Part shown: piece by piece, positions 1 through 64,000 of the stretch
Position numbering within the stretch: the stretch's first letter is position 1
Layout: each line of letters starts with the position of its first letter
NCBI GenBank assembly: GCA_009693705.1
Contig: SHWS01000001.1
Span: forward strand, 4,067-68,066
DNA: 64,000 nucleotides
Origin: Pelagibacteraceae bacterium
GTDB taxonomy: Bacteria; Pseudomonadota; Alphaproteobacteria; Pelagibacterales; Pelagibacteraceae
Reading direction: 5' to 3'
Notes under the pieces: generated by a model
The model's input: only the letters and a program-made list of their open reading frames with translations
Database searches by the model: none
What the model was told of the DNA's origin: nothing
Position numbers and translations under genes: made by a program

Positions 1-17
1 AAGAAATTGTAAGAATA

Positions 18-515
18 TTATGAATTAATTTTTTTTAATTCTTCTTTAGTCTCATCTAAATTTTTTTGAAAAAGACCATCTAATTTTGAAGAACCTATTG
101 ATGTTGAAATAATTTTTTTAGCAGCATCTATAGCAATTTTGATTGAAGCATCTCTAATATCTTTAATAGCCGCTTCTTTCATTTGAATAATTTTATTTTT
201 TACAAGATTTTTTTTTATTTCTGATGACTTATGAAATTTATCATTTAATTCAATTATTAATTGGTCGCTATCTTTTTTTGCTTGCTCAATAATATCGTTG
301 CTAATTCTTTCAGCACCGTCTAATTTTTTTTGTGCGTTATCAAGTAGCATTTTTGCTTCATTCCTTAATCTCTCGCTTTCATCAATTTCATTTTTTAAGT
401 CAGAAATTAACTTATTCAATAAATCATTAATTTTTAGTGGTATCTTTAAATATATTAATAACCCAAAAAAGATTACAAATGAAACTGCTACCCAAAACGT
501 TGCATTAATTGCCAT
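18..515 (-). CDS. atpF: F0F1 ATP synthase subunit b
   Basis: N-terminal TM helix (ATFWVAVSFVIFFGLL) followed by a charged coiled coil; last gene of the atpI-B-E-b'-b cluster. Start refined to the ATG at 515 (MAINATFW); ORF track starts at 551. Confidence 0.92.
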   Translation of the reverse strand: MAINATFWVAVSFVIFFGLLIYLKIPLKINDLLNKLISDLKNEIDESERLRNEAKMLLDNAQKKLDGAERISNDIIEQAKKDSDQLIIELNDKFHKSSEIKKNLVKNKIIQMKEAAIKDIRDASIKIAIDAAKKIISTSIGSSKLDGLFQKNLDETKEELKKINS

Positions 516-1095
516 AATATTTATCTCTACCCCTTCTTGATAGATCGTCAACTATCGCGGATACACTGCTATTATTAACTTCAGTGCCTGTTAGTTTTTG
601 AATTAATTGAAAAGATATTTCACTAGCAATTATATTTATCTTTTCTGGAGCACTTTCTATTAAATTTTCGATTTCTTTTTCAACTATTTTAATTTCTTCA
701 TCTATCTGACTCTCCAATAGTTCTTTTTTGATATTTATATCTTTTAATGCTTTTTCTCTTGCTTGATTAAGGATTGTTTTAGAATCAAGTTTGCTTTTGG
801 AGATAATCTCATTGTATACCAATAGTTTTGCTTCACTATCTTCTTTTTGTTTCTCTGCTGCCTCAATATTTTCTAATATTTTAGATTTTCGTTTCTCTAA
901 ATTTGTGTTTATTTTTGGCAATATAAGTTTTGACAAAACTCCATATAATAAACCAAATGTAAGTGTTAACCAAAATATTTGTGAAATCCAAAATTCAGTA
1001 TTTAATTGAGGCATTCCGCTTTTTTCGACTGCAAAAGCTTCCTTCATTAGGAAGCTAAAAAATATTAACTGAAAAAATATTTTTTTAATCATCAA
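505..1095 (-). CDS. atpF2: F0F1 ATP synthase subunit b'
   Basis: MPQL...SQIFWL motif typical of alphaproteobacterial b'; lies between atpE and atpF. Confidence 0.92.
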   Translation of the reverse strand: MMIKKIFFQLIFFSFLMKEAFAVEKSGMPQLNTEFWISQIFWLTLTFGLLYGVLSKLILPKINTNLEKRKSKILENIEAAEKQKEDSEAKLLVYNEIISKSKLDSKTILNQAREKALKDINIKKELLESQIDEEIKIVEKEIENLIESAPEKINIIASEISFQLIQKLTGTEVNNSSVSAIVDDLSRRGRDKYYGN

Positions 1096-1097
1096 AT

Positions 1098-1325
1098 CTA
1101 AAATGCAAATAGAATGATTAATGCAACTACTAATCCAAATAGTCCTGTAGCTTCAGCGAGTGCAAATCCTAAAAGTAAATTAGGAAATTGTTTTTGTGCT
1201 GCTGAGGGATTTCTCATTGCTCCTGACAAATAATTTCCAAAAATTATTCCAATTCCAACTCCAGCACCAGCTAAAGCTATTGCCGCAAGACCAGCTCCTA
1301 TCATTTTTGCTGCTTCTAATTCCAT
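1098..1325 (-). CDS. atpE: F0F1 ATP synthase subunit c
   Basis: 75 aa, GAGLAAIALAGAGVGIG glycine motif, RNP loop, proton-binding Glu in FALAEA. Confidence 0.98.
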   Translation of the reverse strand: MELEAAKMIGAGLAAIALAGAGVGIGIIFGNYLSGAMRNPSAAQKQFPNLLLGFALAEATGLFGLVVALIILFAF

Positions 1326-1330
1326 TATAT

Positions 1331-1337
1331 CCTCCTT
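1331..1337 (-). promoter_or_regulatory. Strong Shine-Dalgarno (AAGGAGG) of atpE
   Basis: Plus strand cctcctt at 1331-1337, ending 5 nt before the atpE ATG; most genes in the window lack such a site. Confidence 0.8.
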
Positions 1338-1345
1338 ATGTTAAT

Positions 1346-2080
1346 TTAATGGTGTAAGTTTAATGCATCATTTAAATAGATGCAGGTTAAGATTGCAAAA
1401 ACATATGCCTGAAGAAAAGCAACTAAGATCTCCAAGCCAGTTAAAGCAACCGAAAAACTCAGTGGCAACCATCCACCGACTATTCCAAGACTTATTACAA
1501 AGCCTCCGAAAACTTTCATCATGGTATGACCTGCCATCATATTAGCAAATAATCTAACTGATAAACTTATAGGTCGACTTAAGTATGAAATAATTTCAAT
1601 AACGATTATTAATGGCAAAAGGATAATTGGTACTCCGCTAGGTACAAATAATTTTAGATATCCAACTCCATGTTTAATAAAACCAATTATCGTTACACCA
1701 ATAAAAATAAAAGCCGCTAATACAAATGTTACTATTATGTGACTAGTAACTGTAAATGCATAGGGTATCATACCGAACATATTGCAAAATAGCACAAACA
1801 TAAAAAGTGAAAAAATTAAAGAAAAATAAGGTTTTGCTTTTGATCCTGCGGTATCGTTAATCATTTTTGAAACAAACGTGTAGCTTAGTTCAGCTAAAAG
1901 TTGAACTTTATTTGGTAATAATGAATTTTTTTTTGAACCGAAGAAAAAAATTATTAAAATTGCCATTGAACTTATAACCATAAATAAACTTGCATTTGTA
2001 AAAGAAATATCAAAAGTGCCTAATTTGATTTCTGGTCCAATTCGATAAACTTCGAATTGTGTCATTGGATTTGCAGCCAT
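1346..2080 (-). CDS. atpB: F0F1 ATP synthase subunit a
   Basis: SRPISLSVRLFANM with the conserved Arg; LQAYVF motif. Confidence 0.98.
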   Translation of the reverse strand: MAANPMTQFEVYRIGPEIKLGTFDISFTNASLFMVISSMAILIIFFFGSKKNSLLPNKVQLLAELSYTFVSKMINDTAGSKAKPYFSLIFSLFMFVLFCNMFGMIPYAFTVTSHIIVTFVLAAFIFIGVTIIGFIKHGVGYLKLFVPSGVPIILLPLIIVIEIISYLSRPISLSVRLFANMMAGHTMMKVFGGFVISLGIVGGWLPLSFSVALTGLEILVAFLQAYVFAILTCIYLNDALNLHH

Positions 2081-2089
2081 AAATTTTAT

Positions 2090-2365
2090 CTACCTTTGCA
2101 TATTTTTTGCAGATCTAATTACATTCATTATTCCAGTAACCACACCTAAGAAAAAAAATATTAATATTAACCAAGGTTTAGTACCAAAGGTCTTGTCTAA
2201 AATAAACCCAATAATTGTCCCAACTACAACCGCCGAAACTAGTTCAGTGCTCAGTTTAAAAGCAGCACCAATTGATGAAGCATTCTCTGTTTCGTTGTAT
2301 AAATTTCTTTTAGTAAGTTTATTTTTTGCAATCTCTAGGCGATTTTTGAACTGATCTTTTGGCAT
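2090..2365 (-). CDS. atpI: ATP synthase protein I (AtpZ/AtpI family)
   Basis: ELVSAVVVGTIIGFILD...TKPW pattern with two TM helices; directly upstream of atpB. Confidence 0.88.
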   Translation of the reverse strand: MPKDQFKNRLEIAKNKLTKRNLYNETENASSIGAAFKLSTELVSAVVVGTIIGFILDKTFGTKPWLILIFFFLGVVTGIMNVIRSAKNMQR

Positions 2366-2374
2366 TTGTATAGT

Positions 2375-4948
2375 TTAAGCAACCATACTCTCTGCTTTTT
2401 GTAAATCAACTGCAACAAGCTGACTAATTCCTTTTTCTGGCATAGTTACCCCGTAAAGCCTATTCATTTTAGACATGGTTAATGCATGATGAGTTACAAT
2501 GATAAATTTTGTATTAGTAATTTTTATTAGCTCTTCAAGTAAGCCGCAAAATCTTGTTACATTAGCATCATCAAGTGGAGCATCAACTTCATCTAATACA
2601 CATATTGGCGATGGGTTAGTAAGAAAAACTGCAAAAATTAAAGATAGGGCAGTAAGCGCTTGTTCTCCACCAGACAGTAATGTTATCGATTGAAGTCTTT
2701 TTCCAGGAGGACTAACTAGCATCTCCAAACCGGCTTCTAGTGGGTCTTCAGAGTCTACCAATTCTAGTTTAGCAGTACCTCCATTAAATAATTTTGTGTA
2801 AACCTCATTAAATTTTCTATTAACTTTTTCAAAAGAGTCAATTAATCTTTGTCTTCCCTTTTGGTTAAGTTCACCGATGCTATCTTTTAGTTTGGCTATT
2901 GCAGATACTAAATCAGATCTATCTTGTTCCATTTTTTTAATCTCAATTTCAAATTTACTTGTTTCTTCATCTGCTCTTAAATTAACTGAACCTAATTTTT
3001 CTCGCTCTTGCTTCTTTTTATCTAATAAATCTTCTTGATCAACAGCATTAGGTAGATCACGTACATTATAAAGATTAGAGTTTTCTAAAACATTTTGTTC
3101 AGATAAGTCTAATTCAGAATTTATTCTATCAAGTAAGTCTTTTTTACGATTTTTTAATCCATCAATTGTTGCACCAGAACTAGCTTTTCTCTCTCTAATT
3201 TGAATAGATTGTTCTTGAATTTGATTGAGTTGACTTCTTAAGATTTCAATTTTTTTGTCAGTTTCAAAGATGATTGCTTTATTTTCAATTTTTTCTTTTT
3301 CAGAAACTCTCAAACTTTCAGATATTTGTCCTTTTCTTTCAGCTTGTAAAGTTGGTTGATTGTCTAATTTTTTAAATTGAGAGACTAATTTAGTTTTTCT
3401 ATCTGTTAATTCAACGACCATTTTTTCAGAATTTGATAATAAATTTATCCAACTTTCAATTTCTATTTTGATAGTTTTTATTCTTTGATTTCGTTTTATT
3501 GACTCATTTTTTATTGATTGATTTTTACTATAGGCATCAGCATATTTTTCTTGAAGAAGTTTTATATTATGAGATTTCTCGTTAACACTTAATAGTTCAT
3601 CTCTACTTTTTTCATTTTTTAAATCATTCAAATAATTATCAAGTTCTATGATACATCTGTCTAACAAAGTACATGCTTGATTAATTTCATTAGCATCAAT
3701 TAACTCTTTTGCTAGATTAATTGTGTTTTTTACATTCTTGATTGGTCCAATACTTATATTTAGTGCTCCATTAGCAATATTTGCCACAACATCGGCAACT
3801 AATTTTTGCTCATCCTGCAAAATTCTTTTAGCTTCATATAAACTCTCATTAGACAACTTTTCTGTTTCAAAATATTTAGAATCTATTTCGATAAGATCAC
3901 TTTTTTCTTCTTTGAGTCTTTTTTCATTAGAGTTTGCATCAATAATTATGCCTTTTTCTCTATTAATATCCTCATTTAATGTTTGGATTGAATTATTTAT
4001 GCTTTCAATTTCGTCTTGGATTCTTGTGTTTTCCTCATCTAAACTTTGAAGTTCTAAGTTGAGTCTTTGAATTTTCGATAAAATTTCAATATTTTTTTCT
4101 CTTAGTGGAGATGCTTTTTCTATTTCAGATTTAATTAATTTTTCAGCTTCAAGTATTTGAGTATTAAATCTATTAACTTCACCTTCTGCTTCATTGTTAA
4201 TTTGATTTTCAATTCTTATTTCATTATCAATTTCTATTAACTTTAAATAATAGAGACCTGCTTCAATTTTTTTAATTTCTTGGGAAATTAACTTATATTT
4301 TGTTGCCTCCTCAGCTTGTTTTTGAAGATTGGCCAGTTGCTTTTCTTGTTGTCGTCTTAATTCGTCTGCTCTTTTTAAATTATTTTCAGCAGCTCCTAGT
4401 CTTAATTCCGCTTCATGTCTTCTAACGTGAAGTCCTGAAATTCCCGCAGCCTCTTCTAAAATTGCTCTTCTATCAGTTGGCTTTGCGGTTACTAAAGCAC
4501 CAATACGTCCTTGGCTAATCATGGAAGGTGAGTGAGCGCCTGTTGATAAATCTGCAAAAAACATTTGTGCATCTCTTGCTCTCACTTCTTTTTCATTTAT
4601 ATAAAACTTTGAACCTTTATCTTTTTCAATTTTTCTTCTTACATGAATTTCATGCAGGTCACGATATTGAATCGGCCCTTCTTTATTTTGATTTGCAACT
4701 GTTACTGAAACTTCTGCTATATTTTTAGATGGTTTATTAGACGTTCCAGAAAATATTACATCTTCCATCCCAGAGCCACGCATGCTCTTTGCTGATGTTT
4801 CTCCCATTACCCATCTTAAAGATTCTACAATATTTGATTTACCACAACCATTAGGACCAACTATACCGGTTAAACCATCTTCAATTAAGAAATTTGTTTT
4901 TTCAGCAAAAGACTTAAATCCATTAAGTTGGATTTTTTTAAACTCCAT
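2375..4948 (-). CDS. smc: Chromosome segregation protein SMC (short, no recognisable hinge)
   Basis: GFKSF, Walker A GPNGCGKSN, signature LSGGE, Walker B/D-loop VLDEVDAPLD, long heptad-rich arms; only 857 aa. Confidence 0.95.
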   Translation of the reverse strand: MEFKKIQLNGFKSFAEKTNFLIEDGLTGIVGPNGCGKSNIVESLRWVMGETSAKSMRGSGMEDVIFSGTSNKPSKNIAEVSVTVANQNKEGPIQYRDLHEIHVRRKIEKDKGSKFYINEKEVRARDAQMFFADLSTGAHSPSMISQGRIGALVTAKPTDRRAILEEAAGISGLHVRRHEAELRLGAAENNLKRADELRRQQEKQLANLQKQAEEATKYKLISQEIKKIEAGLYYLKLIEIDNEIRIENQINNEAEGEVNRFNTQILEAEKLIKSEIEKASPLREKNIEILSKIQRLNLELQSLDEENTRIQDEIESINNSIQTLNEDINREKGIIIDANSNEKRLKEEKSDLIEIDSKYFETEKLSNESLYEAKRILQDEQKLVADVVANIANGALNISIGPIKNVKNTINLAKELIDANEINQACTLLDRCIIELDNYLNDLKNEKSRDELLSVNEKSHNIKLLQEKYADAYSKNQSIKNESIKRNQRIKTIKIEIESWINLLSNSEKMVVELTDRKTKLVSQFKKLDNQPTLQAERKGQISESLRVSEKEKIENKAIIFETDKKIEILRSQLNQIQEQSIQIRERKASSGATIDGLKNRKKDLLDRINSELDLSEQNVLENSNLYNVRDLPNAVDQEDLLDKKKQEREKLGSVNLRADEETSKFEIEIKKMEQDRSDLVSAIAKLKDSIGELNQKGRQRLIDSFEKVNRKFNEVYTKLFNGGTAKLELVDSEDPLEAGLEMLVSPPGKRLQSITLLSGGEQALTALSLIFAVFLTNPSPICVLDEVDAPLDDANVTRFCGLLEELIKITNTKFIIVTHHALTMSKMNRLYGVTMPEKGISQLVAVDLQKAESMVA

Positions 4949-4956
4949 GCGTTAAC

Positions 4957-5544
4957 TTATATCAGTTTTTCAAGAGCTTTTTTTAAATTCTTATAATCTA
5001 GGGTTTTTTCAAACTTTTCATTATTAATTATTATCGTGGGAGTAGCATTTACCTTAAAATTTTTAACACCATCGATTCGATCATTTAATATAAAATCCTC
5101 AATTTCACTGTTATTAATGCATTTTTCAAAATCTACCTCAAAACCCTCGCTATTTACAAAGTCCTGAAGATTTTTATTTGCTTCTTCAATGGTACTTCCT
5201 TTAATCCATTTTTGTTGGTTAGCATAAAGACTCATTAGAATGTTTGAATTACCATCATTTTTACATTGTGAAATTTTTGCAGCATTTAATGCCGTTATAT
5301 CTAAAGGAAAGTGCCTGAATTCGATTTTTGCTAAACCCGTATCAAGATATTCTTTTTTAAGTTCCGGATAAACATTCTTATGAAAGTTTGCACAATGACT
5401 GCAAGTTAAAGACTCGTATGCAAGAATAGTTATTTTGGCATCTTCATTTCCTACAAAAATTCTTTTTATCAAAGAAGATGTTTCTGCTCCAGCATTTGAA
5501 AATAAGCCTAAAATAATAATTATTAATAATAAAGTTTTTTTCAT
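4957..5544 (-). CDS. DsbA-family thiol:disulfide oxidoreductase
   Basis: Signal peptide, CSHC active site, FRHFPLD and cis-Pro ATPT motifs. Confidence 0.88.
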   Translation of the reverse strand: MKKTLLLIIIILGLFSNAGAETSSLIKRIFVGNEDAKITILAYESLTCSHCANFHKNVYPELKKEYLDTGLAKIEFRHFPLDITALNAAKISQCKNDGNSNILMSLYANQQKWIKGSTIEEANKNLQDFVNSEGFEVDFEKCINNSEIEDFILNDRIDGVKNFKVNATPTIIINNEKFEKTLDYKNLKKALEKLI

Positions 5545-6029
5545 CTTTTTTTAAAAACTTTTGCAAGTTCCATTAGTGATTTTTTTATTTTTTTATTTTT
5601 AACATTTTTTACTTTATCCTGATATTTATTAATTGTCACATTTTTATTAGATATGAGATTTTTTGATAAAAATTTTTCTTCATCATCAAAACTTATAAGC
5701 TTTAGTTTTTCAACAACAGAATAACCAAAAAAACTATTCATTTTATCTAAAACATTTTTTTTTGAATATTCCAAATCTATTTCATGCCCTCTTTGAACCA
5801 TTACTACTAATGTGCTCACGCCAAATCTATTAGAATTTTTAAATGTTTTTGGGTAACAGAATTTAAATAGCTCTGTTCCAACAATATACTTCCAATTATT
5901 GATTGTTTCAGAATATATGTGACCTTTTTTGTTTATAATTTTTTTAATGTTTTTAGGCAAAGTGTCTTTAAAAGATCTTAAACCTTGAATGGTGACATTT
6001 CTCTGCTTAATATTATTTTTAAAATGCAT
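5541..6029 (-). CDS. DUF721 / DciA-family protein (putative helicase loader)
   Basis: W..IVG.E motif and basic helical profile; occupies the usual alphaproteobacterial slot DUF721-DsbA-smc opposite mutY. Confidence 0.65.
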   Translation of the reverse strand: MHFKNNIKQRNVTIQGLRSFKDTLPKNIKKIINKKGHIYSETINNWKYIVGTELFKFCYPKTFKNSNRFGVSTLVVMVQRGHEIDLEYSKKNVLDKMNSFFGYSVVEKLKLISFDDEEKFLSKNLISNKNVTINKYQDKVKNVKNKKIKKSLMELAKVFKKR

Positions 6030-7010
6030 ATAAAAGATGTAACAATATCAAAAAAAATTCTCGATTGGTACGATTTTAATAAAAGAAAATTACCCTGGCG
6101 AAAAAAAACATCTTTTAAACAAAAGCAATATTTCACTTTAGTAAGTGAATTTATGCTACAGCAAACACAAGTCACAACAGTAGTTCCATATTTTAATAGA
6201 TTTATTAAAGATATTCCAACTTTAGAAAAACTTTCAAATACAAGTAACAGAAAACTCATAAAACTTTGGGAGGGACTGGGCTACTATTCAAGAGTAAGAA
6301 ATTTAAAAAAAGCTGCAAAAATTATTAAAAAAAAATTCAATAATAAATTACCTGATAATTTTTTTGAATTAAAATCTCTTCCAGGCATAGGTGATTATAC
6401 AGCAAATGCAATCTTGGCAATTGTCTTTAATATACCCGTAATTCCATTAGATGGAAATGTAGAGAGAGTTTTAAAAAGATACTTATATTTAAAAAAAAAA
6501 AACGAAATAGTGAAAGAGAGTCTTAATCAAAAAAAAAAAATATTTACCAAGTCAAATAGACCTGGTGATTACGCCCAGGCTCTAATGGAATTAGGAGCAA
6601 CAGTTTGTAAACCTTTAAATCCACTGTGTAATCAATGTCCAATTTTTAAAAATTGTAAATCATTTATTAGAAAAGACTTTAGCATGAGAAAAGCAATTAA
6701 AAGAAATATAAATAAATATTTCTTAATAAAAGTTTATAAACATAATAATAATTATTTACTTATTAAGAATACTGAATTTAATTTTCTAAAGAATTTAAAT
6801 ATTTTTCCAATGGATGAAATAGTTAATCAAAAAAATTTTAATTCGAATTTAAATTTTAAAATGTCTAATATGAATATGAATATTCAGTTTATATTCAAAA
6901 AATTCAATAAAAAGATTCCTTTTTCATATTGGATCGATCCTCAAAATATAAAAAAATATATTTTGCCTACTTTTACTAAAAAAATTATTAATTTTCTAGA
7001 ACACTATTAA
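6024..7010 (+). CDS. mutY: A/G-specific adenine glycosylase MutY
   Basis: VSEFMLQQTQV, WEGLGYYSR, HhH LPGIGDYTA, DGNVERV, Fe-S motif C-X6-C-X2-C-X5-C. Start refined to the ATG at 6024; ORF track starts at 5985. Confidence 0.95.
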   Translation: MHIKDVTISKKILDWYDFNKRKLPWRKKTSFKQKQYFTLVSEFMLQQTQVTTVVPYFNRFIKDIPTLEKLSNTSNRKLIKLWEGLGYYSRVRNLKKAAKIIKKKFNNKLPDNFFELKSLPGIGDYTANAILAIVFNIPVIPLDGNVERVLKRYLYLKKKNEIVKESLNQKKKIFTKSNRPGDYAQALMELGATVCKPLNPLCNQCPIFKNCKSFIRKDFSMRKAIKRNINKYFLIKVYKHNNNYLLIKNTEFNFLKNLNIFPMDEIVNQKNFNSNLNFKMSNMNMNIQFIFKKFNKKIPFSYWIDPQNIKKYILPTFTKKIINFLEHY

Positions 7011-8146
7011 TGAAAAAAATTGCAATTATTGGAGCAGGGATATCGGGTTTATTTTTTGCAAATTTATTTAAAGGAAATCCGAATTACCAAATAACAATTT
7101 ATGAAAAAAACAATTCATTAGATCTTGATGAGGGATATGGGATTCAATTGTCTGTTAATAGTATAAAACTTTTAAATAAAATTGGATTTGAAAATCTTAA
7201 CTCACAAGACAAATTTAATCCTAACAAGATTGATTTTTATTCGGTCAATCAAAATATGAAAATATGCGATTTAAATATTTCAGATTTTAATACCATAGAT
7301 TGTAAATATACTACTCTAAAAAGATCAATTTTGATTAATTATTTAAAAGAAAATTTAAATACTGAAATAATTAAATATGATCATAATATTTCACAAATAA
7401 ATTATACTAAGAATTTAATTAAATTAGTCTTTCAAAATAATATTTCAAGGGAATGTGATTTTTTAATTATATCGGACGGCATATTTTCAAAAGCCAAAAG
7501 ATTAATTACAAATAATCTTGTCAAACCATCATTTAATGGATCAGTTGCCATAAGAGGTGTAATTAATAAAAAGGATTTAACTGGTATAAATTTAGACAAC
7601 ATTTCCTTATTTTTAGGAAAAAATTTTCACAATGTTATTTATCCAGTGAATAAGACGGAAGATTTTAATTATATTGCAATTTTAAAACACTATTTAAAAT
7701 TTCAGGAACCTAAAAACTATGAATTTTTTAATGACGACTTTTCTATCAATAAATTTTTAGGAGGGTTACCCTACAATACCAAAATAAAAAAAATTAAATA
7801 TTATCCTGTTTTTATTAGTAAAAATTTTTATGAACCAGTTAAAAACAATCTTTTCTTAATAGGAGATGCTTTTTTTGCTGTTCCACCATCATTTGCTCAA
7901 GGTGCTTCCCAATCAATTGAAGGTGCTTTTGAATTATATGAAAGTATCAAAAATAATTCTTATAGTAATTTTCATATTAATAGAGTTAAAAAATTGAAAA
8001 TGATTAAAAATAGATCAAAAATAAATCAATTTGCTTTTCATTTATCAAGTCCGATTATGATATCCATGAGAAACTTTTTTTTAAAAATTCTAACAAAAAA
8101 TAAAAAATTTTTAGAAAATTATTTAGGAAAAGTTTATAGAAATTAA
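7010..8146 (+). CDS. Class A FAD-dependent monooxygenase (salicylate/aromatic hydroxylase-like); substrate unknown
   Basis: GAGISG Rossmann motif, SDG motif, IGDA...P..AQGA motif. Confidence 0.8.
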
Positions 8147-9213
8147 TTTTTTGAAATCAATCTTTGTCTTAAATTATCAATGGGTAAAAAATTTCCATTT
8201 AAATTATAGTGCCAATAAGTCCATCCGTTACAACTTTCAGCTCCCAAAATTATTGCTGCTACTTTATGAATAGATCCTTTTGCTTGATCATGCTTAATGC
8301 TACCATCTGCCATAATTTTTGCACTTATTTTCTTTTTATTATCAAAAATAGAAGTTCCTGGTTTAATTATTCCAAGCTCAACCAATGATCCAAATGGTAT
8401 TCTTGGTTTAGATCTATTATTTTCTAATGTGTCCAGATAATCATCTTCGATTGGTTTAGTAAATTTCAATCTTTGATCTGCTGCCTTAACGTAACTGATC
8501 TCTTTTTCAATTCCATAATAATTTCTTCCTAATTTTTTAGCAACAGCCGCTGTTGTTCCTGAACCTAAAAAGGGATCTAAAACAAAATCGTTTTTATTAG
8601 TGCTTGCCAATAATATTCTATGTAATAAAGATTCTGGCTTTTGAGTTGAGTGTATTTTTTTACCATTTTTTTTTAGTCTTTCTTGTCCACTGCAAATAGG
8701 TAAATTCCAGTTAGATCTCATTTGTAAATCGTCATTTAAACATTTTAAAGATTGATAGTTAAAAGTATATTTTGATTTGTCGGATTTTGAAGCCCAAATT
8801 AGGGTTTCATGGGCATTAGTAAAACGCCTACCTCTAAAATTTGGCATTGGATTATTTTTATTCCAAATAACATCATTTAAAATCCAAAATCCCAAATTTT
8901 GAATAGTCGTACCTACTCGAAAAATGTTATGATAGCTTCCTATAACCCATATAGCACCATCTTTTTTTAAAATTCTCTTACATTCACTTAACCACGAATA
9001 AGTAAATTCATCATATTGTTGAAAACTTTTAAATTGATCCCATTTATCGTTTACTGCATTTACTTTTGATCTATCTGGTCTGGTTAATTCTCCTTTTAAT
9101 TGTAAATTGTATGGAGGGTCTGCAAAAACTAAATCAAATGTATCGCTCGGAATTTTTTTTAATTCTTCCAGACTGTCGCCATTAATAATCTTATTTTTTA
9201 AATCACTTGTCAT
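8143..9213 (-). CDS. ccrM: Cell-cycle-regulated GANTC adenine methyltransferase CcrM
   Basis: [23 protein letters not shown] (beta-class N6-MTase) plus the CcrM C-terminal domain (RIPFGSLVE...GSIH...CNGWTYW); next to rnhB. Confidence 0.95.
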
Positions 9214-9225
9214 TTATATAAAATA

Positions 9226-9254
9226 ATTAGACTCCAAAAGGATTCTTGGGTCAA
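9226..9254 (-). promoter_or_regulatory. Candidate ccrM promoter containing two GANTC sites
   Basis: Minus strand TTGACC (9254-9249), 17-nt spacer, TCTAAT (9231-9226); GANTC at 9230-9234 and 9241-9245. Confidence 0.5.
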
Positions 9255-9271
9255 CCCATGATTGAATTATT

Positions 9272-9886
9272 TTAATTTTTTTGTGTAAGTTTATTTTTTA
9301 GCAACCAGATGTTGTGTTTTTTAGGAGTATTAATTATAGAAATCGGAGAAAAAGTTTTTCTGTGGTGTCTTGTAATTCCAAGTTTTTTAATAGCTAGTAA
9401 ATGTTTTTTTGTACCATAACCAAAATTTTGGTTCCAAAAATAACCTTTATTTGTATTTGCCAATATGGTTATAAATTTATCTCTAGAGACTTTTGCAATA
9501 ATGGATGCTGCTGAAATAGAAGGTATTTTTTGATCACCTTTTATAACTGTTTTGAGATTATAATTTTTTAAATTTGGTAATTGATTTCCATCAATTAAAA
9601 CAATATTGGGTTTTTTTTTAAGTTTTAGAATTGCTCTTTTCATTGCAAGCAAACTGGCCTGTAAAATATTAATTTTTTCTATCTCTTTAACCGAAGCCTG
9701 ACCAGTCGCCCAAATAGAATTTTTTTTGATATATTTAAATAAGAATTCTCTCCTATTTTTGGATATTGATTTTGAATCTTTTAATAATTTTTTTTTAATA
9801 GACTTATTTAAAATAACTGCTGCAGCATAAACAGGTCCTATTAAACTCCCTCGTCCTGCTTCATCAACACCAGCAATAATCTTCAT
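9272..9886 (-). CDS. rnhB: Ribonuclease HII
   Basis: AGVDEAGRG, DSK, IDGN, KGD...SIAAASIIAK, GYGT motifs. Confidence 0.96.
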   Translation of the reverse strand: MKIIAGVDEAGRGSLIGPVYAAAVILNKSIKKKLLKDSKSISKNRREFLFKYIKKNSIWATGQASVKEIEKINILQASLLAMKRAILKLKKKPNIVLIDGNQLPNLKNYNLKTVIKGDQKIPSISAASIIAKVSRDKFITILANTNKGYFWNQNFGYGTKKHLLAIKKLGITRHHRKTFSPISIINTPKKHNIWLLKNKLTQKN

Positions 9887-10605
9887 TAAATTTTTAAATT
9901 TAAATCTTGTATTTTTTGTTTTATTTTTTTTAAATCTTCCCAGGAATATTTTTTGTTTTCAGGGAATCGAATTAAATAAGACGGATTAAAAGTTATTATG
10001 ATTTGGTAAGTTTTATTATTTATTATAATTTCTTTCCACTTTCCTCTTTCTGATGATATTTTTTCATTAAAGCCTATAATCGACTCCATTGCAGTGCTAC
10101 CCATTAAAATAAGAATCTTTGGATCAATTATTGAAATATGTTTTTTTAAAAAAATTGAGTATCTTTTTATTTCTTGAGAAGTCGGTTTTCTGTCTTCAGG
10201 TGGTTGAAAATTTATTGCATAACTTAAATAAGTATTTTTTTTTTCAATATTTATAGCGGATAACATTTTATTAAGTAATTTCCCAACATCACCTTGAAAT
10301 GTTAATCCAGTTTTGCTCTCTTCTACTCCGGGGGTTTCACCAATTATCATAATTGGGCTATTTAAGTTTCCATCGCCTAATATAAGTTTTTCAGAGTGGG
10401 ATTTTAAATTACAATCTTCAATTGAATTTATTTGTTTTTTAAGTTCAGTCAAAAGTTTATTTTTATTAATTGAATTTAGTTCACATTGACCTTGGATAAT
10501 TTTAAATCTATTTATTGGCTTATTAGCAAATGTAAAATCTGGTTCAATTGAATTTATAAATTCTTCATCATATATCGTATTTTGATTTATTCTTTTTTTA
10601 GACAT
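9886..10605 (-). CDS. Uracil-DNA glycosylase family 4-like protein with degenerate Fe-S and pocket residues
   Basis: GETPG..E motif A, F.G..G.LL, PP..R.P..EI, and motif B variant NPSYLIR. Confidence 0.85.
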   Translation of the reverse strand: MSKKRINQNTIYDEEFINSIEPDFTFANKPINRFKIIQGQCELNSINKNKLLTELKKQINSIEDCNLKSHSEKLILGDGNLNSPIMIIGETPGVEESKTGLTFQGDVGKLLNKMLSAINIEKKNTYLSYAINFQPPEDRKPTSQEIKRYSIFLKKHISIIDPKILILMGSTAMESIIGFNEKISSERGKWKEIIINNKTYQIIITFNPSYLIRFPENKKYSWEDLKKIKQKIQDLNLKI

Positions 10606-10616
10606 AGAATGATTAA

Positions 10617-12293
10617 ATGTATTTTAAATTTTTAAAATTACTAGTAATAGCTTCATTAATTTATCAGAGCCCTTTATACTCTAAAAGCATTAGTTTAGAT
10701 GATTTTAATTCAAAAAATTTATCAGATTATTTCTCTGGAATTGTTGCTTTTGAAAACAGAAAAAATTCTGATGCACTTAAGTTTTTTAATTCATCAAAAA
10801 ATCTTCTAAATAAACATGATCTATACTTAAAAAGATATGTCTATGCTTTGGTTTTGGATAATAAAATACTCCAAGCAATTGATGTTTTAAAAAACAATAG
10901 TCAAAAAGATAACATTAATTTTTTTGATGCATATTTACTCCTAATAGCTGACAGTTTAAAAAAAAATGATTTTGAAATTGCTGAAAAATATTTAATCCAA
11001 TCATCAAAATTTATAAATGAAGATAAGTTTGAAATAGTTGTATTTAACTCTTTGAGACAATTTATTTATCTTTTTGAACAAAAAAAACTTTTGGCTGATA
11101 AAGAAAATTCTGGAAATCTAGCTTTAATTAATAAAACTTTTTCAAATTGCTATTTAAATGATGAGAAAACTAACTCATATTTTTTAAATTTAATTAATAA
11201 CAATGAAGGAGATTATTCAAGGTATATTTTTTTTTACATTAGCTATTTAATCGATAATAAAAAAATTGATGAGGCCAACTTAATTCTTGAGCAATTAGAT
11301 TTTATTAATTCAAATCTATTATTACTGCAAGCCAAAAATTGGATGGATAATAAAAAATACAATGAGTTTAAAAAAGTTTTTTCATGTAATAACCATAACG
11401 ATATTATTAGTGAGTTTTTATTTTTAATTTCTAATCTTTATTCTTCAAGTGATAATTTTGAAAAATCTAATTTTTATATAAATCTGTCAATTTATTTAAA
11501 TCCAAAATTTAAATTTAATTATTCACTAGTAGCAGAAAATTTTTATATTAATGAACAGTATGATGAAGCTAAAAAAATATTAATTAATTTTAATGAAAAC
11601 GATGAGTTTTATTATTGGTATAGAATAAAAAAGGAAGCAGACATTATTGTAAAGCAAAAAAACAAAGACGAAGGATTGAAGTATATTAGTTCAAAATTTG
11701 AAAAGATTATAAATCCTAGCTCAAAAATGTTATTTGATATGGGAAATTTCTACAAGAATTCAAAAAAATACAATAAAGCAATTGAATATTACTCTAAAAT
11801 TATTTCAACATTAGATGATACCTCATATATTAAAGCAGATCTGCTGTATAGAAGGGGCGGTAGCTATGAGCGAATGACTAATTTTAAAAAAGCAGATGAA
11901 GATCTACTGCATTCCCTAAAAATAAATCCCGATGATGCTTATGTTTTAAACTATTTAGCTTATTCATGGTTGGAAAGAGATTATAAAATTGATGAAGCAA
12001 TAAAAATGTTGGAAAAAGCATATTTGCAAGAAAAGGATGATCCATTTATTATAGACTCAATTGGTTGGGCGTATTATTTAACATCCAACTACATAGAAGC
12101 TGAAAAATATCTTAAAAGAGCAGTTGAATTAATGCCTGACGATCCAGTAGTGAGCGATCATTATGGAGATATCCTTTGGAAATTGAATAGAAAAATTCAA
12201 GCAAGATATTTTTGGTTTAATGCCCTAGCTTTGCAGGATGTGGAAGAAGAAATGAAGAAAAAAATTAATACTAAATTAATTAAAGGCCTCTAA
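10617..12293 (+). CDS. Exported TPR-repeat protein
   Basis: N-terminal signal/TM segment; C-terminal TPRs (LNYLAYSW, IDSIGWAYY, DHYGDILW); conserved position upstream of ispE. Confidence 0.85.
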   Translation: MYFKFLKLLVIASLIYQSPLYSKSISLDDFNSKNLSDYFSGIVAFENRKNSDALKFFNSSKNLLNKHDLYLKRYVYALVLDNKILQAIDVLKNNSQKDNINFFDAYLLLIADSLKKNDFEIAEKYLIQSSKFINEDKFEIVVFNSLRQFIYLFEQKKLLADKENSGNLALINKTFSNCYLNDEKTNSYFLNLINNNEGDYSRYIFFYISYLIDNKKIDEANLILEQLDFINSNLLLLQAKNWMDNKKYNEFKKVFSCNNHNDIISEFLFLISNLYSSSDNFEKSNFYINLSIYLNPKFKFNYSLVAENFYINEQYDEAKKILINFNENDEFYYWYRIKKEADIIVKQKNKDEGLKYISSKFEKIINPSSKMLFDMGNFYKNSKKYNKAIEYYSKIISTLDDTSYIKADLLYRRGGSYERMTNFKKADEDLLHSLKINPDDAYVLNYLAYSWLERDYKIDEAIKMLEKAYLQEKDDPFIIDSIGWAYYLTSNYIEAEKYLKRAVELMPDDPVVSDHYGDILWKLNRKIQARYFWFNALALQDVEEEMKKKINTKLIKGL

Positions 12294-12305
12294 AACATCC
12301 TAGAA

Positions 12306-13154
12306 ATGAGCTATAGTGTTATTAAATCTTTTGCAAAAATTAATTTAGCACTTAATATTACTGGTAAAACTACTTTATTGCATAAAATTGAAACTCTAGT
12401 TACATTTATTGAATTACATGATTTAATTTTTATTAAAAAAACTAATAAAAAAAATCATCAAGTTTTTTTTTATGGAAAATTTTCAAAAAATATTAGCAAT
12501 AATAACAATACTGTAATTAAATTATTAAATATTCTCGATCAAAAAAATCTATTAAATAACCATAAATTTCAAATTAGAATACAAAAAAATATTCCACAAA
12601 AAGCTGGACTCGGAGGTGGATCGATGAATACTGCAAATATTTTAAACTATTTTTTAAAAAAAAAAATTCTTAAAATTAAAAATAAAGACATCGTAAATAT
12701 TACAAGTTTAATTGGATCTGATGTATTTTTAGGCATTAATCCAACAAATACTATTTTTACGTCAAATAATAATATTAAAAGATTTTTTAAATGTCCTCAG
12801 TATCATGTTTTATTAGCTAAACCAAATTTTGGATGTTCAACGAAAACTATTTATTCTTTGGTTAAAAATTTTACAAGGGCAAAATTTCATTTCCAAAAAA
12901 AACTATTGTTTAGTTCTGAATTTTTGATCGACCAAAGTAATGCTTTAGAAAAAGTTGCTTTCTTAAAATATCCGATTTTAAAAACGATTAAGTCATTTCT
13001 TGAAAGTTTCATAACTCCAATTTTTGTGAGAATGACTGGATCTGGATCAGTAATTGTTGGTTATTATCAATTCAAAAAAGATTGTGAAATGGCTAAAGTA
13101 CATTTTAAGAGAAAATTTAAAAATTTTTGGTGCATTACGTCAAAAACTATATAA
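12306..13154 (+). CDS. ispE: 4-diphosphocytidyl-2-C-methyl-D-erythritol kinase
   Basis: AKINLAL, KNIP.KAGLGGGS, GSDV, MTGSGS GHMP-kinase motifs. Confidence 0.93.
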   Translation: MSYSVIKSFAKINLALNITGKTTLLHKIETLVTFIELHDLIFIKKTNKKNHQVFFYGKFSKNISNNNNTVIKLLNILDQKNLLNNHKFQIRIQKNIPQKAGLGGGSMNTANILNYFLKKKILKIKNKDIVNITSLIGSDVFLGINPTNTIFTSNNNIKRFFKCPQYHVLLAKPNFGCSTKTIYSLVKNFTRAKFHFQKKLLFSSEFLIDQSNALEKVAFLKYPILKTIKSFLESFITPIFVRMTGSGSVIVGYYQFKKDCEMAKVHFKRKFKNFWCITSKTI

Positions 13155-13186
13155 TTTTTTTTTTTTATGTTATATGATTTTATTAT

Positions 13187-13260
13187 TGGGGCTTAGCCAA
13201 GCGGTAAGGCACGGGTTTTTGGTACCTGCATCCTAGGTTCGATTCCTAGAGCCCCAGCCA
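13187..13260 (+). tRNA. tRNA-Gln(UUG)
   Basis: Cloverleaf: acceptor TGGGGCT/AGCCCCA, anticodon loop TTTTGGT (TTG at 13219-13221), T arm CTAGG-TTCGATT-CCTAG, encoded CCA; U1-A72 as expected for Gln. Confidence 0.97.
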
Positions 13261-13263
13261 AAT

Positions 13264-14538
13264 ATGAATTTTTTTTTAGATAAACTCTTTTTAAGAGCAA
13301 ATAATCTTGATTATATTAGTCAGAATTTACAAAATATTACTAACAAAACACCAATAAAGAAAATTTTTGATGCAATCAACTCTTACTCATCAACAAGTGA
13401 ATTAAGATATGTGGGTGGTTGCGTAAGAAAAATCGTAAAAAAAGAAAAATTCGACGATATTGATCTTGCCACAAATTTGAAGCCAAAAGAAATCTCTGAA
13501 GTCTTAAGAAAAAATAAAATTAATTATTATGAAAGCGGAATAGAACATGGAACAATAACAGTAGTTTTAGATAACCATAAGTATGAGATTACTTCATTGA
13601 GAAAAGACATCTCCACAGATGGTAGACATGCAAAAGTTGAATTTTCTAATGATTGGAAAGAAGATGCTTCAAGAAGAGATTTTTCAATAAATGCAATTTA
13701 CGCTGATAGAGAAGGAAATTTGTTTGATCCACTTAATGGAAAAAAAGATTTGGAAAATGGTGATGTTAATTTTATTGGTGATCCAGAAATAAGAATTAAA
13801 GAAGATTATTTGAGGATATTAAGATACATAAGATTTTTTTTGAATTATTCTAACAAGAAGCATAAACCACAAATAATCAAAATTATAAAAAGAAATATTG
13901 AAGGTGTTTCTAATTTATCCACTGAAAGACTTTTAGATGAATTCCAAAAATTATCGCAGTCAAATGGATTTTTAAAATTATTTAAAGACAAAGATTGTCT
14001 TGAGCTTATTCAAATAATTTTTCCGCAATTTAAAAATTTAAATTTTTTTTTAGAATTAAATTTTTATACAATGAAAAAAATATATGAAATTGATTTTATT
14101 TTTCTTTTATCTTTAATGATCGTAGATGGTACTGATAACGTTGATTATTTTTTATATAAATTTAATATATCAAAAAAAAATCAAAAAAGATTAAAATTAA
14201 TTGATAATTTTTATAAAAAAAAAGTTAATATTAATTCATTTTCAGAAAAAAATTTAAATCAGTTTTTTTACTTTAATGGAAAACAAGCTGTTACAGATAT
14301 TATTAATTATAAAATATTTAAATCAAAAAAGTTTGAAAAAAATTTAGTAAAATTACTAAATACTTATCAAGATAAAATTATTCCCACTATGCCGATTGGA
14401 GCAAATATTTTAATGTCCAAATATAATATACCTGAGGGCAAAATGTTAGGAAGCAAATTAAAATTAATTGAGGAAGCTTGGGTAAAAAATAATTTTCAAA
14501 TTTCAGAGCAAAAAATTAAGTCTATTATTAGTAATTAA
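13264..14538 (+). CDS. cca: Class II CCA-adding tRNA nucleotidyltransferase
   Basis: VGGCVR, DIDLAT, RRDFSINA and the EDYLRILR templating motif. Confidence 0.88.
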   Translation: MNFFLDKLFLRANNLDYISQNLQNITNKTPIKKIFDAINSYSSTSELRYVGGCVRKIVKKEKFDDIDLATNLKPKEISEVLRKNKINYYESGIEHGTITVVLDNHKYEITSLRKDISTDGRHAKVEFSNDWKEDASRRDFSINAIYADREGNLFDPLNGKKDLENGDVNFIGDPEIRIKEDYLRILRYIRFFLNYSNKKHKPQIIKIIKRNIEGVSNLSTERLLDEFQKLSQSNGFLKLFKDKDCLELIQIIFPQFKNLNFFLELNFYTMKKIYEIDFIFLLSLMIVDGTDNVDYFLYKFNISKKNQKRLKLIDNFYKKKVNINSFSEKNLNQFFYFNGKQAVTDIINYKIFKSKKFEKNLVKLLNTYQDKIIPTMPIGANILMSKYNIPEGKMLGSKLKLIEEAWVKNNFQISEQKIKSIISN

Positions 14539-15011
14539 ATATATTTTACATCTATAATTTTAAAATTTTTCACCCCCGCAGGAGTTGAAATCTCAACAAG
14601 TTCACTCTTATTTTTTCCTATTAAACCTTTACCAATTGGCGATTGAAAATAAATTAGTTTTTGTTTTAAGTCCGCTTCATCTCTACCTACAATTTTGTAA
14701 GTTATTTTTTCACCTGTATCTAAGTTTTCTAAGAATACCGTAGAACCAAAAATAACTTTTCCATCATTATTTATTTCGGCTACATCTATAACATTGGCTC
14801 GTGCAATAATGTCGTTGATTTCCGAAATTCTGCCTTCATTATGAGACTGTTCTTCTTTTGCAGCATGATATTCTGCGTTCTCTTTAAGATCTCCGTGAGA
14901 TCTGGCCTCTGAAATAGCAGCAACTATCTGAGGTCTTTTTTTTTCTTTTAGATAAATTAATTCTTCTTTTAATTTTTTTAATCCATTTAAAGTAATAGCT
15001 TCTTTATCCAT
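14535..15011 (-). CDS. greA: Transcription elongation factor GreA
   Basis: HGDLKENAEYHAAKE, SPIGKGLIGK. Confidence 0.97.
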   Translation of the reverse strand: MDKEAITLNGLKKLKEELIYLKEKKRPQIVAAISEARSHGDLKENAEYHAAKEEQSHNEGRISEINDIIARANVIDVAEINNDGKVIFGSTVFLENLDTGEKITYKIVGRDEADLKQKLIYFQSPIGKGLIGKNKSELVEISTPAGVKNFKIIDVKYI

Positions 15012-15012
15012 A

Positions 15013-15840
15013 TTATTTCCATTTTGCTAAAGGTGGTAATGACATTAAAATTCCTTCTACATTACCTCCTGTTTGTAATCCAAATTTAGTGCCACGATCA
15101 TACAATAAATTAAATTCTACGTAACGACCTCTTTTTATATATTGCATTTCTTTATCTTTTAAAGTCCACTTTTTTTTTATTTTTTTTTGAATAATTTGAT
15201 TAAAAATTTCCTGAAAAGTAATACCCAAATCTCTTACAAATTTAAAATTATTTTCGAAATTATTTTTTTTATAATCGAAAAAAATTCCACCAATTCCTCT
15301 AGTCTCTTTTCTATGAGATAAATAAAAATATTTATCACACCATTTTTTATATTTATTATAATAATTTTTATTATGACGATCACACATTTTTTTTAAAATA
15401 TAATGAAATTCTTTTTTTTCTTTTTCATCTTTATATGACGGAGTAACATCCATACCTCCTCCAAACCAATCGTGAGTAGTACAAATATATCTAGTATTAA
15501 AATGCATTGCAGGTATTAGAGGGTTTTTCATATGCATTACTATTGAAACGCCTGAGGCCCAAAATTTTGGACTTTTATCAGCACCAGGTATATTTTGTTG
15601 AAATTGCTTTGGAAATGTTCCATAAACTTTTGAAAAATTAACCCCAACTTTGTCAAAAACTTTTCCGTTTTGCAAAATTCTATATTCACCTCCACCCTCA
15701 TCTTTCTTTTCATTTCTTTTCCATGCAGTAGATGTAAATTTTATTTTATTATTTTCTAGATTATAAATATCGTTACAAATTGAATTTTGAATCAATTTGA
15801 ACCAATTACTTGCTAAATCTTTTTTGGTTTCTAAATTCAT
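15013..15840 (-). CDS. hemF: Oxygen-dependent coproporphyrinogen III oxidase
   Basis: HFNTRY, WFGGGMD.TP, RGIGGIFFD, RGRYVEFNLLYDRGT.FGL. Confidence 0.96.
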   Translation of the reverse strand: MNLETKKDLASNWFKLIQNSICNDIYNLENNKIKFTSTAWKRNEKKDEGGGEYRILQNGKVFDKVGVNFSKVYGTFPKQFQQNIPGADKSPKFWASGVSIVMHMKNPLIPAMHFNTRYICTTHDWFGGGMDVTPSYKDEKEKKEFHYILKKMCDRHNKNYYNKYKKWCDKYFYLSHRKETRGIGGIFFDYKKNNFENNFKFVRDLGITFQEIFNQIIQKKIKKKWTLKDKEMQYIKRGRYVEFNLLYDRGTKFGLQTGGNVEGILMSLPPLAKWK

Positions 15841-15841
15841 T

Positions 15842-16315
15842 CTAAATTATACTAGTTTGTCTTAAACTTTCTGCCAAAACAATTGCAACCGAAGAAGCAA
15901 CATTTAATGATCTCATATTATTTTCCATAGGTATTTTTAATCGATTTTTAATTAGTTGATGAATGTTCTCTGGCACACCTGCACTTTCCCTTCCAAATAA
16001 AATTGTATCACCTAATTTAAATTTAAATTTAGTATAAGACATCGATGCTTTAGTGGTCATTAATATAATTCTTTGTTTTTTTTTTCTTTCAAAAAACTGA
16101 TCTGCGCTTTGATAAAATTCAATTTTATTTAGATCCATATAGTCCATCACTACTCTTTTAAATCTTTTATCGTCTAACAAAAATCCACAGGGTTCAATTA
16201 TTTCTAATTTTGTCCCTAAACAAGCGCAAGTTCTAATTATAGCAGCGGTATTTTGAGGTATATCAGGTTCATATAAAGCAATTATAGGTCTTAAATTAAT
16301 ATAATTATGTGTCAT
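15842..16315 (-). CDS. trmL: tRNA (cytidine(34)-2'-O)-methyltransferase
   Basis: EPDIPQNT, FGRESAG, RSLNV SPOUT motifs. Confidence 0.93.
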   Translation of the reverse strand: MTHNYINLRPIIALYEPDIPQNTAAIIRTCACLGTKLEIIEPCGFLLDDKRFKRVVMDYMDLNKIEFYQSADQFFERKKKQRIILMTTKASMSYTKFKFKLGDTILFGRESAGVPENIHQLIKNRLKIPMENNMRSLNVASSVAIVLAESLRQTSII

Positions 16316-16388
16316 TCTTTCAGTAGAAAAAAAGTTAATTTCTTATATGAAAGCATATATTAATTAAATTTTAACTTAAAATTAACAT

Positions 16389-16898
16389 ATGTCTGATAAA
16401 AAACCTGAAAGAAGAGAATTTTTATTTACAGCTTCTTATGTGGTAGGTGCAGTTGGAGTAGCAGCGGCAGTTTGGCCATTGGTAGATCAAATGAACCCAG
16501 ATGCTTCAGTTAAAGCATTAGCAAGCACAGAGGTAGACATCAGTTCTGTTAAACCAGGTAACACCATAACAGTTCTATGGAGAGGAAAACCAGTGTTTAT
16601 AAGAAGAAGAACTCAAGATGAAATTACAGAGGCAAAGTCAGTTAAAATGGAAGATTTAAAGCATCCAGAAAAAGACGAAGATCGAGCTAAAGATCCAGAG
16701 TGGTTGGTGATGGTAGGAGTGTGCACGCACTTAGGTTGTGTGCCTTTGAATGACAAGGGAGATTACAACGGATGGTTTTGTCCTTGCCACGGATCGCATT
16801 ATGATACATCTGGCAGAATAAGAAAAGGACCAGCACCTTTAAATATGGAAATTCCTAAATATGAATTTGTTGATGCTGGTAAAATTAAAATTGGGTAA
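16389..16898 (+). CDS. petA: Ubiquinol-cytochrome c reductase Rieske Fe-S subunit
   Basis: Tat motif RREFL; CTHLGC and CPCHGS. Confidence 0.98.
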
Positions 16899-16903
16899 AT
16901 TAT

Positions 16904-18166
16904 ATGAGTGACCACGAATATACACCTAAATCAAAAGTTGGAAAATGGTTCAATGATAGATTGCCAATTCTTACTCTTGCAAACCATTTAACTGACTACC
17001 CAACACCAAAAAACTTAAATTACTGGTGGACATTTGGTGGAATACTAACTTTTTGCTTAATCACACAGATTATAACAGGACTAACACTCGCAATGCACTA
17101 CATTGCCCATGCAGACATGGCATTTGAGAGTGTAGAGCAAATTATGAGAGATGTAAATTATGGCTGGTTAATTAGATATATACATGCAAATGGTGCTTCA
17201 ATGTTTTTTTTAGCAGTATACATACATATATTTAGATCATTATTTTATGGATCTTATAAATCACCAAGAGAAATTATTTGGATTATTGGAATTATTATTT
17301 ATTTATTAATGATGGCAGCAGCCTTTATGGGATACGTACTTCCATGGGGACAAATGAGCTTCTGGGGTGCAACGGTAATTACAAATTTATTTAGTGCAAT
17401 ACCTTTGGTGGGTGAGGGAATTGTTGCGTGGCTATGGGGAGGCTATTCAGTTGACAATCCAACTTTAACAAGATTTTTTACCTTACATTATTTAATTCCT
17501 TTTTTAATTCTAGGACTTGTAGTTTTGCATATTTGGGCACTACATGTTCCAGGAAATAATAATCCTGTTGGAATAGATATTAAAAAACCCTCTAAAGATA
17601 CGGTACCATTTCATCCATATATAGTAATTAAAGATGGATTTGCTTTATTAATGTTTATGATTGTGTTTGCATTTTTTGTTTTCTATGCCCCAAATATTTT
17701 GGGTCATGCTGACAATTATATCGAAGCAAATCCAATGGTTACTCCCGCTCATATTGTACCTGAATGGTATTTGTTACCTTTTTATGCAATTTTAAGATCA
17801 ATCCCAGATAAACTTTTGGGCGTTCTTGCAATGCTATTTGCAATCATAATTTTAGCTCTACTGCCGTGGCTCGATACTTCCAAAATTAGATCTGCAGTGT
17901 TTAGACCTTTGTACAAACAGTTTTACTGGATTTTGTTAGCGGATGTTTTGATACTGGGATATATGGGAGCTATGCCAGCTGAGGGGCTTTATTTATTGAT
18001 TGCAAGAATAGCTACTTCTTATTATTTTCTTCATTTTTTAGTTATATTACCAGTTCTTGGGTTTAAAGAAAAAACTTTGCCTGTACCTTTAAGCATTACT
18101 GATCCAGTGCTTGGAGGATCGCCCAATTTAGCGATCGCTAAAAATAAAGAGAGTTTTGAAAAATAA
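16904..18166 (+). CDS. petB: Cytochrome b
   Basis: [22 protein letters not shown] motif. Confidence 0.99.
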
Positions 18167-18947
18167 CGTGAAAAACGTAATTAAATTAATCACAATTTTA
18201 ACTTTAATAAATTTTACCAATCATATTAGTAATGCAGCTGAAAAAATTGAACTTTTAAAAACTGATTGGACTTTTAAAGGACTTTTTGGAAAATTTGATA
18301 GAGGATCTCTTCAAAGAGGTTATCAAATTTATTCAGAAGTGTGTTCTTCTTGTCATTCAATGAAATACCTTAGTTATAGAAATTTAACCGAAAAAGGTGG
18401 CCCAGAATTTACTGAAGAGCAGGCTAAAGCAATAGCTGCTTCATTTGAAGTTAAAGATGGACCTAACGCAGATGGAGAAATGTTCGTAAGACCAGGAAAA
18501 CTATCCGATAAATTTGTAAAGCCCTACGATAATGTTAAAGCTGCTCAGGCTGCAAATGGTGGCGCTTATCCTCCTGATATGTCAGTTTTAATTAAGGCCA
18601 GAAGTGGAGGAGCTAATTATATTTATTCTTTGCTTCAAGGATACGAAGATCCACCAGCAGAAATTATTCTTGATGAAGGTGTTTATTATAATAAATACAT
18701 AGATGGTAATAAAATTAAGATGGCAAGCCCACTATCTGATGGTATTGTGACATATTCAGATGGAACTGAAGCAACAGTGGCACAAATGTCAAAAGACATT
18801 ACAACTTTTTTAATGTGGACTGCCGAACCTCATTTAGAGTCTAGACATAAAATGGGCTTTAAAGCAATTCTTTATTTAATTATTTTAACTATCTTGGTTT
18901 ATTTTAGTATGAAGAAAATTTGGTCACGTATTGAATCTAAAGTTTAA
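18156..18947 (+). CDS. petC: Cytochrome c1
   Basis: CSSCH heme motif, PPDMS, C-terminal TM anchor; TTG start. Confidence 0.97.
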
Positions 18948-19997
18948 TACATCGCCATCTTTAACTATATAATCTTTTCCCTCTAATCTCATTTTTCCAT
19001 TAGTTTTAGAATTAACCCAACCTTCATTTATTATGAAATCTTCATAAGAAACTGTTTCAGCTCTTATAAATCCTTTTTCAAAATCTGAATGAATTTCACC
19101 TGCCGCTTTAGGTGCTGTACAGTTTTTTTTAATAGTCCATGCCCTAGTTTCTTCAGGTCCAGATGTAAAGTAGGTATCTAGTTCAAGAATTTTATATCCT
19201 TTTTGAATTAACATGCTTAACCCAGTTTCTTTTAATCCAATCATTTCCATATAATTTTTTTTTTCTTCTACTTCAAGAGAATTAATTTGATTTTCTATAT
19301 CCGCTGAAACTATTAATGTATTTTCTTCTCCGAACTTTTCAATAAAATTTTTTGTATAATTATTTCCCTTTTGAACACTTTGTTCATCAACATTACAAAC
19401 AAAAATTTTTTGTTTAATAGATAGTAGACCACTTTGGTTAAGCTTTTTAGTTTCAAATTGAGATTTTAAAATTGATAAATCTTTACCATGATTGATACAA
19501 TCAGACGCAATTTCAAGTATTTTTAACTGCTCTTCATCGATATTTTTTTTATTATTTTTTTCTAGTCTTTTTTGAATCGACTCTAAGTCAGCTAGCATCA
19601 TTTCAGTTTCTATTATCTCAAGATCTCTCACAGGATCTACAGTAGGATTTACATTTTGAATATCATCTGAGTCAAAGCATCTAATCATATGAATGATAGC
19701 GTCTACTTCTCTAATGTGGGATAAAAATTTATTACCTAATCCCTCTCCTTTTGAAGCTCCTTTAACCAATCCGGCAATATCAACAAATGAAATAGTTGTA
19801 TTGATAATTTTTTTTGATTTTGAAACTCTAGCTAAGTTTTCTAATCTATTATCAGGAACGGGCACGACACCAACATTTGGATCAATTGTACAAAAAGGAA
19901 AATTCGCAGCTTGAGCTTTGCTTGAGTTGGTTAATGCGTTAAATAATGTAGATTTACCAACATTAGGCAATCCTACTATACCACACTTGAAGCTCAT
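18924..19997 (-). CDS. ychF: Redox-regulated ATPase YchF
   Basis: GIVGLPNVGKST, NFPFCTIDPN, DIAGLV, C-terminal TGS domain. Confidence 0.97.
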   Translation of the reverse strand: MSFKCGIVGLPNVGKSTLFNALTNSSKAQAANFPFCTIDPNVGVVPVPDNRLENLARVSKSKKIINTTISFVDIAGLVKGASKGEGLGNKFLSHIREVDAIIHMIRCFDSDDIQNVNPTVDPVRDLEIIETEMMLADLESIQKRLEKNNKKNIDEEQLKILEIASDCINHGKDLSILKSQFETKKLNQSGLLSIKQKIFVCNVDEQSVQKGNNYTKNFIEKFGEENTLIVSADIENQINSLEVEEKKNYMEMIGLKETGLSMLIQKGYKILELDTYFTSGPEETRAWTIKKNCTAPKAAGEIHSDFEKGFIRAETVSYEDFIINEGWVNSKTNGKMRLEGKDYIVKDGDVLNFRFNT

Positions 19998-20557
19998 TAT
20001 TTATTATTAACGGCACTAGAAAACAAATCTAATTTTTTATCAATTAGCATAGAAATAGAGTTGGTAATATTTGATACTATTTTTTCAAGTCCCAACATTT
20101 CATCCCCATCAAAATTTTGCAATACATAATCAGTAACTTCCATACCATTTTTGGGTTTACCAATTCCAATTCTTATTCTAGAATAATCTTTTCCAATAAA
20201 TTTATCGATAGAATCGATACCATTATGACCAGCGCTTGATCCCCCAAATTTTGCTTTAATTTTACCGAATTCAATATCCAAATCGTCATGAAAGACCATA
20301 ACATCCTGAGCCTCAATTTTAAAATATTCAATTAATTCCCTTATACAGGTACCTGAGTTGTTCATAAAAGTTAGAGGTTTTATTGCATAGATTTTTTGTT
20401 TTGCTACATTTCCAGTAGTTAGTAATCCTTTAAATTTTGGCTTTTGTTTTGATAAACTAAATTTTTTATTTATAGCATCGATAATTTTAAAACCAACATT
20501 ATGTCTGTTGTTCTCACTATCTGGTGTTGGATTACCTAGACCTACAAGTAAAAGCAT
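19997..20557 (-). CDS. pth: Peptidyl-tRNA hydrolase
   Basis: GLGNP, RHNVGF, MNNSG, HDDLD, GHNG. Confidence 0.97.
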   Translation of the reverse strand: MLLLVGLGNPTPDSENNRHNVGFKIIDAINKKFSLSKQKPKFKGLLTTGNVAKQKIYAIKPLTFMNNSGTCIRELIEYFKIEAQDVMVFHDDLDIEFGKIKAKFGGSSAGHNGIDSIDKFIGKDYSRIRIGIGKPKNGMEVTDYVLQNFDGDEMLGLEKIVSNITNSISMLIDKKLDLFSSAVNNK

Positions 20558-20598
20558 ATTTTTAGATTTGAGAAGTAGTAAATTTCAAGCTTGATTTA

Positions 20599-21312
20599 TT
20601 ATTTTTTTTCTTCAGCAGATTTTTTAGCTTCACCAGGTTTTTTTGCTTCGCCAGGTTTTTTATCACCTTCTGCTCCCTCGGCGGCTACTTTTTCACCATC
20701 CGCCAATGCTTCAGCGCCTGCAGTTGTTTCGGTTGGTTTTTCTGGTTCTTTCATTACTGTTGGTGCAGCAAGTGTCGCAATAACAAAATCTCTTCCCTTA
20801 ATTGTTGGAACAACATCATTTTCTAATTTGACTGAGGAAATTTTAAAGCTTTGCCCGATATCTATTCCATCAAGATCTAAAATGATGTTTTCAGGAATTT
20901 TTTCGCTTGGACATCTTAGTTCAACTTTTCTTCTTACGATATTTAATACACCACCTCTTTTTAAACCTGGTGATTTTTCATGATTTATAAATTTTACAGG
21001 AATTTCAATTCTTATGTTTGCACCTTTAACTACTCTTAAAAAATCCACATGAATAGGCTCATCGGTTATAACATCATACTTAATTTCTCTTGGTAAAACA
21101 TTTTGAGAATTACCATCAATATTAAGCTCAATGATAGTTGATAAAAAATTTTCTTTTTCAATTAATAATTTAAGCAATTTTTTAGATATAGAAATCTTTT
21201 CATTCTGAGCTTCACCACCATATAAAATAGCTGGAACATTTCCATTTCCTCTAAGAGAACTTAATTCTCCTTTAGTTTTAGTATTTCTAACATTGGCTTG
21301 TAATGAATTCAT
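20599..21312 (-). CDS. rplY: 50S ribosomal protein L25/CTC (long form)
   Basis: G.VPAILYG, HVDF, G.K.GG.L; low-complexity Glu/Lys/Ala tail with a KKPGEA repeat; prs-rplY-pth context. Confidence 0.95.
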   Translation of the reverse strand: MNSLQANVRNTKTKGELSSLRGNGNVPAILYGGEAQNEKISISKKLLKLLIEKENFLSTIIELNIDGNSQNVLPREIKYDVITDEPIHVDFLRVVKGANIRIEIPVKFINHEKSPGLKRGGVLNIVRRKVELRCPSEKIPENIILDLDGIDIGQSFKISSVKLENDVVPTIKGRDFVIATLAAPTVMKEPEKPTETTAGAEALADGEKVAAEGAEGDKKPGEAKKPGEAKKSAEEKK

Positions 21313-21357
21313 AAGAGATAGGGGTTTTAACTCAAGTTTTTCAATAACTCAAGTTTA

Positions 21358-22290
21358 TTATTTAAATAAATCCGAGACAGATGTTGAATTAGATATTCTA
21401 TTAATTGCTTCACCCATTAAGGAAGATACAGATAAAATTTCTATATTTTTTGCACCTTTTATTTTCTCACTATTATCAATAGTGTCAGTGATAACTAAAT
21501 TTTTTATTGAAGAATTCTTTATTTTTTTGACCGCATCACCAGTTAAAACTCCATGAGTAATATATACATATACCTCTTTAGCCCCTCTTTCTTTTAAAGC
21601 TTGTGCAGCATTTATAATAGTTCCTCCTGAATCGATAATGTCATCAACAATTACACAGATTTTTTCTTTAACATTTCCAATTATATTCATCACCTCTGAT
21701 TGGCCTGGCTTTGCCCTTCTTTTATCTACTATAGCCAGTCCGCTATTTAAAATTTTTCCAAGTGCTCTTGCTCTTTCAGTGCCGCCTACATCAGGCGCAA
21801 CACAAACCAAATTTTTATTTTTAATTTTTTTTTTGATATGTCTTGCAAAAATGGGTGTTGCAAATAAGTTATCAACTGGAATGTCAAAAAAACCTTGAAT
21901 TTGTCCCGCATGCAAGTCAACGGTGACCACTCTATCAGCGCCAGCTGTAGTTATTAGGTTTGAAACAAGTTTTGCAGATATAGAAGTTCTGGGAACTACT
22001 TTTCTATCCTGTCTAGCATAACCAAAATATGGAATTACCGCTGTAATATTTTTTGCAGAAGATCTTTTTAAAGCATCAATGCAAAGCAATAATTCCATTA
22101 AATTGTCATTGGCTGGAAATGATACTGATTGAATTATAAAAATACTATTACCTCTAATGTTTTCATTAATTTCAATATAGATTTCACCATCTGAAAATTT
22201 TTTTATACTTGAGTTGACAAGCTTAGATTTTAGATATTTTGCTATATTTTTACTTAAAGGCTTGTTGCTATTTCCAGATAATAGTTTCAT
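21358..22290 (-). CDS. prs: Ribose-phosphate pyrophosphokinase
   Basis: FSDGE, PYFGYARQDRK, DLHAGQIQGFF, VDDIIDSGGT. Confidence 0.98.
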   Translation of the reverse strand: MKLLSGNSNKPLSKNIAKYLKSKLVNSSIKKFSDGEIYIEINENIRGNSIFIIQSVSFPANDNLMELLLCIDALKRSSAKNITAVIPYFGYARQDRKVVPRTSISAKLVSNLITTAGADRVVTVDLHAGQIQGFFDIPVDNLFATPIFARHIKKKIKNKNLVCVAPDVGGTERARALGKILNSGLAIVDKRRAKPGQSEVMNIIGNVKEKICVIVDDIIDSGGTIINAAQALKERGAKEVYVYITHGVLTGDAVKKIKNSSIKNLVITDTIDNSEKIKGAKNIEILSVSSLMGEAINRISNSTSVSDLFK

Positions 22291-22297
22291 TAAAATG

Positions 22298-23059
22298 TTA
22301 TTTAATCATAATTATTGAAATATTTCTACCATAATCATTCTGATTTAATCTTATAGATCTTCTTGCGCTAAAAAAATTATTCTTATTATCATAAGTGTCT
22401 ATATTTAGTGACTCTATATTCTTAATTTTGCTATTTTTAAGCTTGGAATAAACATACTTTATTAAATTAAAATAAATTTTACTATTTTTTTTTTTAAAAA
22501 ATTTCTGATTCAATTTACTTTTTTTAAGAAATTTTTCTTGAAAATCATATTTTACTTCATAATTTTTTACAGAAATAGAAGGACCAATAGCAGCGGTAAT
22601 ATCACTGTGTTTGCATCCTTTATTTATCATAAATTTTATTACCTTATCTAAAATATCTTTATAAGCACCCTTCCAACCTGCATGGATAGCTGCAATCATT
22701 TTTCTTTTTTTATCACAGAGTAAAATTGGGACACAGTCAGCTGTTAATATACCAATAGGTATTTTTGTTTGATCTGTTATTACAGCATCGGCTTTAGGTC
22801 TAATTCTATTAAGAGACTTTCTATTATTTAAATAAATTATTTTGTTACTATGAATCTGGTGTAATAAAAAAATTTTTTTTGAATTATTTCCAATTTTTTT
22901 TCTAACTATTTCTAGATTTTTTTCTATATTATTTTTTTTATCTTTTGAACCTGGTCCACAGTTTAAGCTTTTATAAATACCTGAGGATTTCCCACCTATT
23001 TTATTAAAAAAACCATGTTGAATGTTTTTAATTTTGGATAATTTTTTTGATTTAAACAA
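22298..23059 (-). CDS. pgeF: Peptidoglycan editing factor PgeF (YfiH/laccase-domain family)
   Basis: Q.HS, TADC.PIL, HAGWKG motifs. Confidence 0.9.
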   Translation of the reverse strand: MFKSKKLSKIKNIQHGFFNKIGGKSSGIYKSLNCGPGSKDKKNNIEKNLEIVRKKIGNNSKKIFLLHQIHSNKIIYLNNRKSLNRIRPKADAVITDQTKIPIGILTADCVPILLCDKKRKMIAAIHAGWKGAYKDILDKVIKFMINKGCKHSDITAAIGPSISVKNYEVKYDFQEKFLKKSKLNQKFFKKKNSKIYFNLIKYVYSKLKNSKIKNIESLNIDTYDNKNNFFSARRSIRLNQNDYGRNISIIMIK

Positions 23060-23060
23060 T

Positions 23061-24098
23061 TTAAAAACCTGTTTTAAATTTATTATTTTTATTTTTTATT
23101 AACATAACTTTAAATAGGTTACCCATTTCATTTTCATCCAATAATCTTTTTAATCTGTAAAATATATCTGCTTTTTTTGAAAATGTTTGATTTTTACTAA
23201 TTATTTCAGCTCTTTCAATTATTCCCATTTTTGTTAAGAACTTTTTTTGGTCAGTAATAATTGTCTCTAATTTTTTAAATTTATTCACTATTTTATGAAA
23301 TAAATTAAAGTTTATATTGTGTGTAATATCGGAATTACCAATATTTTTTAGAACGTCTGAATATTTATGATTAGAAATTGCCTGAAGGGTATTTTGCATT
23401 TTTCCATTTAAGTACCCATAATCAATTATTAATATTCCACCTTGATTTTTAATTATTTTTGAGGATATCTTTTTTAAGTATTTGATACCTAATAGTGAAT
23501 ATTCTACCACTTTTTGCTTTTTTGATATTTCAAATTTAATTTGATTTTCAAATTTCCGCATATCAAATTTTTTATCTAAAAAATTTATTCTTCCATCGAG
23601 AAAATTTACACATCTTTCAAACCAAGTATTTTTTTTCTTAAAAAATTGTTTTATCGGCATAGCGTCAAAAAACTCATTTGCTAAAAAAATACTTGGTATT
23701 GATTTAATTTTGTTTAAGTTTGAAATCCAAATTATATTTTTATAATTAATGTTTTTTTTCTGTGATTTAATTAATAGTTGACTTTTTTCGTGTATAATTA
23801 AGTTACATGATTTTAAAAAATTAGGAAATTTTTTAAAACTTTCAATTAATATTTCCATCATTTCTCCATTCCCGGAACCTAATTCTATCAAATTAAACTT
23901 TTTAGGAGAGCCCAAGCTTTGCCAAAATGTAATAACCCAGATAGCTACCATTTCAGAAAAAAGTCTTGAAATGCCTGGTGCGGTTATAAAGTCTCCTTTT
24001 TTTCCAAATGGATTATTCTTCATATAGTAGCCTTTTTGTTTATCGTAAAGTGCCCAGTTTATAAACTTATCTAAAGGTAAACTAGTTTTGTTGTACAT
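23061..24098 (-). CDS. SAM-dependent methyltransferase, MidA/NDUFAF7 family
   Basis: GDFITAP, ELGSGNG, ANEFFDAMP, IDYG, DITH. Confidence 0.9.
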   Translation of the reverse strand: MYNKTSLPLDKFINWALYDKQKGYYMKNNPFGKKGDFITAPGISRLFSEMVAIWVITFWQSLGSPKKFNLIELGSGNGEMMEILIESFKKFPNFLKSCNLIIHEKSQLLIKSQKKNINYKNIIWISNLNKIKSIPSIFLANEFFDAMPIKQFFKKKNTWFERCVNFLDGRINFLDKKFDMRKFENQIKFEISKKQKVVEYSLLGIKYLKKISSKIIKNQGGILIIDYGYLNGKMQNTLQAISNHKYSDVLKNIGNSDITHNINFNLFHKIVNKFKKLETIITDQKKFLTKMGIIERAEIISKNQTFSKKADIFYRLKRLLDENEMGNLFKVMLIKNKNNKFKTGF

Positions 24099-24864
24099 TT
24101 TTATTTTTAAAAATAACTAAATAGATGCCTATTAAAAAAAATAACAGACTAATAATTTGTCCCATTGTTAAATTAAAAATGAGATAGCCAAGCTGTTGAT
24201 CTGGAACTCTAAAAAATTCAACTGAAAATCTAAAAATTGAATAAAATATTAAAAATAAACCTGATATCATTCCAGGTCTGTTGAGAAAGTTTTTTTTTTT
24301 AAAGTAGATTAATATTATAAACAAAATAATACCTTCTAGAAGCGCTTCGTACAATTGAGATGGATGTCTTGTTAAATCATCAATTTGAATAAATATAACT
24401 GACCAAGGTACACTAGTAACTTTCCCATACAATTCAGAATTAATAAAATTAGCCAACCTACCAAAAAAAATTCCAATTGGAGCAACTAAAGCAACAATAT
24501 CCATGTAAATAAATGGATTATGATTATATTTTTTTGAAAATAGAATACTTGCAACTATTATACCAATCACTCCTCCATGAAAAGACATCCCACCTTCCCA
24601 GATTTTATAAACATCAGTGAGATTATTTAAATAATAATCAAAATTATAAAATATTATGTAGCCCAATCTTCCACCGATAATAATACCTATAATCAGATAG
24701 GTTATGTAATCATCAAATTTTTCTTTTAAATATGATTTTTTAATAAAAATTTTTTTACTTAATATCCATCCAAGCAAGATTCCAGTAATATAAGCTAATG
24801 AATACCACCTGACCTCTAACGAAAGTATTTGAAAAGCGACTGGGTCAAAATTATTGGTGAACAT
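24082..24864 (-). CDS. lgt: Prolipoprotein diacylglyceryl transferase
   Basis: VRWY, GGRLGY, GGMSFHGG, GRLANFINSELYG, HPSQLYE. Confidence 0.97.
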   Translation of the reverse strand: MFTNNFDPVAFQILSLEVRWYSLAYITGILLGWILSKKIFIKKSYLKEKFDDYITYLIIGIIIGGRLGYIIFYNFDYYLNNLTDVYKIWEGGMSFHGGVIGIIVASILFSKKYNHNPFIYMDIVALVAPIGIFFGRLANFINSELYGKVTSVPWSVIFIQIDDLTRHPSQLYEALLEGIILFIILIYFKKKNFLNRPGMISGLFLIFYSIFRFSVEFFRVPDQQLGYLIFNLTMGQIISLLFFLIGIYLVIFKNKNVQQN

Positions 24865-24908
24865 TTTAAATAATAATTATAAAGTATAATAATTTTATAA
24901 ATAAATAA

Positions 24909-25145
24909 ATGAAAAACTCAAAATTTATAATTGATAAATTAGCTAAACTTTTTGAACAAGGTTTAATATCTTCAAAAGATCTAGGTGTAGAACTTTTATC
25001 TATATTAAAATCAAAGAGAGAGGAATTTATTTTTAAAATGAAACTTGTAAGCAAAGATGAGTTTGATGTTCTTTCAAAAAGAGTTGAAAATCTTGAATTG
25101 AAGATTCAGAAAATAGAGTTGAGCCGAAGAAAAAAATCTAAATAG
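24909..25145 (+). CDS. ubiK: Accessory factor UbiK-family protein
   Basis: 78 aa with the LV..DEFDVL..R...LE pattern; divergent from lgt as in other alphaproteobacteria. Confidence 0.7.
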   Translation: MKNSKFIIDKLAKLFEQGLISSKDLGVELLSILKSKREEFIFKMKLVSKDEFDVLSKRVENLELKIQKIELSRRKKSK

Positions 25146-26457
25146 GAAAAACAACCTTAACACTAAGCCCATTCATAGAGGATTTTTCTAATTTAATATT
25201 GCCACCGTGAGATCTAATTATATCTGATGCAATTGATAGACCAAGACCCACACTAGATTTTGATGCAGATCGTCCTTTATCTATTTTATAAAATGGTTTA
25301 AAAACATTCTCATATTCTTCAGCAGGAATGCCTGGACCATTGTCATCAATATGGACAAATATATTTGTATTTTTTTTAATCAATTCAATTTTTATTTTAT
25401 CAGCATACTTAATAGCATTATCGATTAAGTTATTTAGACACCTTTTGATTAAGTTTTTCCTACCGTTGATATAAATTCTTGGAATTAGAGAATTTGAAAT
25501 GTTTTTATTGTCATATTTTTCAATTATTTCCTCAATTAATTCAGATAAATTAAACATTTCATCTTTTTCTAAATATGACGAACTTGTAAATTGAAGATAT
25601 TCATTAAGCATTTTCTCCATTTCATTTATATCCTCAGTTAGTTTTTTGGATAGCTGATTATCTTTGATAAATGCTATTTTCAGTTTCATACGTGTCAATG
25701 GCGTTCTTAAATCATGACTTATGCCAGATAACATTTCAGATCTTTGATTAAGATGTCTTAAAATTCTTTTTCTCATTTTATCAAACTCATAACCTGCTTT
25801 CCTAATTTCCAATGCGCCAGAAGGTTTAAATTTCTCTATTTTTTCTCCTTTCCCGAATCTTTCTGCAACTTTAGCTAAATTAATTATTGGTCTTGTCTGA
25901 TTTTTTAAGAAAATTATTGAAATAATTACTATTAAAATTCCCGGTACTGAAATCCAAAGAGCAAATATTCTTGCTGAAGAACTTGTTATTCTGTCTCTAG
26001 GAACTAAAAATTTAAAATATCCATTTTCATGTTTTATTCTTATATCAATTAATTCTTTATAACTCTTTGTATCAAACCAAAATTTACTAAAACCAAATTT
26101 AGATTTTAATTCTCTTCGAAGTGTTCTGTCTATTGGACTATATTTTTGTTCGTTATATGGATCATCGAAATTTTCACTTTCAATTAACTTTATATTTAAA
26201 TCAAGTGATCTAGAAAAAAAATTTTCTAATTCTTTTTTATTTAATTTTTCATTTTTATAAGACTCGATAAAAGCGGCAATTTCATTTACCAGTGCTCTAG
26301 TCATTCCTTGGTTTGTTTTAATCCAAAGACTGTCAAAAAAAACAACTGAGATTATTAATTGGATAACAATTGCAGGTATAGCTACAATAAGCAATGCTCT
26401 ATAAAATAATCTTTTTGGTAGAAGGTTTTTAAAAAAATTACTCAATCCATAGAACAT
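25138..26457 (-). CDS. EnvZ-like sensor histidine kinase
   Basis: Two TM segments, HAMP, H-box SHDLRTPLTR, N/G1/F/G2 boxes (NLIDNA, DDNGPGI, GLGLSI). Start refined to 26457; ORF track starts at 26505. Confidence 0.92.
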   Translation of the reverse strand: MFYGLSNFFKNLLPKRLFYRALLIVAIPAIVIQLIISVVFFDSLWIKTNQGMTRALVNEIAAFIESYKNEKLNKKELENFFSRSLDLNIKLIESENFDDPYNEQKYSPIDRTLRRELKSKFGFSKFWFDTKSYKELIDIRIKHENGYFKFLVPRDRITSSSARIFALWISVPGILIVIISIIFLKNQTRPIINLAKVAERFGKGEKIEKFKPSGALEIRKAGYEFDKMRKRILRHLNQRSEMLSGISHDLRTPLTRMKLKIAFIKDNQLSKKLTEDINEMEKMLNEYLQFTSSSYLEKDEMFNLSELIEEIIEKYDNKNISNSLIPRIYINGRKNLIKRCLNNLIDNAIKYADKIKIELIKKNTNIFVHIDDNGPGIPAEEYENVFKPFYKIDKGRSASKSSVGLGLSIASDIIRSHGGNIKLEKSSMNGLSVKVVFPI

Positions 26458-27115
26458 AACCTGCTCCTCTGATTGTTTGAAGAAATTTTGGATTTTTTGG
26501 ATCAATTTCTATTTTTTTTCTCAATCTAGTAATAATAACATCAATTGATCTTTCTTTGTTTAAGTCTATAAAATTTCCTATATCTTCCCTAGAGAATATT
26601 TTACCAGGATTGTTAATCATTTTTTCTAGTATTATTTTTTCTGTATTATTAATTTTAAATTCAATATCTTTTTTAAAAATTAAAAGTTTATTCAAATCAA
26701 TTTTAATATTTTCAAACTCAATTATTCTTTTTTGCTCATTTTTAATTGTTTTATTTAAAATGTTATTAATTCTTAAAACAAGTTCTTTAGGTTCAAATGG
26801 TTTCGATAGGTAGTCATCTGCACCAATTTCTAATCCTTCAACTCTCTCATTTGACCGATCTTTAGCTGTTAATAAAATAATTGGAGTGTCTATTTTTTTT
26901 TTATGTTCTTTAATAAATTCTAATCCACTTTTACCAGGCATCATGACATCTAATATAATTAGGTCAAATTTAATTACTTTAATTTTTTTTGATGCATTTT
27001 CTGCATTTTCAGCTGTTGTAATTAAAAAATTATTTTCATTTAAGTATTTTTTTAATAGAGACCTAATTTCATGATCATCATCTACAATTAAAATGTGAGC
27101 TATAAATTTATCCAT
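26438..27115 (-). CDS. OmpR-family response regulator (PetR-like)
   Basis: VDDD, LDVMMPG, LLTAK, GADDY..KPF, and winged-helix IDVIITRLRKKIE...QTIRGAGY. Confidence 0.93.
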   Translation of the reverse strand: MDKFIAHILIVDDDHEIRSLLKKYLNENNFLITTAENAENASKKIKVIKFDLIILDVMMPGKSGLEFIKEHKKKIDTPIILLTAKDRSNERVEGLEIGADDYLSKPFEPKELVLRINNILNKTIKNEQKRIIEFENIKIDLNKLLIFKKDIEFKINNTEKIILEKMINNPGKIFSREDIGNFIDLNKERSIDVIITRLRKKIEIDPKNPKFLQTIRGAGYVLWIE

Positions 27116-27545
27116 TAATAATTTTATTTAACACATTATCGAAATTGATTGCTTCTTCTGAACTGGAGTTAAGTAGTGCATTATGGATTCTTTTTTTTTG
27201 TGTCTCAAAAACTTCATTGAATATTTTTTTCCCTTTTTCATTGAGGTAAATATGTTTTATTCTTGTATCTTGCTCATTTTTTTTAAAAGTAATTATTTGA
27301 ATTGTAATAAGATCTTTAAGAACCCTATTTAAACTTTGCTTGGTAATTTTTAAGCGTTTTAACAGCTCTGAAATAGAAATACCTTCGTACATTGATAATA
27401 AGTGAATAACCTTATGGTGGGCCAAACCAATTGCATATTTTTTTAAAACTTTTTTTGCATCATTGAAAGTTTCTCGATAGCTAACAAATAGCTTTTCTAT
27501 TAATTCTTTTAGCTGCTCATCTTTTAAATATAGAAGTTCTTTCAT
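27108..27545 (-). CDS. MarR-family regulator (PetP-like)
   Basis: AHHKVIH, LKITKQSLNRVLKDL, D.R wing motif. Confidence 0.88.
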   Translation of the reverse strand: MKELLYLKDEQLKELIEKLFVSYRETFNDAKKVLKKYAIGLAHHKVIHLLSMYEGISISELLKRLKITKQSLNRVLKDLITIQIITFKKNEQDTRIKHIYLNEKGKKIFNEVFETQKKRIHNALLNSSSEEAINFDNVLNKIING

Positions 27546-27562
27546 TATATAGGTAAGTTATA

Positions 27563-27591
27563 TTGACATAATCAAGATACAAAGATATTTT
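27563..27591 (+). promoter_or_regulatory. Sigma70-type promoter of ilvE
   Basis: TTGACA (27563-27568), 17 nt, TATTTT (27586-27591), upstream of the ATG at 27618. Confidence 0.6.
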
Positions 27592-27617
27592 TCAAATATA
27601 ATTTATTTATTTCACAC

Positions 27618-28499
27618 ATGATACCCTACGATAAAAGATCTGGAAAAATATGGTACAACGGAGAGTTGGTTAATTGGACGGATGTTAAAATTCACGTATT
27701 AAGCCATGGATTACATTATGCAAGTTGTGTGTTCGAGGGAGAGAGAGTTTACGATGGTGCAATATTTAAGTTAGAGGAACATACCTCAAGATTTTTTCAC
27801 TCAGCAAAAAGAATGGGCTTTGAGATTCCTTACACTGAACAAGCAATAAATGCTGCATCTAAAGAAATTATTTTAACACAAAATATAGCAAATGGTTATG
27901 TGAGGCCTGTCGCATGGAGAGGTAGTGAGATGATGGCGATATCAGCTCAACAAACAAAAATTCATGTAGCAATTGCCACATGGGAATGGGGATCTTACTT
28001 TGATCCAAAGTTAAAAATTGAGGGAATAAAATTAAATATATCCAACTGGAGAAGACCTGCTCCTAATACTATTCCTTGGGATACCAAAGCGTCAGGCCTT
28101 TATATGATTTGCACTCTTTCAAAGCATGAAGCTGAAAAACAAGGTTATACAGATTCTTTAATGTTAGATTACGAGGGAAATGTTGCAGAGGCAACAGGCG
28201 CAAATATTTTTTTTAAAGATAAAAACGATGAAATTCATACACCAATACCAGATTCTTTTTTAAATGGGATTACGAGGCAAACAGTGATTGATATTGCCAG
28301 GTCAAAAAATATAAAAGTTCATGAAAGAAAAATTAACCCAATTGAACTTTCAAATTTTGTTGGATGTTTTTTAACTGGAACTGCAGCTGAAATAACTCCT
28401 GTTTCGAGCATTGCGGAATATAATTTTAAAGTTTGTAATGTTATTATGGATTTAAATGAAAGCTACCAGTCTCTAGTTAGAAAAAAAAGAGCAGCTTAA
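27618..28499 (+). CDS. ilvE: Branched-chain amino acid aminotransferase
   Basis: HGLHYAS.VFEGE, K.SGLY (PLP Lys), EATGANIF, GITRQT, GTAAEITPV. Confidence 0.95.
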   Translation: MIPYDKRSGKIWYNGELVNWTDVKIHVLSHGLHYASCVFEGERVYDGAIFKLEEHTSRFFHSAKRMGFEIPYTEQAINAASKEIILTQNIANGYVRPVAWRGSEMMAISAQQTKIHVAIATWEWGSYFDPKLKIEGIKLNISNWRRPAPNTIPWDTKASGLYMICTLSKHEAEKQGYTDSLMLDYEGNVAEATGANIFFKDKNDEIHTPIPDSFLNGITRQTVIDIARSKNIKVHERKINPIELSNFVGCFLTGTAAEITPVSSIAEYNFKVCNVIMDLNESYQSLVRKKRAA

Positions 28500-29080
28500 T
28501 TTTTGCTATCTTCAGAAATAGCATAGTCAATTACTTTCCGCAGATATTTATAACCAGTAAAAAGAGTTAAAGCAGCCGAAATCCACAAAAGAATTATCCC
28601 AATCATTTGCGCATTATAATTTTCAAAATTGATAATTTTATTTCCAGTTTCTCCTGAAAGCAATAAACCAATAGAGGTCATTTGCAAAAAAGTTTTTAAT
28701 TTTGCAAGATTAGAAACTGGCAGTTTGACCTTATCTTCAGCTAAAAATTCTCTAAGACCTGAAATTAAAATTTCTCTAGTTAATATTATAATTGCAGCAA
28801 TAACTTCATAATGTTTAATGGTTTCGTTCATAACTAATAAAATTAATGCAGTAGCTACAATAATTTTGTCAGCAATTGGATCTAATAATTCGCCTAATTT
28901 TGACTCTTCCCCAAGCATACGAGCAAGTAATCCGTCTAAAAAATCAGTAAATGAAGCTACAATAAATATTATTAATGCAGTTAAATCACTATAAAATCCA
29001 GGAAGATAGAAAGCAATCACAAAAAAAGGTACCAGGATAATCCTGCCAATTGTTAATATATTTGGAATTTTTTTGAGCAT
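28496..29080 (-). CDS. pgsA: CDP-diacylglycerol--glycerol-3-phosphate 3-phosphatidyltransferase
   Basis: PNILT, TDFLDGLLAR...G.LLDPIADK CDP-alcohol phosphotransferase motif. Confidence 0.95.
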   Translation of the reverse strand: MLKKIPNILTIGRIILVPFFVIAFYLPGFYSDLTALIIFIVASFTDFLDGLLARMLGEESKLGELLDPIADKIIVATALILLVMNETIKHYEVIAAIIILTREILISGLREFLAEDKVKLPVSNLAKLKTFLQMTSIGLLLSGETGNKIINFENYNAQMIGIILLWISAALTLFTGYKYLRKVIDYAISEDSKN

Positions 29081-29082
29081 AT

Positions 29083-30918
29083 TTAATCGTGAAAAAAGTT
29101 ATATATTTTTTTTGCAACTTTTTCCTCAATTCCTTCTACCGATTTAATTTCATCAAAGCTAGCAGACTCAACAGCTTTAGCGGATCCAAAATGGTTTAAC
29201 AATGCACGTTTTCTAATAGTCCCGATACCAATAATTTGATCAAGTAAAGATCTTCTAATTCCTTTGGCTCTTTTTGAACGATGTGAATTGATTGCAAATC
29301 TATGCGCTTCGTCTCTTAAACGCTGCAAAAAAAATAGCGCAGGATCATTTTTTTCAAATTTAAAAGTTTTTTCATTATGAAAAAAAGTTTCATTTCCACT
29401 GTTTCGATCCTTGCCCTTGGCAATCGCTATCATTGGTAAATTATTAAGCCCAAACTCTTGTAAAACTTCTTTAGCGGTAGAATATTGTCCTTTTCCCCCA
29501 TCTATCAAAATCAAATTAGGTAATGTTAAAAAATTTCCAGTTTCCGATATAGCTCTTTTAAATCGTCTTGTTAAAACTTCTTTAAGCATTGCAAAATCAT
29601 CTTGTTCAGCACCCTTGGTTTTTATATCAAATTTTCTATATCTTTTTTTAACAAACCCTTCTTCCCCAAATGTTACCATCGCACCAACGCTATTAGTTCC
29701 CTGAATATGACTATTATCGTAAATTTCAATTAAATTAATATTATTTTTAAGTTCAAATTTTTTAGCAACAATTTTAAATAAATTTTTATTATTGTTTGTT
29801 TCATATATTTTTCTATTCAGTGCTTCTTTTGCATTTTTTTCAGCTAAAGCAACAACTTTTGCTTTGGAACCTTTTTTAGCAATTGTAATAGTAATATTGA
29901 TATTTTCTTTTTGCGTTAAAGCATCCTCTATTAGTTTCTTATCTTTGATATCTATATTTATAATAATTGACTTAGGAACATTTTTATTTTCATAAAACTG
30001 CATTAAAAATGACGACATGACTTCTGAAACATTTTGTTCAGGATCATGTTTAGGAAAATAAGATTGGTTTCCCCAGTTTTGCTTTGCTCTATAAAAAAAA
30101 ACTTGTATGCACGTTTTTCCAGATTCTTTGTAAGCTGCAATCACATCTGCATCAATTAAGTTGGCTTCATTTATTCTTTGAGAGGATTGAATAATATTTA
30201 ATGATTTTATTCTGTCTCTAAAAATTGTTGCTTTTTCATAGTCAAGTTTTTCACTTGCTTCTTCCATTTGTTTAGAGAGATTTTTTTGTATTTCTCTAGA
30301 TTTGCCAGAGACAAATTGAATTGCATCATCAACAGATTTTTTATATTCATCTTTATCGATATAACCTACGCATGGAGCTGAACATCTTTTTATTTGGTAT
30401 AAGATACATGGCCTTTTTCTATTTTTAAAAGTCGATTCGTCACAAACCCTAATTTGAAAAATTTTTTGAAGCATTTTAATAGTCCAATTAGCTGAACCAC
30501 CAGATGCAAATGGTCCAAAATAAAAACCTTCTTTTTCTTTTTTTCCTCTGTGTTTAGTAACTTGGGGCCATTGATCTTGATTACTAATAAATATTGATGG
30601 AAAAGATTTATCGTCTTTAAGTAAAATATTAAATTTAGGTTTATGTTTTTTAATTAAATTTGCCTCAAGTAGCAAAGCCTCAGATTCATTGGTTGTTGTT
30701 GTAATTTCTAGCTTAAAAGTTTGAGAAAGCATTCTCTCGGTTCGGATGATGTGATTTTTTTCAGTTACGTAACTTTGTAATCTATTAGGTAAATTTTTTG
30801 CTTTTCCAACATAAAGAATATCTCCTTTATGATTTAGCATTTTGTAGACACCAGGACTTTTTGGAATTAATGAAAGCTCTTTTTTAATTACTTGCTTACC
30901 AAGTTCAGAACTTTTCAT
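29083..30918 (-). CDS. uvrC: Excinuclease ABC subunit C
   Basis: GIY-YIG (PGVYKM...YVGKAKNL), Cys cluster, [21 protein letters not shown], HhH. Start refined to 30918. Confidence 0.97.
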
Positions 30919-31330
30919 GACTTCTTTTTTTGGTAATTTGAATACCAACAGAGGCACACTCTTTTAAAATTTCCAACTTTTCAATTTTTAATTTTATTTT
31001 TGCAATTCTTTGATCTTTAAAAAGCTCACTAAATATTGACTCTGCAAGTGTTTCCAAAAAATTATAATGTTTTATGTTAACAAGTTTTGTAATTAGTTTA
31101 ACTACAGTTCCATAGTTAACTATTGATTTAATATCCATATCGTCTGTAGGTTTTTTATTTTCATAATCAATTTCAAGACTAAATTTTACTCTTTGAGGTT
31201 TTTCTTTTTCATAATCATAATATCCAAGTTTTAATTTTAAAATTAATTCATTGATAAGAATTTTTTTCTCATAGTTAAACAAACTTTTATTTTGACTTAT
31301 TTTAACAATTTTAAGATTATTTTTTTTCAT
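30905..31330 (-). CDS. folB: Dihydroneopterin aldolase
   Basis: G....EK.KPQRV, VNY, LETLAE and the catalytic-Lys region IEKL; ATGA overlap with the upstream SDR. Confidence 0.8.
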
Positions 31331-32082
31331 TCTTTTCCATTCATTATATCTGGTGTTTGCCAATTTAAATTTTGACCACTATCAATAGCTAAAACTTGTC
31401 CTGTAATAGACTTATTTTTTATAAAAAAATCAACTGCATTGCATATTTCTTCAACATCAACTTGTTTTTTTAAAGGTGTTGCTAAATATTGTTTTCTAAA
31501 GTGTCTATTGCTTTGTCTTTTGTTTTTTATTGTAGGTCCTGGCGCTATTCCATTTACTCTAACATTGGGTGCAAGACTCATAGCGCTTGTTTTAGTTAAA
31601 GTATATAGCCCAGTTTTACTAATGGTATATGAAAAGAAAAAAGGAGTTAATTTAAAAACTCTTTGGTCAATAATATTAATGATATTATTATTTTTTCCTC
31701 TGAGATTTTTAGCAAATTCTTTAGTTAATAAAGCAGGCGCTCTCAAGTTTATTGTTAGATGTTTCCTCCAACTATCTGTTGTAAAATCCTCAAGATTATC
31801 ATTTTCAAATAATGATGCATTATTTATTAAACAATTAAAATATTTTAACTTTAATTTAGCAAATTTTACTATTTTGTTTATTTCAGTTTCTTTACTTAAA
31901 TCACCTTTGACCAGATAAATTTTTGTACCATTTTTTTCTAATTCTTTTTTTAATTTTTGAGCTTTTAATTCTGATTTATTGTAATGAATTAAAATTTCTT
32001 TATTAGGACCAGATAATTTTTTTGCAATAGCTGCACCAATTCTGGTTGCCCCTCCAGTGATAATTATTTTATTTGCTTCCAC
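31327..32082 (-). CDS. Short-chain dehydrogenase, pteridine reductase/FolM-like
   Basis: [20 protein letters not shown], YxxxK (YTISK), RVNGIAPGP. Confidence 0.82.
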
Positions 32083-34235
32083 TTTTTTTTACCTTTTTGC
32101 GCACGTGTTCCTGGCAATCCCATTGTGGATCTGCCTTTAGGATAGACTTTATTTGTTAGATTATATTGTGTTATTTTTGGGTTTAATACAATTTCTAAAT
32201 CAGTAGCTTCTAATTTTCTTATTTCATCTCTGATTTTTGAGGCTTGCTCAAACTCAAGGTTCGTTGCTGCTTCTTTCATTTTTTTATTAAGTACTTTTAA
32301 ATGTTTTTTTAAATTACCGCCTATGTTGGCATCGGTACCAACTTTTACATAGTCTTTTTCATAAACACTTTGTAGTACGTCGTTGATTTCTTTTTTAATT
32401 GTCGTAGCATTTATGTTGTGTTTTTTATTATAAGCTAACTGTACAGCTCTTCTTCTGTCAGTTTCTTTGATTGCATTTTTGATACTGTTAGTTTCTTTAT
32501 CTGCGTAAAGAATCACTTTTCCGTCAATATTTCTTGCAGCTCTTCCAATTGTTTGAATAAGTGATGTTTCTGATCTTAAAAATCCCTCTTTATCTGCGTC
32601 TAAAATTGCAACTAATGCACATTCAGGAATATCCAATCCCTCTCTCAGTAGATTAATACCAACCAATACATCAAACACTCCTAATCTTAGATCTCTCATG
32701 ATTTCAATTCTTTCTAAAGTATCAATGTCAGAGTGAAGATACCTAACTTTTATGCCATTTTCGTGCAAATACTCGGTTAAATCTTCGGCCATTCTCTTCG
32801 TGAGTGTTGTTGCTAAAACTCTATAATTTTTTTCAACTGTTTTAATACATTCGTACATTAAATCATCTACTTGATTCTTAGCAGATCTTATTTCCACAGG
32901 AGGATCAATTAATCCAGTTGGTCTAATAACCTGCTCTACAAATTTATTTTCAACTAATTTTAATTCCCAAGGTCCTGGAGTTGCAGAGACAAAAATAGTT
33001 TGGGTTCGCATTGCATCCCATTCTTCAAATTTTAAAGGTCTATTGTCCATACAAGAGGGTAATCTAAATCCATATTCAGCTAATGTGCTTTTTCTTGATC
33101 GATCTCCTTTATACATTCCATTTAATTGTGGAACAGTAACGTGACATTCATCAACAAAAATTAAAGTATTATCTGGAAAATATTCAAATAGAGTAGGTGG
33201 TGGTTCTCCAGTTTTTCTTCCTGATAAAAATCTAGAATAGTTTTCAATTCCCGCGCATGAACCAGTTGCTTCGATCATTTCTAGATCAAATTTTGTTCTT
33301 TCTTCTAACCTTTGAGCCTCAAGTAATTTATTTTCTGATCGATGTTTTTTTAAGGTTATTTCTAATTCTCTTTTAATTTGAATAATCGCTTGTTCCAAAG
33401 TTGGTTTGGGAGTTATGTAATGGCTATTGGCATATATCTTAATAACTTCTAATTCTTTGACAAGGTCGCCTGTTAGTGGATCGAATTCCTCAATTTTTTC
33501 TAATTTATCTGAAAATAAACTCAATCTCCAAGCTCTATCTTCTAAGTGAGAGGGGAACACTTCAAGATATTCACCTCTTGCTCTAAAAGTTCCTCTATAA
33601 AAATTTTGATCATTTCTTTTGTACTGAAGAGCTACTAAAGATTTTATTAATTGTTCTCTATTATAGTCATAATTTCTTTTAAGACTTAAGGTCATTTTGC
33701 TATAAGATTCAACAGAGCCTAGTCCATAAATACATGACACACTGGCAACTATGATTACATCATCTCTCTCTAAAAGAGATCTGGTAGCCGAATGTCTCAT
33801 TCTATCAATTTGCTCATTAATCGAAGCTTCTTTTTCAATGTACGTATCTGATCTTGGAACATAAGCTTCAGGAGTATAATAATCATAATACGAAACAAAA
33901 TATTCTACTGCGTTGTCAGGAAAAAATGATTTCATTTCACCATAAAGCTGTGCTGCTAAAGTTTTATTTGGAGCTAGAATTAAAGCAGGTCTATTGGTTT
34001 CTTGAATAATTTTTGCCATCGTAAAAGTTTTCCCAGATCCTGTGACGCCAAGTAAAACTTGGCTTAATTTGTTTTGATTGGCTCCTTCAACTAGTTGCTT
34101 AATAGCCGCAGGTTGATCTCCCGCTGGTTTAAAATCTGATGAAAACTTAAATTTCTTTCCACCTTCTAATTTATGGTGAATTTGAGGATTTTTACTTTGA
34201 ACTTCAGTAATTAAATCTTGATAAGTATTCTGCAT
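32064..34235 (-). CDS. uvrB: Excinuclease ABC subunit B
   Basis: LGVTGSGKT, beta-hairpin [34 protein letters not shown]-terminal UVR domain. Confidence 0.98.
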
Positions 34236-34270
34236 TAAATATAAAACTAGTTGAATAAATTAATATTTCA

Positions 34271-35470
34271 ATGAGCATTATATCTAAAAACCTAAATAAA
34301 ATTAAACCATCTCCAACTATCGCAGTTAGCCAAAAATCTAGAGAATTAAAAGCTGCTGGTAAGGATGTAATAGGATTAGGAGCTGGAGAGCCAGATTTTG
34401 ATACTCCAGATAATATTAAAGCGGCAGCAATTAAAGCAATTAAAGATGGAGATACAAAATACACAGCTGTAGATGGCACTCCAGTTTTAAAAAAAGCAAT
34501 TAAAGATAAATTTAAAAGAGAAAATAATTTAGATTATGAATTAGAGGAGATCACTGTAGGCGCTGGAGGTAAACACGTGATTTATAATGCAATGATGGCA
34601 ACTTTAAATGAAGGTGACGAAGTAATTATACCAGCACCTTATTGGGTTTCATATCCTGATATAGTTTTGTTGGCTGGAGGAACTCCAATTATTTTAGAGT
34701 GTGATGAAAAACAAGATTTTAAGTTACGTCCTCAAGAATTAGAAAAAGCGATTACTTCAAAAACTAAATGGATTATTTTAAATTCACCATCTAACCCAAC
34801 AGGCGTATGTTTTTCTGAAAATGATATTAGAGAAATTGCTAAAGTGTTAATTAAACATAAGCATGTTTATATTTTAAGTGACGATATTTATGAGCATGTA
34901 ATTTATGAAGGTTTTAAGTTTTTTACAATCGCTCAAATAGATCAGCTCAAAGATAGAGTATTAACGATGAATGGTGTAAGCAAAACTTATTCAATGACTG
35001 GCTGGAGAATTGGATATGCAGCAGGCCCAAAAGAAATTGTTAAAGCGATAGCAAAAATTCAATCTCAGTCTACAACTAATCCATCATCAATTAGTCAAGC
35101 TGCAGCAGTAGAAGCGTTAAACGGTAATCAAGATTTTATTAAAGTGCGTAATAAATCATTTCAAGAAAGAAGAGATTTTGTTGTTAAAGAATTAAATGCT
35201 ATTGATGGAATTGAGTGTTTAAATCCCCAGGGTGCTTTTTACGTTTTTCCAAGCTGCAAAAACTTAATTGGAAAAAAAGATAGCAATGGAATTCAATTGA
35301 AAAATGATACTGATTTTGTTCAGTCATTGTTAGAGCACACGGGTGTTGCAGTTGTTCAGGGTTCAGCATTTGGTTTAGAGGGTTTTTTTAGAATTTCTTA
35401 TGCCACTTCAATGGAAAATCTTAAAATAGCTTTAAAAAAAATATCCAATTTTTGCAAAAGTTTGAATTAA
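34271..35470 (+). CDS. aspC: Aspartate aminotransferase (class I PLP enzyme)
   Basis: GEPDFDTP, NSPSNPTG, SDDIYE, SKTYSMTGWRIG. Confidence 0.9.
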   Translation: MSIISKNLNKIKPSPTIAVSQKSRELKAAGKDVIGLGAGEPDFDTPDNIKAAAIKAIKDGDTKYTAVDGTPVLKKAIKDKFKRENNLDYELEEITVGAGGKHVIYNAMMATLNEGDEVIIPAPYWVSYPDIVLLAGGTPIILECDEKQDFKLRPQELEKAITSKTKWIILNSPSNPTGVCFSENDIREIAKVLIKHKHVYILSDDIYEHVIYEGFKFFTIAQIDQLKDRVLTMNGVSKTYSMTGWRIGYAAGPKEIVKAIAKIQSQSTTNPSSISQAAAVEALNGNQDFIKVRNKSFQERRDFVVKELNAIDGIECLNPQGAFYVFPSCKNLIGKKDSNGIQLKNDTDFVQSLLEHTGVAVVQGSAFGLEGFFRISYATSMENLKIALKKISNFCKSLN

Positions 35471-35487
35471 AAAATTTAAATAAAGCT

Positions 35488-36432
35488 CTAATGAGATAAA
35501 AATTTCTCAGCTTCAAGTGCCGCCATACATCCCATCCCAGCCGCAGTGACAGCTTGTCTGAATATTTTATCTTTAACATCACCTGCAGCATAAACACCTG
35601 GAATATTAGTTTCTGTTGAATCTGGTTTTGTAATTAAGTATCCTTCTTTATCCATATCTAATTGATTTTTAAAAAGTGCAGTTGCAGGATCGTGGCCAAT
35701 TGCAACAAAGAGACCATCAACTTTAATTTCGTCAATTTTATTAGTTTTAAGATTTTTAATTTTAATGCTTTTAACGTTTTTTGGTTCTTTTTCGCCGATC
35801 ACATCTTCAACTACTGTGTTCCAAATTATTTCAATTTTTTTATTTTCCATTAATTTTTTTTGAAGAAGTTTTTCAGCTCTTAATTTATCTCGTCTATGGA
35901 TTAATTTTACTTTTGAAGCAAACTTTGTAAGAAATATAGCTTCTTCAACCGCTGCGTTACCCCCTCCAACAACAGCAACTTCTTTTTCTTTAAAGAAAAA
36001 ACCATCACAAGTAGCGCAAGCGGATACGCCAAATCCTCTGAATTCTTGTTCAGATTTTAAATTTAACCACCTGGCTTGAGCACCCGTTGATATAATAATG
36101 CTATCAGCAGTATATTTTTGACCCCTGTCTCCAGTTGCCTCAAATGGACGTGATTTTAAATTTACAGAAGTAATATGATCTTCGATTAATTCAGTGCCAA
36201 CTGCTTTTGCTTGATCTCTCATTTGATCCATTAACCATGGACCCTGAATAACCTCAGAGTAACCAGGGTAATTTTCAACATCAGTTGTGGTTGTTAATTG
36301 TCCACCTGGTTGAATACCATAAACTAAAATTGGATTAAGCATCGCTCGAGCCGCATAAACTGCCGCAGTATAACCCGCAGGACCTGATCCAATTATTAAC
36401 ACTTTTGTGTGTTTAGTTGGATTTTGAATCAT
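35488..36432 (-). CDS. trxB: Thioredoxin reductase
   Basis: GSGPAG, CATCDG, GGGNAA, HRRD, AAGDV. Confidence 0.98.
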   Translation of the reverse strand: MIQNPTKHTKVLIIGSGPAGYTAAVYAARAMLNPILVYGIQPGGQLTTTTDVENYPGYSEVIQGPWLMDQMRDQAKAVGTELIEDHITSVNLKSRPFEATGDRGQKYTADSIIISTGAQARWLNLKSEQEFRGFGVSACATCDGFFFKEKEVAVVGGGNAAVEEAIFLTKFASKVKLIHRRDKLRAEKLLQKKLMENKKIEIIWNTVVEDVIGEKEPKNVKSIKIKNLKTNKIDEIKVDGLFVAIGHDPATALFKNQLDMDKEGYLITKPDSTETNIPGVYAAGDVKDKIFRQAVTAAGMGCMAALEAEKFLSH

Positions 36433-36453
36433 ACAAAAGTTATATAAGGATAA

Positions 36454-37398
36454 ATGGCAAAATTAAAAGGGTTATTATTAACAGAGGGAATGCACGGCAT
36501 GATAAGTCAAGTAGAAGGTTTAGCCAAAGCATTAGATTTAGATTTTATACACCAAAAGATTGAACTTAATAATTTGTGGAAATTGATACCACCAAAATTT
36601 ACTCCAGTTTCAGTGAAAGTTTATAAAACTTTCAAAATTCCAGAATTTGATATGATTATTTCTTGTGGTAGAAAAAGTGTAATACCTTCAATTTATTTAA
36701 AAAAAAACTCAACTAAAAGAGTTTTTAATATTCATATACAGGATCCAAAGGTTAATTTGAAAAATTTTGACTTTGTTGTTGCTCCAGAACATGATGAGAT
36801 ATCAGGCGATAATGTCCTCAATACTAAGGGAGCGATTCATTACTTAACTGAACATGAAATTAATAAAAAAAAAGATTATTTAAAATCTTTTATTAAAAAC
36901 GATCAGAGAAAAATATTAACATTAATCATGGGTGGACCAACAAAATATTATGATTATTCAATTAAAAATTTTAAACAAATCTTTTCGACTTTATCTAATT
37001 TATTAAATCAAGAAAATCTCCAACTTGTGATCATACCCTCAATGAGAACACCACAAAATATGATTTATTATGCAAAAGATTTTTTTGGCAATAGTCACAC
37101 GATAATTAAAAATGTAGATAAAAATGCTTATTTATCAGCTTTAGCTATCTCTGATTATATTGTGGTTACCTGCGATTCTAGTTCAATGATTTCAGAAGCG
37201 GCTATAACCGGTAAACCTATTTATATTGCCAATATTTTACCTAAAAAAAAAGATCAAAGATTTCAAAAATTTAGAAATTTGTTTAGAGAATTAAATATAA
37301 CTAGAAATTTAGGTGAACCAATAGAAATTTGGAACTATGAAAAATTTGATGAAACAAATAGAGTTGCAAATATAATCAAACAAAAAATTAATTTTTAA
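36454..37398 (+). CDS. ELM1/GT-like family protein (function unknown)
   Basis: G..SQ..GLA, ISCGR, IHIQDP, FD.V..PEHD, GA.H, GG, S.RTP, VT.DS.SMISEA...GKP: the pattern I recognise for bacterial ELM1-family proteins. Confidence 0.75.
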   Translation: MAKLKGLLLTEGMHGMISQVEGLAKALDLDFIHQKIELNNLWKLIPPKFTPVSVKVYKTFKIPEFDMIISCGRKSVIPSIYLKKNSTKRVFNIHIQDPKVNLKNFDFVVAPEHDEISGDNVLNTKGAIHYLTEHEINKKKDYLKSFIKNDQRKILTLIMGGPTKYYDYSIKNFKQIFSTLSNLLNQENLQLVIIPSMRTPQNMIYYAKDFFGNSHTIIKNVDKNAYLSALAISDYIVVTCDSSSMISEAAITGKPIYIANILPKKKDQRFQKFRNLFRELNITRNLGEPIEIWNYEKFDETNRVANIIKQKINF

Positions 37399-38060
37399 TG
37401 TCATTTTTAAACTCTATAGAGAATAAATCTAAAAAATTCAGTTATCCCTTTTTGCACTGGGAATTAAATGAACCCTTAACCGCAGCACAAATTGATGAAA
37501 TAAATAATGCAGATATCGACGATCCATTAAAATATAATCTAAATTATGATGGAACACGAGCAATAGATGGGGGTGCTCCAGAATATAGAGAGGGAATCGC
37601 AAACGGTGGCAAGGCATTAAAGTTTAGATGTTTTATAACCAATCAAAATTCAAAAGAATTTCCAAATTTAACAAAATTTATTAATGAGCTTCAAGAAAAG
37701 AAAACTTATGAAAAAATTTCAAGCTTAATTGAAAAAGATTTATCCAAAGCCTTTGTTAGAGTTGAAGTAATTTGTGATCGGAAAGGTTTCTGGTTAAAAC
37801 CACATTGTGATATTAAAGAAAAGCTTATGTCATGTTTGTTATTTTCCAATAAATTTAATGAAAGCGAACTATTGGGTACCGATTTTTACAGCGCTGATTT
37901 AAATAAGGCAAAAACACTCCCTTATCGAAATAATTATGGGTATTTTTTTACTAGCGGTCCAAATACTTGGCATGGAATGGAAAAGAAAGAAATTGTTAAG
38001 GAAAGAAGGTGTCTTCAAGTTAATTATGTCTCTTTTAAAACTGACTGGAAAGTAAAATAA
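37398..38060 (+). CDS. 2-oxoglutarate/Fe(II)-dependent oxygenase-like protein
   Basis: HxD (PHCD), GTD, distal His (TWHG) and Arg in RRCLQVNYV. Confidence 0.75.
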   Translation: MSFLNSIENKSKKFSYPFLHWELNEPLTAAQIDEINNADIDDPLKYNLNYDGTRAIDGGAPEYREGIANGGKALKFRCFITNQNSKEFPNLTKFINELQEKKTYEKISSLIEKDLSKAFVRVEVICDRKGFWLKPHCDIKEKLMSCLLFSNKFNESELLGTDFYSADLNKAKTLPYRNNYGYFFTSGPNTWHGMEKKEIVKERRCLQVNYVSFKTDWKVK

Positions 38061-38061
38061 T

Positions 38062-41000
38062 CTAAATATCTTGAAGAGCAGTTATTTCTAATTTTTTTGT
38101 TTTAAGAGATTTAATCGCTTCTAAACAAGCTTGAGCAGTTGACATATTCGTACAATAAGGAACTTTATTTTTAAGAGTTGCTCTTCTTAGTGCCATCGCA
38201 TCATTAAGTCGATATTCGGTATTTCCACCACCTGTGTTAATCACTAGTGCAATTTTTTTGGAATCCAGAACATCAACAATATGTGGTGAGCCGCTACTTA
38301 CTTTGTTAATAATTCTACATTTCATTCCATGTTTTTTTATATATTCTGCAGTGCCTTTAGTTGCACAAAGAGTAAAATTTAATTTTAATAATTGTTTAGC
38401 TAAATCTATGCCTTCATCTTTATGTGAATCTTTTAAAGAAATAAACGCAAGTCCATTTTTAGGTAAGGAGTTTTGAGCAGCAATTTGACTTTTAGCAAAC
38501 GCCATTCCAAAATCTTTATCAAAACCCATGACTTCCCCCGTTGATTTCATTTCTGGTCCTAAAAGTAAATCGCTATTTGGAAACTTGTTAAAAGGAAATA
38601 CAGCTTCTTTAACTGCGTACATATTGTTTGACTTATTTTTTAAATTAAATCTAGATAATTTTTCGCCAGCCATTATTCTTGAGGCAATTTTAGCAAGAGG
38701 CAAACCTTTTGCTTTTGAGACAAATGGTACCGTTCTACTTGCTCTTGGATTTACTTCAATGACATAGATTTCATCTTTTTTTATTGCAAATTGAATGTTC
38801 ATGAAACCCTTAACTTTTAAAGCTAAAGCTAGTTTTTTAGTTTGATTTTCAATTTCTTTTATTAAAAAAGGTTTAATTGATATAGGAGGTAAACTACAAG
38901 CCGAGTCACCAGAATGTATGCCAGCTTCTTCAATGTGTTGCATAATTCCTGCTACAAAAACTTGTTTACCATCTGATATAGCATCCACATCTACTTCCAT
39001 TGCATGGTCAATGAATTTATCAATTAATATTGGGTTGTCTTCAGCTGCTTTAAATGCTTCTTGTACAAAATTTTTAAGCTGATTTTTTTCATAGACTATT
39101 TCCATAGCTCTGCCACCTAAAACATATGAAGGTCTGACCATGAGAGGCAAACCAATTTTCTCAGCAATTTGAATTGCTTGAGTATATGATTTGGCTATAC
39201 CACCTTCGGCTTGTTTTAATTTTAATTTATTAATAAATTTCCTAAATAGATCTCTATCTTCTGCCAAATCTATAGATGAATATTGAGTCCCTAATATTGG
39301 CAGTTTGTTGTCATATAAAAATTTTGCAAGCTTGATTGGTGTTTGACCACCAAACTGGGCAATTATACCTATTAAATTTCCTTTTTCTTGTTCCTTTTTA
39401 ATAATATTAAAAACATATTCTTCTTTTAAAGGCTCGAAGTATAATCGATCGCTTGTATCATAATCTGTTGAAACTGTTTCGGGGTTACAATTAATCATAA
39501 TCGTTTCAAAACCAGCGTCTCGGAGAGCAAAACTTGCCTGACAACAACAGTAATCAAATTCTATTCCTTGACCTATTCGGTTAGGTCCACCCCCTAAAAT
39601 AATAATTTTTTTTTTATTCGAGGGGTTTGCTTCACACTCTGAATTTGTAGAAAAACTTCTTTGATATGTTGAATACATATAAGGAGTAAAAGATTTAAAC
39701 TCAGCTGCACAGGTATCTATTTTTTTATAAACTGGAAGTATTTTTAAAGCAGTTCTTTTTTTTCTAACTAAATCTTCTGATGTTTTTGTTAACTCAGCTA
39801 ATTTTTTATCTGAAAAACCAATAGATTTTATTCTATTAAACTCATTATAATCTTTTGGCAGACCTTTGTTTTTTATCCCGTTTTCATTATCCACTATTTC
39901 TTTTATTTGCTCTAAAAACCAAGGGTCAATTTTGCATAAACTATAAATTTTTTTAATATTTATTTTTTTTCTAAATGCCTCTGCAACGAGTAGGATTTTA
40001 TTAGGGATATTTTCTTTAAGTTTTTTTTCTATTTCCTTTTTTTTTAAATTAAAAATTCTATCTAATCCTGAAAATCCAGTTTCAAGAGACACCAATGCTT
40101 TTTGAAGCGATTCTTTGAAATTTCTTCCAATGGCCATAGCTTCACCAACAGATTTCATCGATGTTCCTAGAATGGCAGGTGATGTCGGAAATTTTTCAAA
40201 AGTAAATCTAGGAATTTTTGTAACCACATAATCAATGCTTGGTTCAAATGAAGCGGGGGTTATCTTGGTTATTTCATTCTTTAATTCATCCAAAGTGTAT
40301 CCTACCGCTAGTTTTGCTGCTACCTTGGCAATTGGAAAACCGGTAGCTTTTGAAGCAAGAGCTGAGGATCTTGAAACTCTTGGGTTCATTTCAATTATTA
40401 CCATTCGACCATTCTTTGGATTGATTGCGAATTGAACGTTAGATCCTCCGGTCTCAACTCCAATTTTTCTAAGACAAGCAATTGAGGCATTTCTCATTAC
40501 TTGGTATTCTTTATCGGTCAATGTTAAAGCTGGCGCAACCGTAACGGAGTCACCAGTATGAATTCCCATTGGATCGACATTTTCAATTGAGCAGATAATA
40601 ATACAGTTGTCTTTTTTGTCTCTAATAACTTCCATTTCAAATTCTTTCCACCCCTCCAAACTCTCTTCAACTAAAACTTGATTGACCGGAGACTCGCTCA
40701 GACCTTGTTCGATAATTTTTAAATATTCTTTTTTATTTTTAGCAATTCCTCCACCAAGACCACCCAATGTATAAGCAGGTCTTATAATTGCAGGCAGTCC
40801 AATTTGTTTCAAAACACTAGCTGCCTGTTTAATGTTATTGACGATTTTTGATTTAGGTAAATCTAAACCTATTTCAATCATATTTTTTCGAAATTTTTTT
40901 CTATCTTCAGCATTTGCAATTGCTTTAGAGTTTGCGCCAATAAGTTCTATTTTATTTTTTTTTAAAATTCCTTTTCTATCAGCTTCCATTGCTAAGTTAA

Positions 41001-41286
41001 GAGCAGTTTGACCTCCCATAGTCGGAAGAATTGCATCTGGTTTTTCTTTTTTTATTATTTTTTCTAAAACTTCTATAGTAATGGGTTCAATATAAGTTTT
41101 GTTTGCAATCTCAGGATCGGTCATAATAGTTGCTGGATTTGAGTTCATTAAAATAACTTTATAACCCTCAGCTCTTAAAGCTTTGCAAGCTTGCGTTCCA
41201 GAGTAATCAAATTCACATGCTTGTCCAATAATAATAGGACCAGCACCAATTACTAAAATTTTCTTAAGGTCAGTTCTTTTTGGCAT
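38062..41286 (-). CDS. carB: Carbamoyl-phosphate synthase large subunit
   Basis: [16 protein letters not shown], two ATP-grasp domains ([18 protein letters not shown]), MGS domain. Confidence 0.99.
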
Positions 41287-42460
41287 GTTTTTTCATGTGG
41301 TCGATAAATTCTTTAAATAGGTAGACACTATCTTGAGGCCCCGGATTAGACTCAGGGTGATACTGAACTGAAAATATTGGTTTATTTTTTAATCGAATGC
41401 CCTCAATAGAGTTATCAAATAAAGACTGATGAGTAATTTCTATATTTTTTGGTAAACTTTCTCTCACCACCTCAAAGCCATGATTTTGAGTTGTAATTTC
41501 AACATTATCATGAATTAAATTTTTTACTGGATGGTTAGCACCTCTATGCCCCAGTTTCATTTTTTTTGTTTTGGCGCCTAAGGCCAAAGCAAGTATCTGA
41601 TGACCTAGACAAATTCCAAATATAGGCAAGTTTTTTTTCATTAAATCTTTAATTATTCCAATAGCATACTTTCCGGTTGCCGCAGGATCACCTGGACCAT
41701 TAGATAAAAAAATTCCACTAGGCTTAAGAGATAAAATTTTTTCAGCAGTAGTTTTGCAAGAAACCACAGTTACTTTACAATTAAAGTTTGAAAAATATCT
41801 TAAAATATTTTTTTTTATTCCATAATCAATAGCAATAACATGAAAAGAATTTTTAGTATTTTTTTCATAACCAGCATCTTTTTTCCAGGTTTTAAATCCT
41901 TTCCATAAATAATTTTTTTTTGTAGATACTTCCTCCGCTAAATCTAGATTTTTTAAGCCACTCCAATTAATTGTATCATTTGTTATTTTGTTAAGGTTAA
42001 ATTTTCCTGTTTTTGAAAAAGCGATAGTGCCTTTTGGTGCACCTTTATCTCTTATAAAATTAGTTAAACTTCTTGTGTCAACTCCAATAATTCCGACAAT
42101 TTTATTTTTTATAAGCCAAGTATCTAAATTTAAAAATGATCGGTAGTTTGATGGAGAGGTTATTTCAGAATTAAAAATTACTCCTCTAGTCCATATTTTA
42201 TCAGACTCATAGTCCTCATTGTTTGTTCCAACATTTCCAATATGGGGGAAGGTAAAATTTATAATTTGACCAGCATAAGACGGATCAGACATAATTTCTT
42301 GGTATCCAGTTATTGAGGTATTGAAACAAACTTCTCCAGTTGCTGAACCCTGATATCCAATACCAATACCTTTAAAAATTCTCCTGTTTTCAAGAACTAA
42401 AACGGCAGTATGATTTTGAGAAACTTTTTTTGAGTTTGTTTTTTTTGCTTTTTTGATCAA
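41270..42460 (-). CDS. carA: Carbamoyl-phosphate synthase small subunit
   Basis: [28 protein letters not shown] (catalytic Cys), QYHPE; TTG start. Confidence 0.98.
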
Positions 42461-42587
42461 TTACAACTCATGAGTTAAAGTTTAATACAATAATTGCTTA
42501 ATTATCGCAACAGAGATGTATTATAAAATTGTAAAAAAACAATTTTTCTTTTGAAGAATTTTTTTCTTACAGTAGATTAAAAAAAAT

Positions 42588-43052
42588 ATGACACTAAAAG
42601 AAACCATCGCAACTGAATATAAAAACGCTCTAAAATCTCAAGATAAAACAAAAATATCAACTTACAGGTTAATACTATCTTCGATTAAAGATTTAGATAT
42701 TGTAAATAGATCTGGTCCAAATAAAAAAGATACAGACGATGAAGATATCAAAAAGCTTATAAAAAAAATGGTTAAGCAGAGAACCGAATCAATTGAAATA
42801 TATAAAAAAAATAATAGAAATGACCTATTAGAAGTTGAGCAAAATGAGTATGATATTTTAATTAGTTTTCTACCAAAACAAATCAGCGAAGAAGATGCAA
42901 AAAAAATATGCATCGAAACTATAGCCAAAATAGGGGCAAACTCAATTAAAGATATGGGCAAGGTAATGGGTGAACTAAAAAAACAATATGCAGATGAAAT
43001 AGATTTTGCAAAAGCGGGAGCTTTACTTAAAGAATTATTAAATAAGCGATGA
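42588..43052 (+). CDS. GatB/YqeY domain protein
   Basis: KMVKQR.ESIE.Y...R.DL...E..E, LPKQ, KDMGKVM. Confidence 0.9.
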   Translation: MTLKETIATEYKNALKSQDKTKISTYRLILSSIKDLDIVNRSGPNKKDTDDEDIKKLIKKMVKQRTESIEIYKKNNRNDLLEVEQNEYDILISFLPKQISEEDAKKICIETIAKIGANSIKDMGKVMGELKKQYADEIDFAKAGALLKELLNKR

Positions 43053-44824
43053 AGTACCCTAAAGAATATCTTGATGAGATTAAAACCAGACTTAAAGTTT
43101 CAACTGTAGTTTCTAAAAGTGTATCTTTGAAAAAAAAAGGTAAGGAATTTGTAGGTTTATCTCCTTTTAAAAATGAAAAAACTCCATCATTTACAGTTAA
43201 TGATGAAAAAGAATTTTATCATTGTTTTGCAACCGCAGAGCACGGTAATATTTTTGATTTTATAATGAAAATGCAAAATCTTAAATTTGGTGAAGCGGTT
43301 AAATATTTAGCAAATCTCGCTGGGATGCAGCCTTATATGTTTTCTAAACTGGATGAAGAAAGAGAACAAAAATTTAAAGAATATTTGTCAGTTTACTCTC
43401 AATATGTTGATTTTTATCATGAAGAATTATTAAAGAACGAAAATCACGCTAACGTCAGAGATTATTTAAAAAATAGATCATTAAATAAAGATCAAGTTAA
43501 AAAATTTAAAATTGGCTATGTAGAAAAAAACCCTAAGTTCTATGAAAAATTAAAACAAAATTTTAGCGAACAAACTTTAGTTGAAACTGGCTTATTTTTC
43601 CTAGATGAAAAAAATAAAATTTATATTGAAAGATTTAAAGGTAGATTAATTTTTCCAATAAATAATATTTCAGGTCAACCAATTGCTTTAGGAGGAAGAA
43701 TAATTGAAAACACAGATTACTTAGCTAAATATATTAATTCTCCAGAAACTACTTTTTTTAAAAAAGGATCAAACTTGTATAATTTAGATTTTGCGAGAAA
43801 ATTATCTAATAAACTGGATCATATTTATCTTGTTGAAGGTTATATGGACGTTATTGGTTTGAGTAAAAATGGAATTGAAAATGTCGTTGCTAATCTTGGA
43901 ACTTCTTTAACTGATCAACAAATTTTAATATTAAATCAATTTTTTGAAGATATTATAATTTGTTTTGATGGAGATGAAAGCGGATACAAGGCAGCGGTAA
44001 GAGCAGCAGAAAATTCAATCAAAGAACTTAAGCCAGAAAAGCAAATTTCATTTTTATTTTTACCAGACAAAGAAGATCCTGATAGTTTTGTGAACAAAAA
44101 TGGCAAAAATTATTTTATTGATTTTATGAAAAATAATAAAATATCTATACATCAATTTATTTTTAGTCATTATAAAGAACAAACTGAAAACAATCCATCG
44201 TCTATGGCAATTTTTGAAAAAAAACTTAGATCTGTTACAAATACTATTAAGGATGATTTTATTAAAAAATATGTTCTAGAATACTTTCTCGAAAAAATAT
44301 CTGAATTAACGCCTCACTCCAATCAAAATAAAAAAAATTTTTATTTTAAGAAAACAAAATCACTAGAAGCTACTAAAAAATACTACAATGAAAGCCAATC
44401 TATAACAGGTGTTGAGTTAAAAGAGTTTTCACTATTATATTTAATTATTAATAATTTAAGTCTACTTCAAGCTAATATACATTTAATAGAAAATATTAAA
44501 TTATTCACTAAAGTGAATAAACAAATTTTTGAGATGATTGTCACTAAACTTAAAAATGGCGAACCAATTAATGCCGAAACTTTAAATTTGGACAGACAAT
44601 TGTTAGAAAAAATTAGTAAATTTGCCCCAATAAAACATATTTTAAAAAACAAACCAAATGATGATCATATAATTATAGAATTATTGGAGGATATCTCTAG
44701 AGATTTAATTAATTTCGATCTTGAGTTTAGAATCCAGGAATTAGAATCGAAGTTTTCAAAAGATTTGAGTGAGGTGACATTTAATCAACTTAAAGAGCTC
44801 AAAAAAAAGCAAAATATCAATTAA
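43049..44824 (+). CDS. dnaG: DNA primase
   Basis: EKTPSF, KYINSPET, TOPRIM VEGYMDV and FDGD.SG; Zn-binding ligands degenerate. Confidence 0.97.
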   Translation: MKYPKEYLDEIKTRLKVSTVVSKSVSLKKKGKEFVGLSPFKNEKTPSFTVNDEKEFYHCFATAEHGNIFDFIMKMQNLKFGEAVKYLANLAGMQPYMFSKLDEEREQKFKEYLSVYSQYVDFYHEELLKNENHANVRDYLKNRSLNKDQVKKFKIGYVEKNPKFYEKLKQNFSEQTLVETGLFFLDEKNKIYIERFKGRLIFPINNISGQPIALGGRIIENTDYLAKYINSPETTFFKKGSNLYNLDFARKLSNKLDHIYLVEGYMDVIGLSKNGIENVVANLGTSLTDQQILILNQFFEDIIICFDGDESGYKAAVRAAENSIKELKPEKQISFLFLPDKEDPDSFVNKNGKNYFIDFMKNNKISIHQFIFSHYKEQTENNPSSMAIFEKKLRSVTNTIKDDFIKKYVLEYFLEKISELTPHSNQNKKNFYFKKTKSLEATKKYYNESQSITGVELKEFSLLYLIINNLSLLQANIHLIENIKLFTKVNKQIFEMIVTKLKNGEPINAETLNLDRQLLEKISKFAPIKHILKNKPNDDHIIIELLEDISRDLINFDLEFRIQELESKFSKDLSEVTFNQLKELKKKQNIN

Positions 44825-44891
44825 TACAGTCAAATTAATAATGGATTTTTATCAATTTGACATTATATAAGGTCTCCAAACTTATATTGCT

Positions 44892-46712
44892 GTGGAAAGA
44901 ATTATAACCAAATCATTTGCTAGATTAATGGGCCGTGGAACTCACAGGGGTTTCATCACTCATGAAGAGTTAAATAAGTCACTTGGAAAAAGAAATCTAT
45001 CCGATGAAAATTTGTCTCAAGCCCTTTTGCATATTTTGAATGAAGGTGTTTTACTTGTTGAAAAAAAATCTGATTTTAAAGTTTTAAGAAAAAAAGAAAG
45101 CTCTTCCAAAGACGAAGGTAAGAGCATTGAAAAAAGTGATGATCCAATCAGAATGTATTTACGTGAAATGGGTGGAGTGGAATTGCTTTCCAGAGAAGGT
45201 GAAATTGCAATTGCAAAAAGAATTGAGGCTGGAAAAGATGTAATGTTAATAGCTTTAGCCCAAAGTCCTATTACCGCACAACAGTTTTTTGAGTGGAATG
45301 AAAAATTACAAAAAGATGAAATTTTAGTTAGGGAAATTATTGATATCGATACCAATTATATGGAAGACGAGACTACAGGCCTAAGCGCAAAACAGAAAAA
45401 TGCCAGTGAAATAAACACAGAGGATAATGGAACAGATGATGACGAATTTAATCCTACTCTCGATGCTATGGAGACTGAAATTAAGCCAAAAGTTTTAAAA
45501 ACAATAAATACACTAACAAAAGAATATAATAGATTAATTAAATATCAAAAAGAAAAGCTAGATTGTGTTTTGAATTCTCAAATTTTTTCTCCAACAAAAG
45601 ATAAAGGATATGAAAAAATTGTCAGTGATATTTTGGAAAATATTAAGTCACTTCAGTTGTCCCCATCAGTTTTAGAAGAACTGGTTCAAAAGCATTATAC
45701 TGAAAACAAAAAAACCATATCTCTTGAGGGAAATCTTTTAAAATTAGCTATGGATCAAAAAATACCAAGAAATGAATTTGTTAAATTTTATATCGGCAAT
45801 GAAATAAATCCAAATTTTAAAAAATTTTTAGATACTAATCAAGTTTGGAGACAATTTTTTATTAAGAATAAAGAAGAATTCAAAAATATAAGAGAAAGAT
45901 TAATTGAATTAAGTCATAAGCTTGGAATGTCGATTACTGATTTTAAAAAATTAGTCAGTCGAGTTCAAAAAGGAGAAAAAGAGTCTAGAATTGCAAAAAA
46001 AGAAATGGTCGAAGCTAATTTAAGATTAGTAATTTCAATTGCTAAGAAATACACGAATAGAGGTCTTCAATTCTTAGATTTAATTCAAGAGGGAAACATT
46101 GGTTTAATGAAAGCTGTAGATAAATTTGAATATAGAAGAGGATATAAATTTTCGACCTATGCAACCTGGTGGATTAGACAAGCTATTACAAGATCAATTG
46201 CTGACCAAGCAAGAACCATTAGAATTCCAGTTCATATGATTGAAACCATAAATAAAATAGTTAGAACCCAAAGATTAATTTTAAGCGAGTTTGGTAGAGA
46301 GGCAACGCCAGAGGAATTGGCTCAAAAGTTAAGAATGCCATTGGAGAAAGTTAGAAAAGTGTTAAAAATTTCTAAAGAACCAGTTTCATTAGAAAAACCG
46401 GTTGGAGACGAAGAAGATAGTAGCTTAGGGGATTTTATTGAGGACACAAAGGCCTTAGCTCCATTAGAACAAGCAATTAAATCTAATTTAAGTGAAGCAA
46501 CAACTAAAATATTATCAACATTAACTCCAAGAGAAGAACGAGTTTTAAGAATGAGATTTGGTGTTGGAATGAATACGGACCATACTTTAGAAGAGGTTGG
46601 TTTACAGTTTTCTGTAACTAGAGAAAGAATTAGACAGATCGAAGCAAAAGCTCTAAGAAAATTGAAGCATCCTAGTAGATCTAAGCAGTTAAAAAGTTTC
46701 TTAGAAAGTTAA
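44892..46712 (+). CDS. rpoD: RNA polymerase primary sigma factor sigma70
   Basis: [60 protein letters not shown]; GTG start. Confidence 0.99.
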
Positions 46713-46719
46713 TTCATCT

Positions 46720-46794
46720 GGGCCGTTAGCTCAATAGTAGAGTACTGCATTGACATTGCAGGGGTAGTTGGAGCATAACCAACACGGCCCACCA
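46720..46794 (+). tRNA. tRNA-Val(GAC) with non-canonical D and T loops
   Basis: Acceptor GGGCCGT/ACGGCCC, D stem GCTC/GAGT, anticodon stem CTGCA/TGCAG with GAC at 46752-46754, T stem GTTGG/CCAAC with loop AGCATAA, A73 and CCA. Confidence 0.85.
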
Positions 46795-46830
46795 TAAAGT
46801 AATTATCTATAATTGATAACTCTAAAAAAA

Positions 46831-46839
46831 TGATATAAT
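46831..46839 (+). promoter_or_regulatory. Extended -10 element (TGnTATAAT) upstream of tRNA-Ile2
   Basis: TGATATAAT at 46831-46839, ending 14 nt before the tRNA 5' end. Confidence 0.55.
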
Positions 46840-46853
46840 TAAGATTGAGTTTT

Positions 46854-46930
46854 GGGCCTGTAGCTCAGTTGGTTAGAGCAGTACACTCATAATGTATTGG
46901 TCCCTGGTTCGAGTCCAGGCGGGCCCACCA
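46854..46930 (+). tRNA. tRNA-Ile2(CAU, lysidine-type)
   Basis: Cloverleaf GGGCCTG/CGGGCCC, anticodon CAT at 46888-46890, canonical GG and GGTTCGAGT. It lacks initiator features (C1:A72 mismatch, three G-C pairs) and the acceptor resembles Ile2; elongator Met is not formally excluded. Confidence 0.85.
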
Positions 46931-46945
46931 AATCTTTTATAATTT

Positions 46946-47539
46946 TTAATTTTTTGAATACTCTTCTAGAATTTTAAATAGTGCATTAATATCACCATTG
47001 TTAGAATTTAAGACAGACTCAAATTCCTCTTTTTGTGTTCTTGCTAAACTTAATCCTTCAATAATTAGATCTCTTATTAGTGGGTTGTCCGGATTTTTAG
47101 TATAAACTCTCCAGTCAATTTTAATTTCAGGCCTATTGCTAGTGCCTTTGAGTAAACTATTAACGATGGTATAGCTTTCATTGACAACTTCTTTTGATGA
47201 AATAATAATTTCAGGATTCTCATAATCTGCCAATCTACTAGAAAAGCTTTTCAAGAAATAAGCTTCAAATAATCTAGTATATTCATTCTGTTGATTTTGA
47301 TCTAAAGTTTTTACAAAAGATCCAAGCGTGTAAAAACTAATGCCCTTTATATCTACAACATCTTTAGCAATAACTTCGAGTTCACTGATTTTTTGTTCTT
47401 TTGAAATATTGTCTGATAATATTTTTGAAGTTCTATTAATTAATGATTGAACAAATACATCTGCCTCCTCTGAATAAGATGTGTGGGCGAAACTTATCAA
47501 ATACACAAGCACTATAAAAATTGTTTTTTTTATTTTCAT
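46946..47539 (-). CDS. mlaC: Phospholipid-binding protein MlaC/Ttg2D family
   Basis: Signal peptide, WRV, DLIIEGLSL...QKEEF.S; adjacent to VacJ. Confidence 0.85.
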   Translation of the reverse strand: MKIKKTIFIVLVYLISFAHTSYSEEADVFVQSLINRTSKILSDNISKEQKISELEVIAKDVVDIKGISFYTLGSFVKTLDQNQQNEYTRLFEAYFLKSFSSRLADYENPEIIISSKEVVNESYTIVNSLLKGTSNRPEIKIDWRVYTKNPDNPLIRDLIIEGLSLARTQKEEFESVLNSNNGDINALFKILEEYSKN

Positions 47540-47558
47540 AAATTAGTAATTCAGAATA

Positions 47559-48341
47559 CTAGTTTTCGATTTCTTCCCAATTACTATTGTCTTGGGTATC
47601 CACAATTTTGTTTGTATTTAAAATTTTTTGTTGTCGATCCTGAAGATATAAACTTTTAACTGAAGCATAAAAATCAATTGAATTTTTCTCTAAACTATTG
47701 ATGCTATCATAGTTTTTTGCTCTAAAATCAATTCCAGATATTACTTGTGAGGCATGGTAATCAAAATCACTAAAGTAGTGGGTATCATTTTTCACAGTCA
47801 CATTATACCAGCTGTCTCCGCCCGCTATATTTATTAATAAGGCAGCGCTATCTCTAACTGTGCTAGGACCTAAAACAGGTAACACAAGATAGCATCCAGG
47901 TCCTACGCCTAGAGTTGCTAAAGATTGACCATAGTCCTCTTTTTCATAATCGGGCAAACCAACATAATGCGCTACATCAACTAAACCTAAAATACCAATA
48001 GTAGTATTTATTATAAATCTTCCCGAATTTTTTCCTGCTTTATTTAAATCACCCTGAATTATATTGTTTGGAATTGTAACTAAGTTAGAAAGATTATCTA
48101 AAGCATTGCTTACACCGCTTCTTACCGGTGAAGGTACAACTTTATAAACTCTAGCTGCAGGCTTAAATATCAATCCATCTAACACTTTATTAAAACCAAA
48201 AGTAGCTCGATTTAGAGTTTCAAAACAATCTTTTATTTCAGAGGGTTGATTTTTACTTAAAAGTAATTCTTCTTTAGAAGATGCATTAATATTTGAGGTC
48301 AAAAAAAAACTCAAAAGAAGTGTAAATATAATTTTTTTCAT
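47559..48341 (-). CDS. mlaA: VacJ/MlaA-family outer-membrane lipid asymmetry protein
   Basis: E..NR..F.FN, RFIINTTIGILGL.D, EDYGQSL, YLVLPVLGPSTVRD. Confidence 0.9.
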   Translation of the reverse strand: MKKIIFTLLLSFFLTSNINASSKEELLLSKNQPSEIKDCFETLNRATFGFNKVLDGLIFKPAARVYKVVPSPVRSGVSNALDNLSNLVTIPNNIIQGDLNKAGKNSGRFIINTTIGILGLVDVAHYVGLPDYEKEDYGQSLATLGVGPGCYLVLPVLGPSTVRDSAALLINIAGGDSWYNVTVKNDTHYFSDFDYHASQVISGIDFRAKNYDSINSLEKNSIDFYASVKSLYLQDRQQKILNTNKIVDTQDNSNWEEIEN

Positions 48342-48411
48342 TTAGTAAGCAACTTTATAGTAGAATTAAACTTAAAGTAAATCCCGATTATATGATAAAT
48401 TTGTTCATATA

Positions 48412-49155
48412 ATGTCTAATAAAATGTTAAAAAAATATTCACCAAATTTTAGTTTGCCCAAAAGATTAAGCGGCACAATAAGGTTTATTATCTTTCATTA
48501 CACTGGAATGAAAAAAGAATCAGAAGCTATTAAAAGGCTAACAAGCGCCAAATCTGAAGTTAGTAGTCATTATTTTATTAAATTAAATGGTCAAATTATA
48601 AATTTAGTACCTGATTTATATACCGCCTGGCACGCGGGAAGATCAAAATGGCAAAAATTTAATTCTTTAAATAAAAACTCAATAGGAATTGAAATTAGCA
48701 ATCCAGGGCATGATCATGAGTATCATAACTTTAAAAAGACGCAAATAAATTCATTAATTAAACTTACTAAATATTTAATAAAAAAATATAAAATTAAAAA
48801 ATATAATATTTTAGGACATTCAGATGTTGCGCCAGATAGAAAAAAAGATCCTGGTGAAAAATTTCCCTGGAGATATTTATCAAAGAAAAAAATTGGATTT
48901 TGGCACAATATCAGTAATAAAGTTTTAAAAAAAAACAGAAATAATAAAATTGATATTAAAAATCAAAATCTTTTTTTTAAAAATTTAAATAAAATTGGAT
49001 ATATAGAACAACTAAATACTAATTTTAGTAAAAAAAAAAATAAAATATTTATTATTGAAGCATTTCAAAGAAGATTTCGTCAAGAATTGATAAATGGTAA
49101 AATAGATAAAGAATGTTTGTTAATTAGTAAAAACCTAGCTAAATTGATCAAATAA
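48412..49155 (+). CDS. N-acetylmuramoyl-L-alanine amidase (amidase_2, AmpD/AmiD-like) with C-terminal PG-binding segment; no signal peptide
   Basis: HYT, SSHY, AWHAG, SIGIE, GHSD.AP.RK.DPG; AFQRRFR tail. Confidence 0.9.
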   Translation: MSNKMLKKYSPNFSLPKRLSGTIRFIIFHYTGMKKESEAIKRLTSAKSEVSSHYFIKLNGQIINLVPDLYTAWHAGRSKWQKFNSLNKNSIGIEISNPGHDHEYHNFKKTQINSLIKLTKYLIKKYKIKKYNILGHSDVAPDRKKDPGEKFPWRYLSKKKIGFWHNISNKVLKKNRNNKIDIKNQNLFFKNLNKIGYIEQLNTNFSKKKNKIFIIEAFQRRFRQELINGKIDKECLLISKNLAKLIK

Positions 49156-49195
49156 TATTACTTGTAAATTTTACATTTTTTATTAAATTAAGCTT

Positions 49196-49550
49196 GCCAG
49201 ATAAATGACTTATCGCTTTAATCTATTTTAAAGAGGAAAGTCCGGGCTCCACAAGAATACAGTGCCAGGTAATACCTGGCGGGGGCAACCCCAGGGATAG
49301 TGCCACAGAAAATAAACCGCCATAACATGGCAAGGGTGAAAAGGTGTGGTAAGAGCACACCGGTTCTATTGGTAACAATGAACGCTGGAAAACCCCACTG
49401 GGAGCAAGACTAAGTAGAGATGACATTGTTGAAAAACTAAAAGCCATTCTTGGTTCGTCATCAGGGTTAGTTGCTTGAGCTTAAGAGCGATCTTAAGTCT
49501 AGATAAATGATAGGTTTGAAGGACAAAACCCGGCTTATAGTTTATCTGGC
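49196..49550 (+). ncRNA. rnpB: RNase P RNA (type A)
   Basis: Terminal P1 helix GCCAGATAAA/TTTATCTGGC; GAGGAAAGTCCGGGC, AGTGCCACAGAAA, GGTAAGAGC, ACAAAACCCGGCTTA conserved regions. Confidence 0.97.
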
Positions 49551-49710
49551 TATAAACTTAGAGATTAAATTTAGATAAAAATACATTCTATATTTTAAGT
49601 TTAATTAATTCATCCATGAGATTAATTTTTCAAAAGATAATTAAAGTAAATCCACACTTTTAATTAACCTGATAATATTTTTAATTATTAGTATTTGATA
49701 AATTCTTTAA

Positions 49711-49739
49711 TTGACTAATATATTAAATACCCATATATT
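49711..49739 (+). promoter_or_regulatory. Sigma70 promoter of the mraZ/dcw operon
   Basis: TTGACT (49711-49716), 17 nt, TATATT (49734-49739). Confidence 0.65.
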
Positions 49740-49759
49740 CCCATATATTCCCATATATG
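49730..49759 (-). repeat. Three 10-bp direct repeats (CCCATATATT), putative MraZ operator
   Basis: Minus strand reads TGGGA-atata-TGGGA-atata-TGGGT, i.e. TGGGN boxes with 5-nt spacers, upstream of mraZ. Confidence 0.8.
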
Positions 49760-49781
49760 GAATTAACTTATTATAAAATAA

Positions 49782-50249
49782 ATGTTTCTCTCTACTTTCG
49801 AAAACAAGTTAGACAAAAAAGGAAGAGTCTCAGTGCCTGCTAGTTTTAGATCACACCTGTCAAATCTAGGTTATAATGGTGTAGTATGCTATCCTTCTTT
49901 TAACAATCCTTCAATAGAAGCATGCTCTCAAGATAGAATAGAAAAAATTTCATCCACAATAGATTCTTTAAATCCTTTTGATGAAAAAAGAGATTTTTTT
50001 GCAACATCAATTTTATCAGAAAGTATTAATCTACAATTTGATACTGAGGGTAGAATTTCTATTTCAACAAATTTATTAAAACACGCAAATATCAAGAACA
50101 GCATATTATTCGTTGGTCAAGGCCAAACATTCCAAATTTGGGAGCCAGCGACATTTGAAAAATTTAAGGTGCAAGCAAGAAAAAAAGCAAATTTAAACCG
50201 TGCAAGCCTTAAATGGGAAAAACAATTAAATAACAATGAGGGGAAATAA
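49782..50249 (+). CDS. mraZ: Division/cell wall cluster transcriptional repressor MraZ
   Basis: Two DxxxR motifs (LDKKGRV, FDTEGRI), FQIW.P. Confidence 0.95.
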
Positions 50250-50251
50250 CA

Positions 50252-51715
50252 ATGGCAATAAATTTTAAAACACCAGAAATAAAAGAATTACATCCACGAC
50301 TATTAGTTTTAGGAGTAGGAGGAGCAGGCGGGAATGCAATTAATGAAATGATCGAAAAAAATCTACAAGGAGTAGAGTTTATTGCAGTAAATACTGATGC
50401 ACAGGACTTAAAATTAAGTAAAGCTAAAACAAGAATTCAAATTGGTCTAAATTTAACTAAAGGATTAGGTGCAGGAGCAAAAATTGATATTGGTCAAGCT
50501 GCTGCTGATGAATCTTTAAACGATATAATTAACACATTGCAAGGTTCTAATATGATTTTTATTGCAGCTGGAATGGGTGGAGGCACTGGTACAGGCGCTT
50601 CACATGTTATTGCTAGAGCCGCAAAAGAATTAAATATTTTAACAGTTGGAGTTGTTACTCTTCCTTTTTTATATGAAGGTCCTACTAGAATGAGAAGAGC
50701 ACAACAGGGTTTGGAAGAATTAAGAAAGCATGTTGATACAATTATTGTAATTCCAAATCAAAATTTATTTAAAATTGCAAATGAACAAACTACTTTTGAG
50801 GACTCTTTTAATCTTTCAAACAATGTATTGTTGCAAGGCGTTCAAAGTATAACTGATTTAATGGTAAGACCAGGATTGATTAATTTAGATTTTGCTGATG
50901 TAGAAACAGTAATGGCTTCTATGGGTAAAGCGATGATGGGAACCGGAGAAGCTGAAGGCGAAGGTAGAGCTTTAAAGGCTGCCGATATGGCTATCAATAA
51001 TCCTTTAATTGACGATTATACTTTAAAAGGAGCCAAAGGATTACTAGTAAATATTACAGGCGGCAAAGATCTGACACTTTTTGAGGTAAATGAAGCGGTA
51101 AATAAAGTTAGAGCCGAAGTAGATCCTGACGCAGAAATTATAATTGGCGCAATTAATGATAGTGAACTTAACGGTAAAATGAGAGTTTCAATTGTTGCTA
51201 CTTCTTTAGATGGCCAACATCCAGAGTCTAAATCTATAATTAACATGGTTCATCGTATACAAAATCGAAACCCAGGTTATTCAGATTTTTCAAAAATTGG
51301 ATCAACAGTTCCGTTTAATTTTTCGAACACAATGTCAAGACCAATTTCTCACGGCGCAAATGCCTTAAAGATCGATGATGAAATTGCTCAAGAACAGGTC
51401 ATTAAAAATTTTTCTATGGATGAAATTAATGAAAATAAATCACAAAACACAACAACTGACACAGGAAGCATCTTAGATCATACTTCAATTAATGAGCATG
51501 AAAGATCATTTACTCGAGAAGCAATAGATTCATTGAATATTCAAAATAATATTTCAAACGATTTAAAAGAATTTGGAGTTGATAAAGACGCTCCTGATTT
51601 ATTTAACTCAGATAACGAAAATTCAAATTCTTCAGGATTCTTATCGAACGAAGATAATCAAGACGAAGAAGATGATCTTGAAATCCCAGCATTTTTAAGA
51701 AGACAAAAAAATTAA
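50252..51715 (+). CDS. ftsZ: Cell division protein FtsZ
   Basis: [30 protein letters not shown], long linker, C-terminal [11 protein letters not shown]. Confidence 0.99.
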
Positions 51716-51733
51716 TGGTCTTTGAAAAAATAA

Positions 51734-52744
51734 ATGGAAGCCACCATAGAACTGGATGCAAAAAAACATTATCCAGTTCTACTAAAAGAAGTTATTAGTA
51801 TTATATCCCCTCAATATGGTGGCACATTTATAGATTGTACATTTGGTCAAGGTGGATATACAAAAAAATTATTAGAATTTGAAAATACAAAAGTAATTGC
51901 TCTTGATAGAGATATTGAGAGTAAAACTAAAGCAGAAAAATTTTTAATTGAGTATCAAGATAGATTTATTTTTAAAAATTTAAAATTTAGTCAATTAAAT
52001 AATCTCAAATTAAAAAATGAAAATATTAAAGCAATAGTTTTTGACCTTGGATATTCATACTCACAAATAAAAGATCCAAAAAAAGGTTTGTCATTTGAAT
52101 CTGAAGGCAATCTTAATATGCGGATGGGATTAAATAGTTTTTCTGCTGATGATGTTATTAATAAACTTGAAGAAAATGAATTAGAAAAAATTTTTAAATT
52201 TTTTGGTGAAGAAAAAGAGAGTAAAAAAATAGTAAGATATATTATAAATGAAAGATTAAAAAAGAAAATCGACACCCAAACTTTAGTTGAATTAATTGAA
52301 AGATCAAAAAGAAAAAAAAATTTTAAAATACATAGTGCAACTAAAGTTTTTCAAGCATTAAGAATATTTGTAAATAAAGAAATTAGTGAATTAATTAATG
52401 GTTTAATTAATGCCACAAAAGTACTTCAGAAAGATGGTATTCTTTTGGTTGTAACATTTCATTCGCTAGAAGATAAAATAGTAAAATATTTTTTTAAAAG
52501 TCTTGCAGAAAATAAAAGTATTTCAAGATATGTTCCCAAAACCGAGCAACCAGATATTTTATTTAAATTAATTCAAAAAAAACCAATTATTCCATCTAAG
52601 GAAGAAATCAGAGAAAATCCACCATCAAGGTCTGCAAAACTTAGATATGTTTTAAAGAAGAAAGATTTTTATGAATTTGAAACTGATATTTTTGAAAAAT
52701 TTAAAAATCTCTTAAACATTGAAAGTTTCGGCAATAAATTATGA
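51734..52744 (+). CDS. rsmH: 16S rRNA m4C1402 methyltransferase
   Basis: [42 protein letters not shown]. Confidence 0.97.
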
Positions 52745-53046
52745 AAAGGTTTATATTAACATTAATAATTTTTTTTTTAATTTTATCAACATCACTTATT
52801 AAAAATACTACTAAAAAAATTGAGGATGAAATTTATAATATAAAAGAAAATTTAAGAAGTTTAAACTCTCAATTAGAAGAAGTTTTTTTTGAATATATTT
52901 ATCTTAGTTCATCAGAAAAATTATTAGAATTTCAATTACTCTATTTTGAAGATCAATTAATTCCAAAAGATATTAGTGAGATAAAACTAATAACAACCAA
53001 GCATGACGCAAACACAATAGAAGATTTAAACATAACAAAAAACTAA
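52741..53046 (+). CDS. ftsL: Cell division protein FtsL-like
   Basis: Short TM plus coiled coil; sits between rsmH and ftsI. Confidence 0.7.
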
Positions 53047-53053
53047 GTAAAAA

Positions 53054-54739
53054 ATGAATTCAAGAATTATTTCAGAAAATAATAAAAATGATTTTTCTTC
53101 TAAAAAAATTAAATCAAATACTAGTGTTCAATTTAATAGAATAGCATTTATTTTCTTTTTTTTTTTTGTTATTTATTTAATTTATACTATTCATCTCATT
53201 CATTTAGGTTTAAGAAAATCTAACAATAAACCAATAAATAATTTTAATTCGATATCTACAAAATTTCAAAGAGCAGATATAATCGATGTTAATGGCAATT
53301 ATCTAGCAAAAACAGTTAGTTCTATTGATGTTGGTATTAAGCCAGTAGACATAATTGATAAAAAAAAATTGATTTTAAGTCTAAAGTATATTTTTCCAAA
53401 CAAAGATTTTGTTGAGATTGAAAAAAGAATTGAAAAAAACAAATTCTTTAAGTTTGAAAGAAGAATTTCACCAGATAACTATGAAAAAATAATGAAATTA
53501 GGAGACAAATCTATCGTATCAGAGGAAAATGTTATTAGGCTTTATCCGCAAAAAAATTTGTTCAGCCACATAATAGGTCAAATTGATGATGGAAATAGAG
53601 GAATTTCTGGACTTGAAAAATCTTTAAATCAAAGATTAAAAGACTCTAACGATCCAATTCGTTTAACTGTTGATAAAGAAATACAATTTTTAATTCGGAG
53701 TGAATTAGTTAGGTATCAAGAAATTTTCAAAAATAAAGGTGCTGCAGCATTGTTAATGAATGTTAATAATGGTGATATAATTTCTTTATTATCATTGCCT
53801 GACTTTGATCCAAATCTTAGACAAAATATTACAGATGTAAATTATATCAATAAAGTTACTAAAGGAACATATGAGTTGGGTTCAGTATTTAAATCTTTCA
53901 CTTATGCAGCAGCATTAAATGAAGACTTGATTAAACCAGAAACTGAGTTTTTAGATCTTCCAAAAACAATCTATTGTGGCAGATTTCCAATATCGGAATA
54001 TGATGAAAAAATGCCTTCTGACTTAACTGCAGAAAAAATTTTAATAAGATCTGGTAATATAGGATCTGTAAGAATTGCAGAAAAAATTGGTCCTAAAAAA
54101 TTTAAATTATTTTTAGAAAAAATTGGTGTCCTTGGTCAAATAAATTTTGATATTGAAGAGATCGCTCTTCAGAAAAATCTTGAATTTGACAGATGTAGAC
54201 TTGAAACAGCAGCATACGGCCATGGCATAACCACAACCATCTTACAGTTGGCTAAAGGATATTCGATTTTATCAAATGGTGGATTTGATATTGAACCAAA
54301 ATTAATTAAGAGAAAAAAAAATAATGAAAAAAAAATCCAAATTCTAAATGTTGGAGTTTCAGAAAAGGTAGTTTCAGCTTTAAGAAAAATTGTTAATACA
54401 GAAGAAGGTACCGCAAATCTTGCGGATGTAAATGGATATGAAATTGCTGGTAAAACGGGTACAGCTCAACAGCCAATTGGGGGAGAATATTCGAGTGCAA
54501 AAATAAATACATTTGTCTCAGTATTCCCATCATCAAAGCCTGAGTACGTTTTTATTGTAATGTTAGAAACTCCTAAAATTGCCAGTGATTATGTTTATAC
54601 ACTTAGAAATAACAAAGGAACTATAAAAGGTACGCCTCGTAATACAGCAGGCTGGACTGCGGTTGAGGTTGCCGGAAAAACTATTGAAAAAATTGGGCCT
54701 ATTTTAGCCACAAAATCCTTAGAAGTTGAAGAAAAATGA
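53054..54739 (+). CDS. ftsI: Septal transpeptidase PBP3
   Basis: RADI.D.NG; SxxK (GSVFK), SxN (SGN), KTG motifs. Confidence 0.93.
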   Translation: MNSRIISENNKNDFSSKKIKSNTSVQFNRIAFIFFFFFVIYLIYTIHLIHLGLRKSNNKPINNFNSISTKFQRADIIDVNGNYLAKTVSSIDVGIKPVDIIDKKKLILSLKYIFPNKDFVEIEKRIEKNKFFKFERRISPDNYEKIMKLGDKSIVSEENVIRLYPQKNLFSHIIGQIDDGNRGISGLEKSLNQRLKDSNDPIRLTVDKEIQFLIRSELVRYQEIFKNKGAAALLMNVNNGDIISLLSLPDFDPNLRQNITDVNYINKVTKGTYELGSVFKSFTYAAALNEDLIKPETEFLDLPKTIYCGRFPISEYDEKMPSDLTAEKILIRSGNIGSVRIAEKIGPKKFKLFLEKIGVLGQINFDIEEIALQKNLEFDRCRLETAAYGHGITTTILQLAKGYSILSNGGFDIEPKLIKRKKNNEKKIQILNVGVSEKVVSALRKIVNTEEGTANLADVNGYEIAGKTGTAQQPIGGEYSSAKINTFVSVFPSSKPEYVFIVMLETPKIASDYVYTLRNNKGTIKGTPRNTAGWTAVEVAGKTIEKIGPILATKSLEVEEK

Positions 54740-57579
54740 TTTTGAAAGATTACTTCAGCAATATTAAAAAAAATTATCAAAACTTTTTTTTTTCAAATAT
54801 TGCATTAAATAGTTCAGAAATAAAAAAAAATTACATTTTTTTTGCTATAAAAGGCAATCAATCAGATGGAAATAAATTCATCAATCAGGCCATAAAAAAA
54901 GGTGCAAAAATAATAATCTCAGAAATTAAATTTACTGGAATTAAAAATGGAATTTTATTTTTAAATTCTAAGAATATTAGAAAGTTATTAGCAGAGACTT
55001 CATATAAAATTTATAACAAAGTTCCAAAAACATTAATTGCAGTGACCGGAACCAATGGTAAGTCATCAATAGCAGATTTTTATTATCAGATATTAAAACT
55101 AAATAAAAAGAAAGTTGCTTCAATTGGTACTTTGGGTCTTAAAACTAATAATTATAAAAAAAATCTTTTAAATACTACGATAGATTCAATTCAACTAGCT
55201 AAAATTTTAAGTAATTTAACAAAAAAAAATATTAATCATGTTATTTTAGAAGCATCGAGTCATGGATTAAAGCAAAATAGGTTAGATGGTTTATTATTTG
55301 ATGTTGGTATTTTTACTAATTTATCTCATGATCATTTAGATTATCATAAAAATTTAAATTCTTACTTAAATGCAAAATTATATTTGTTTAAAAAACTTAT
55401 AAAAAAAAATGGAATTATTATTTCAGATGAAAATATTCCAGAATATAAAAAAATAAAAAAAATTTCTGTTAAAAAAAAATTAAAATTATACTCAATATTA
55501 AATAATCAAAATAATTTTGAACTAATGTCACATCAATTCCAAGATGAAAGTCAAATATTAAATATCAGATTAGGTAAAAATATTTATAAATTGGTATTAA
55601 ATCTAATTGGAAAAATTCAACTTAAAAATATTTTAATGGCTATAATGGCCGCTTCTAAAACGGGTATAAATATCAAAAAAATATTAAAAATCATTCCGAA
55701 AATTAAATCTGTTAATGGAAGATTAGAAAAAATTGGAAAAATTAAAAATAATTCTAAGGTTATCTTAGATTACGCTCATACTCCAGATGCACTGATGATT
55801 TGTTTAAAAAATTTGAGAGAACAATTTCCTAATAAAAAAATCTCTGTTTTATTTGGATGTGGAGGAAATAGAGATCAAAGAAAAAGAGCAAAAATGGGTA
55901 AAATTGCAGATATTTATTCTGATCAAATTTATTTAACCGATGATAATCCTAGATTTGAAAGTCCTAGCAAAATAAGAAGTGATATTAAAAAAGGCATAAA
56001 AAAACAAAACCCAGTTGAAATTTCAAGTAGAGAAAAAGCGATTTTAAGTGCAATAAACGATTTAAATACAGGAGATATACTTTTAGTGGCTGGTAAGGGA
56101 CATGAAAAAATACAAGATTTTGGAAATAAAAAAATTCTTTTCTCTGACAAGAAAATAATTATTAAGGCTATTAAGATCAAAAATTTCTCTTTATCAAAAA
56201 ATTTAAAATTAAATATCATTAAAGAGTTATCAAAAAATAAAAATTTAAATTCAAATTTAGTTATTAGAAATTGCTCTATAGATTCAAGGGTAGTTAAAAA
56301 AAATGATATCTTCTTTGCAATAAAAGGAAAAAAAAATGATGGAAACAAATATATTGATCAAGCTTTTAAGAACGAGGCCTCACTCGCTATAGTAAATAAT
56401 CTAAATAAAAAATATAATCTTTCTAAACAAATTAAAGTCACAAAAACTTTAGATTTTTTAACTGAAAGTTCAAAAATATATAGAGAGAATTTAAATGCTA
56501 AAATTATTACTATTACAGGAAGTTGTGGCAAAACAACCCTTAAGGATCTTTTGGCCCATACATTAAAAAAATTATTTAAAGTAAGTTTTTCGCCAAAATC
56601 ATACAACAACAAATATGGAGTACCATTAAGTTTATTTAACTTGAATCAAAAAGATGATTTTGGAATTCTAGAGGTTGGAATGGATAAGAAAGGTGAGATT
56701 GATTACTTATCAAATATTATTAAGCCTGACTTGGGTGTAATCACAAATATTAATTATGCACATGCAAAAAATTTTAAAAATATAAAGCAAATAGCTTTAG
56801 CCAAGTCAGAAATTATCAAAAATATTAAAGATAACGGCTATATTGTCTTAAATGCAGATGATAATTTTTATAACCTTCACAAAAAAATCGCATTAAGTAA
56901 AAAACTTCATATTTTCTCGTTTGGGATTAACAACAAACAATCTGAAACTAAACTTTTAAATATAAAAAAACTTGGAAAAAAATTTATAGCAAAGATTAAA
57001 ATTAATAATCTTATAAACTATTTTTACCTGCCTAACAATTTTGAAAGTAATATTTTAAATTTTTTAGCAGCAATTACGGTAATGAATATATTTTTCGACG
57101 TATCCAAGTTAAATAAAAATATTTTTTTTGATTTTAAAGTTCCCAATGGTAGAGGGGACATTTCTAAAATTAAGATTAATAATAAAAAAATCTTCTTAGT
57201 AGACGAAAGTTACAATTCGAATCCATTATCATTAAAATCGGCCATTATAAATTTCGATAAATTAAATTCAGGGAATTCTAGAAAGTATTTAATTCTTGGT
57301 GATATGTTGGAATTAGGTAAATATTCTTTGATGCACCACAAAACTATAGCAAAAATAATTAATAGTTCAAAAATTCATAAGACCTATATTATAGGTAAAA
57401 AAGTTATTTTTACTTTTGACAAAATTTCAAAACATCAAAAAGGTGGAATTTTGACCAACACATCAGAAATAATTGATTTAATTAAAAACGTTTTAAAAAA
57501 AAATGATTATTTAATGATTAAAGGTTCCAATTCTACCGGATTGCACAAATTTACAAATAATTTAAAAGGTTTAAAATAA
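54736..57579 (+). CDS. murE-murF: Bifunctional MurE-MurF fusion ligase
   Basis: MurE part: GTNGKSS, EASSHG, DYAHTP, DNPR, GKGHE. MurF part: SIDSR, GSCGKTT, DESYNSNP, GDMLELG, KGS. One uninterrupted 947-codon ORF. Confidence 0.95.
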   Translation: MILKDYFSNIKKNYQNFFFSNIALNSSEIKKNYIFFAIKGNQSDGNKFINQAIKKGAKIIISEIKFTGIKNGILFLNSKNIRKLLAETSYKIYNKVPKTLIAVTGTNGKSSIADFYYQILKLNKKKVASIGTLGLKTNNYKKNLLNTTIDSIQLAKILSNLTKKNINHVILEASSHGLKQNRLDGLLFDVGIFTNLSHDHLDYHKNLNSYLNAKLYLFKKLIKKNGIIISDENIPEYKKIKKISVKKKLKLYSILNNQNNFELMSHQFQDESQILNIRLGKNIYKLVLNLIGKIQLKNILMAIMAASKTGINIKKILKIIPKIKSVNGRLEKIGKIKNNSKVILDYAHTPDALMICLKNLREQFPNKKISVLFGCGGNRDQRKRAKMGKIADIYSDQIYLTDDNPRFESPSKIRSDIKKGIKKQNPVEISSREKAILSAINDLNTGDILLVAGKGHEKIQDFGNKKILFSDKKIIIKAIKIKNFSLSKNLKLNIIKELSKNKNLNSNLVIRNCSIDSRVVKKNDIFFAIKGKKNDGNKYIDQAFKNEASLAIVNNLNKKYNLSKQIKVTKTLDFLTESSKIYRENLNAKIITITGSCGKTTLKDLLAHTLKKLFKVSFSPKSYNNKYGVPLSLFNLNQKDDFGILEVGMDKKGEIDYLSNIIKPDLGVITNINYAHAKNFKNIKQIALAKSEIIKNIKDNGYIVLNADDNFYNLHKKIALSKKLHIFSFGINNKQSETKLLNIKKLGKKFIAKIKINNLINYFYLPNNFESNILNFLAAITVMNIFFDVSKLNKNIFFDFKVPNGRGDISKIKINNKKIFLVDESYNSNPLSLKSAIINFDKLNSGNSRKYLILGDMLELGKYSLMHHKTIAKIINSSKIHKTYIIGKKVIFTFDKISKHQKGGILTNTSEIIDLIKNVLKKNDYLMIKGSNSTGLHKFTNNLKGLK

Positions 57580-57580
57580 A

Positions 57581-58666
57581 ATGTTATACGAATTTTTAAT
57601 AAATTATGTTGAAAAATATTCATTTCTTAATGTTTTTAGATACATAACTTTTCGAACTGGACTATCAATATTTACCTCCCTAATTGTAGTTCTTGTTATA
57701 GGAAATCCATTTATCAAATATTTTTCAAAAAGAAAAATTTTAAATCCAATTAGAGACGATGGTCCAAGTGAACATATTGTAAAAAAAATTGGAACCCCAA
57801 CAATGGGAGGTGTGATTATTTTAATCGGATTATTATCTTCAGTTTTTCTCTGGGGAGATTTGTCAAACATTTATGTTTTATTTTGCATTTATATTGCTAT
57901 TTCACTTGGCTTGCTCGGAGCATTAGATGACTATAAAAAAATCAAAGATAATCACTCATCAGGAATCTCTTTTAGATCTAAAATATTGTCTCAAATTTTT
58001 ATTGCAACTATTGGGATTATCCTATTCACATATTATGTTGACAATAAAGAAATAACTAATTTATATTTTCCATTTTTCAAAAATCTGGTTTTAAATTTAG
58101 GATGGTTTTTTATTCCGTTTTCAGTATTTATAATTGTAGGATCATCCAATGCTGTAAATTTAACAGATGGATTAGATGGTTTAGCAACTGTTCCTATAAT
58201 TTTAGTTGCAGGATGTTTCGCTTTTATAAGTTACTTATCTGGAAATATAATTTTTTCAAATTATTTGAATATACCGTTTATTTCAGGTTCTGGAGAAATT
58301 TCAATTTTTTGTGGCGCTATGATAGGATCATGTTTAGGTTTTCTATGGTTTAATGCACCTCCAGCAAAAATATTTATGGGAGACACAGGTTCGCTTTCTC
58401 TAGGTGGTTCCTTGGGCGTTATTGGAGTAGTAACAAAACATGAAATTGTTTTGGCTATTACAGGAGGTTTATTTGTTCTAGAAGCAATATCGGTAATATT
58501 GCAAGTAATTTCATTTAAATTAACTGGTAAACGAATTTTCAGAATGGCACCTATCCATCATCATTATGAGAAAAAAGGGTGGCAAGAATCAACTATAGTA
58601 ATTAGATTTTGGATCATTTCAATTCTTTTAGCAATTATAGGTTTAGCTACTTTAAAATTAAGATAA
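57581..58666 (+). CDS. mraY: Phospho-N-acetylmuramoyl-pentapeptide transferase
   Basis: TPTMGG, DDY.K, NAVNLTDGLDGLA, FMGDTGS, MAPIHHHYE. Confidence 0.98.
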   Translation: MLYEFLINYVEKYSFLNVFRYITFRTGLSIFTSLIVVLVIGNPFIKYFSKRKILNPIRDDGPSEHIVKKIGTPTMGGVIILIGLLSSVFLWGDLSNIYVLFCIYIAISLGLLGALDDYKKIKDNHSSGISFRSKILSQIFIATIGIILFTYYVDNKEITNLYFPFFKNLVLNLGWFFIPFSVFIIVGSSNAVNLTDGLDGLATVPIILVAGCFAFISYLSGNIIFSNYLNIPFISGSGEISIFCGAMIGSCLGFLWFNAPPAKIFMGDTGSLSLGGSLGVIGVVTKHEIVLAITGGLFVLEAISVILQVISFKLTGKRIFRMAPIHHHYEKKGWQESTIVIRFWIISILLAIIGLATLKLR

Positions 58667-59973
58667 TGGAAAAAAATGAGAATTTTTTTTTAAAAAAAAA
58701 AATATTAATTTATGGCCTAGGCAAAACTGGCGTAGAAACTTTTAATTTTTTAAAAAAAAAAGCTGACGTATATGGATTTGATGATGCGATCATTAAACCA
58801 AAAAACTTAATCTTAAAAAAAAAAATTCTAAATCTAAAAAAATTATCAAAAATTAAATTTGATAGAATTATAATTAGCCCAGGAATTAATATTAATAATT
58901 GTAAACTATCATCAATATTAAAGAAAAATTTTTTAAATATTTATTCAGATTTAGACATTTTTTATTGTTTCTTCAAAAACAAAAGTTTCACTATCACTGG
59001 AACCAATGGAAAATCAACTACCTCAAAAATACTTCATGAGGTTCTTTTGGACCAAAAATATGACTCAAGGTTAGTTGGAAACATAGGAAATCCTATTTTA
59101 TCTGAAAGAAAAATAACAAATAAAACAGTTTTTGTAATTGAGGCTTCATCATATCAATTAGATTATAGTAAAATATTCAAATCAAAATTTGCAATTATAT
59201 TAAATATTTCTCCAGATCATCTGGAGCGTCACAAGACTTTAAATAATTACGTTAATGCAAAGTTTAAATTAATAAAATCACAATCAGCTAACTCAATAGC
59301 ATTTGTAAAAAAAAATGATCAACAAATAATTAAAAAAATAGAAAGTAATAATTTTAAATCAAAAATTGTAAGAGTTGATACTTCGAATGTGTTAAAAATT
59401 TTAAAAAAAATAAAAAATAGGTATTTTTTATCAATTGGAAATCAAGAAAATCTTTCTTTTGTTTTAAAAATATCAAAATTTTTAAAATTAAATGAAAAAA
59501 AATTATACAAAACATTAAATAAATTTAAAGGTTTGAAATATCGGCAAGAAACTATTTTTAAAAGTGAAAAATTAATAATTATTAATGACTCAAAATCTAC
59601 AAGTTTTGCTTCATCTGAAAATTTATTAAAAACATTAAACAATGTTTATTGGATAGTAGGTGGTATTCCTAAAAAAGGAGATAAATTCACACTTTTTGAA
59701 AAAGATTGTAAAGACATAAAAGTATATATTTTTGGTAAATATTTTAAAATCTTTAATAAAAGACTTAAAAATAAACTAATTATAAAAAACTATAAAGATT
59801 TAAAAGCTACTCTAAAAAACATTTTTTTAGATATTAAAAAAGAAAAAAACAATTTAATTAAAACAATTTTTTTTAGTCCATGCGGAGCCTCGTTTGATAC
59901 TTTTAAAAACTTTGAAGAACGTGGATTATATTTTAATCAATTAGTAAAAAAATTTATTAATGCAAACAAGTAA
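58666..59973 (+). CDS. murD: UDP-N-acetylmuramoyl-L-alanine--D-glutamate ligase
   Basis: GLGKTG, SPGI, TGTNGKSTT, EASSYQL, DHLERH, NDSKST, SP...SFD.F..FEERG. Start refined to 58666. Confidence 0.96.
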   Translation: MEKNENFFLKKKILIYGLGKTGVETFNFLKKKADVYGFDDAIIKPKNLILKKKILNLKKLSKIKFDRIIISPGININNCKLSSILKKNFLNIYSDLDIFYCFFKNKSFTITGTNGKSTTSKILHEVLLDQKYDSRLVGNIGNPILSERKITNKTVFVIEASSYQLDYSKIFKSKFAIILNISPDHLERHKTLNNYVNAKFKLIKSQSANSIAFVKKNDQQIIKKIESNNFKSKIVRVDTSNVLKILKKIKNRYFLSIGNQENLSFVLKISKFLKLNEKKLYKTLNKFKGLKYRQETIFKSEKLIIINDSKSTSFASSENLLKTLNNVYWIVGGIPKKGDKFTLFEKDCKDIKVYIFGKYFKIFNKRLKNKLIIKNYKDLKATLKNIFLDIKKEKNNLIKTIFFSPCGASFDTFKNFEERGLYFNQLVKKFINANK

Positions 59974-61087
59974 TTCAATTTATAAACTATATTATCAATG
60001 GTGGAAAAATATTGATAAACCAATTTTCTATCTAATTAGCTTGCTATTTGCCATGGGTTTATTTTTTTCTTTAGTTTCTACATCTTTAATAGCTTCAGAC
60101 AAATTAGATACCAATAGTTATTTCTTTTTTTTCAAACATTTCATTTTTATATGTATTGGAATGTTTATTGTTTTTTTTTCTTCTTTTATTAGTTTGGAAA
60201 AACTATTTTTTTTTTCTACGATTATTTTTTTTATTTTACTAATTTCATTATTCTTAGTTCCAATAATTGGTATTGAAGTGAAAGGTTCAAAAAGATGGAT
60301 AGATTTATTTATATTGCCGAGATTTCAGCCTAGTGAAATATTAAAACCCTTTTTTATAGTAATAATTGCAACCATTCTTAGCAATGAAAAAAATCCAAAT
60401 GCATTTATAAAATATTCCTTATCATCTATTCTGGTTTTAATAATTTCTTTTTTATTAGTAATCCAGCCAGATATTGGACAAACATTGTTAGTATTATTTT
60501 CTTGGTCAGTTTTAATTTTTATTTCAGGTGTAAATCTATTTATTATTTTTAGTTTTTTTTTATTGGTTATATTTTTTTTGTCTTATTTGATTATATATGT
60601 TCCAAGGTTTTCATATGTTCAGGGAAGAATACTATCTTTTTTTGATAGGGATACTGGAACCTATAATTTTCAATCTGAAAAATCAATCGAGTCAATTGTT
60701 AGTGGAGGTTTTTTAGGAAAAGGGATTGGTGAAGGAACATTAAAAAGTAAAGTACCGGAAGCTCATACAGATTATATTATTTCTGTGATTTCCGAGGAAT
60801 TTGGAGTGATTGCTATTATATTAATTTTATTATTATTTCTTATTTTTATTTATACGATATTCAAAAAAACTTATTTTGAAAATAATCAAAAAAAAAAATT
60901 AATCTTAGTTGGTTGTGCAAGCTTAATTTTAATGCAAGCAACTATTCACATAGGTGTCAACATAAGACTTTTTCCAACTACCGGAATGACCTTACCATTT
61001 CTAAGTTACGGAGGATCATCAATTATAAGTATATCTTTTTTATCTGGAATAATTTTAAATTTAACAAGAAGACGAATAAACCATTAG
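59960..61087 (+). CDS. ftsW: SEDS family septal glycosyltransferase
   Basis: GSKRWI, QPSEI.K, QPD.G, PEAHTDY, GMTLPFLSYGGSS. Confidence 0.96.
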   Translation: MQTSNSIYKLYYQWWKNIDKPIFYLISLLFAMGLFFSLVSTSLIASDKLDTNSYFFFFKHFIFICIGMFIVFFSSFISLEKLFFFSTIIFFILLISLFLVPIIGIEVKGSKRWIDLFILPRFQPSEILKPFFIVIIATILSNEKNPNAFIKYSLSSILVLIISFLLVIQPDIGQTLLVLFSWSVLIFISGVNLFIIFSFFLLVIFFLSYLIIYVPRFSYVQGRILSFFDRDTGTYNFQSEKSIESIVSGGFLGKGIGEGTLKSKVPEAHTDYIISVISEEFGVIAIILILLLFLIFIYTIFKKTYFENNQKKKLILVGCASLILMQATIHIGVNIRLFPTTGMTLPFLSYGGSSIISISFLSGIILNLTRRRINH

Positions 61088-61089
61088 CT

Positions 61090-62157
61090 ATGAAAAAAAA
61101 AATTTTAATAAGCACTGGAGGATCGGGCGGGCATGTAATACCAGCGTCTGTCTTATTAGACCATTTAAATAATTCATATGATGTTTTAATTTCTAGCGAT
61201 CAAAGAGGTATTAAATATTTTGATAAAAAAATTAAAAATATTATTATTATTGATACTCCAAGATTAAACAATTTTTTTTTGTTACCTTTTTATATAGTAA
61301 AATTTATTTTTCTAAGTCTAAAATCTTTTTTTTTATTGAAAAAAGAAAATATTAAAATTTTAATTTCTACAGGCGGATATATGTCTTTACCAATTTGTTT
61401 ATCTGCAAAATTACTTAATATAAAAATTTTTTTGTTAGAACCGAATATGATATTGGGCCGAGCAAACAATTTTTGCTTGCATTTTAGTGAAAAAATATTT
61501 TGCTACTCAAAAGAAATTCCAAATTTTCCAAAAAAATATCTTTATAAAATAATAGTTTTAAAACCATTGGTAAGAAAAAAATATTATGAAAAGAAATTAA
61601 TTAAAAAAAAAAGAGATAAATTTACTATCATCATTGTGGGTGGCAGCCAAGGTGCAAAAATATTTGATGAAGTAATTCATGAGGTCATAGCTGAAATTTC
61701 TCCTAATTATCCCTTAAAAGTAATCCATCAAACCAGTGAACAAAATTTGCAGTCTTTAGAAAACTTTTATTTTAAACACAATGTTGAATGTGAAGTGTTT
61801 AATTATAATGATAATTTGTACAGATTTTTTTCTGAAGCAGATTTAAGCATATCCAGAGCCGGAGCTTCAACTCTTGCTGAGCTATCATTGCTTAATGTTC
61901 CATTCTTAGCAGTGCCATTACCAAAAGCAAAAGATAATCATCAACTTGAAAATGCAATTTATTATAAAAATAAAAACTGTTGTTGGATAATTGAACAGAA
62001 AGATTTTAGTAAAAAAAATTTTAATAATTTTTTATTAAATATAATAAATAATAAAGATCTATACCTTGAAAAAAAAATAAATTTGCAAAATTTTAATTAT
62101 CAAAACACCTGGATTAGTGTTAATGAAAAAATATTAAATACAATAAATGAATATTAA
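61090..62157 (+). CDS. murG: Undecaprenyl-PP-MurNAc-pentapeptide GlcNAc transferase
   Basis: GGSGGHV, GGY, EPN...GRAN, GGSQGA, SRAGAST, HQ..NA. Start refined to 61090. Confidence 0.96.
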   Translation: MKKKILISTGGSGGHVIPASVLLDHLNNSYDVLISSDQRGIKYFDKKIKNIIIIDTPRLNNFFLLPFYIVKFIFLSLKSFFLLKKENIKILISTGGYMSLPICLSAKLLNIKIFLLEPNMILGRANNFCLHFSEKIFCYSKEIPNFPKKYLYKIIVLKPLVRKKYYEKKLIKKKRDKFTIIIVGGSQGAKIFDEVIHEVIAEISPNYPLKVIHQTSEQNLQSLENFYFKHNVECEVFNYNDNLYRFFSEADLSISRAGASTLAELSLLNVPFLAVPLPKAKDNHQLENAIYYKNKNCCWIIEQKDFSKKNFNNFLLNIINNKDLYLEKKINLQNFNYQNTWISVNEKILNTINEY

Positions 62158-63544
62158 AATAGCAAAATCCGAAGTTATCCATTTTATAGGAATAGGCGGA
62201 ATAGGTATGAGTGGATTATCCCTAATAATGAAAGGCAAAGGATTTAAGGTGCAAGGTAGCGATATAGAACATAATAACAATGTAGATAGATTAAAAAAAG
62301 AAAAAATAAAAGTTTTAATTGGTCATAAAAAACAAAACATTAATAATGCAACTATACTGGTTATTTCTTCTGCGATAAAAAAAAATAACCCTGAATTAAT
62401 TGAAGCTAAAAAAAGACAATTACCAATTTATGGGAGAGGCGAAATGCTTGCAAACATCGTCTCATTGACCAAAAATATTGTTGTTGCCGGTGCTCATGGC
62501 AAGACTACTACAACCTCATTAATTGCCTCTATTTTTCAAAATACAAAAATAGACCCAACAATAATTAATGGTGGCGTTATTAATTCTATTAATAATTCAG
62601 CTAAACTTGGTAAAAGTAATTGGACAATTTTAGAGGCAGACGAGTCTGATGGTAGTTTTGTTTATATACCACCAACTTATTCAATTATTACAAATATTGA
62701 TAGAGAGCACATGGATTATTATAAATCTATGAAGGATATTAAAAATCATTTTATTAAGTTTATTAATAAAGTTCCTTCATTTGGAAAATCATTTATATGT
62801 CTTGATGATACAATTAATAAGGAATTACTTAAAGAGATAAAAAATAAAAATTTTTACACATATGGTTTTAATATAAAATCTAATTTTTGTATTCAAAATA
62901 CTAAACAATTTAAAAAATTTTCAGAATTTGATTTAAAAATATCCCTTCCAAATAAAAATAACAAAACAATTAAAAAAATAAAAATTCCTTTATTAGGTTT
63001 ACACAACATCCGTAATTCAGTAGCAGCAGCTGCTGTGGCTTTGACAGTAGGAGTATCTATTTCTGAAATTAAAAAAGGTTTAAAAACTTTTCAGGGTGTG
63101 CAAAGAAGATTTAATAAAGTTTTTACATTTAAAAATGTAGATTTCTTTGATGATTATGCACATCATCCTACAGAAATAAAAGAAGTCTTAAATAGTATAA
63201 AAACTGTTTATGATAATTATGAAAAAATTTGTATTTTCCAACCTCATCGAATATCAAGGTTAAAAGATCTAAAAAAAGAATTTACTTTTGCATTTAAAGA
63301 AGCAGATAAGGTAATTTTATGTCCTATCTACGACGCTGGTGAAAAGTTTAAATTAGGTTTTAGTTATTTAAGTTTTGCTAAAGAAATAATAAAAAACTCT
63401 AAAGTTAAGTTATTTTTAATAAACGACCAATTTCAATTAGCTAAGTTCCTTAAATATAGCATTTATGGAAAAAAAATAGTTGTTGGGATGGGAGCAGGAT
63501 CTATTTCTGCCTGGATTAGAGAATTACCAAATTTATTAAAATGA
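62147..63544 (+). CDS. murC: UDP-N-acetylmuramate--L-alanine ligase
   Basis: GIGGIGMSG, GAHGKTTT, EADESDG, NID.EH, DDYAHHPTEI, QPHR. Confidence 0.98.
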   Translation: MNIKIAKSEVIHFIGIGGIGMSGLSLIMKGKGFKVQGSDIEHNNNVDRLKKEKIKVLIGHKKQNINNATILVISSAIKKNNPELIEAKKRQLPIYGRGEMLANIVSLTKNIVVAGAHGKTTTTSLIASIFQNTKIDPTIINGGVINSINNSAKLGKSNWTILEADESDGSFVYIPPTYSIITNIDREHMDYYKSMKDIKNHFIKFINKVPSFGKSFICLDDTINKELLKEIKNKNFYTYGFNIKSNFCIQNTKQFKKFSEFDLKISLPNKNNKTIKKIKIPLLGLHNIRNSVAAAAVALTVGVSISEIKKGLKTFQGVQRRFNKVFTFKNVDFFDDYAHHPTEIKEVLNSIKTVYDNYEKICIFQPHRISRLKDLKKEFTFAFKEADKVILCPIYDAGEKFKLGFSYLSFAKEIIKNSKVKLFLINDQFQLAKFLKYSIYGKKIVVGMGAGSISAWIRELPNLLK

Positions 63545-64000
63545 AAAACTTAAATACAAACGAATTATTATTAGAATTTAAAGAAAATATAATACTAGAT
63601 TGTGATTTAAAAAAAAAAACCTGGTTCAATATTGGTGGTAAAGCTAAAATTTACTTCAAAGCTGAAAATCTTAAAGATTTAATTAAATTTTTAAAAAAAA
63701 TTAATAATAAAGAAAAAATATTTGTGATTGGAGCGGGTTCAAATACTTTAATCACAGACGGTACCTTTGATGGTGTAGTAATAAAATTGTCTAAAAATTT
63801 TAATAACATTTCACATTTATCTGATGATATAATAATTGCAGGCAGCGCAGTCTCAGATAAATCACTTTCTGAATTTGCAATGAATATTGGACTAAGTAGT
63901 TTTGAATTTTTATATTGCATACCGGGAACAGTGGGAGGCGGCATTAAAATGAACGCAGGGTGTTTTGGAAGAGAATTTAAGGATATTTTAATTTCACTTC
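63541..64000 (+). CDS. murB: UDP-N-acetylenolpyruvoylglucosamine reductase (partial, runs off the window)
   Basis: My translation from the ATG at 63541 gives TWFNIGGKA, IGAGSNTLI, IPGTVGGGIKMNAG; absent from the ORF track because it is truncated. Confidence 0.93.
   Translation, partial: MKNLNTNELLLEFKENIILDCDLKKKTWFNIGGKAKIYFKAENLKDLIKFLKKINNKEKIFVIGAGSNTLITDGTFDGVVIKLSKNFNNISHLSDDIIIAGSAVSDKSLSEFAMNIGLSSFEFLYCIPGTVGGGIKMNAGCFGREFKDILISL

Follow-up and report, generated by a model that had tools for sequence, protein, structure and literature searches.

In Candidatus Pelagibacter (SAR11), which ranks among the most abundant bacteria of the ocean, smc encodes a natural short-armed Smc that has no hinge and lacks roughly one quarter of each arm. 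This design is fixed across the order Pelagibacterales, where the protein is under strong purifying selection. As a whole, the evidence is best explained by an orthologous Smc that lacks a hinge and probably still works as Smc-ScpAB, without a dedicated dimerisation domain.

Within the window, the 64,000-nucleotide stretch of DNA analysed here, smc occupies positions 2375 to 4948 of the reverse strand and, in agreement with the first-pass annotation, translates into 857 residues, with the stop codon at 2375-2377. The protein scores 651.7 bits with the Smc equivalog model TIGR02168, above the cut-off of 567.35; the match falls into two stretches, of which the first aligns residues 3-392 with model positions 2-389. 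Pfam SMC_N matches residues 4-842. The head is complete. Its N-terminal half (residues 1-170; 4439-4948, reverse strand), delimited by motif search, invariant columns and the strands and helices of the AF2 model, carries the Walker A motif GPNGCGKS at residue 31 (G31-S38), R57 and the Q-loop SQG at 145 (Q146). The neck and C-terminal half (residues 635-857; 2378-3046, reverse strand), delimited by motif search, invariant columns and the AF2 model, carry the signature LSGGE at 758, the Walker B motif VLDEVD at 784 (784-789), the D-loop DAPLD at 789 and the H-loop THH at 819 (H820). The motif search thus recovered every head motif previously described as intact, and all are invariant in an alignment with 37 relatives. 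Foldseek matched the head to Smc heads such as 5H68 (TM 0.85-0.87, normalised to target).

Structurally, SAR11 Smc follows the ordinary alphaproteobacterial pattern in its head, its neck, a joint-like interruption and the two thirds of each arm strand nearest the head. The N-terminal arm (residues 171-393; 3770-4438, reverse strand) is a single AF2 helix whose counterpart in canonical alphaproteobacterial Smc, by alignment, is positions 171 to ~393. It ends at a short break in the NGALNISIGP region (residues 394-400; 3749-3769, reverse strand), modelled as non-helical with pLDDT below 50, which faces a second break of pLDDT below 50 on the C strand (residues 445-447; 3608-3616, reverse strand). 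Between the breaks, in the hinge's place, lies a tip hairpin (residues 401-444; 3617-3748, reverse strand) with AF2 secondary structure of helix 401-418, turn 419-421 and helix 422-444; the tip region does not align with the canonical hinge. The C-terminal arm (residues 448-612; 3113-3607, reverse strand), defined by alignment and by AF2 helices 448-529 and 531-612, rejoins canonical Smc homology at about residue 459 and includes W500, which is invariant class-wide. Close to the head, the C strand is then interrupted (residues 613-634; 3047-3112, reverse strand) by a modelled loop, which we take to lie at the position of the Smc joint in solved structures. The best Foldseek match here is 5XEI, which comprises the Smc head, coiled coil and joint, and the top matches are all of this kind.

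Compared with the canonical protein, ~360 positions are missing: the distal ~110 of the N strand, the ~130 of the hinge and the distal ~120 of the C strand. Their place is taken by a helical hairpin, which has 65 residues in this protein and about 6 in the 798-aa forms found in the same genus. AF2 models of the 857-aa and 798-aa forms (mean pLDDT 81 and 83) both show arms made of helices and a tip folded as a hairpin, with the centre free of strands. The continuous arm measures ~220-230 residues, and the arms are about 225-255 residues long against a canonical ~331, these lengths depending on the chosen head and tip boundaries and being uncertain by about 10-15 residues. Relative to canonical alphaproteobacterial Smc, each arm is shorter by ~77-106 residues, close to the ~100 first estimated. 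The small helical apex proposed for the centre of the protein likewise finds a counterpart in the predicted hairpin. The region assigned to it, residues 385-450 (nucleotides 3600-3800), was correctly placed, the peptide quoted at the time being residues 390-436; its description as non-coiled does not hold, since AF2 predicts a helical hairpin with two short breaks.

The absence of the hinge is borne out by Pfam, by a class-specific profile and by the structural model. PF06470 (SMC_hinge) gives no match to the 857-aa Smc even at E ≤ 10. Taken alone, this model is an insufficient test: it misses genuine alphaproteobacterial hinges, giving a canonical alphaproteobacterial Smc of 1151 aa just 17.2 bits, under its cut-off, and finding no match in the Smc of genome G197, although that protein has a hinge. 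Because PF06470 detects the hinges of this class so poorly, a hinge HMM was built from alphaproteobacterial SMCs and used with positive controls, which scored 195-216 bits for the SMCs used to build it and 128-195 bits for independent canonical proteins, with one outlier at 43. The SAR11 857-aa Smc scores -0.6 bits, or about 0. The same profile matches none of 201 Pelagibacterales genomes and 100 of 151 genomes of the class. Consistent with this, the AF2 model contains no beta strand across residues 171-724. The GX6GX3GG motif is also absent, as first reported, but it has no diagnostic value within Alphaproteobacteria, because canonical 1150-aa alphaproteobacterial SMCs lack it as well. Since both Pfam SMC_hinge and this motif miss genuine hinges, hinge loss in the class has to be called from class-specific profiles, which corrects annotation practice.

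A short Smc could also arise from an assembly deletion, from pseudogene decay or from a hinge encoded as a separate protein, and disrupted frames do occur in three surveyed genomes: G163 and G355 (both with a frameshift in a poly-A run) and G085 (truncated). Such explanations are almost certainly wrong, being refuted by the genome survey, by dN/dS and by a six-frame hinge search. The gene is carried by 192 of 201 near-complete Pelagibacterales genomes. Among the genomes listed, which span 10 genera and many of which are single-contig or closed, frames measure 799-883 aa, none is longer than 883, and all share the same architecture. The first-pass annotation had named full-length close relatives as the sign of an assembly deletion; relatives close and distant within the order are all short, and the length is therefore not such a deletion. 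The dN/dS ratio stays at or below 0.14 throughout the protein, and the catalytic motifs are all invariant. A hinge in trans is ruled out by the six-frame search of the genome with the class-specific HMM (best E 0.77), and PF06470 likewise found no hinge-like ORF in the genome.

Genomic neighborhood analysis supports the assignment of the gene as the orthologue at the smc locus, as originally proposed, rather than a paralogue. Directly upstream lies a DsbA-like thioredoxin gene (4957-5544, reverse strand; Pfam Thioredoxin_4, E = 5.7e-34), which also adjoins canonical and other short alphaproteobacterial smc genes. It is followed by dciA (DUF721; 5541-6029, reverse strand; Pfam DciA, E = 2.2e-12), also a neighbour of smc in L037, a canonical alphaproteobacterium, and by a divergent mutY-like glycosylase gene (5985-7010, forward strand; Pfam HhH-GPD and HHH), which L037 and L035 likewise have at the locus. 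The order mutY, dciA, dsbA-like, smc is common to the window, L037, L035 and L033. In addition to this conserved synteny and the equivalog score, a phmmer search with both head halves as queries found no second SMC head in the genome, its sole hit being this smc, which rules out a paralogue. Identity to canonical alphaproteobacterial Smc is 39-49% and falls in two blocks, residues 2 to ~390 and ~465 to 857; the closest relatives, by nearest 50%-identity clusters, are 1150-aa alphaproteobacterial SMCs. In the tree, families f1 and f2 each form a strong clade, as do the canonical alphaproteobacterial SMCs. Its deep branching order, which bears on one loss versus several, has support of 54/12, with attraction between long branches.

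The partner genes are retained. The scpA (246 aa) and scpB (233 aa) genes, which the first-pass annotation had left to be looked for, are adjacent and overlapping in an operon on contig C2 (profile scores of 51.5 bits for ScpA and 172.3 bits for ScpB), and ParB is encoded in the genome. Most likely, SAR11 Smc still acts as Smc-ScpAB, its dimer held by the kleisin, the heads and arm packing. The ATPase would organise the chromosome after loading at ParB/parS; ScpA would connect one protomer's neck with its partner's cap, engagement of the heads driven by ATP would help to hold the two together, and the arms would pack side by side down to their tips, with the dedicated dimerisation domain absent. 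Published work on Smc is consistent with such an arrangement: association between the arms makes a considerable contribution to dimerisation, and Smc(EQ) can be targeted to parS without its hinge (PMC4785775); arm contacts add to dimerisation in hinge-less Smc (PMC5526789); and the kind of dimerisation domain used is 'surprisingly uncritical' (PMC5344682). Natural arm lengths cluster at 238, 341 and 515 residues, with a period of ~99 (PMC5344682). The SAR11 arm would lie near the 238-residue mode, about one super-helical period (~99 residues) below the canonical ~331, a length that would preserve the phase between head and tip. Shorter Smc arms raise head engagement (PMC5344682) and, by analogy with this effect in B. 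subtilis, could offset the loss of the hinge. That loss is not neutral in the sole system tested, B. subtilis, since Smc(ΔH) is expressed there, yet stays off the chromosome unless ATP hydrolysis is blocked (PMC4785775).

Conservation declines from head to tip. Mean pairwise identity within the genus is 89-95% for the heads, 74-77% for the arms and 44% for the tip, with dN/dS values of 0-0.05, 0.03-0.07 and 0.06-0.14, respectively. The tip is therefore the least conserved and fastest-evolving part of Smc, and between genera of the order its sequences do not align. It also varies in length. Within the genus, the 857-aa and 798-aa forms differ by matched indels of 29 and 30 residues, one per strand, located by pairwise alignment with L024 and L027: residues 381-409 (3722-3808, reverse strand) on the N strand and their partner, residues 433-462 (3563-3652, reverse strand), on the C strand. 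In the 798-aa form, AF2 predicts a bare hairpin in which a 3-residue turn (390-392) joins two continuous helices.

These data bear on whether the hairpin has taken over the role of the hinge. It could be a dedicated, metal-free dimerisation module, two tips forming a four-helix bundle that replaces the hinge and closes a tripartite ring. Large hydrophobic residues are enriched in the tip helices of the 857-aa forms relative to the arms (z 1.6-2.2, the top 5-12% of arm windows), an enrichment seen in 14 of 14 genus sequences tested despite their low identity. The paired breaks in the model would set the tip off like a separate unit, and the tip is under purifying selection. In B. subtilis, moreover, the Rad50 zinc hook can stand in for the hinge (PMC5344682; see also PMC6969161), so a small tip module can suffice. 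The module reading is nevertheless somewhat doubtful. In addition to the low identity of the tip, its failure to align between genera and a length variation that takes protein totals from 798 to 880 aa, the 798-aa forms, with their 3-residue turn, show no hydrophobic enrichment (z 0.2-1.4). A zinc hook is ruled out, as the CxxC motif is absent from SAR11 Smc and from every relative examined; of the cysteines at the tip, C426 is not conserved and C432 alone recurs in the genus. The same features leave the original proposal that the apex forms a different dimerisation interface unestablished. A dedicated dimerisation module at the tip is thus possible but weakly supported.

Nor do the arms carry the mark of a new interface. 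At equal head identity, arm identity is 0.31-0.36 in hinge-less and 0.36-0.40 in canonical proteins; the ratios lie slightly below canonical, and as hinge-less arms are not more conserved relative to their heads, there is no sequence sign of an extra arm interface. This lack of extra conservation, together with the absence of both a hinge and a conserved tip, would also fit arms that never join distally. The protein would then be an open two-armed clamp of heads and kleisin, holding DNA only in the kleisin/head compartment, or would have assumed a new role such as RecN-like repair tethering. A smc match is missing in 46 of 151 genomes of the class, and many reduced alphaproteobacterial genomes have lost smc, which makes a lower dependence on full Smc plausible in streamlined cells. 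An open clamp or a new role is decidedly unlikely, however. Arm length is tightly kept (the 798-, 857- and 863-aa classes) and the indels are matched on both strands, which would be unexpected if the arms were mere spacers; selection on the arms is strong (dN/dS about 0.05), and ScpAB and ParB are kept. The equivalog model and the synteny oppose a change of family. A Smc-ScpAB complex held together by kleisin, heads and packed arms is the reading preferred here.

Canonical Smc-ScpAB of the B. subtilis/Caulobacter type (TIGR02168) resembles the SAR11 system in its orthologous locus, full ABC head, neck, joint-like interruption and antiparallel coiled coil, in the presence of ScpA, ScpB and ParB in the genome and in passing the equivalog cut-off. 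Unlike the canonical protein, SAR11 Smc is hinge-less, ~295 residues shorter and capped by a helical hairpin at the end of the arm. Each of these departures has a counterpart among engineered constructs. B. subtilis Smc(ΔH) likewise joins the arm helices directly, without a hinge (PMC4785775); functional Mini-Smc has an arm cut by about one super-helical period (PMC5344682); and the Smc(Zh) chimera also ends its arm in a non-hinge tip, which is a zinc hook that SAR11 Smc lacks (PMC5344682). Unlike these constructs, SAR11 Smc is natural, lineage-wide and selected, and it combines hinge loss with arm shortening; whereas Smc(ΔH) is mislocalised in B. subtilis, the hinge-less form is evidently sufficient in SAR11. 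Rad50/SbcC shares the ABC head, the antiparallel coiled coil and a small apex in place of a globular hinge, but SAR11 Smc lacks the CxxC zinc hook and has the kleisin ScpA, not a nuclease, as its partner. The Rad50 models NF002572 and NF041035 score about 35 bits, below their cut-offs of 1087 and 1000, and PF13558 (SbcC_Walker_B) has no match in the genome. Other short alphaproteobacterial SMCs (G197/L035, 864 aa; P0185, 874 aa) are of similar length and occupy the same locus, in a streamlined marine genome of 1.4 Mb. Unlike SAR11, they keep the hinge (73 and 95 bits with a profile from which these two were left out) and shorten only the arms, the opposite route to a small Smc.

Hinge-less SMCs were first published in 2025, for another clade, an oceanic cluster from Tara metagenomes (PMC12153180). 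Proteins of this cluster consist of a head and coiled coil with no hinge and no CXXC, are abundant in the ocean and occur without a regular smc in the same genome; the cluster is placed at the base of Actinobacteria and annotated Actinomycetes, and SAR11/Pelagibacter is unmentioned (PMC12153180). Compared with the cluster by its published description only, SAR11 Smc shares the head and coiled coil, the lack of hinge and CXXC, the single smc and the ocean abundance, and differs in its nearest relatives, a difference that speaks against its belonging to that monophyletic cluster. As these are alphaproteobacterial SMCs, we infer from sequence affinity that the SAR11 hinge was probably lost independently of the loss in the Tara cluster. 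The literature search found no paper describing a hinge-less Smc in SAR11.

The contribution of the SMC hinge is debated, being seen as dimerisation only, as a DNA-binding site or as a DNA gate. To our knowledge, its role has so far been probed by engineered deletions and chimeras in B. subtilis. Pelagibacterales, which dominate ecologically, offer a natural experiment on the scale of a whole order: evolution has removed the hinge together with one super-helical period of arm, and strong selection maintains the remaining components (head, neck, joint, ScpAB and ParB). Quite improbably, the SAR11 chromosome might even be handled by a Smc-ScpAB motor without any distal arm closure, the arm of the 798-aa form being just a helix-turn-helix. 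If so, Smc would need neither a topologically closed inter-arm compartment nor a DNA gate at the hinge in order to function, and the least that makes an SMC machine work would be head/kleisin clamping with arm zipping. With two natural tip lengths within one genus, in small proteins amenable to testing, SAR11 Smc is a natural test of the purpose of the hinge.

The smc gene of the window (2375-4948, minus strand) is a single open frame of 857 codons, and the Pfam SMC_N model spans residues 4 to 842 of its product. The protein scores 651.7 bits against TIGR02168, the NCBIfam equivalog model for bacterial Smc (cut-off 567.35), in two stretches, the first of which pairs residues 3 to 392 with model positions 2 to 389 of 1181. 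Motif search recovered all six head motifs that the first-pass annotation had described as intact, Walker A GPNGCGKS (residue 31), the Q-loop (145), LSGGE (758), VLDEVD (784), DAPLD (789) and THH (819), each of which forms invariant alignment columns among relatives. The best database matches are chromosome segregation proteins SMC of Candidatus Pelagibacter (Pelagibacterales, Alphaproteobacteria), mostly 857 aa among the full-length ones listed; loci that carry names come from single-cell genomes of the Pelagibacteraceae and from Ca. Pelagibacter sp. Uisw_136. Genomic context supports orthology: the string mutY(+)/dciA(-)/dsbA-like(-)/smc(-) recurs at the locus of a canonical 1154-aa smc (L037), at that of a short smc from another order (L035) and in the sister family (L033). 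A phmmer search with either head half as query found no second SMC head in the window's genome. The gene is, as first proposed, the orthologue at the canonical smc locus and not a paralogue.

On the minus strand, window 18-6029 holds an uninterrupted run of co-oriented genes: dciA, dsbA-like, smc, an atpI-like gene of 91 aa, atpB, atpE and two atpF, with a 4-bp dciA/dsbA overlap and gaps of 8-9 bp around smc. Judging from this arrangement, the run from dciA to atpF could be one transcription unit that ties smc to genes for the F0 part of ATP synthase. A few genes away from smc and mutY, a 356-aa ORF (8143-9213, minus strand) carries a DPPY motif (FADPPYNL), typical for N6-adenine or N4-cytosine DNA methyltransferases, and probably encodes a CcrM-like cell-cycle methylase.

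The Pfam hinge model (SMC_hinge, PF06470) gave no match to the window protein even at E≤10, although this model is a poor detector within Alphaproteobacteria. On a canonical alphaproteobacterial Smc of 1151 aa its score stops at 17.2 bits, under its gathering cut-off of 22.5, and in genome searches the Caulobacter control was detected at E≤1 only, not at E≤0.01. The missing GX6GX3GG motif, originally cited as a sign of hinge loss, is indeed absent from the window protein, but canonical alphaproteobacterial SMCs lack it as well (canonical loci L036, L037 and L039). Domain-based annotation thus under-calls hinges class-wide, and a class-specific profile was therefore built from 1150-aa alphaproteobacterial SMCs. 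This profile scores 195-216 bits on its own source proteins, 128-195 bits on independent canonical SMCs (with a single outlier at 43), and ∼0 bits on the window protein and on every Pelagibacterales SMC examined. Its best E-value across six frames of the window's 1.29-Mb genome is 0.77, so the hinge is not encoded separately. As a genome-level query, the alphaproteobacterial hinge profile (A4) matched none of 201 genomes of the order Pelagibacterales (11 genera); in the positive control, a class-wide sample of 151 genomes, it matched 100.

Structural modeling agrees with the loss of the hinge. In a joint alignment, residues 1 to 393 and 459 to 857 align with canonical alphaproteobacterial Smc, while ∼360 canonical columns are reduced to 65 residues, with ∼110 of the distal N strand, 130 of the hinge and 120 of the distal C strand gone. 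The central peptide quoted in the first-pass annotation corresponds to residues 390 to 436, and its nucleotide range was correct. The AlphaFold2 model (37-row alignment, mean pLDDT 81) consists of an N-strand arm helix (residues 171 to 393), a low-confidence break (394 to 400), a tip hairpin (helix 401 to 418, turn 419 to 421, helix 422 to 444), a C-strand break (445 to 447), two C-strand arm helices (448 to 529 and 531 to 612), and a loop at the Smc joint position (613 to 634) followed by the C-terminal head. Because paired residue numbers across the strands sum to ∼840, the two breaks face each other; the arm is therefore capped by a small hairpin made of its last 44 residues. There are no beta strands between residues 171 and 724 of the model, consistent with the small helical apex originally predicted. 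In the PDB, Foldseek ranks structures of the Smc head, coiled coil and joint highest (5XEI, 5XNS, 5H68), together with Smc5/6 and condensin.

Arm length has also changed. With the head taken to end near residue 170 and to resume ∼176 residues before the C terminus (estimated boundaries, ±∼10-15 residues), mean strand length in the 857-aa form is ∼254 residues for the whole arm and ∼228 to the paired breaks, and ∼225 in the 798-aa form. Unlike canonical alphaproteobacterial Smc, which combines a hinge with ∼331-residue strands, SAR11 Smc thus has strands of ∼225-254 residues and no hinge. Natural prokaryotic arms show length modes of 238, 341 and 515 residues and a functional period of ∼99 residues (Burmann et al., PMC5344682), which places the SAR11 arm about one period below the canonical one on these estimated boundaries, in line with the earlier estimate of ∼100 aa per arm.

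The short architecture is fixed in the order. Among the 201 Pelagibacterales genomes surveyed, each at least 90% complete, 192 contain an smc gene, and the open frames listed span 799-883 aa (classes ∼799, 805-812, 857-871, 860-868 and 882-883). Elsewhere in the class, SMC-bearing genomes have frames of ∼1150-1200 aa, and these SMCs match the window protein as two blocks (residues 2 to ∼390 and ∼465 to 857). The short length is not an assembly deletion: relatives are short across the order and many of the surveyed genomes are closed. In a library of 1.8 billion proteins clustered at 50% identity, only three of the best 150 clusters are short (858, 864 and 874 aa). Going by the Smc tree, the order's two families may have lost the hinge once or repeatedly.

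Within one genus, 857-aa and 798-aa forms occur side by side (L024, L027, L049), and the shorter form is common there. By pairwise alignment, the 798-aa forms are without residues 381 to 409 and 433 to 462 (window 3722-3808 and 3563-3652), a paired 29/30-residue loss from both strands, and are modeled (mean pLDDT 83) as a bare hairpin (helix 171 to 389, turn 390 to 392, helix 393 to 553). The Smc tree does not group these forms into a single clade, implying recurrent change or recombination. In other genera (809, 858-864 and 880 aa) and in the sister family (863-864 aa), the tips look helical, are rich in K/E/N and cannot be aligned with one another.

Disrupted genes were also observed. Two of the closed Pelagibacter genomes have smc broken into 657-aa and 226-aa frames (L128, G163:C1; L129, G355:C1), with the frameshift inside a poly-A run of ∼9-10 A (near locus positions 2540-2560 and 2405-2420, respectively). 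Sequencing error in the homopolymer, a tract prone to slippage and recent inactivation are all candidate causes. In G085, a third genome, the frame is truncated at 735 aa.

Smc has become small in a different way in G197, a 1.41-Mb closed genome of another alphaproteobacterial order (L035:6699-9290, minus strand; same mutY/dsbA-like/smc locus), and in protein P0185 (874 aa). Whereas SAR11 Smc has lost the hinge, these 864-874-aa proteins keep it (73 and 95 bits with a hinge profile built without them; WRWDG motif, residues 371 to 491) on arms of only ∼190-200 residues.

Nineteen 857-aa orthologues from the genus share a mean pairwise identity of 0.89 in the N head, 0.95 in the C head, 0.77 in the N arm, 0.74 in the C arm and 0.44 in the tip. 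Comparison of the closest pairs gives dN/dS values of 0-0.05 for the heads, 0.03-0.07 for the arms and 0.06-0.14 for the tip; these uniformly low values reflect purifying selection on a gene functional throughout, with the tip its least constrained part. When matched for head divergence, hinge-less proteins show no extra arm conservation over canonical ones. The tip helices of 857-aa forms have a moderate excess of large hydrophobic residues (z 1.6-2.2), a hydrophobic cap that weakly suggests a dedicated dimerization module with persistent tip-tip contact; against this, the tip is variable and sometimes minimal, and the tips of 798-aa forms have no such enrichment. Cys432 (window 3653-3655) lies eleven residues past the tip turn in the pattern LDxC, and most members of the genus have it, whichever length form they carry, despite the poorly conserved tip. 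It is not part of a CxxC motif, which is absent from the window protein and all relatives examined.

The canonical partners are present. Overlapping genes arranged as an operon encode ScpA (246 aa, 51.5 bits with Pfam) and ScpB (233 aa, 172 bits), flanked by an upstream ORF and a membrane ORF resembling tatC; the genome also has a ParB gene. An SbcC/MksB-type Walker B domain was not found in this genome (PF13558, SbcC_Walker_B, which matched 14 of 14 control genomes), and phmmer with the Smc head halves returned no further SMC/RecN-like ATPase above noise; on these searches, SbcC and RecN-type proteins may be missing from the genome.

Failing the hinge test, the protein is not a canonical Smc, and a Rad50/SbcC identity is ruled out by the absence of a hook and by model scores far below cut-off. 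An abundant oceanic cluster of 'hinge-less' SMCs without CXXC, described in 2025, was assigned by its authors to Actinobacteria with no mention of SAR11 (PMC12153180), and a full-text literature search combining Pelagibacter or SAR11 with SMC and hinge found nothing on SAR11 hinge loss. The SAR11 protein is accordingly classed as a new hinge-less SMC, probably derived independently: its nearest 50%-identity clusters are alphaproteobacterial Smc.

The hinge-less protein most likely still acts as a Smc-ScpAB ATPase, in which the kleisin bridge, head engagement driven by ATP and packing of the arms side by side would hold the dimer together. Work in B. subtilis lends plausibility to this reading: association of the coiled coils makes a considerable contribution to Smc dimerization, and Smc(EQ) can be targeted to parS without the hinge (PMC4785775); arm contacts contribute to dimerization of hinge-less Smc (PMC5526789); the hinge is replaceable by a Rad50 zinc hook, and head engagement and ATPase activity both rise when the arm is shortened (PMC5344682). 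Against it, the engineered hinge deletion Smc(deltaH), with full-length arms, stays off the chromosome unless hydrolysis is blocked (PMC4785775). Speculatively, the natural form may be workable precisely because the hinge and one arm period were lost together.

Follow-up and report, generated by a model that had tools for sequence, protein, structure and literature searches.

The tRNA-Val(GAC) of Pelagibacter is most probably (about 80%) an ordinary translating tRNA, the L shape of which would be locked by an alternative elbow. The G18-Psi55 and T54-A58 contacts are treated in reviews as universal locks of the L shape and as the sites on which the two most conserved tRNA-modifying enzymes act (PMC7912444, PMC4810234, PMC7609411). 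This textbook-universal core is replaced, in a strictly coupled manner, in essential tRNAs of the ocean's most abundant bacterial lineage and in phage tRNAs. Judged from the sequence comparisons, the rewired elbow is no defect but a stable alternative, and was reached or kept in several SAR11 tRNA families as well as in phage tRNAs. The gene lies in a 64,000 nt stretch of a Pelagibacteraceae genome (the window; Table 1). A first-pass annotation of this DNA had described one odd tRNA; the oddity is real, but the description was incomplete, as the source genome has four rewired tRNAs, tRNA-Val(GAC) being one of them, and the two-step design to which they belong is also found in phages.

The tRNA-Val(GAC) gene and its locus

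ARAGORN calls tRNA-Val(GAC) over the interval given in Table 1, and the Rfam model RF00005 scores it at 53.5 bits, above the gathering score of 29 and below the scores of the window's other two tRNAs (71.7 and 59.4 bits). The cloverleaf is the minimum-free-energy fold (-28.6 kcal/mol, z = -3.4). All four stems are intact (7/4/5/5 bp): the acceptor stem (GGGCCGU and ACGGCCC, the latter followed by A73 and CCA), the D stem (GCUC/GAGU, with G10-U25 as a wobble pair), the anticodon stem (CUGCA/UGCAG) and the T stem (GUUGG/CCAAC), with U8 and A9 after the acceptor strand and A26 after the D stem. The valine identity set (A35, C36, A73) and the 3' CCA are present, and are kept in all orthologues.

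The elbow is not canonical. In the D loop, A18 takes the place of G18, G19 is retained and U16 is the partner of A59; in the T loop, positions 54 and 58 are swapped and G55 replaces U55, with C56 and purine 57 retained. The replaced bases are A18, A54, G55, U58 and A60, and of the canonical elbow only G19-C56 and purine 57 remain. The loops, A48, the stems, the identity set and the CCA had all been described in this way in the first-pass annotation, and every detail is confirmed. The remaining two tRNAs in the window had been called canonical, and are: the tRNA-Gln carries AGCGGUA/UUCGAUU, and the tRNA with anticodon CAU has AGUUGGUUA as D loop and UUCGAGU as T loop. Two grades of rewiring are distinguished below, grade 1 being A18/G55 alone and grade 2 the full AGCRUWA/AAUAGUA module (T loop/D loop).

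Table 1. Features of the tRNA-Val(GAC) locus (positions within the window)
Feature	Position	Strand	Basis or remarks
dnaG, preceding rpoD	43049-44824		
rpoD (sigma-70, 606 aa)	44892..46712	+	Pfam Sigma70 regions 1.1, 1.2, non-essential, 2, 3, 4
7-nt spacer TTCATCT, rpoD stop codon to tRNA position 1 (RNase P 5' leader)	46713..46719	+	Sequence
tRNA-Val(GAC), grade-2 rewired elbow	46720..46794	+	75 nt, CCA encoded; ARAGORN, Rfam RF00005, fold
D loop AAUAGUA (A14 A15 U16 A18 G19 U20 A21)	46733..46739	+	Sequence
Anticodon GAC in loop UUGACAU (U33, A37)	46752..46754	+	Sequence, ARAGORN
Variable region GGGUA (A48 = 46766)	46762..46766	+	Sequence
T loop AGCAUAA (A54 G55 C56 A57 U58 A59 A60)	46772..46778	+	Sequence
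Canonical tRNA, anticodon CAU, 59 nt downstream of tRNA-Val(GAC)	46854..46930	+	ARAGORN (as Met), Rfam
RNase P RNA, class A	49197..49553	+	Rfam RF00010, 287.5 bits

The gap of 7 nt to rpoD reported earlier is exact, and Pfam identifies the upstream ORF as sigma-70. In at least 110 related loci the rpoD stop codon, preceded by a common C-terminus (...KQLKSFLES), lies 0–16 nt upstream of tRNA-Val(GAC), and no promoter-like or terminator-like site was found between the two genes; cotranscription, as previously proposed, is therefore plausible, and rpoD is probably the source of the transcript carrying the tRNA. The CAU tRNA follows in most genus-level loci. It is probably the lysidine tRNA-Ile2, with 55/77 bases identical to tRNA-Ile(GAU) against 50/77 for the elongator tRNA-Met of contig C44. 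RNase P, the RNA component of which is encoded in the same window, is the enzyme that must cleave the 7 nt leader; it is known to recognize the elbow (PMC4810234), of which it reads the G19-C56 face.

The GAC gene is single-copy in the source genome, with no canonical GAC twin beside it, and a canonical tRNA-Val(UAC) is encoded elsewhere (C43:64574). Valine codons of this genome include 54% GUU and 7% GUC (together 61%).

Coupled changes in the elbow

An alignment of 216 Val(GAC) genes reduced to 47 distinct sequences, over which covariation was counted with statistics that ignore kinship. All four stems are 100% paired in the 47 sequences, 18 pairs have changed on both sides, and the observed values were matched by none of 500 shuffles. 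Stem covariation continues inside the rewired class. Positions 18/55 are A/G in 18 sequences and G/U in 29, with no mixed states, and positions 54/58 are A:U in 17 and U:A in 30, with none unpaired. Within the rewired class, 16:59 is U:A in 12 distinct sequences and A:U in five. The same coupling holds over 156 distinct tRNAs, where U55 is accompanied by GG at positions 18-19 in 125/125 cases and G55 by AG in 31/31. Covariation among SAR11 orthologues had been suggested as a check on the first-pass annotation, and its outcome is that both 18/55 and 54/58 are coupled throughout. The lack of mixed states at these positions, together with the stem covariation in the rewired class, argues for selection and against decay, as had been supposed from the one sequence.

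Other elbow positions are less uniform across the rewired tRNAs. Positions 15/48 are A/A in 17/17 grade-2 Val sequences and A/C in grade-2 tRNA-His, so that the A15.A48 Levitt pair described earlier stands for tRNA-Val(GAC) but does not hold for the design as a whole. Position 57 stays a purine: most relatives have G, and three distinct sequences (those of the source genome, G113 and G196) have A. The anticodon loop is invariant in the 47 sequences except for a UCGACAC variant in genus g14.

Distribution in SAR11

No fewer than 160 SAR11 species have the rewired tRNA-Val(GAC) gene. Genes matched by the Val(GAC) model split into two groups by bit score, the rewired form scoring 96 bits or more. 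It was found in 43/43 sampled genomes of the source genus, in genera g6, g13 and g17, in parts of g4, g5 and g12, and in over 120 other named species of SAR11; among the matches listed, the named records were Pelagibacteraceae, Ca. Pelagibacter or SAR11 single-cell genomes. One identical sequence is kept across about 140 species. The first-pass annotation had allowed that close relatives might carry a canonical loop, and sequencing error or recent decay is ruled out by the 43 genomes of the genus and the more than 120 named species.

Canonical Val(GAC) genes occur in the sister family f2 and in several genera. The T stem of the rewired tRNA is that of the canonical f2 orthologue. Since T-stem pairs tune the affinity for EF-Tu, the tuning pairs are unchanged. 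In genus g12, a site beside the initiator tRNA carries the canonical allele in one genome (G035) and the rewired allele in another (G026), which indicates allele replacement. Val(GAC) is missing from about a third of the family genomes, complete ones included, and in two complete genomes (G036, G045) and several near-complete ones Val(UAC) is the sole valine tRNA. Translation therefore has no strict need for the Val(GAC) gene, in line with the earlier suggestion that tRNA-Val(UAC) can suffice alone, and a second role beyond translation may exist for Val(GAC) specifically.

Two grades of rewiring and a probable stepwise path

The only tRNA-Phe and the only tRNA-His of the source genome are both grade 1, with T loops starting UGCGA. 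The D arm of this tRNA-His is GUGA-AAUAGUAA-UCAC, and its T stem (UUUGG/CCAAG) is the same as in the canonical tRNA-His of genome G041. Grade-2 tRNA-His, with the D stem of the grade-1 form and the loops AAUAGUA/AGCGUAA, was found in four genomes (G023, G058, G008, G032) and in 10/81 further genomes, and its acceptor stems covary (GCCUUGA, GCCUUGG, GCUUUGG, GCAUUAG). One of the four, the closed Pelagibacter genome G023, has a single tRNA-His, of grade 2, and a single GAC gene. ARAGORN in its default configuration does not detect grade-2 tRNA-His, and because of this some Pelagibacter genomes may appear to be without a tRNA-His. An intermediate Val(GAC) in G191 has AGUAGUA/UGCAAUC with C48; a pyrimidine at 54 with A58 (UGCRA) is seen in this gene and in grade-1 Phe, His and Thr tRNAs. 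The existence of SAR11 intermediates that share stems with canonical and rewired relatives points to local stepwise evolution rather than import.

Presence in sole-isoacceptor tRNA-His and tRNA-Phe genes means that the elbow is compatible with translation, and of the two options given in the first-pass annotation, the better supported is that of a working tRNA whose elbow is built differently. The other option, that the RNA has been diverted from the ribosome, in the manner of staphylococcal tRNA-Gly, and either supplies aminoacyl groups for making peptides or the cell envelope or acts in regulation, is very hard to sustain. The elbow does lack GG and TPsiC, as in those non-proteinogenic tRNAs, and Val(UAC) alone is enough in some relatives. 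A diverted tRNA does not sit well, however, with a sole GAC copy that has no canonical twin in a genome where most valine codons are GUY, with a T stem that gives no sign of weakened EF-Tu binding, or with a conserved anticodon loop, A73 and CCA; furthermore, the only tRNA-His, which must translate, has the same elbow.

Phage tRNAs

Phage tRNAs with a wide range of specificities carry the grade-2 module as well, again with AG in the D loop and U:A or A:U at 16:59, and the module is common in tRNA-rich phage contigs. The viral search pattern is short and most of its matches (at least 120) are due to chance, and only tRNAs folded by ARAGORN were used. A phage Val(GAC) that carries the module has stems unrelated to those of the SAR11 gene.

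These phage tRNAs bear on a further explanation, according to which the elbow is an escape from readers of the U54-U55/G18 corner (a phage or toxin tRNA nuclease, or a modifying enzyme) or an import from phage-type tRNAs. The abundance of the module in phage contigs would fit, as would the patchy distribution in SAR11, exemplified by the two alleles at the g12 site, and the fact that all rewired SAR11 tRNAs seen (Val-GAC, Phe-GAA, His-GUG, Thr-GGU) have G34. Against it, neither a nuclease nor a defence partner was identified, and the four-out-of-four occurrence of G34 is weakly significant given that 13/31 tRNAs carry this base. G34 holds as a rule within SAR11 but is broken by phage tRNAs with the module, which include Lys-UUU, Val-UAC, Thr-UGU and Met-CAU. 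The unrelated stems of the phage Val(GAC) and the in-lineage intermediates speak against import of the SAR11 gene from phage. We regard escape or import as very improbable.

Modification enzymes

The truB gene is absent from every genome of the source genus and from 102/151 family genomes, and in the source genome tblastn shows it to be cleanly missing between rbfA and rpsO. TrmA and TrmFO were not found in any of the genomes tested. With neither of the latter enzymes no m5U54 is expected, and the deletion of truB would remove Psi55 from the source genus; the rewired elbow fits such a lineage, which also agrees with the first-pass suggestion that this elbow would have no need of T54 or Psi55. 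Loss of TruB can be ruled out as a strict cause of rewiring, as TruB status does not track the rewired tRNAs: these are also found in TruB-positive genera (g12, g15, g17), and canonical Val(GAC) is also found in TruB-negative genera. A causal link of some kind between the rewired elbow and the lost enzymes may nevertheless exist, and the lineage would offer a natural case of tRNAs that have neither m5U54 nor Psi55.

The same gene losses could be taken as signs of a tRNA that is functional and degenerating, being redundant with Val(UAC), its elbow enzymes lost, its loops drifted under AT pressure and the gene itself nearing loss. The absence of truB, trmA and trmFO would then be accompanied by the loss of Val(GAC) from about a third of the family, by a genomic G+C content of 28.7%, with the change of G18 to A following the AT bias, and by ARAGORN and Rfam scores below those of the neighbouring tRNAs. 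The change of U55 to G runs counter to that bias, however, and neither the 47 Val sequences nor the total of 156 distinct tRNAs include a mixed or half-changed state. Nor would degeneration lead one to expect an identical sequence in about 140 species with stems that covary within the class, fixation of the same loops in sole-copy, essential tRNA-His genes, or their independent recurrence in phage tRNAs. We consider it very improbable.

Proposed mechanism and significance

If tRNA-Val(GAC) is an ordinary translating tRNA, it would be transcribed (probably) with dnaG-rpoD, freed by RNase P, charged with valine and used to decode GUU and GUC. Its elbow could have arisen in two steps. In the first (grade 1), the intercalating G18 and its partner U55 would be replaced jointly by A18 and G55, giving the generic UGNRA T-loop arrangement in which an adenine is inserted between loop positions 4 and 5 and hydrogen-bonded to G2. 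In the second (grade 2), the loop-closing U54-A58 would become A54-U58, positions 60 and 15 would both become A, and position 16, just before A18, would form a Watson-Crick-type pair with 59, while the outer G19-C56 pair and purine 57 would be retained and read by RNase P, the ribosome and other partners. The swap of the trans Watson-Crick/Hoogsteen pair U54-A58 to A54-U58 is not isosteric, and U58 might pair with A15 rather than with A54. On this scheme the G19-C56 face must be all that is required of the elbow by RNase P, the ribosome, EF-Tu, the CCA-adding enzyme and the synthetases, and the series of canonical, grade-1 and grade-2 tRNAs would represent natural double-mutant cycles for the docking of a partner by a T loop.

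A more far-reaching proposal is that the AGCRU(W)A T loop and (A/N)(U/A)AG D loop make up a second elbow architecture, repeatedly evolved and positively selected, that marks a subset of tRNAs. We think this unlikely. If true, the architecture, with its swapped 54:58 and new Watson-Crick 16:59 pairs, would have arisen in the SAR11 tRNAs for valine and histidine and in numerous phage tRNAs, and would make a tRNA invisible to, or otherwise handled by, readers of the U54-U55/G18 corner, such as TruB-/TrmA-type enzymes and chaperones, the tRNA nucleases of phage-host conflict, and E-site/L1-stalk release. The tRNAs that carry it would then be a functionally marked subset and not a neutral equivalent of the canonical form.

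Comparison with known systems

No description of a rewired elbow in SAR11 or Pelagibacter was found in the searched literature; older papers on phage tRNAs may exist. The SAR11 tRNA-Val(GAC) shares with canonical class I elongator tRNAs (RF00005) the 7/4/5/5 cloverleaf, the 7 nt anticodon loop with U33 and A37, the 5 nt variable region, U8-A14, G19-C56, purine 57, A73, the encoded CCA and the valine bases A35 and C36. It differs in having A18, A54, G55, U58 and A60 where the canonical form has G18, U54, U55, A58 and a pyrimidine at 60, and in its A/A at 15/48 and the added, covarying 16:59 pair.

The T-loops of FMN and cobalamin riboswitches follow the pattern YGNRA, in which the G at position 2 is bonded to an adenine that intercalates (bioRxiv 10.1101/2022.12.26.521914). 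Of the features of this motif, the G at position 2 (equivalent to 55) and the purine at position 4 (57) are present in 31/31 distinct G55 tRNAs. In all 31, A18 is in register for the adenine contributed by the partner loop, where it would be stacked by intercalation. The grade-1 tRNA-Phe and tRNA-His of the source genome fit UGNRA exactly (UGCGA), whereas tRNA-Val(GAC) has A...U (AGCAU) and not U...A at positions 1 and 5. The tRNAs also differ from the riboswitches in context, that of a tRNA elbow, and in position 3, which keeps its tRNA-specific Watson-Crick pair with G19. The rewired series connects the elbow of tRNAs with the T-loop solution known from riboswitches.

Individual features have counterparts in other functional tRNAs. 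The eukaryotic initiator tRNA-Met has A54, A60 and an A54-A58 pair (PMC7912444), and resembles tRNA-Val(GAC) in being a functional cytoplasmic tRNA with A54, A60 and a T-loop closing pair that lacks U54, but it keeps Psi55, G18 and (m1)A58, unlike the bacterial elongator with its G55, A18 and U58. In tRNA-Sec the elbow has an additional contact, made directly between position 16 of the D loop and position 59 of the T loop (C16:C59 in E. coli, U16:U59 in eukaryotes; PMC7609411). The corresponding contact in the rewired Val tRNAs covaries as Watson-Crick U:A or A:U, and comes together with the 18/55 and 54/58 replacements.

Among tRNAs that have lost both loop signatures, the staphylococcal non-proteinogenic tRNA-Gly species, used for peptidoglycan bridges, are likewise bacterial tRNAs without GG and TPsiC. 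They are extra copies beside proteinogenic isoacceptors and have T-stem changes that weaken EF-Tu binding. The SAR11 tRNA differs on each count: there is no additional copy with the same anticodon in the source genome or in G023, the T stem, by sequence comparison, is that of the f2 orthologue, and the elbow is common to the sole tRNA-His. Mitochondrial type II tRNAs are also without the conserved D- and T-loop signatures, and have lost the interaction between the two loops altogether. They resemble the SAR11 tRNAs in the loss of G18, G19 or TPsiC signatures from still-translating tRNAs of an AT-rich, reduced genome, but the SAR11 design differs in having an invariant G19-C56 pair and strictly coupled replacements.

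The tRNA-Val(GAC) gene and its surroundings

ARAGORN places three tRNAs in the window, including tRNA-Val(GAC). The latter scores 53.5 bits with the Rfam tRNA model (threshold 29), while its two neighbours score higher (71.7 and 59.4 bits), and its minimum-free-energy fold is a cloverleaf (-28.6 kcal/mol, z = -3.4). From the 5' end it consists of an acceptor stem (GGGCCGU/ACGGCCC), U8 A9, a D stem (GCUC/GAGU), A26, an anticodon arm (stem CUGCA/UGCAG, loop UUGACAU), the variable region GGGUA and a T stem (GUUGG/CCAAC), and it ends with A73 and CCA. The elbow is rewired, with A18/G55 for G18/U55 and A54/U58 for U54/A58, while G19-C56 is kept; every base named in the first-pass annotation proved correct on re-reading of the sequence. 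The end of the rpoD stop codon lies 7 nt upstream, and no promoter-like or terminator-like site was found in this interval. The CAU tRNA that follows is identical to tRNA-Ile(GAU) at 55 of 77 bases, is alike in the acceptor stem and D arm, and is probably a lysidine-dependent tRNA-Ile2. The assembly of the window's genome (G000) has two CAU tRNAs, the initiator being absent, and the closed genome G023 has three. No link between tRNA-Val(GAC) and the downstream mlaC, mlaA and amidase genes was evident.

Features of the window and of the compared genomes (C, contig; L, locus)
Feature	Location	Strand	D loop	T loop	Remarks
tRNA-Val(GAC)	window 46720-46794		AAUAGUA	AGCAUAA	ARAGORN and Rfam tRNA model
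Sigma-70 ORF (rpoD)					606 aa; upstream of tRNA-Val(GAC), preceded by dnaG
CAU tRNA, called tRNA-Met(CAT)	window 46854-46930	+			after tRNA-Val(GAC)
mlaC and mlaA (outer-membrane lipid asymmetry), N-acetylmuramoyl-L-alanine amidase	window 46946-48341 and 48412-49155	- and +			downstream
RNase P RNA, class A	window 49197-49553				Rfam
bablM sRNA	window 9210-9278	-			Rfam RF01784, 75.4 bits
tRNA-Phe(GAA), G000	C46:26112-26186		AGGAGUA	UGCGAAU	A18/G55 swap
tRNA-His(GUG), G000	C46:26708-26782		AAUAGUAA	UGCGAUU	A18/G55 swap
tRNA-Thr(GGU), G000	C46:21921-21994	-	AAUGGUA	GUCAGUA
infB-rbfA-rpsO-pnp, G000	C37:24414-29359
tRNA-His, G023	C1:205065-205138				L030, L293
tRNA-Val(GAC), G026	C1:434359-434433				L010; rewired
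tRNA-Val(GAC), G035	C7:8593-8667				L086; canonical

Coupled changes and a probable stepwise path

Once duplicates are removed, the 216 Val(GAC) genes leave 47 distinct sequences, in whose alignment 100% of cells are paired in all four stems and 18 pairs show changes on both sides; none of 500 shuffles and no slid register came near these values. Positions 18/55 are G/U in 29 and A/G in 18, and 54/58 are U/A in 30 and A/U in 17, with no mixed state at either pair. G19-C56 is invariant. Positions 16/59 are U:A (12) or A:U (5) in the rewired class and mostly U/U in the canonical class. Among 156 distinct CCA-ending tRNAs, U55 occurs with GG in 125/125 and G55 with AG (18-19 register) in 31/31. 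All these are counts of distinct sequences with kinship ignored; independence comes from the differing tRNA families and backbones described below.

Val(GAC) is not alone in G000 (49 contigs, 1.29 Mb, 28.7% G+C), where four of the 31 tRNAs found by ARAGORN have a T loop other than UUC. The sole tRNA-Phe and sole tRNA-His genes, separated by a cold-shock protein gene, both carry the A18/G55 swap; a canonical Val(UAC) is also present. The fourth, tRNA-Thr(GGU), keeps the usual G18 G19 together with a third kind of T loop (G54...G58), and its orthologue in G023 is canonical (UUCGAUU).

Two grades of rewiring can be distinguished. Grade 1 alters 18/55 only, and occurs in Val(GAC) of G191 (AGUAGUA/UGCAAUC, with C48), in tRNA-Phe of most of the window's genus and of G006, G057 and G119 (two backbones), in tRNA-His of G000 and of G060 (the latter with a different backbone and nine D-loop nucleotides), and in tRNA-Thr(GGU) of G015. 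Grade 2 adds A54, U58, A60, A15 and a 16:59 pair, and was found in Val(GAC) and tRNA-His. Grade-2 tRNA-His is carried by G023, G058, G008, G032 and by 10 of another 81 genomes from the genus; its D loop (AAUAGUA, AAUAGCA in one variant) and T loop (AGCGUAA) are as in Val(GAC) but with C48, and its acceptor stems covary. The canonical tRNA-His of G041 has the T stem UUUGG/CCAAG in common with the grade-1 gene of G000, and grades 1 and 2 agree in their D stem (GUGA/UCAC), in U8-G9 and in their variable region (AGUC). These shared parts argue for local, stepwise evolution of the tRNA-His elbow.

Distribution in SAR11

Val(GAC) was surveyed across the order (101 genomes) and the family (151 genomes) by BLAST and with a covariance model derived from genes for this tRNA. 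The scores were bimodal (at least 96 bits, rewired; 74-85 bits, canonical), as confirmed by fetched sequences. Within the window's genus, 43/43 sampled genomes have the rewired form, which was also present in genera g6 and g13 and in the greater part of g17; in g12, g5 and g4 it was confined to single members. A canonical gene occurs in the sister family f2 (~50 genomes; AGUGGUA/UUCGAUC), in g2, g9, g10 and g14, and in the majority of the g4, g5 and g12 genomes. When one genome of each prokaryote species was scanned with a sequence pattern, more than 120 additional rewired carriers were among the matches listed, all bearing the name Pelagibacteraceae or Ca. Pelagibacter or being SAR11 single-cell genomes. 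One sequence, differing from that of the window by G57, is common to ~140 species. A57 was found again in G113 and G196, and in G172 two rewired copies lie 2.6 kb from each other.

The rpoD stop codon lies 0-16 nt upstream in at least 110 loci; in g17 and G026 (g12) the gene adjoins the initiator tRNA instead. At this same site within g12, G026 is rewired and G035 canonical, with ~25 differences, so alleles have been replaced, presumably by recombination between SAR11 lineages.

Probable use in translation

The closed genome G023 (1,200,090 bp) has one tRNA-Phe, of grade 1, and one tRNA-His, of grade 2. The latter was missed by ARAGORN at default settings and detected at a lowered threshold (-ps90), and genomes of this kind may be annotated as lacking tRNA-His. 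Since a cell without tRNA-His cannot translate, the grade-2 elbow is, judging from gene content, used by synthetase, EF-Tu, RNase P and ribosome.

An alternative raised in the first-pass annotation, that tRNA-Val(GAC) has been diverted from translation, might draw on genomes that have Val(UAC) without Val(GAC) (complete G036 and G045, also G017, G007, G057, G052 and G060): one valine tRNA therefore reads all four codons there, which speaks against Val(GAC) being necessary. Diversion is not supported by the T stem, which is the same as in the canonical f2 orthologue, by the single GAC gene of G000, or by valine codon usage in 878 long ORFs (GUU 54%, GUC 7%). The other proposal, a selected, compensated and functional alternative elbow, gains support from the unmixed states at 18/55 and 54/58 and from the rewired sole tRNA-His. 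The sequence evidence thus supports tRNA-Val(GAC) as a functional tRNA with a second elbow design, a feature that matters to those who specialise in tRNA and RNA structure.

Elbow-modifying enzymes

The Pfam domain TruB_N gave no match in G000 or any genome of its genus. Across the family it was matched in 49/151 genomes, from 5 of 19 genera (g10, g12, g14, g15, g17), and was absent from 102/151; all 14 control genomes matched. The order infB-rbfA-truB-rpsO-pnp in G027 contrasts with infB-rbfA-rpsO-pnp in G000, where the best tblastn match to G027 TruB had E = 4.6: truB has been cleanly deleted from a conserved cluster. The TrmA family gave nothing over cut-off in the 15 family genomes searched, a set that differs in part from the nine used for TrmFO and excludes G061. 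For TrmFO, the MnmG paralogue alone matched (~50 bits, cut-off 429) in nine genomes (G000, G023, G041, G012, G014, G027, G037, G026, G061). Probably m5U54 is not made in this lineage, and U54 and U55 would be unmodified in the window's genus. Loss of these enzymes may relax constraint. TruB loss as a precondition of rewiring was rejected because rewired tRNAs also occur in TruB-positive genera.

The same module in phage tRNAs

Viral contigs were scanned with a D-loop/T-arm pattern, whose matches are mostly due to chance, and tRNAs were counted as folded by ARAGORN in the matched loci. Those listed held 21 tRNAs with an AGCRU T loop, 20 of them with an AG D loop, among 236 canonical UUCRA/GG siblings. 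Their specificities are Phe, Val(UAC), Val(GAC), Glu, Thr, Ile, Gly, His, Asp, Gln and Met, with Lys(UUU) and Asn(GUU) added under a more permissive ARAGORN setting. Two that the pattern did not impose combine A immediately 5' of A18 with U59 (Ile, AAAAGUUA/AGCAUUA; Asp, AGAAGCA/AGCGUUA), and the remainder combine U in that place with A59, so the 16:59 coupling extends to viral tRNAs. G34 as a rule for the rewired elbow, a coincidence within SAR11, is not upheld in them. Individual tRNA-rich phage contigs (L357, L365, L389, L428, L441, L443, L449, L457, L468 and others) carry one or two AGCRUWA/A18 G19 tRNAs each, beside canonical siblings and of varied specificity, Phe being commonest.

Comparison with known elbows and T-loops

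In three reviews G18-Psi55 and U54-A58 are presented as conserved features, the only exceptions given being initiator A54, tRNA-Pyl, tRNA-Sec and mitochondrial tRNAs (PMC7912444, PMC4810234, PMC7609411). Full-text literature searches, in a collection with few subscription journals, returned no description of SAR11 rewired elbows or of an A18/G55 tRNA pair. Elements of grade 2 have precedents: a 16:59 contact in tRNA-Sec (PMC7609411), and A54 with A60 in eukaryotic initiator tRNA (PMC7912444). In grade 2, U58 might pair with A54 or instead with A15. FMN and cobalamin riboswitches have the T-loop consensus YGNRA, mostly UGNRA, in which a receptor adenosine intercalates at 4/5 and forms two hydrogen bonds to the position-2 G, and tRNA is set apart from them by its position-2 U (bioRxiv 10.1101/2022.12.26.521914). 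The grade-2 AGCRU loop has no match in this consensus, whereas the grade-1 tRNAs, with UGCRA and A18, would by sequence represent the FMN/cobalamin riboswitch solution placed in a tRNA.
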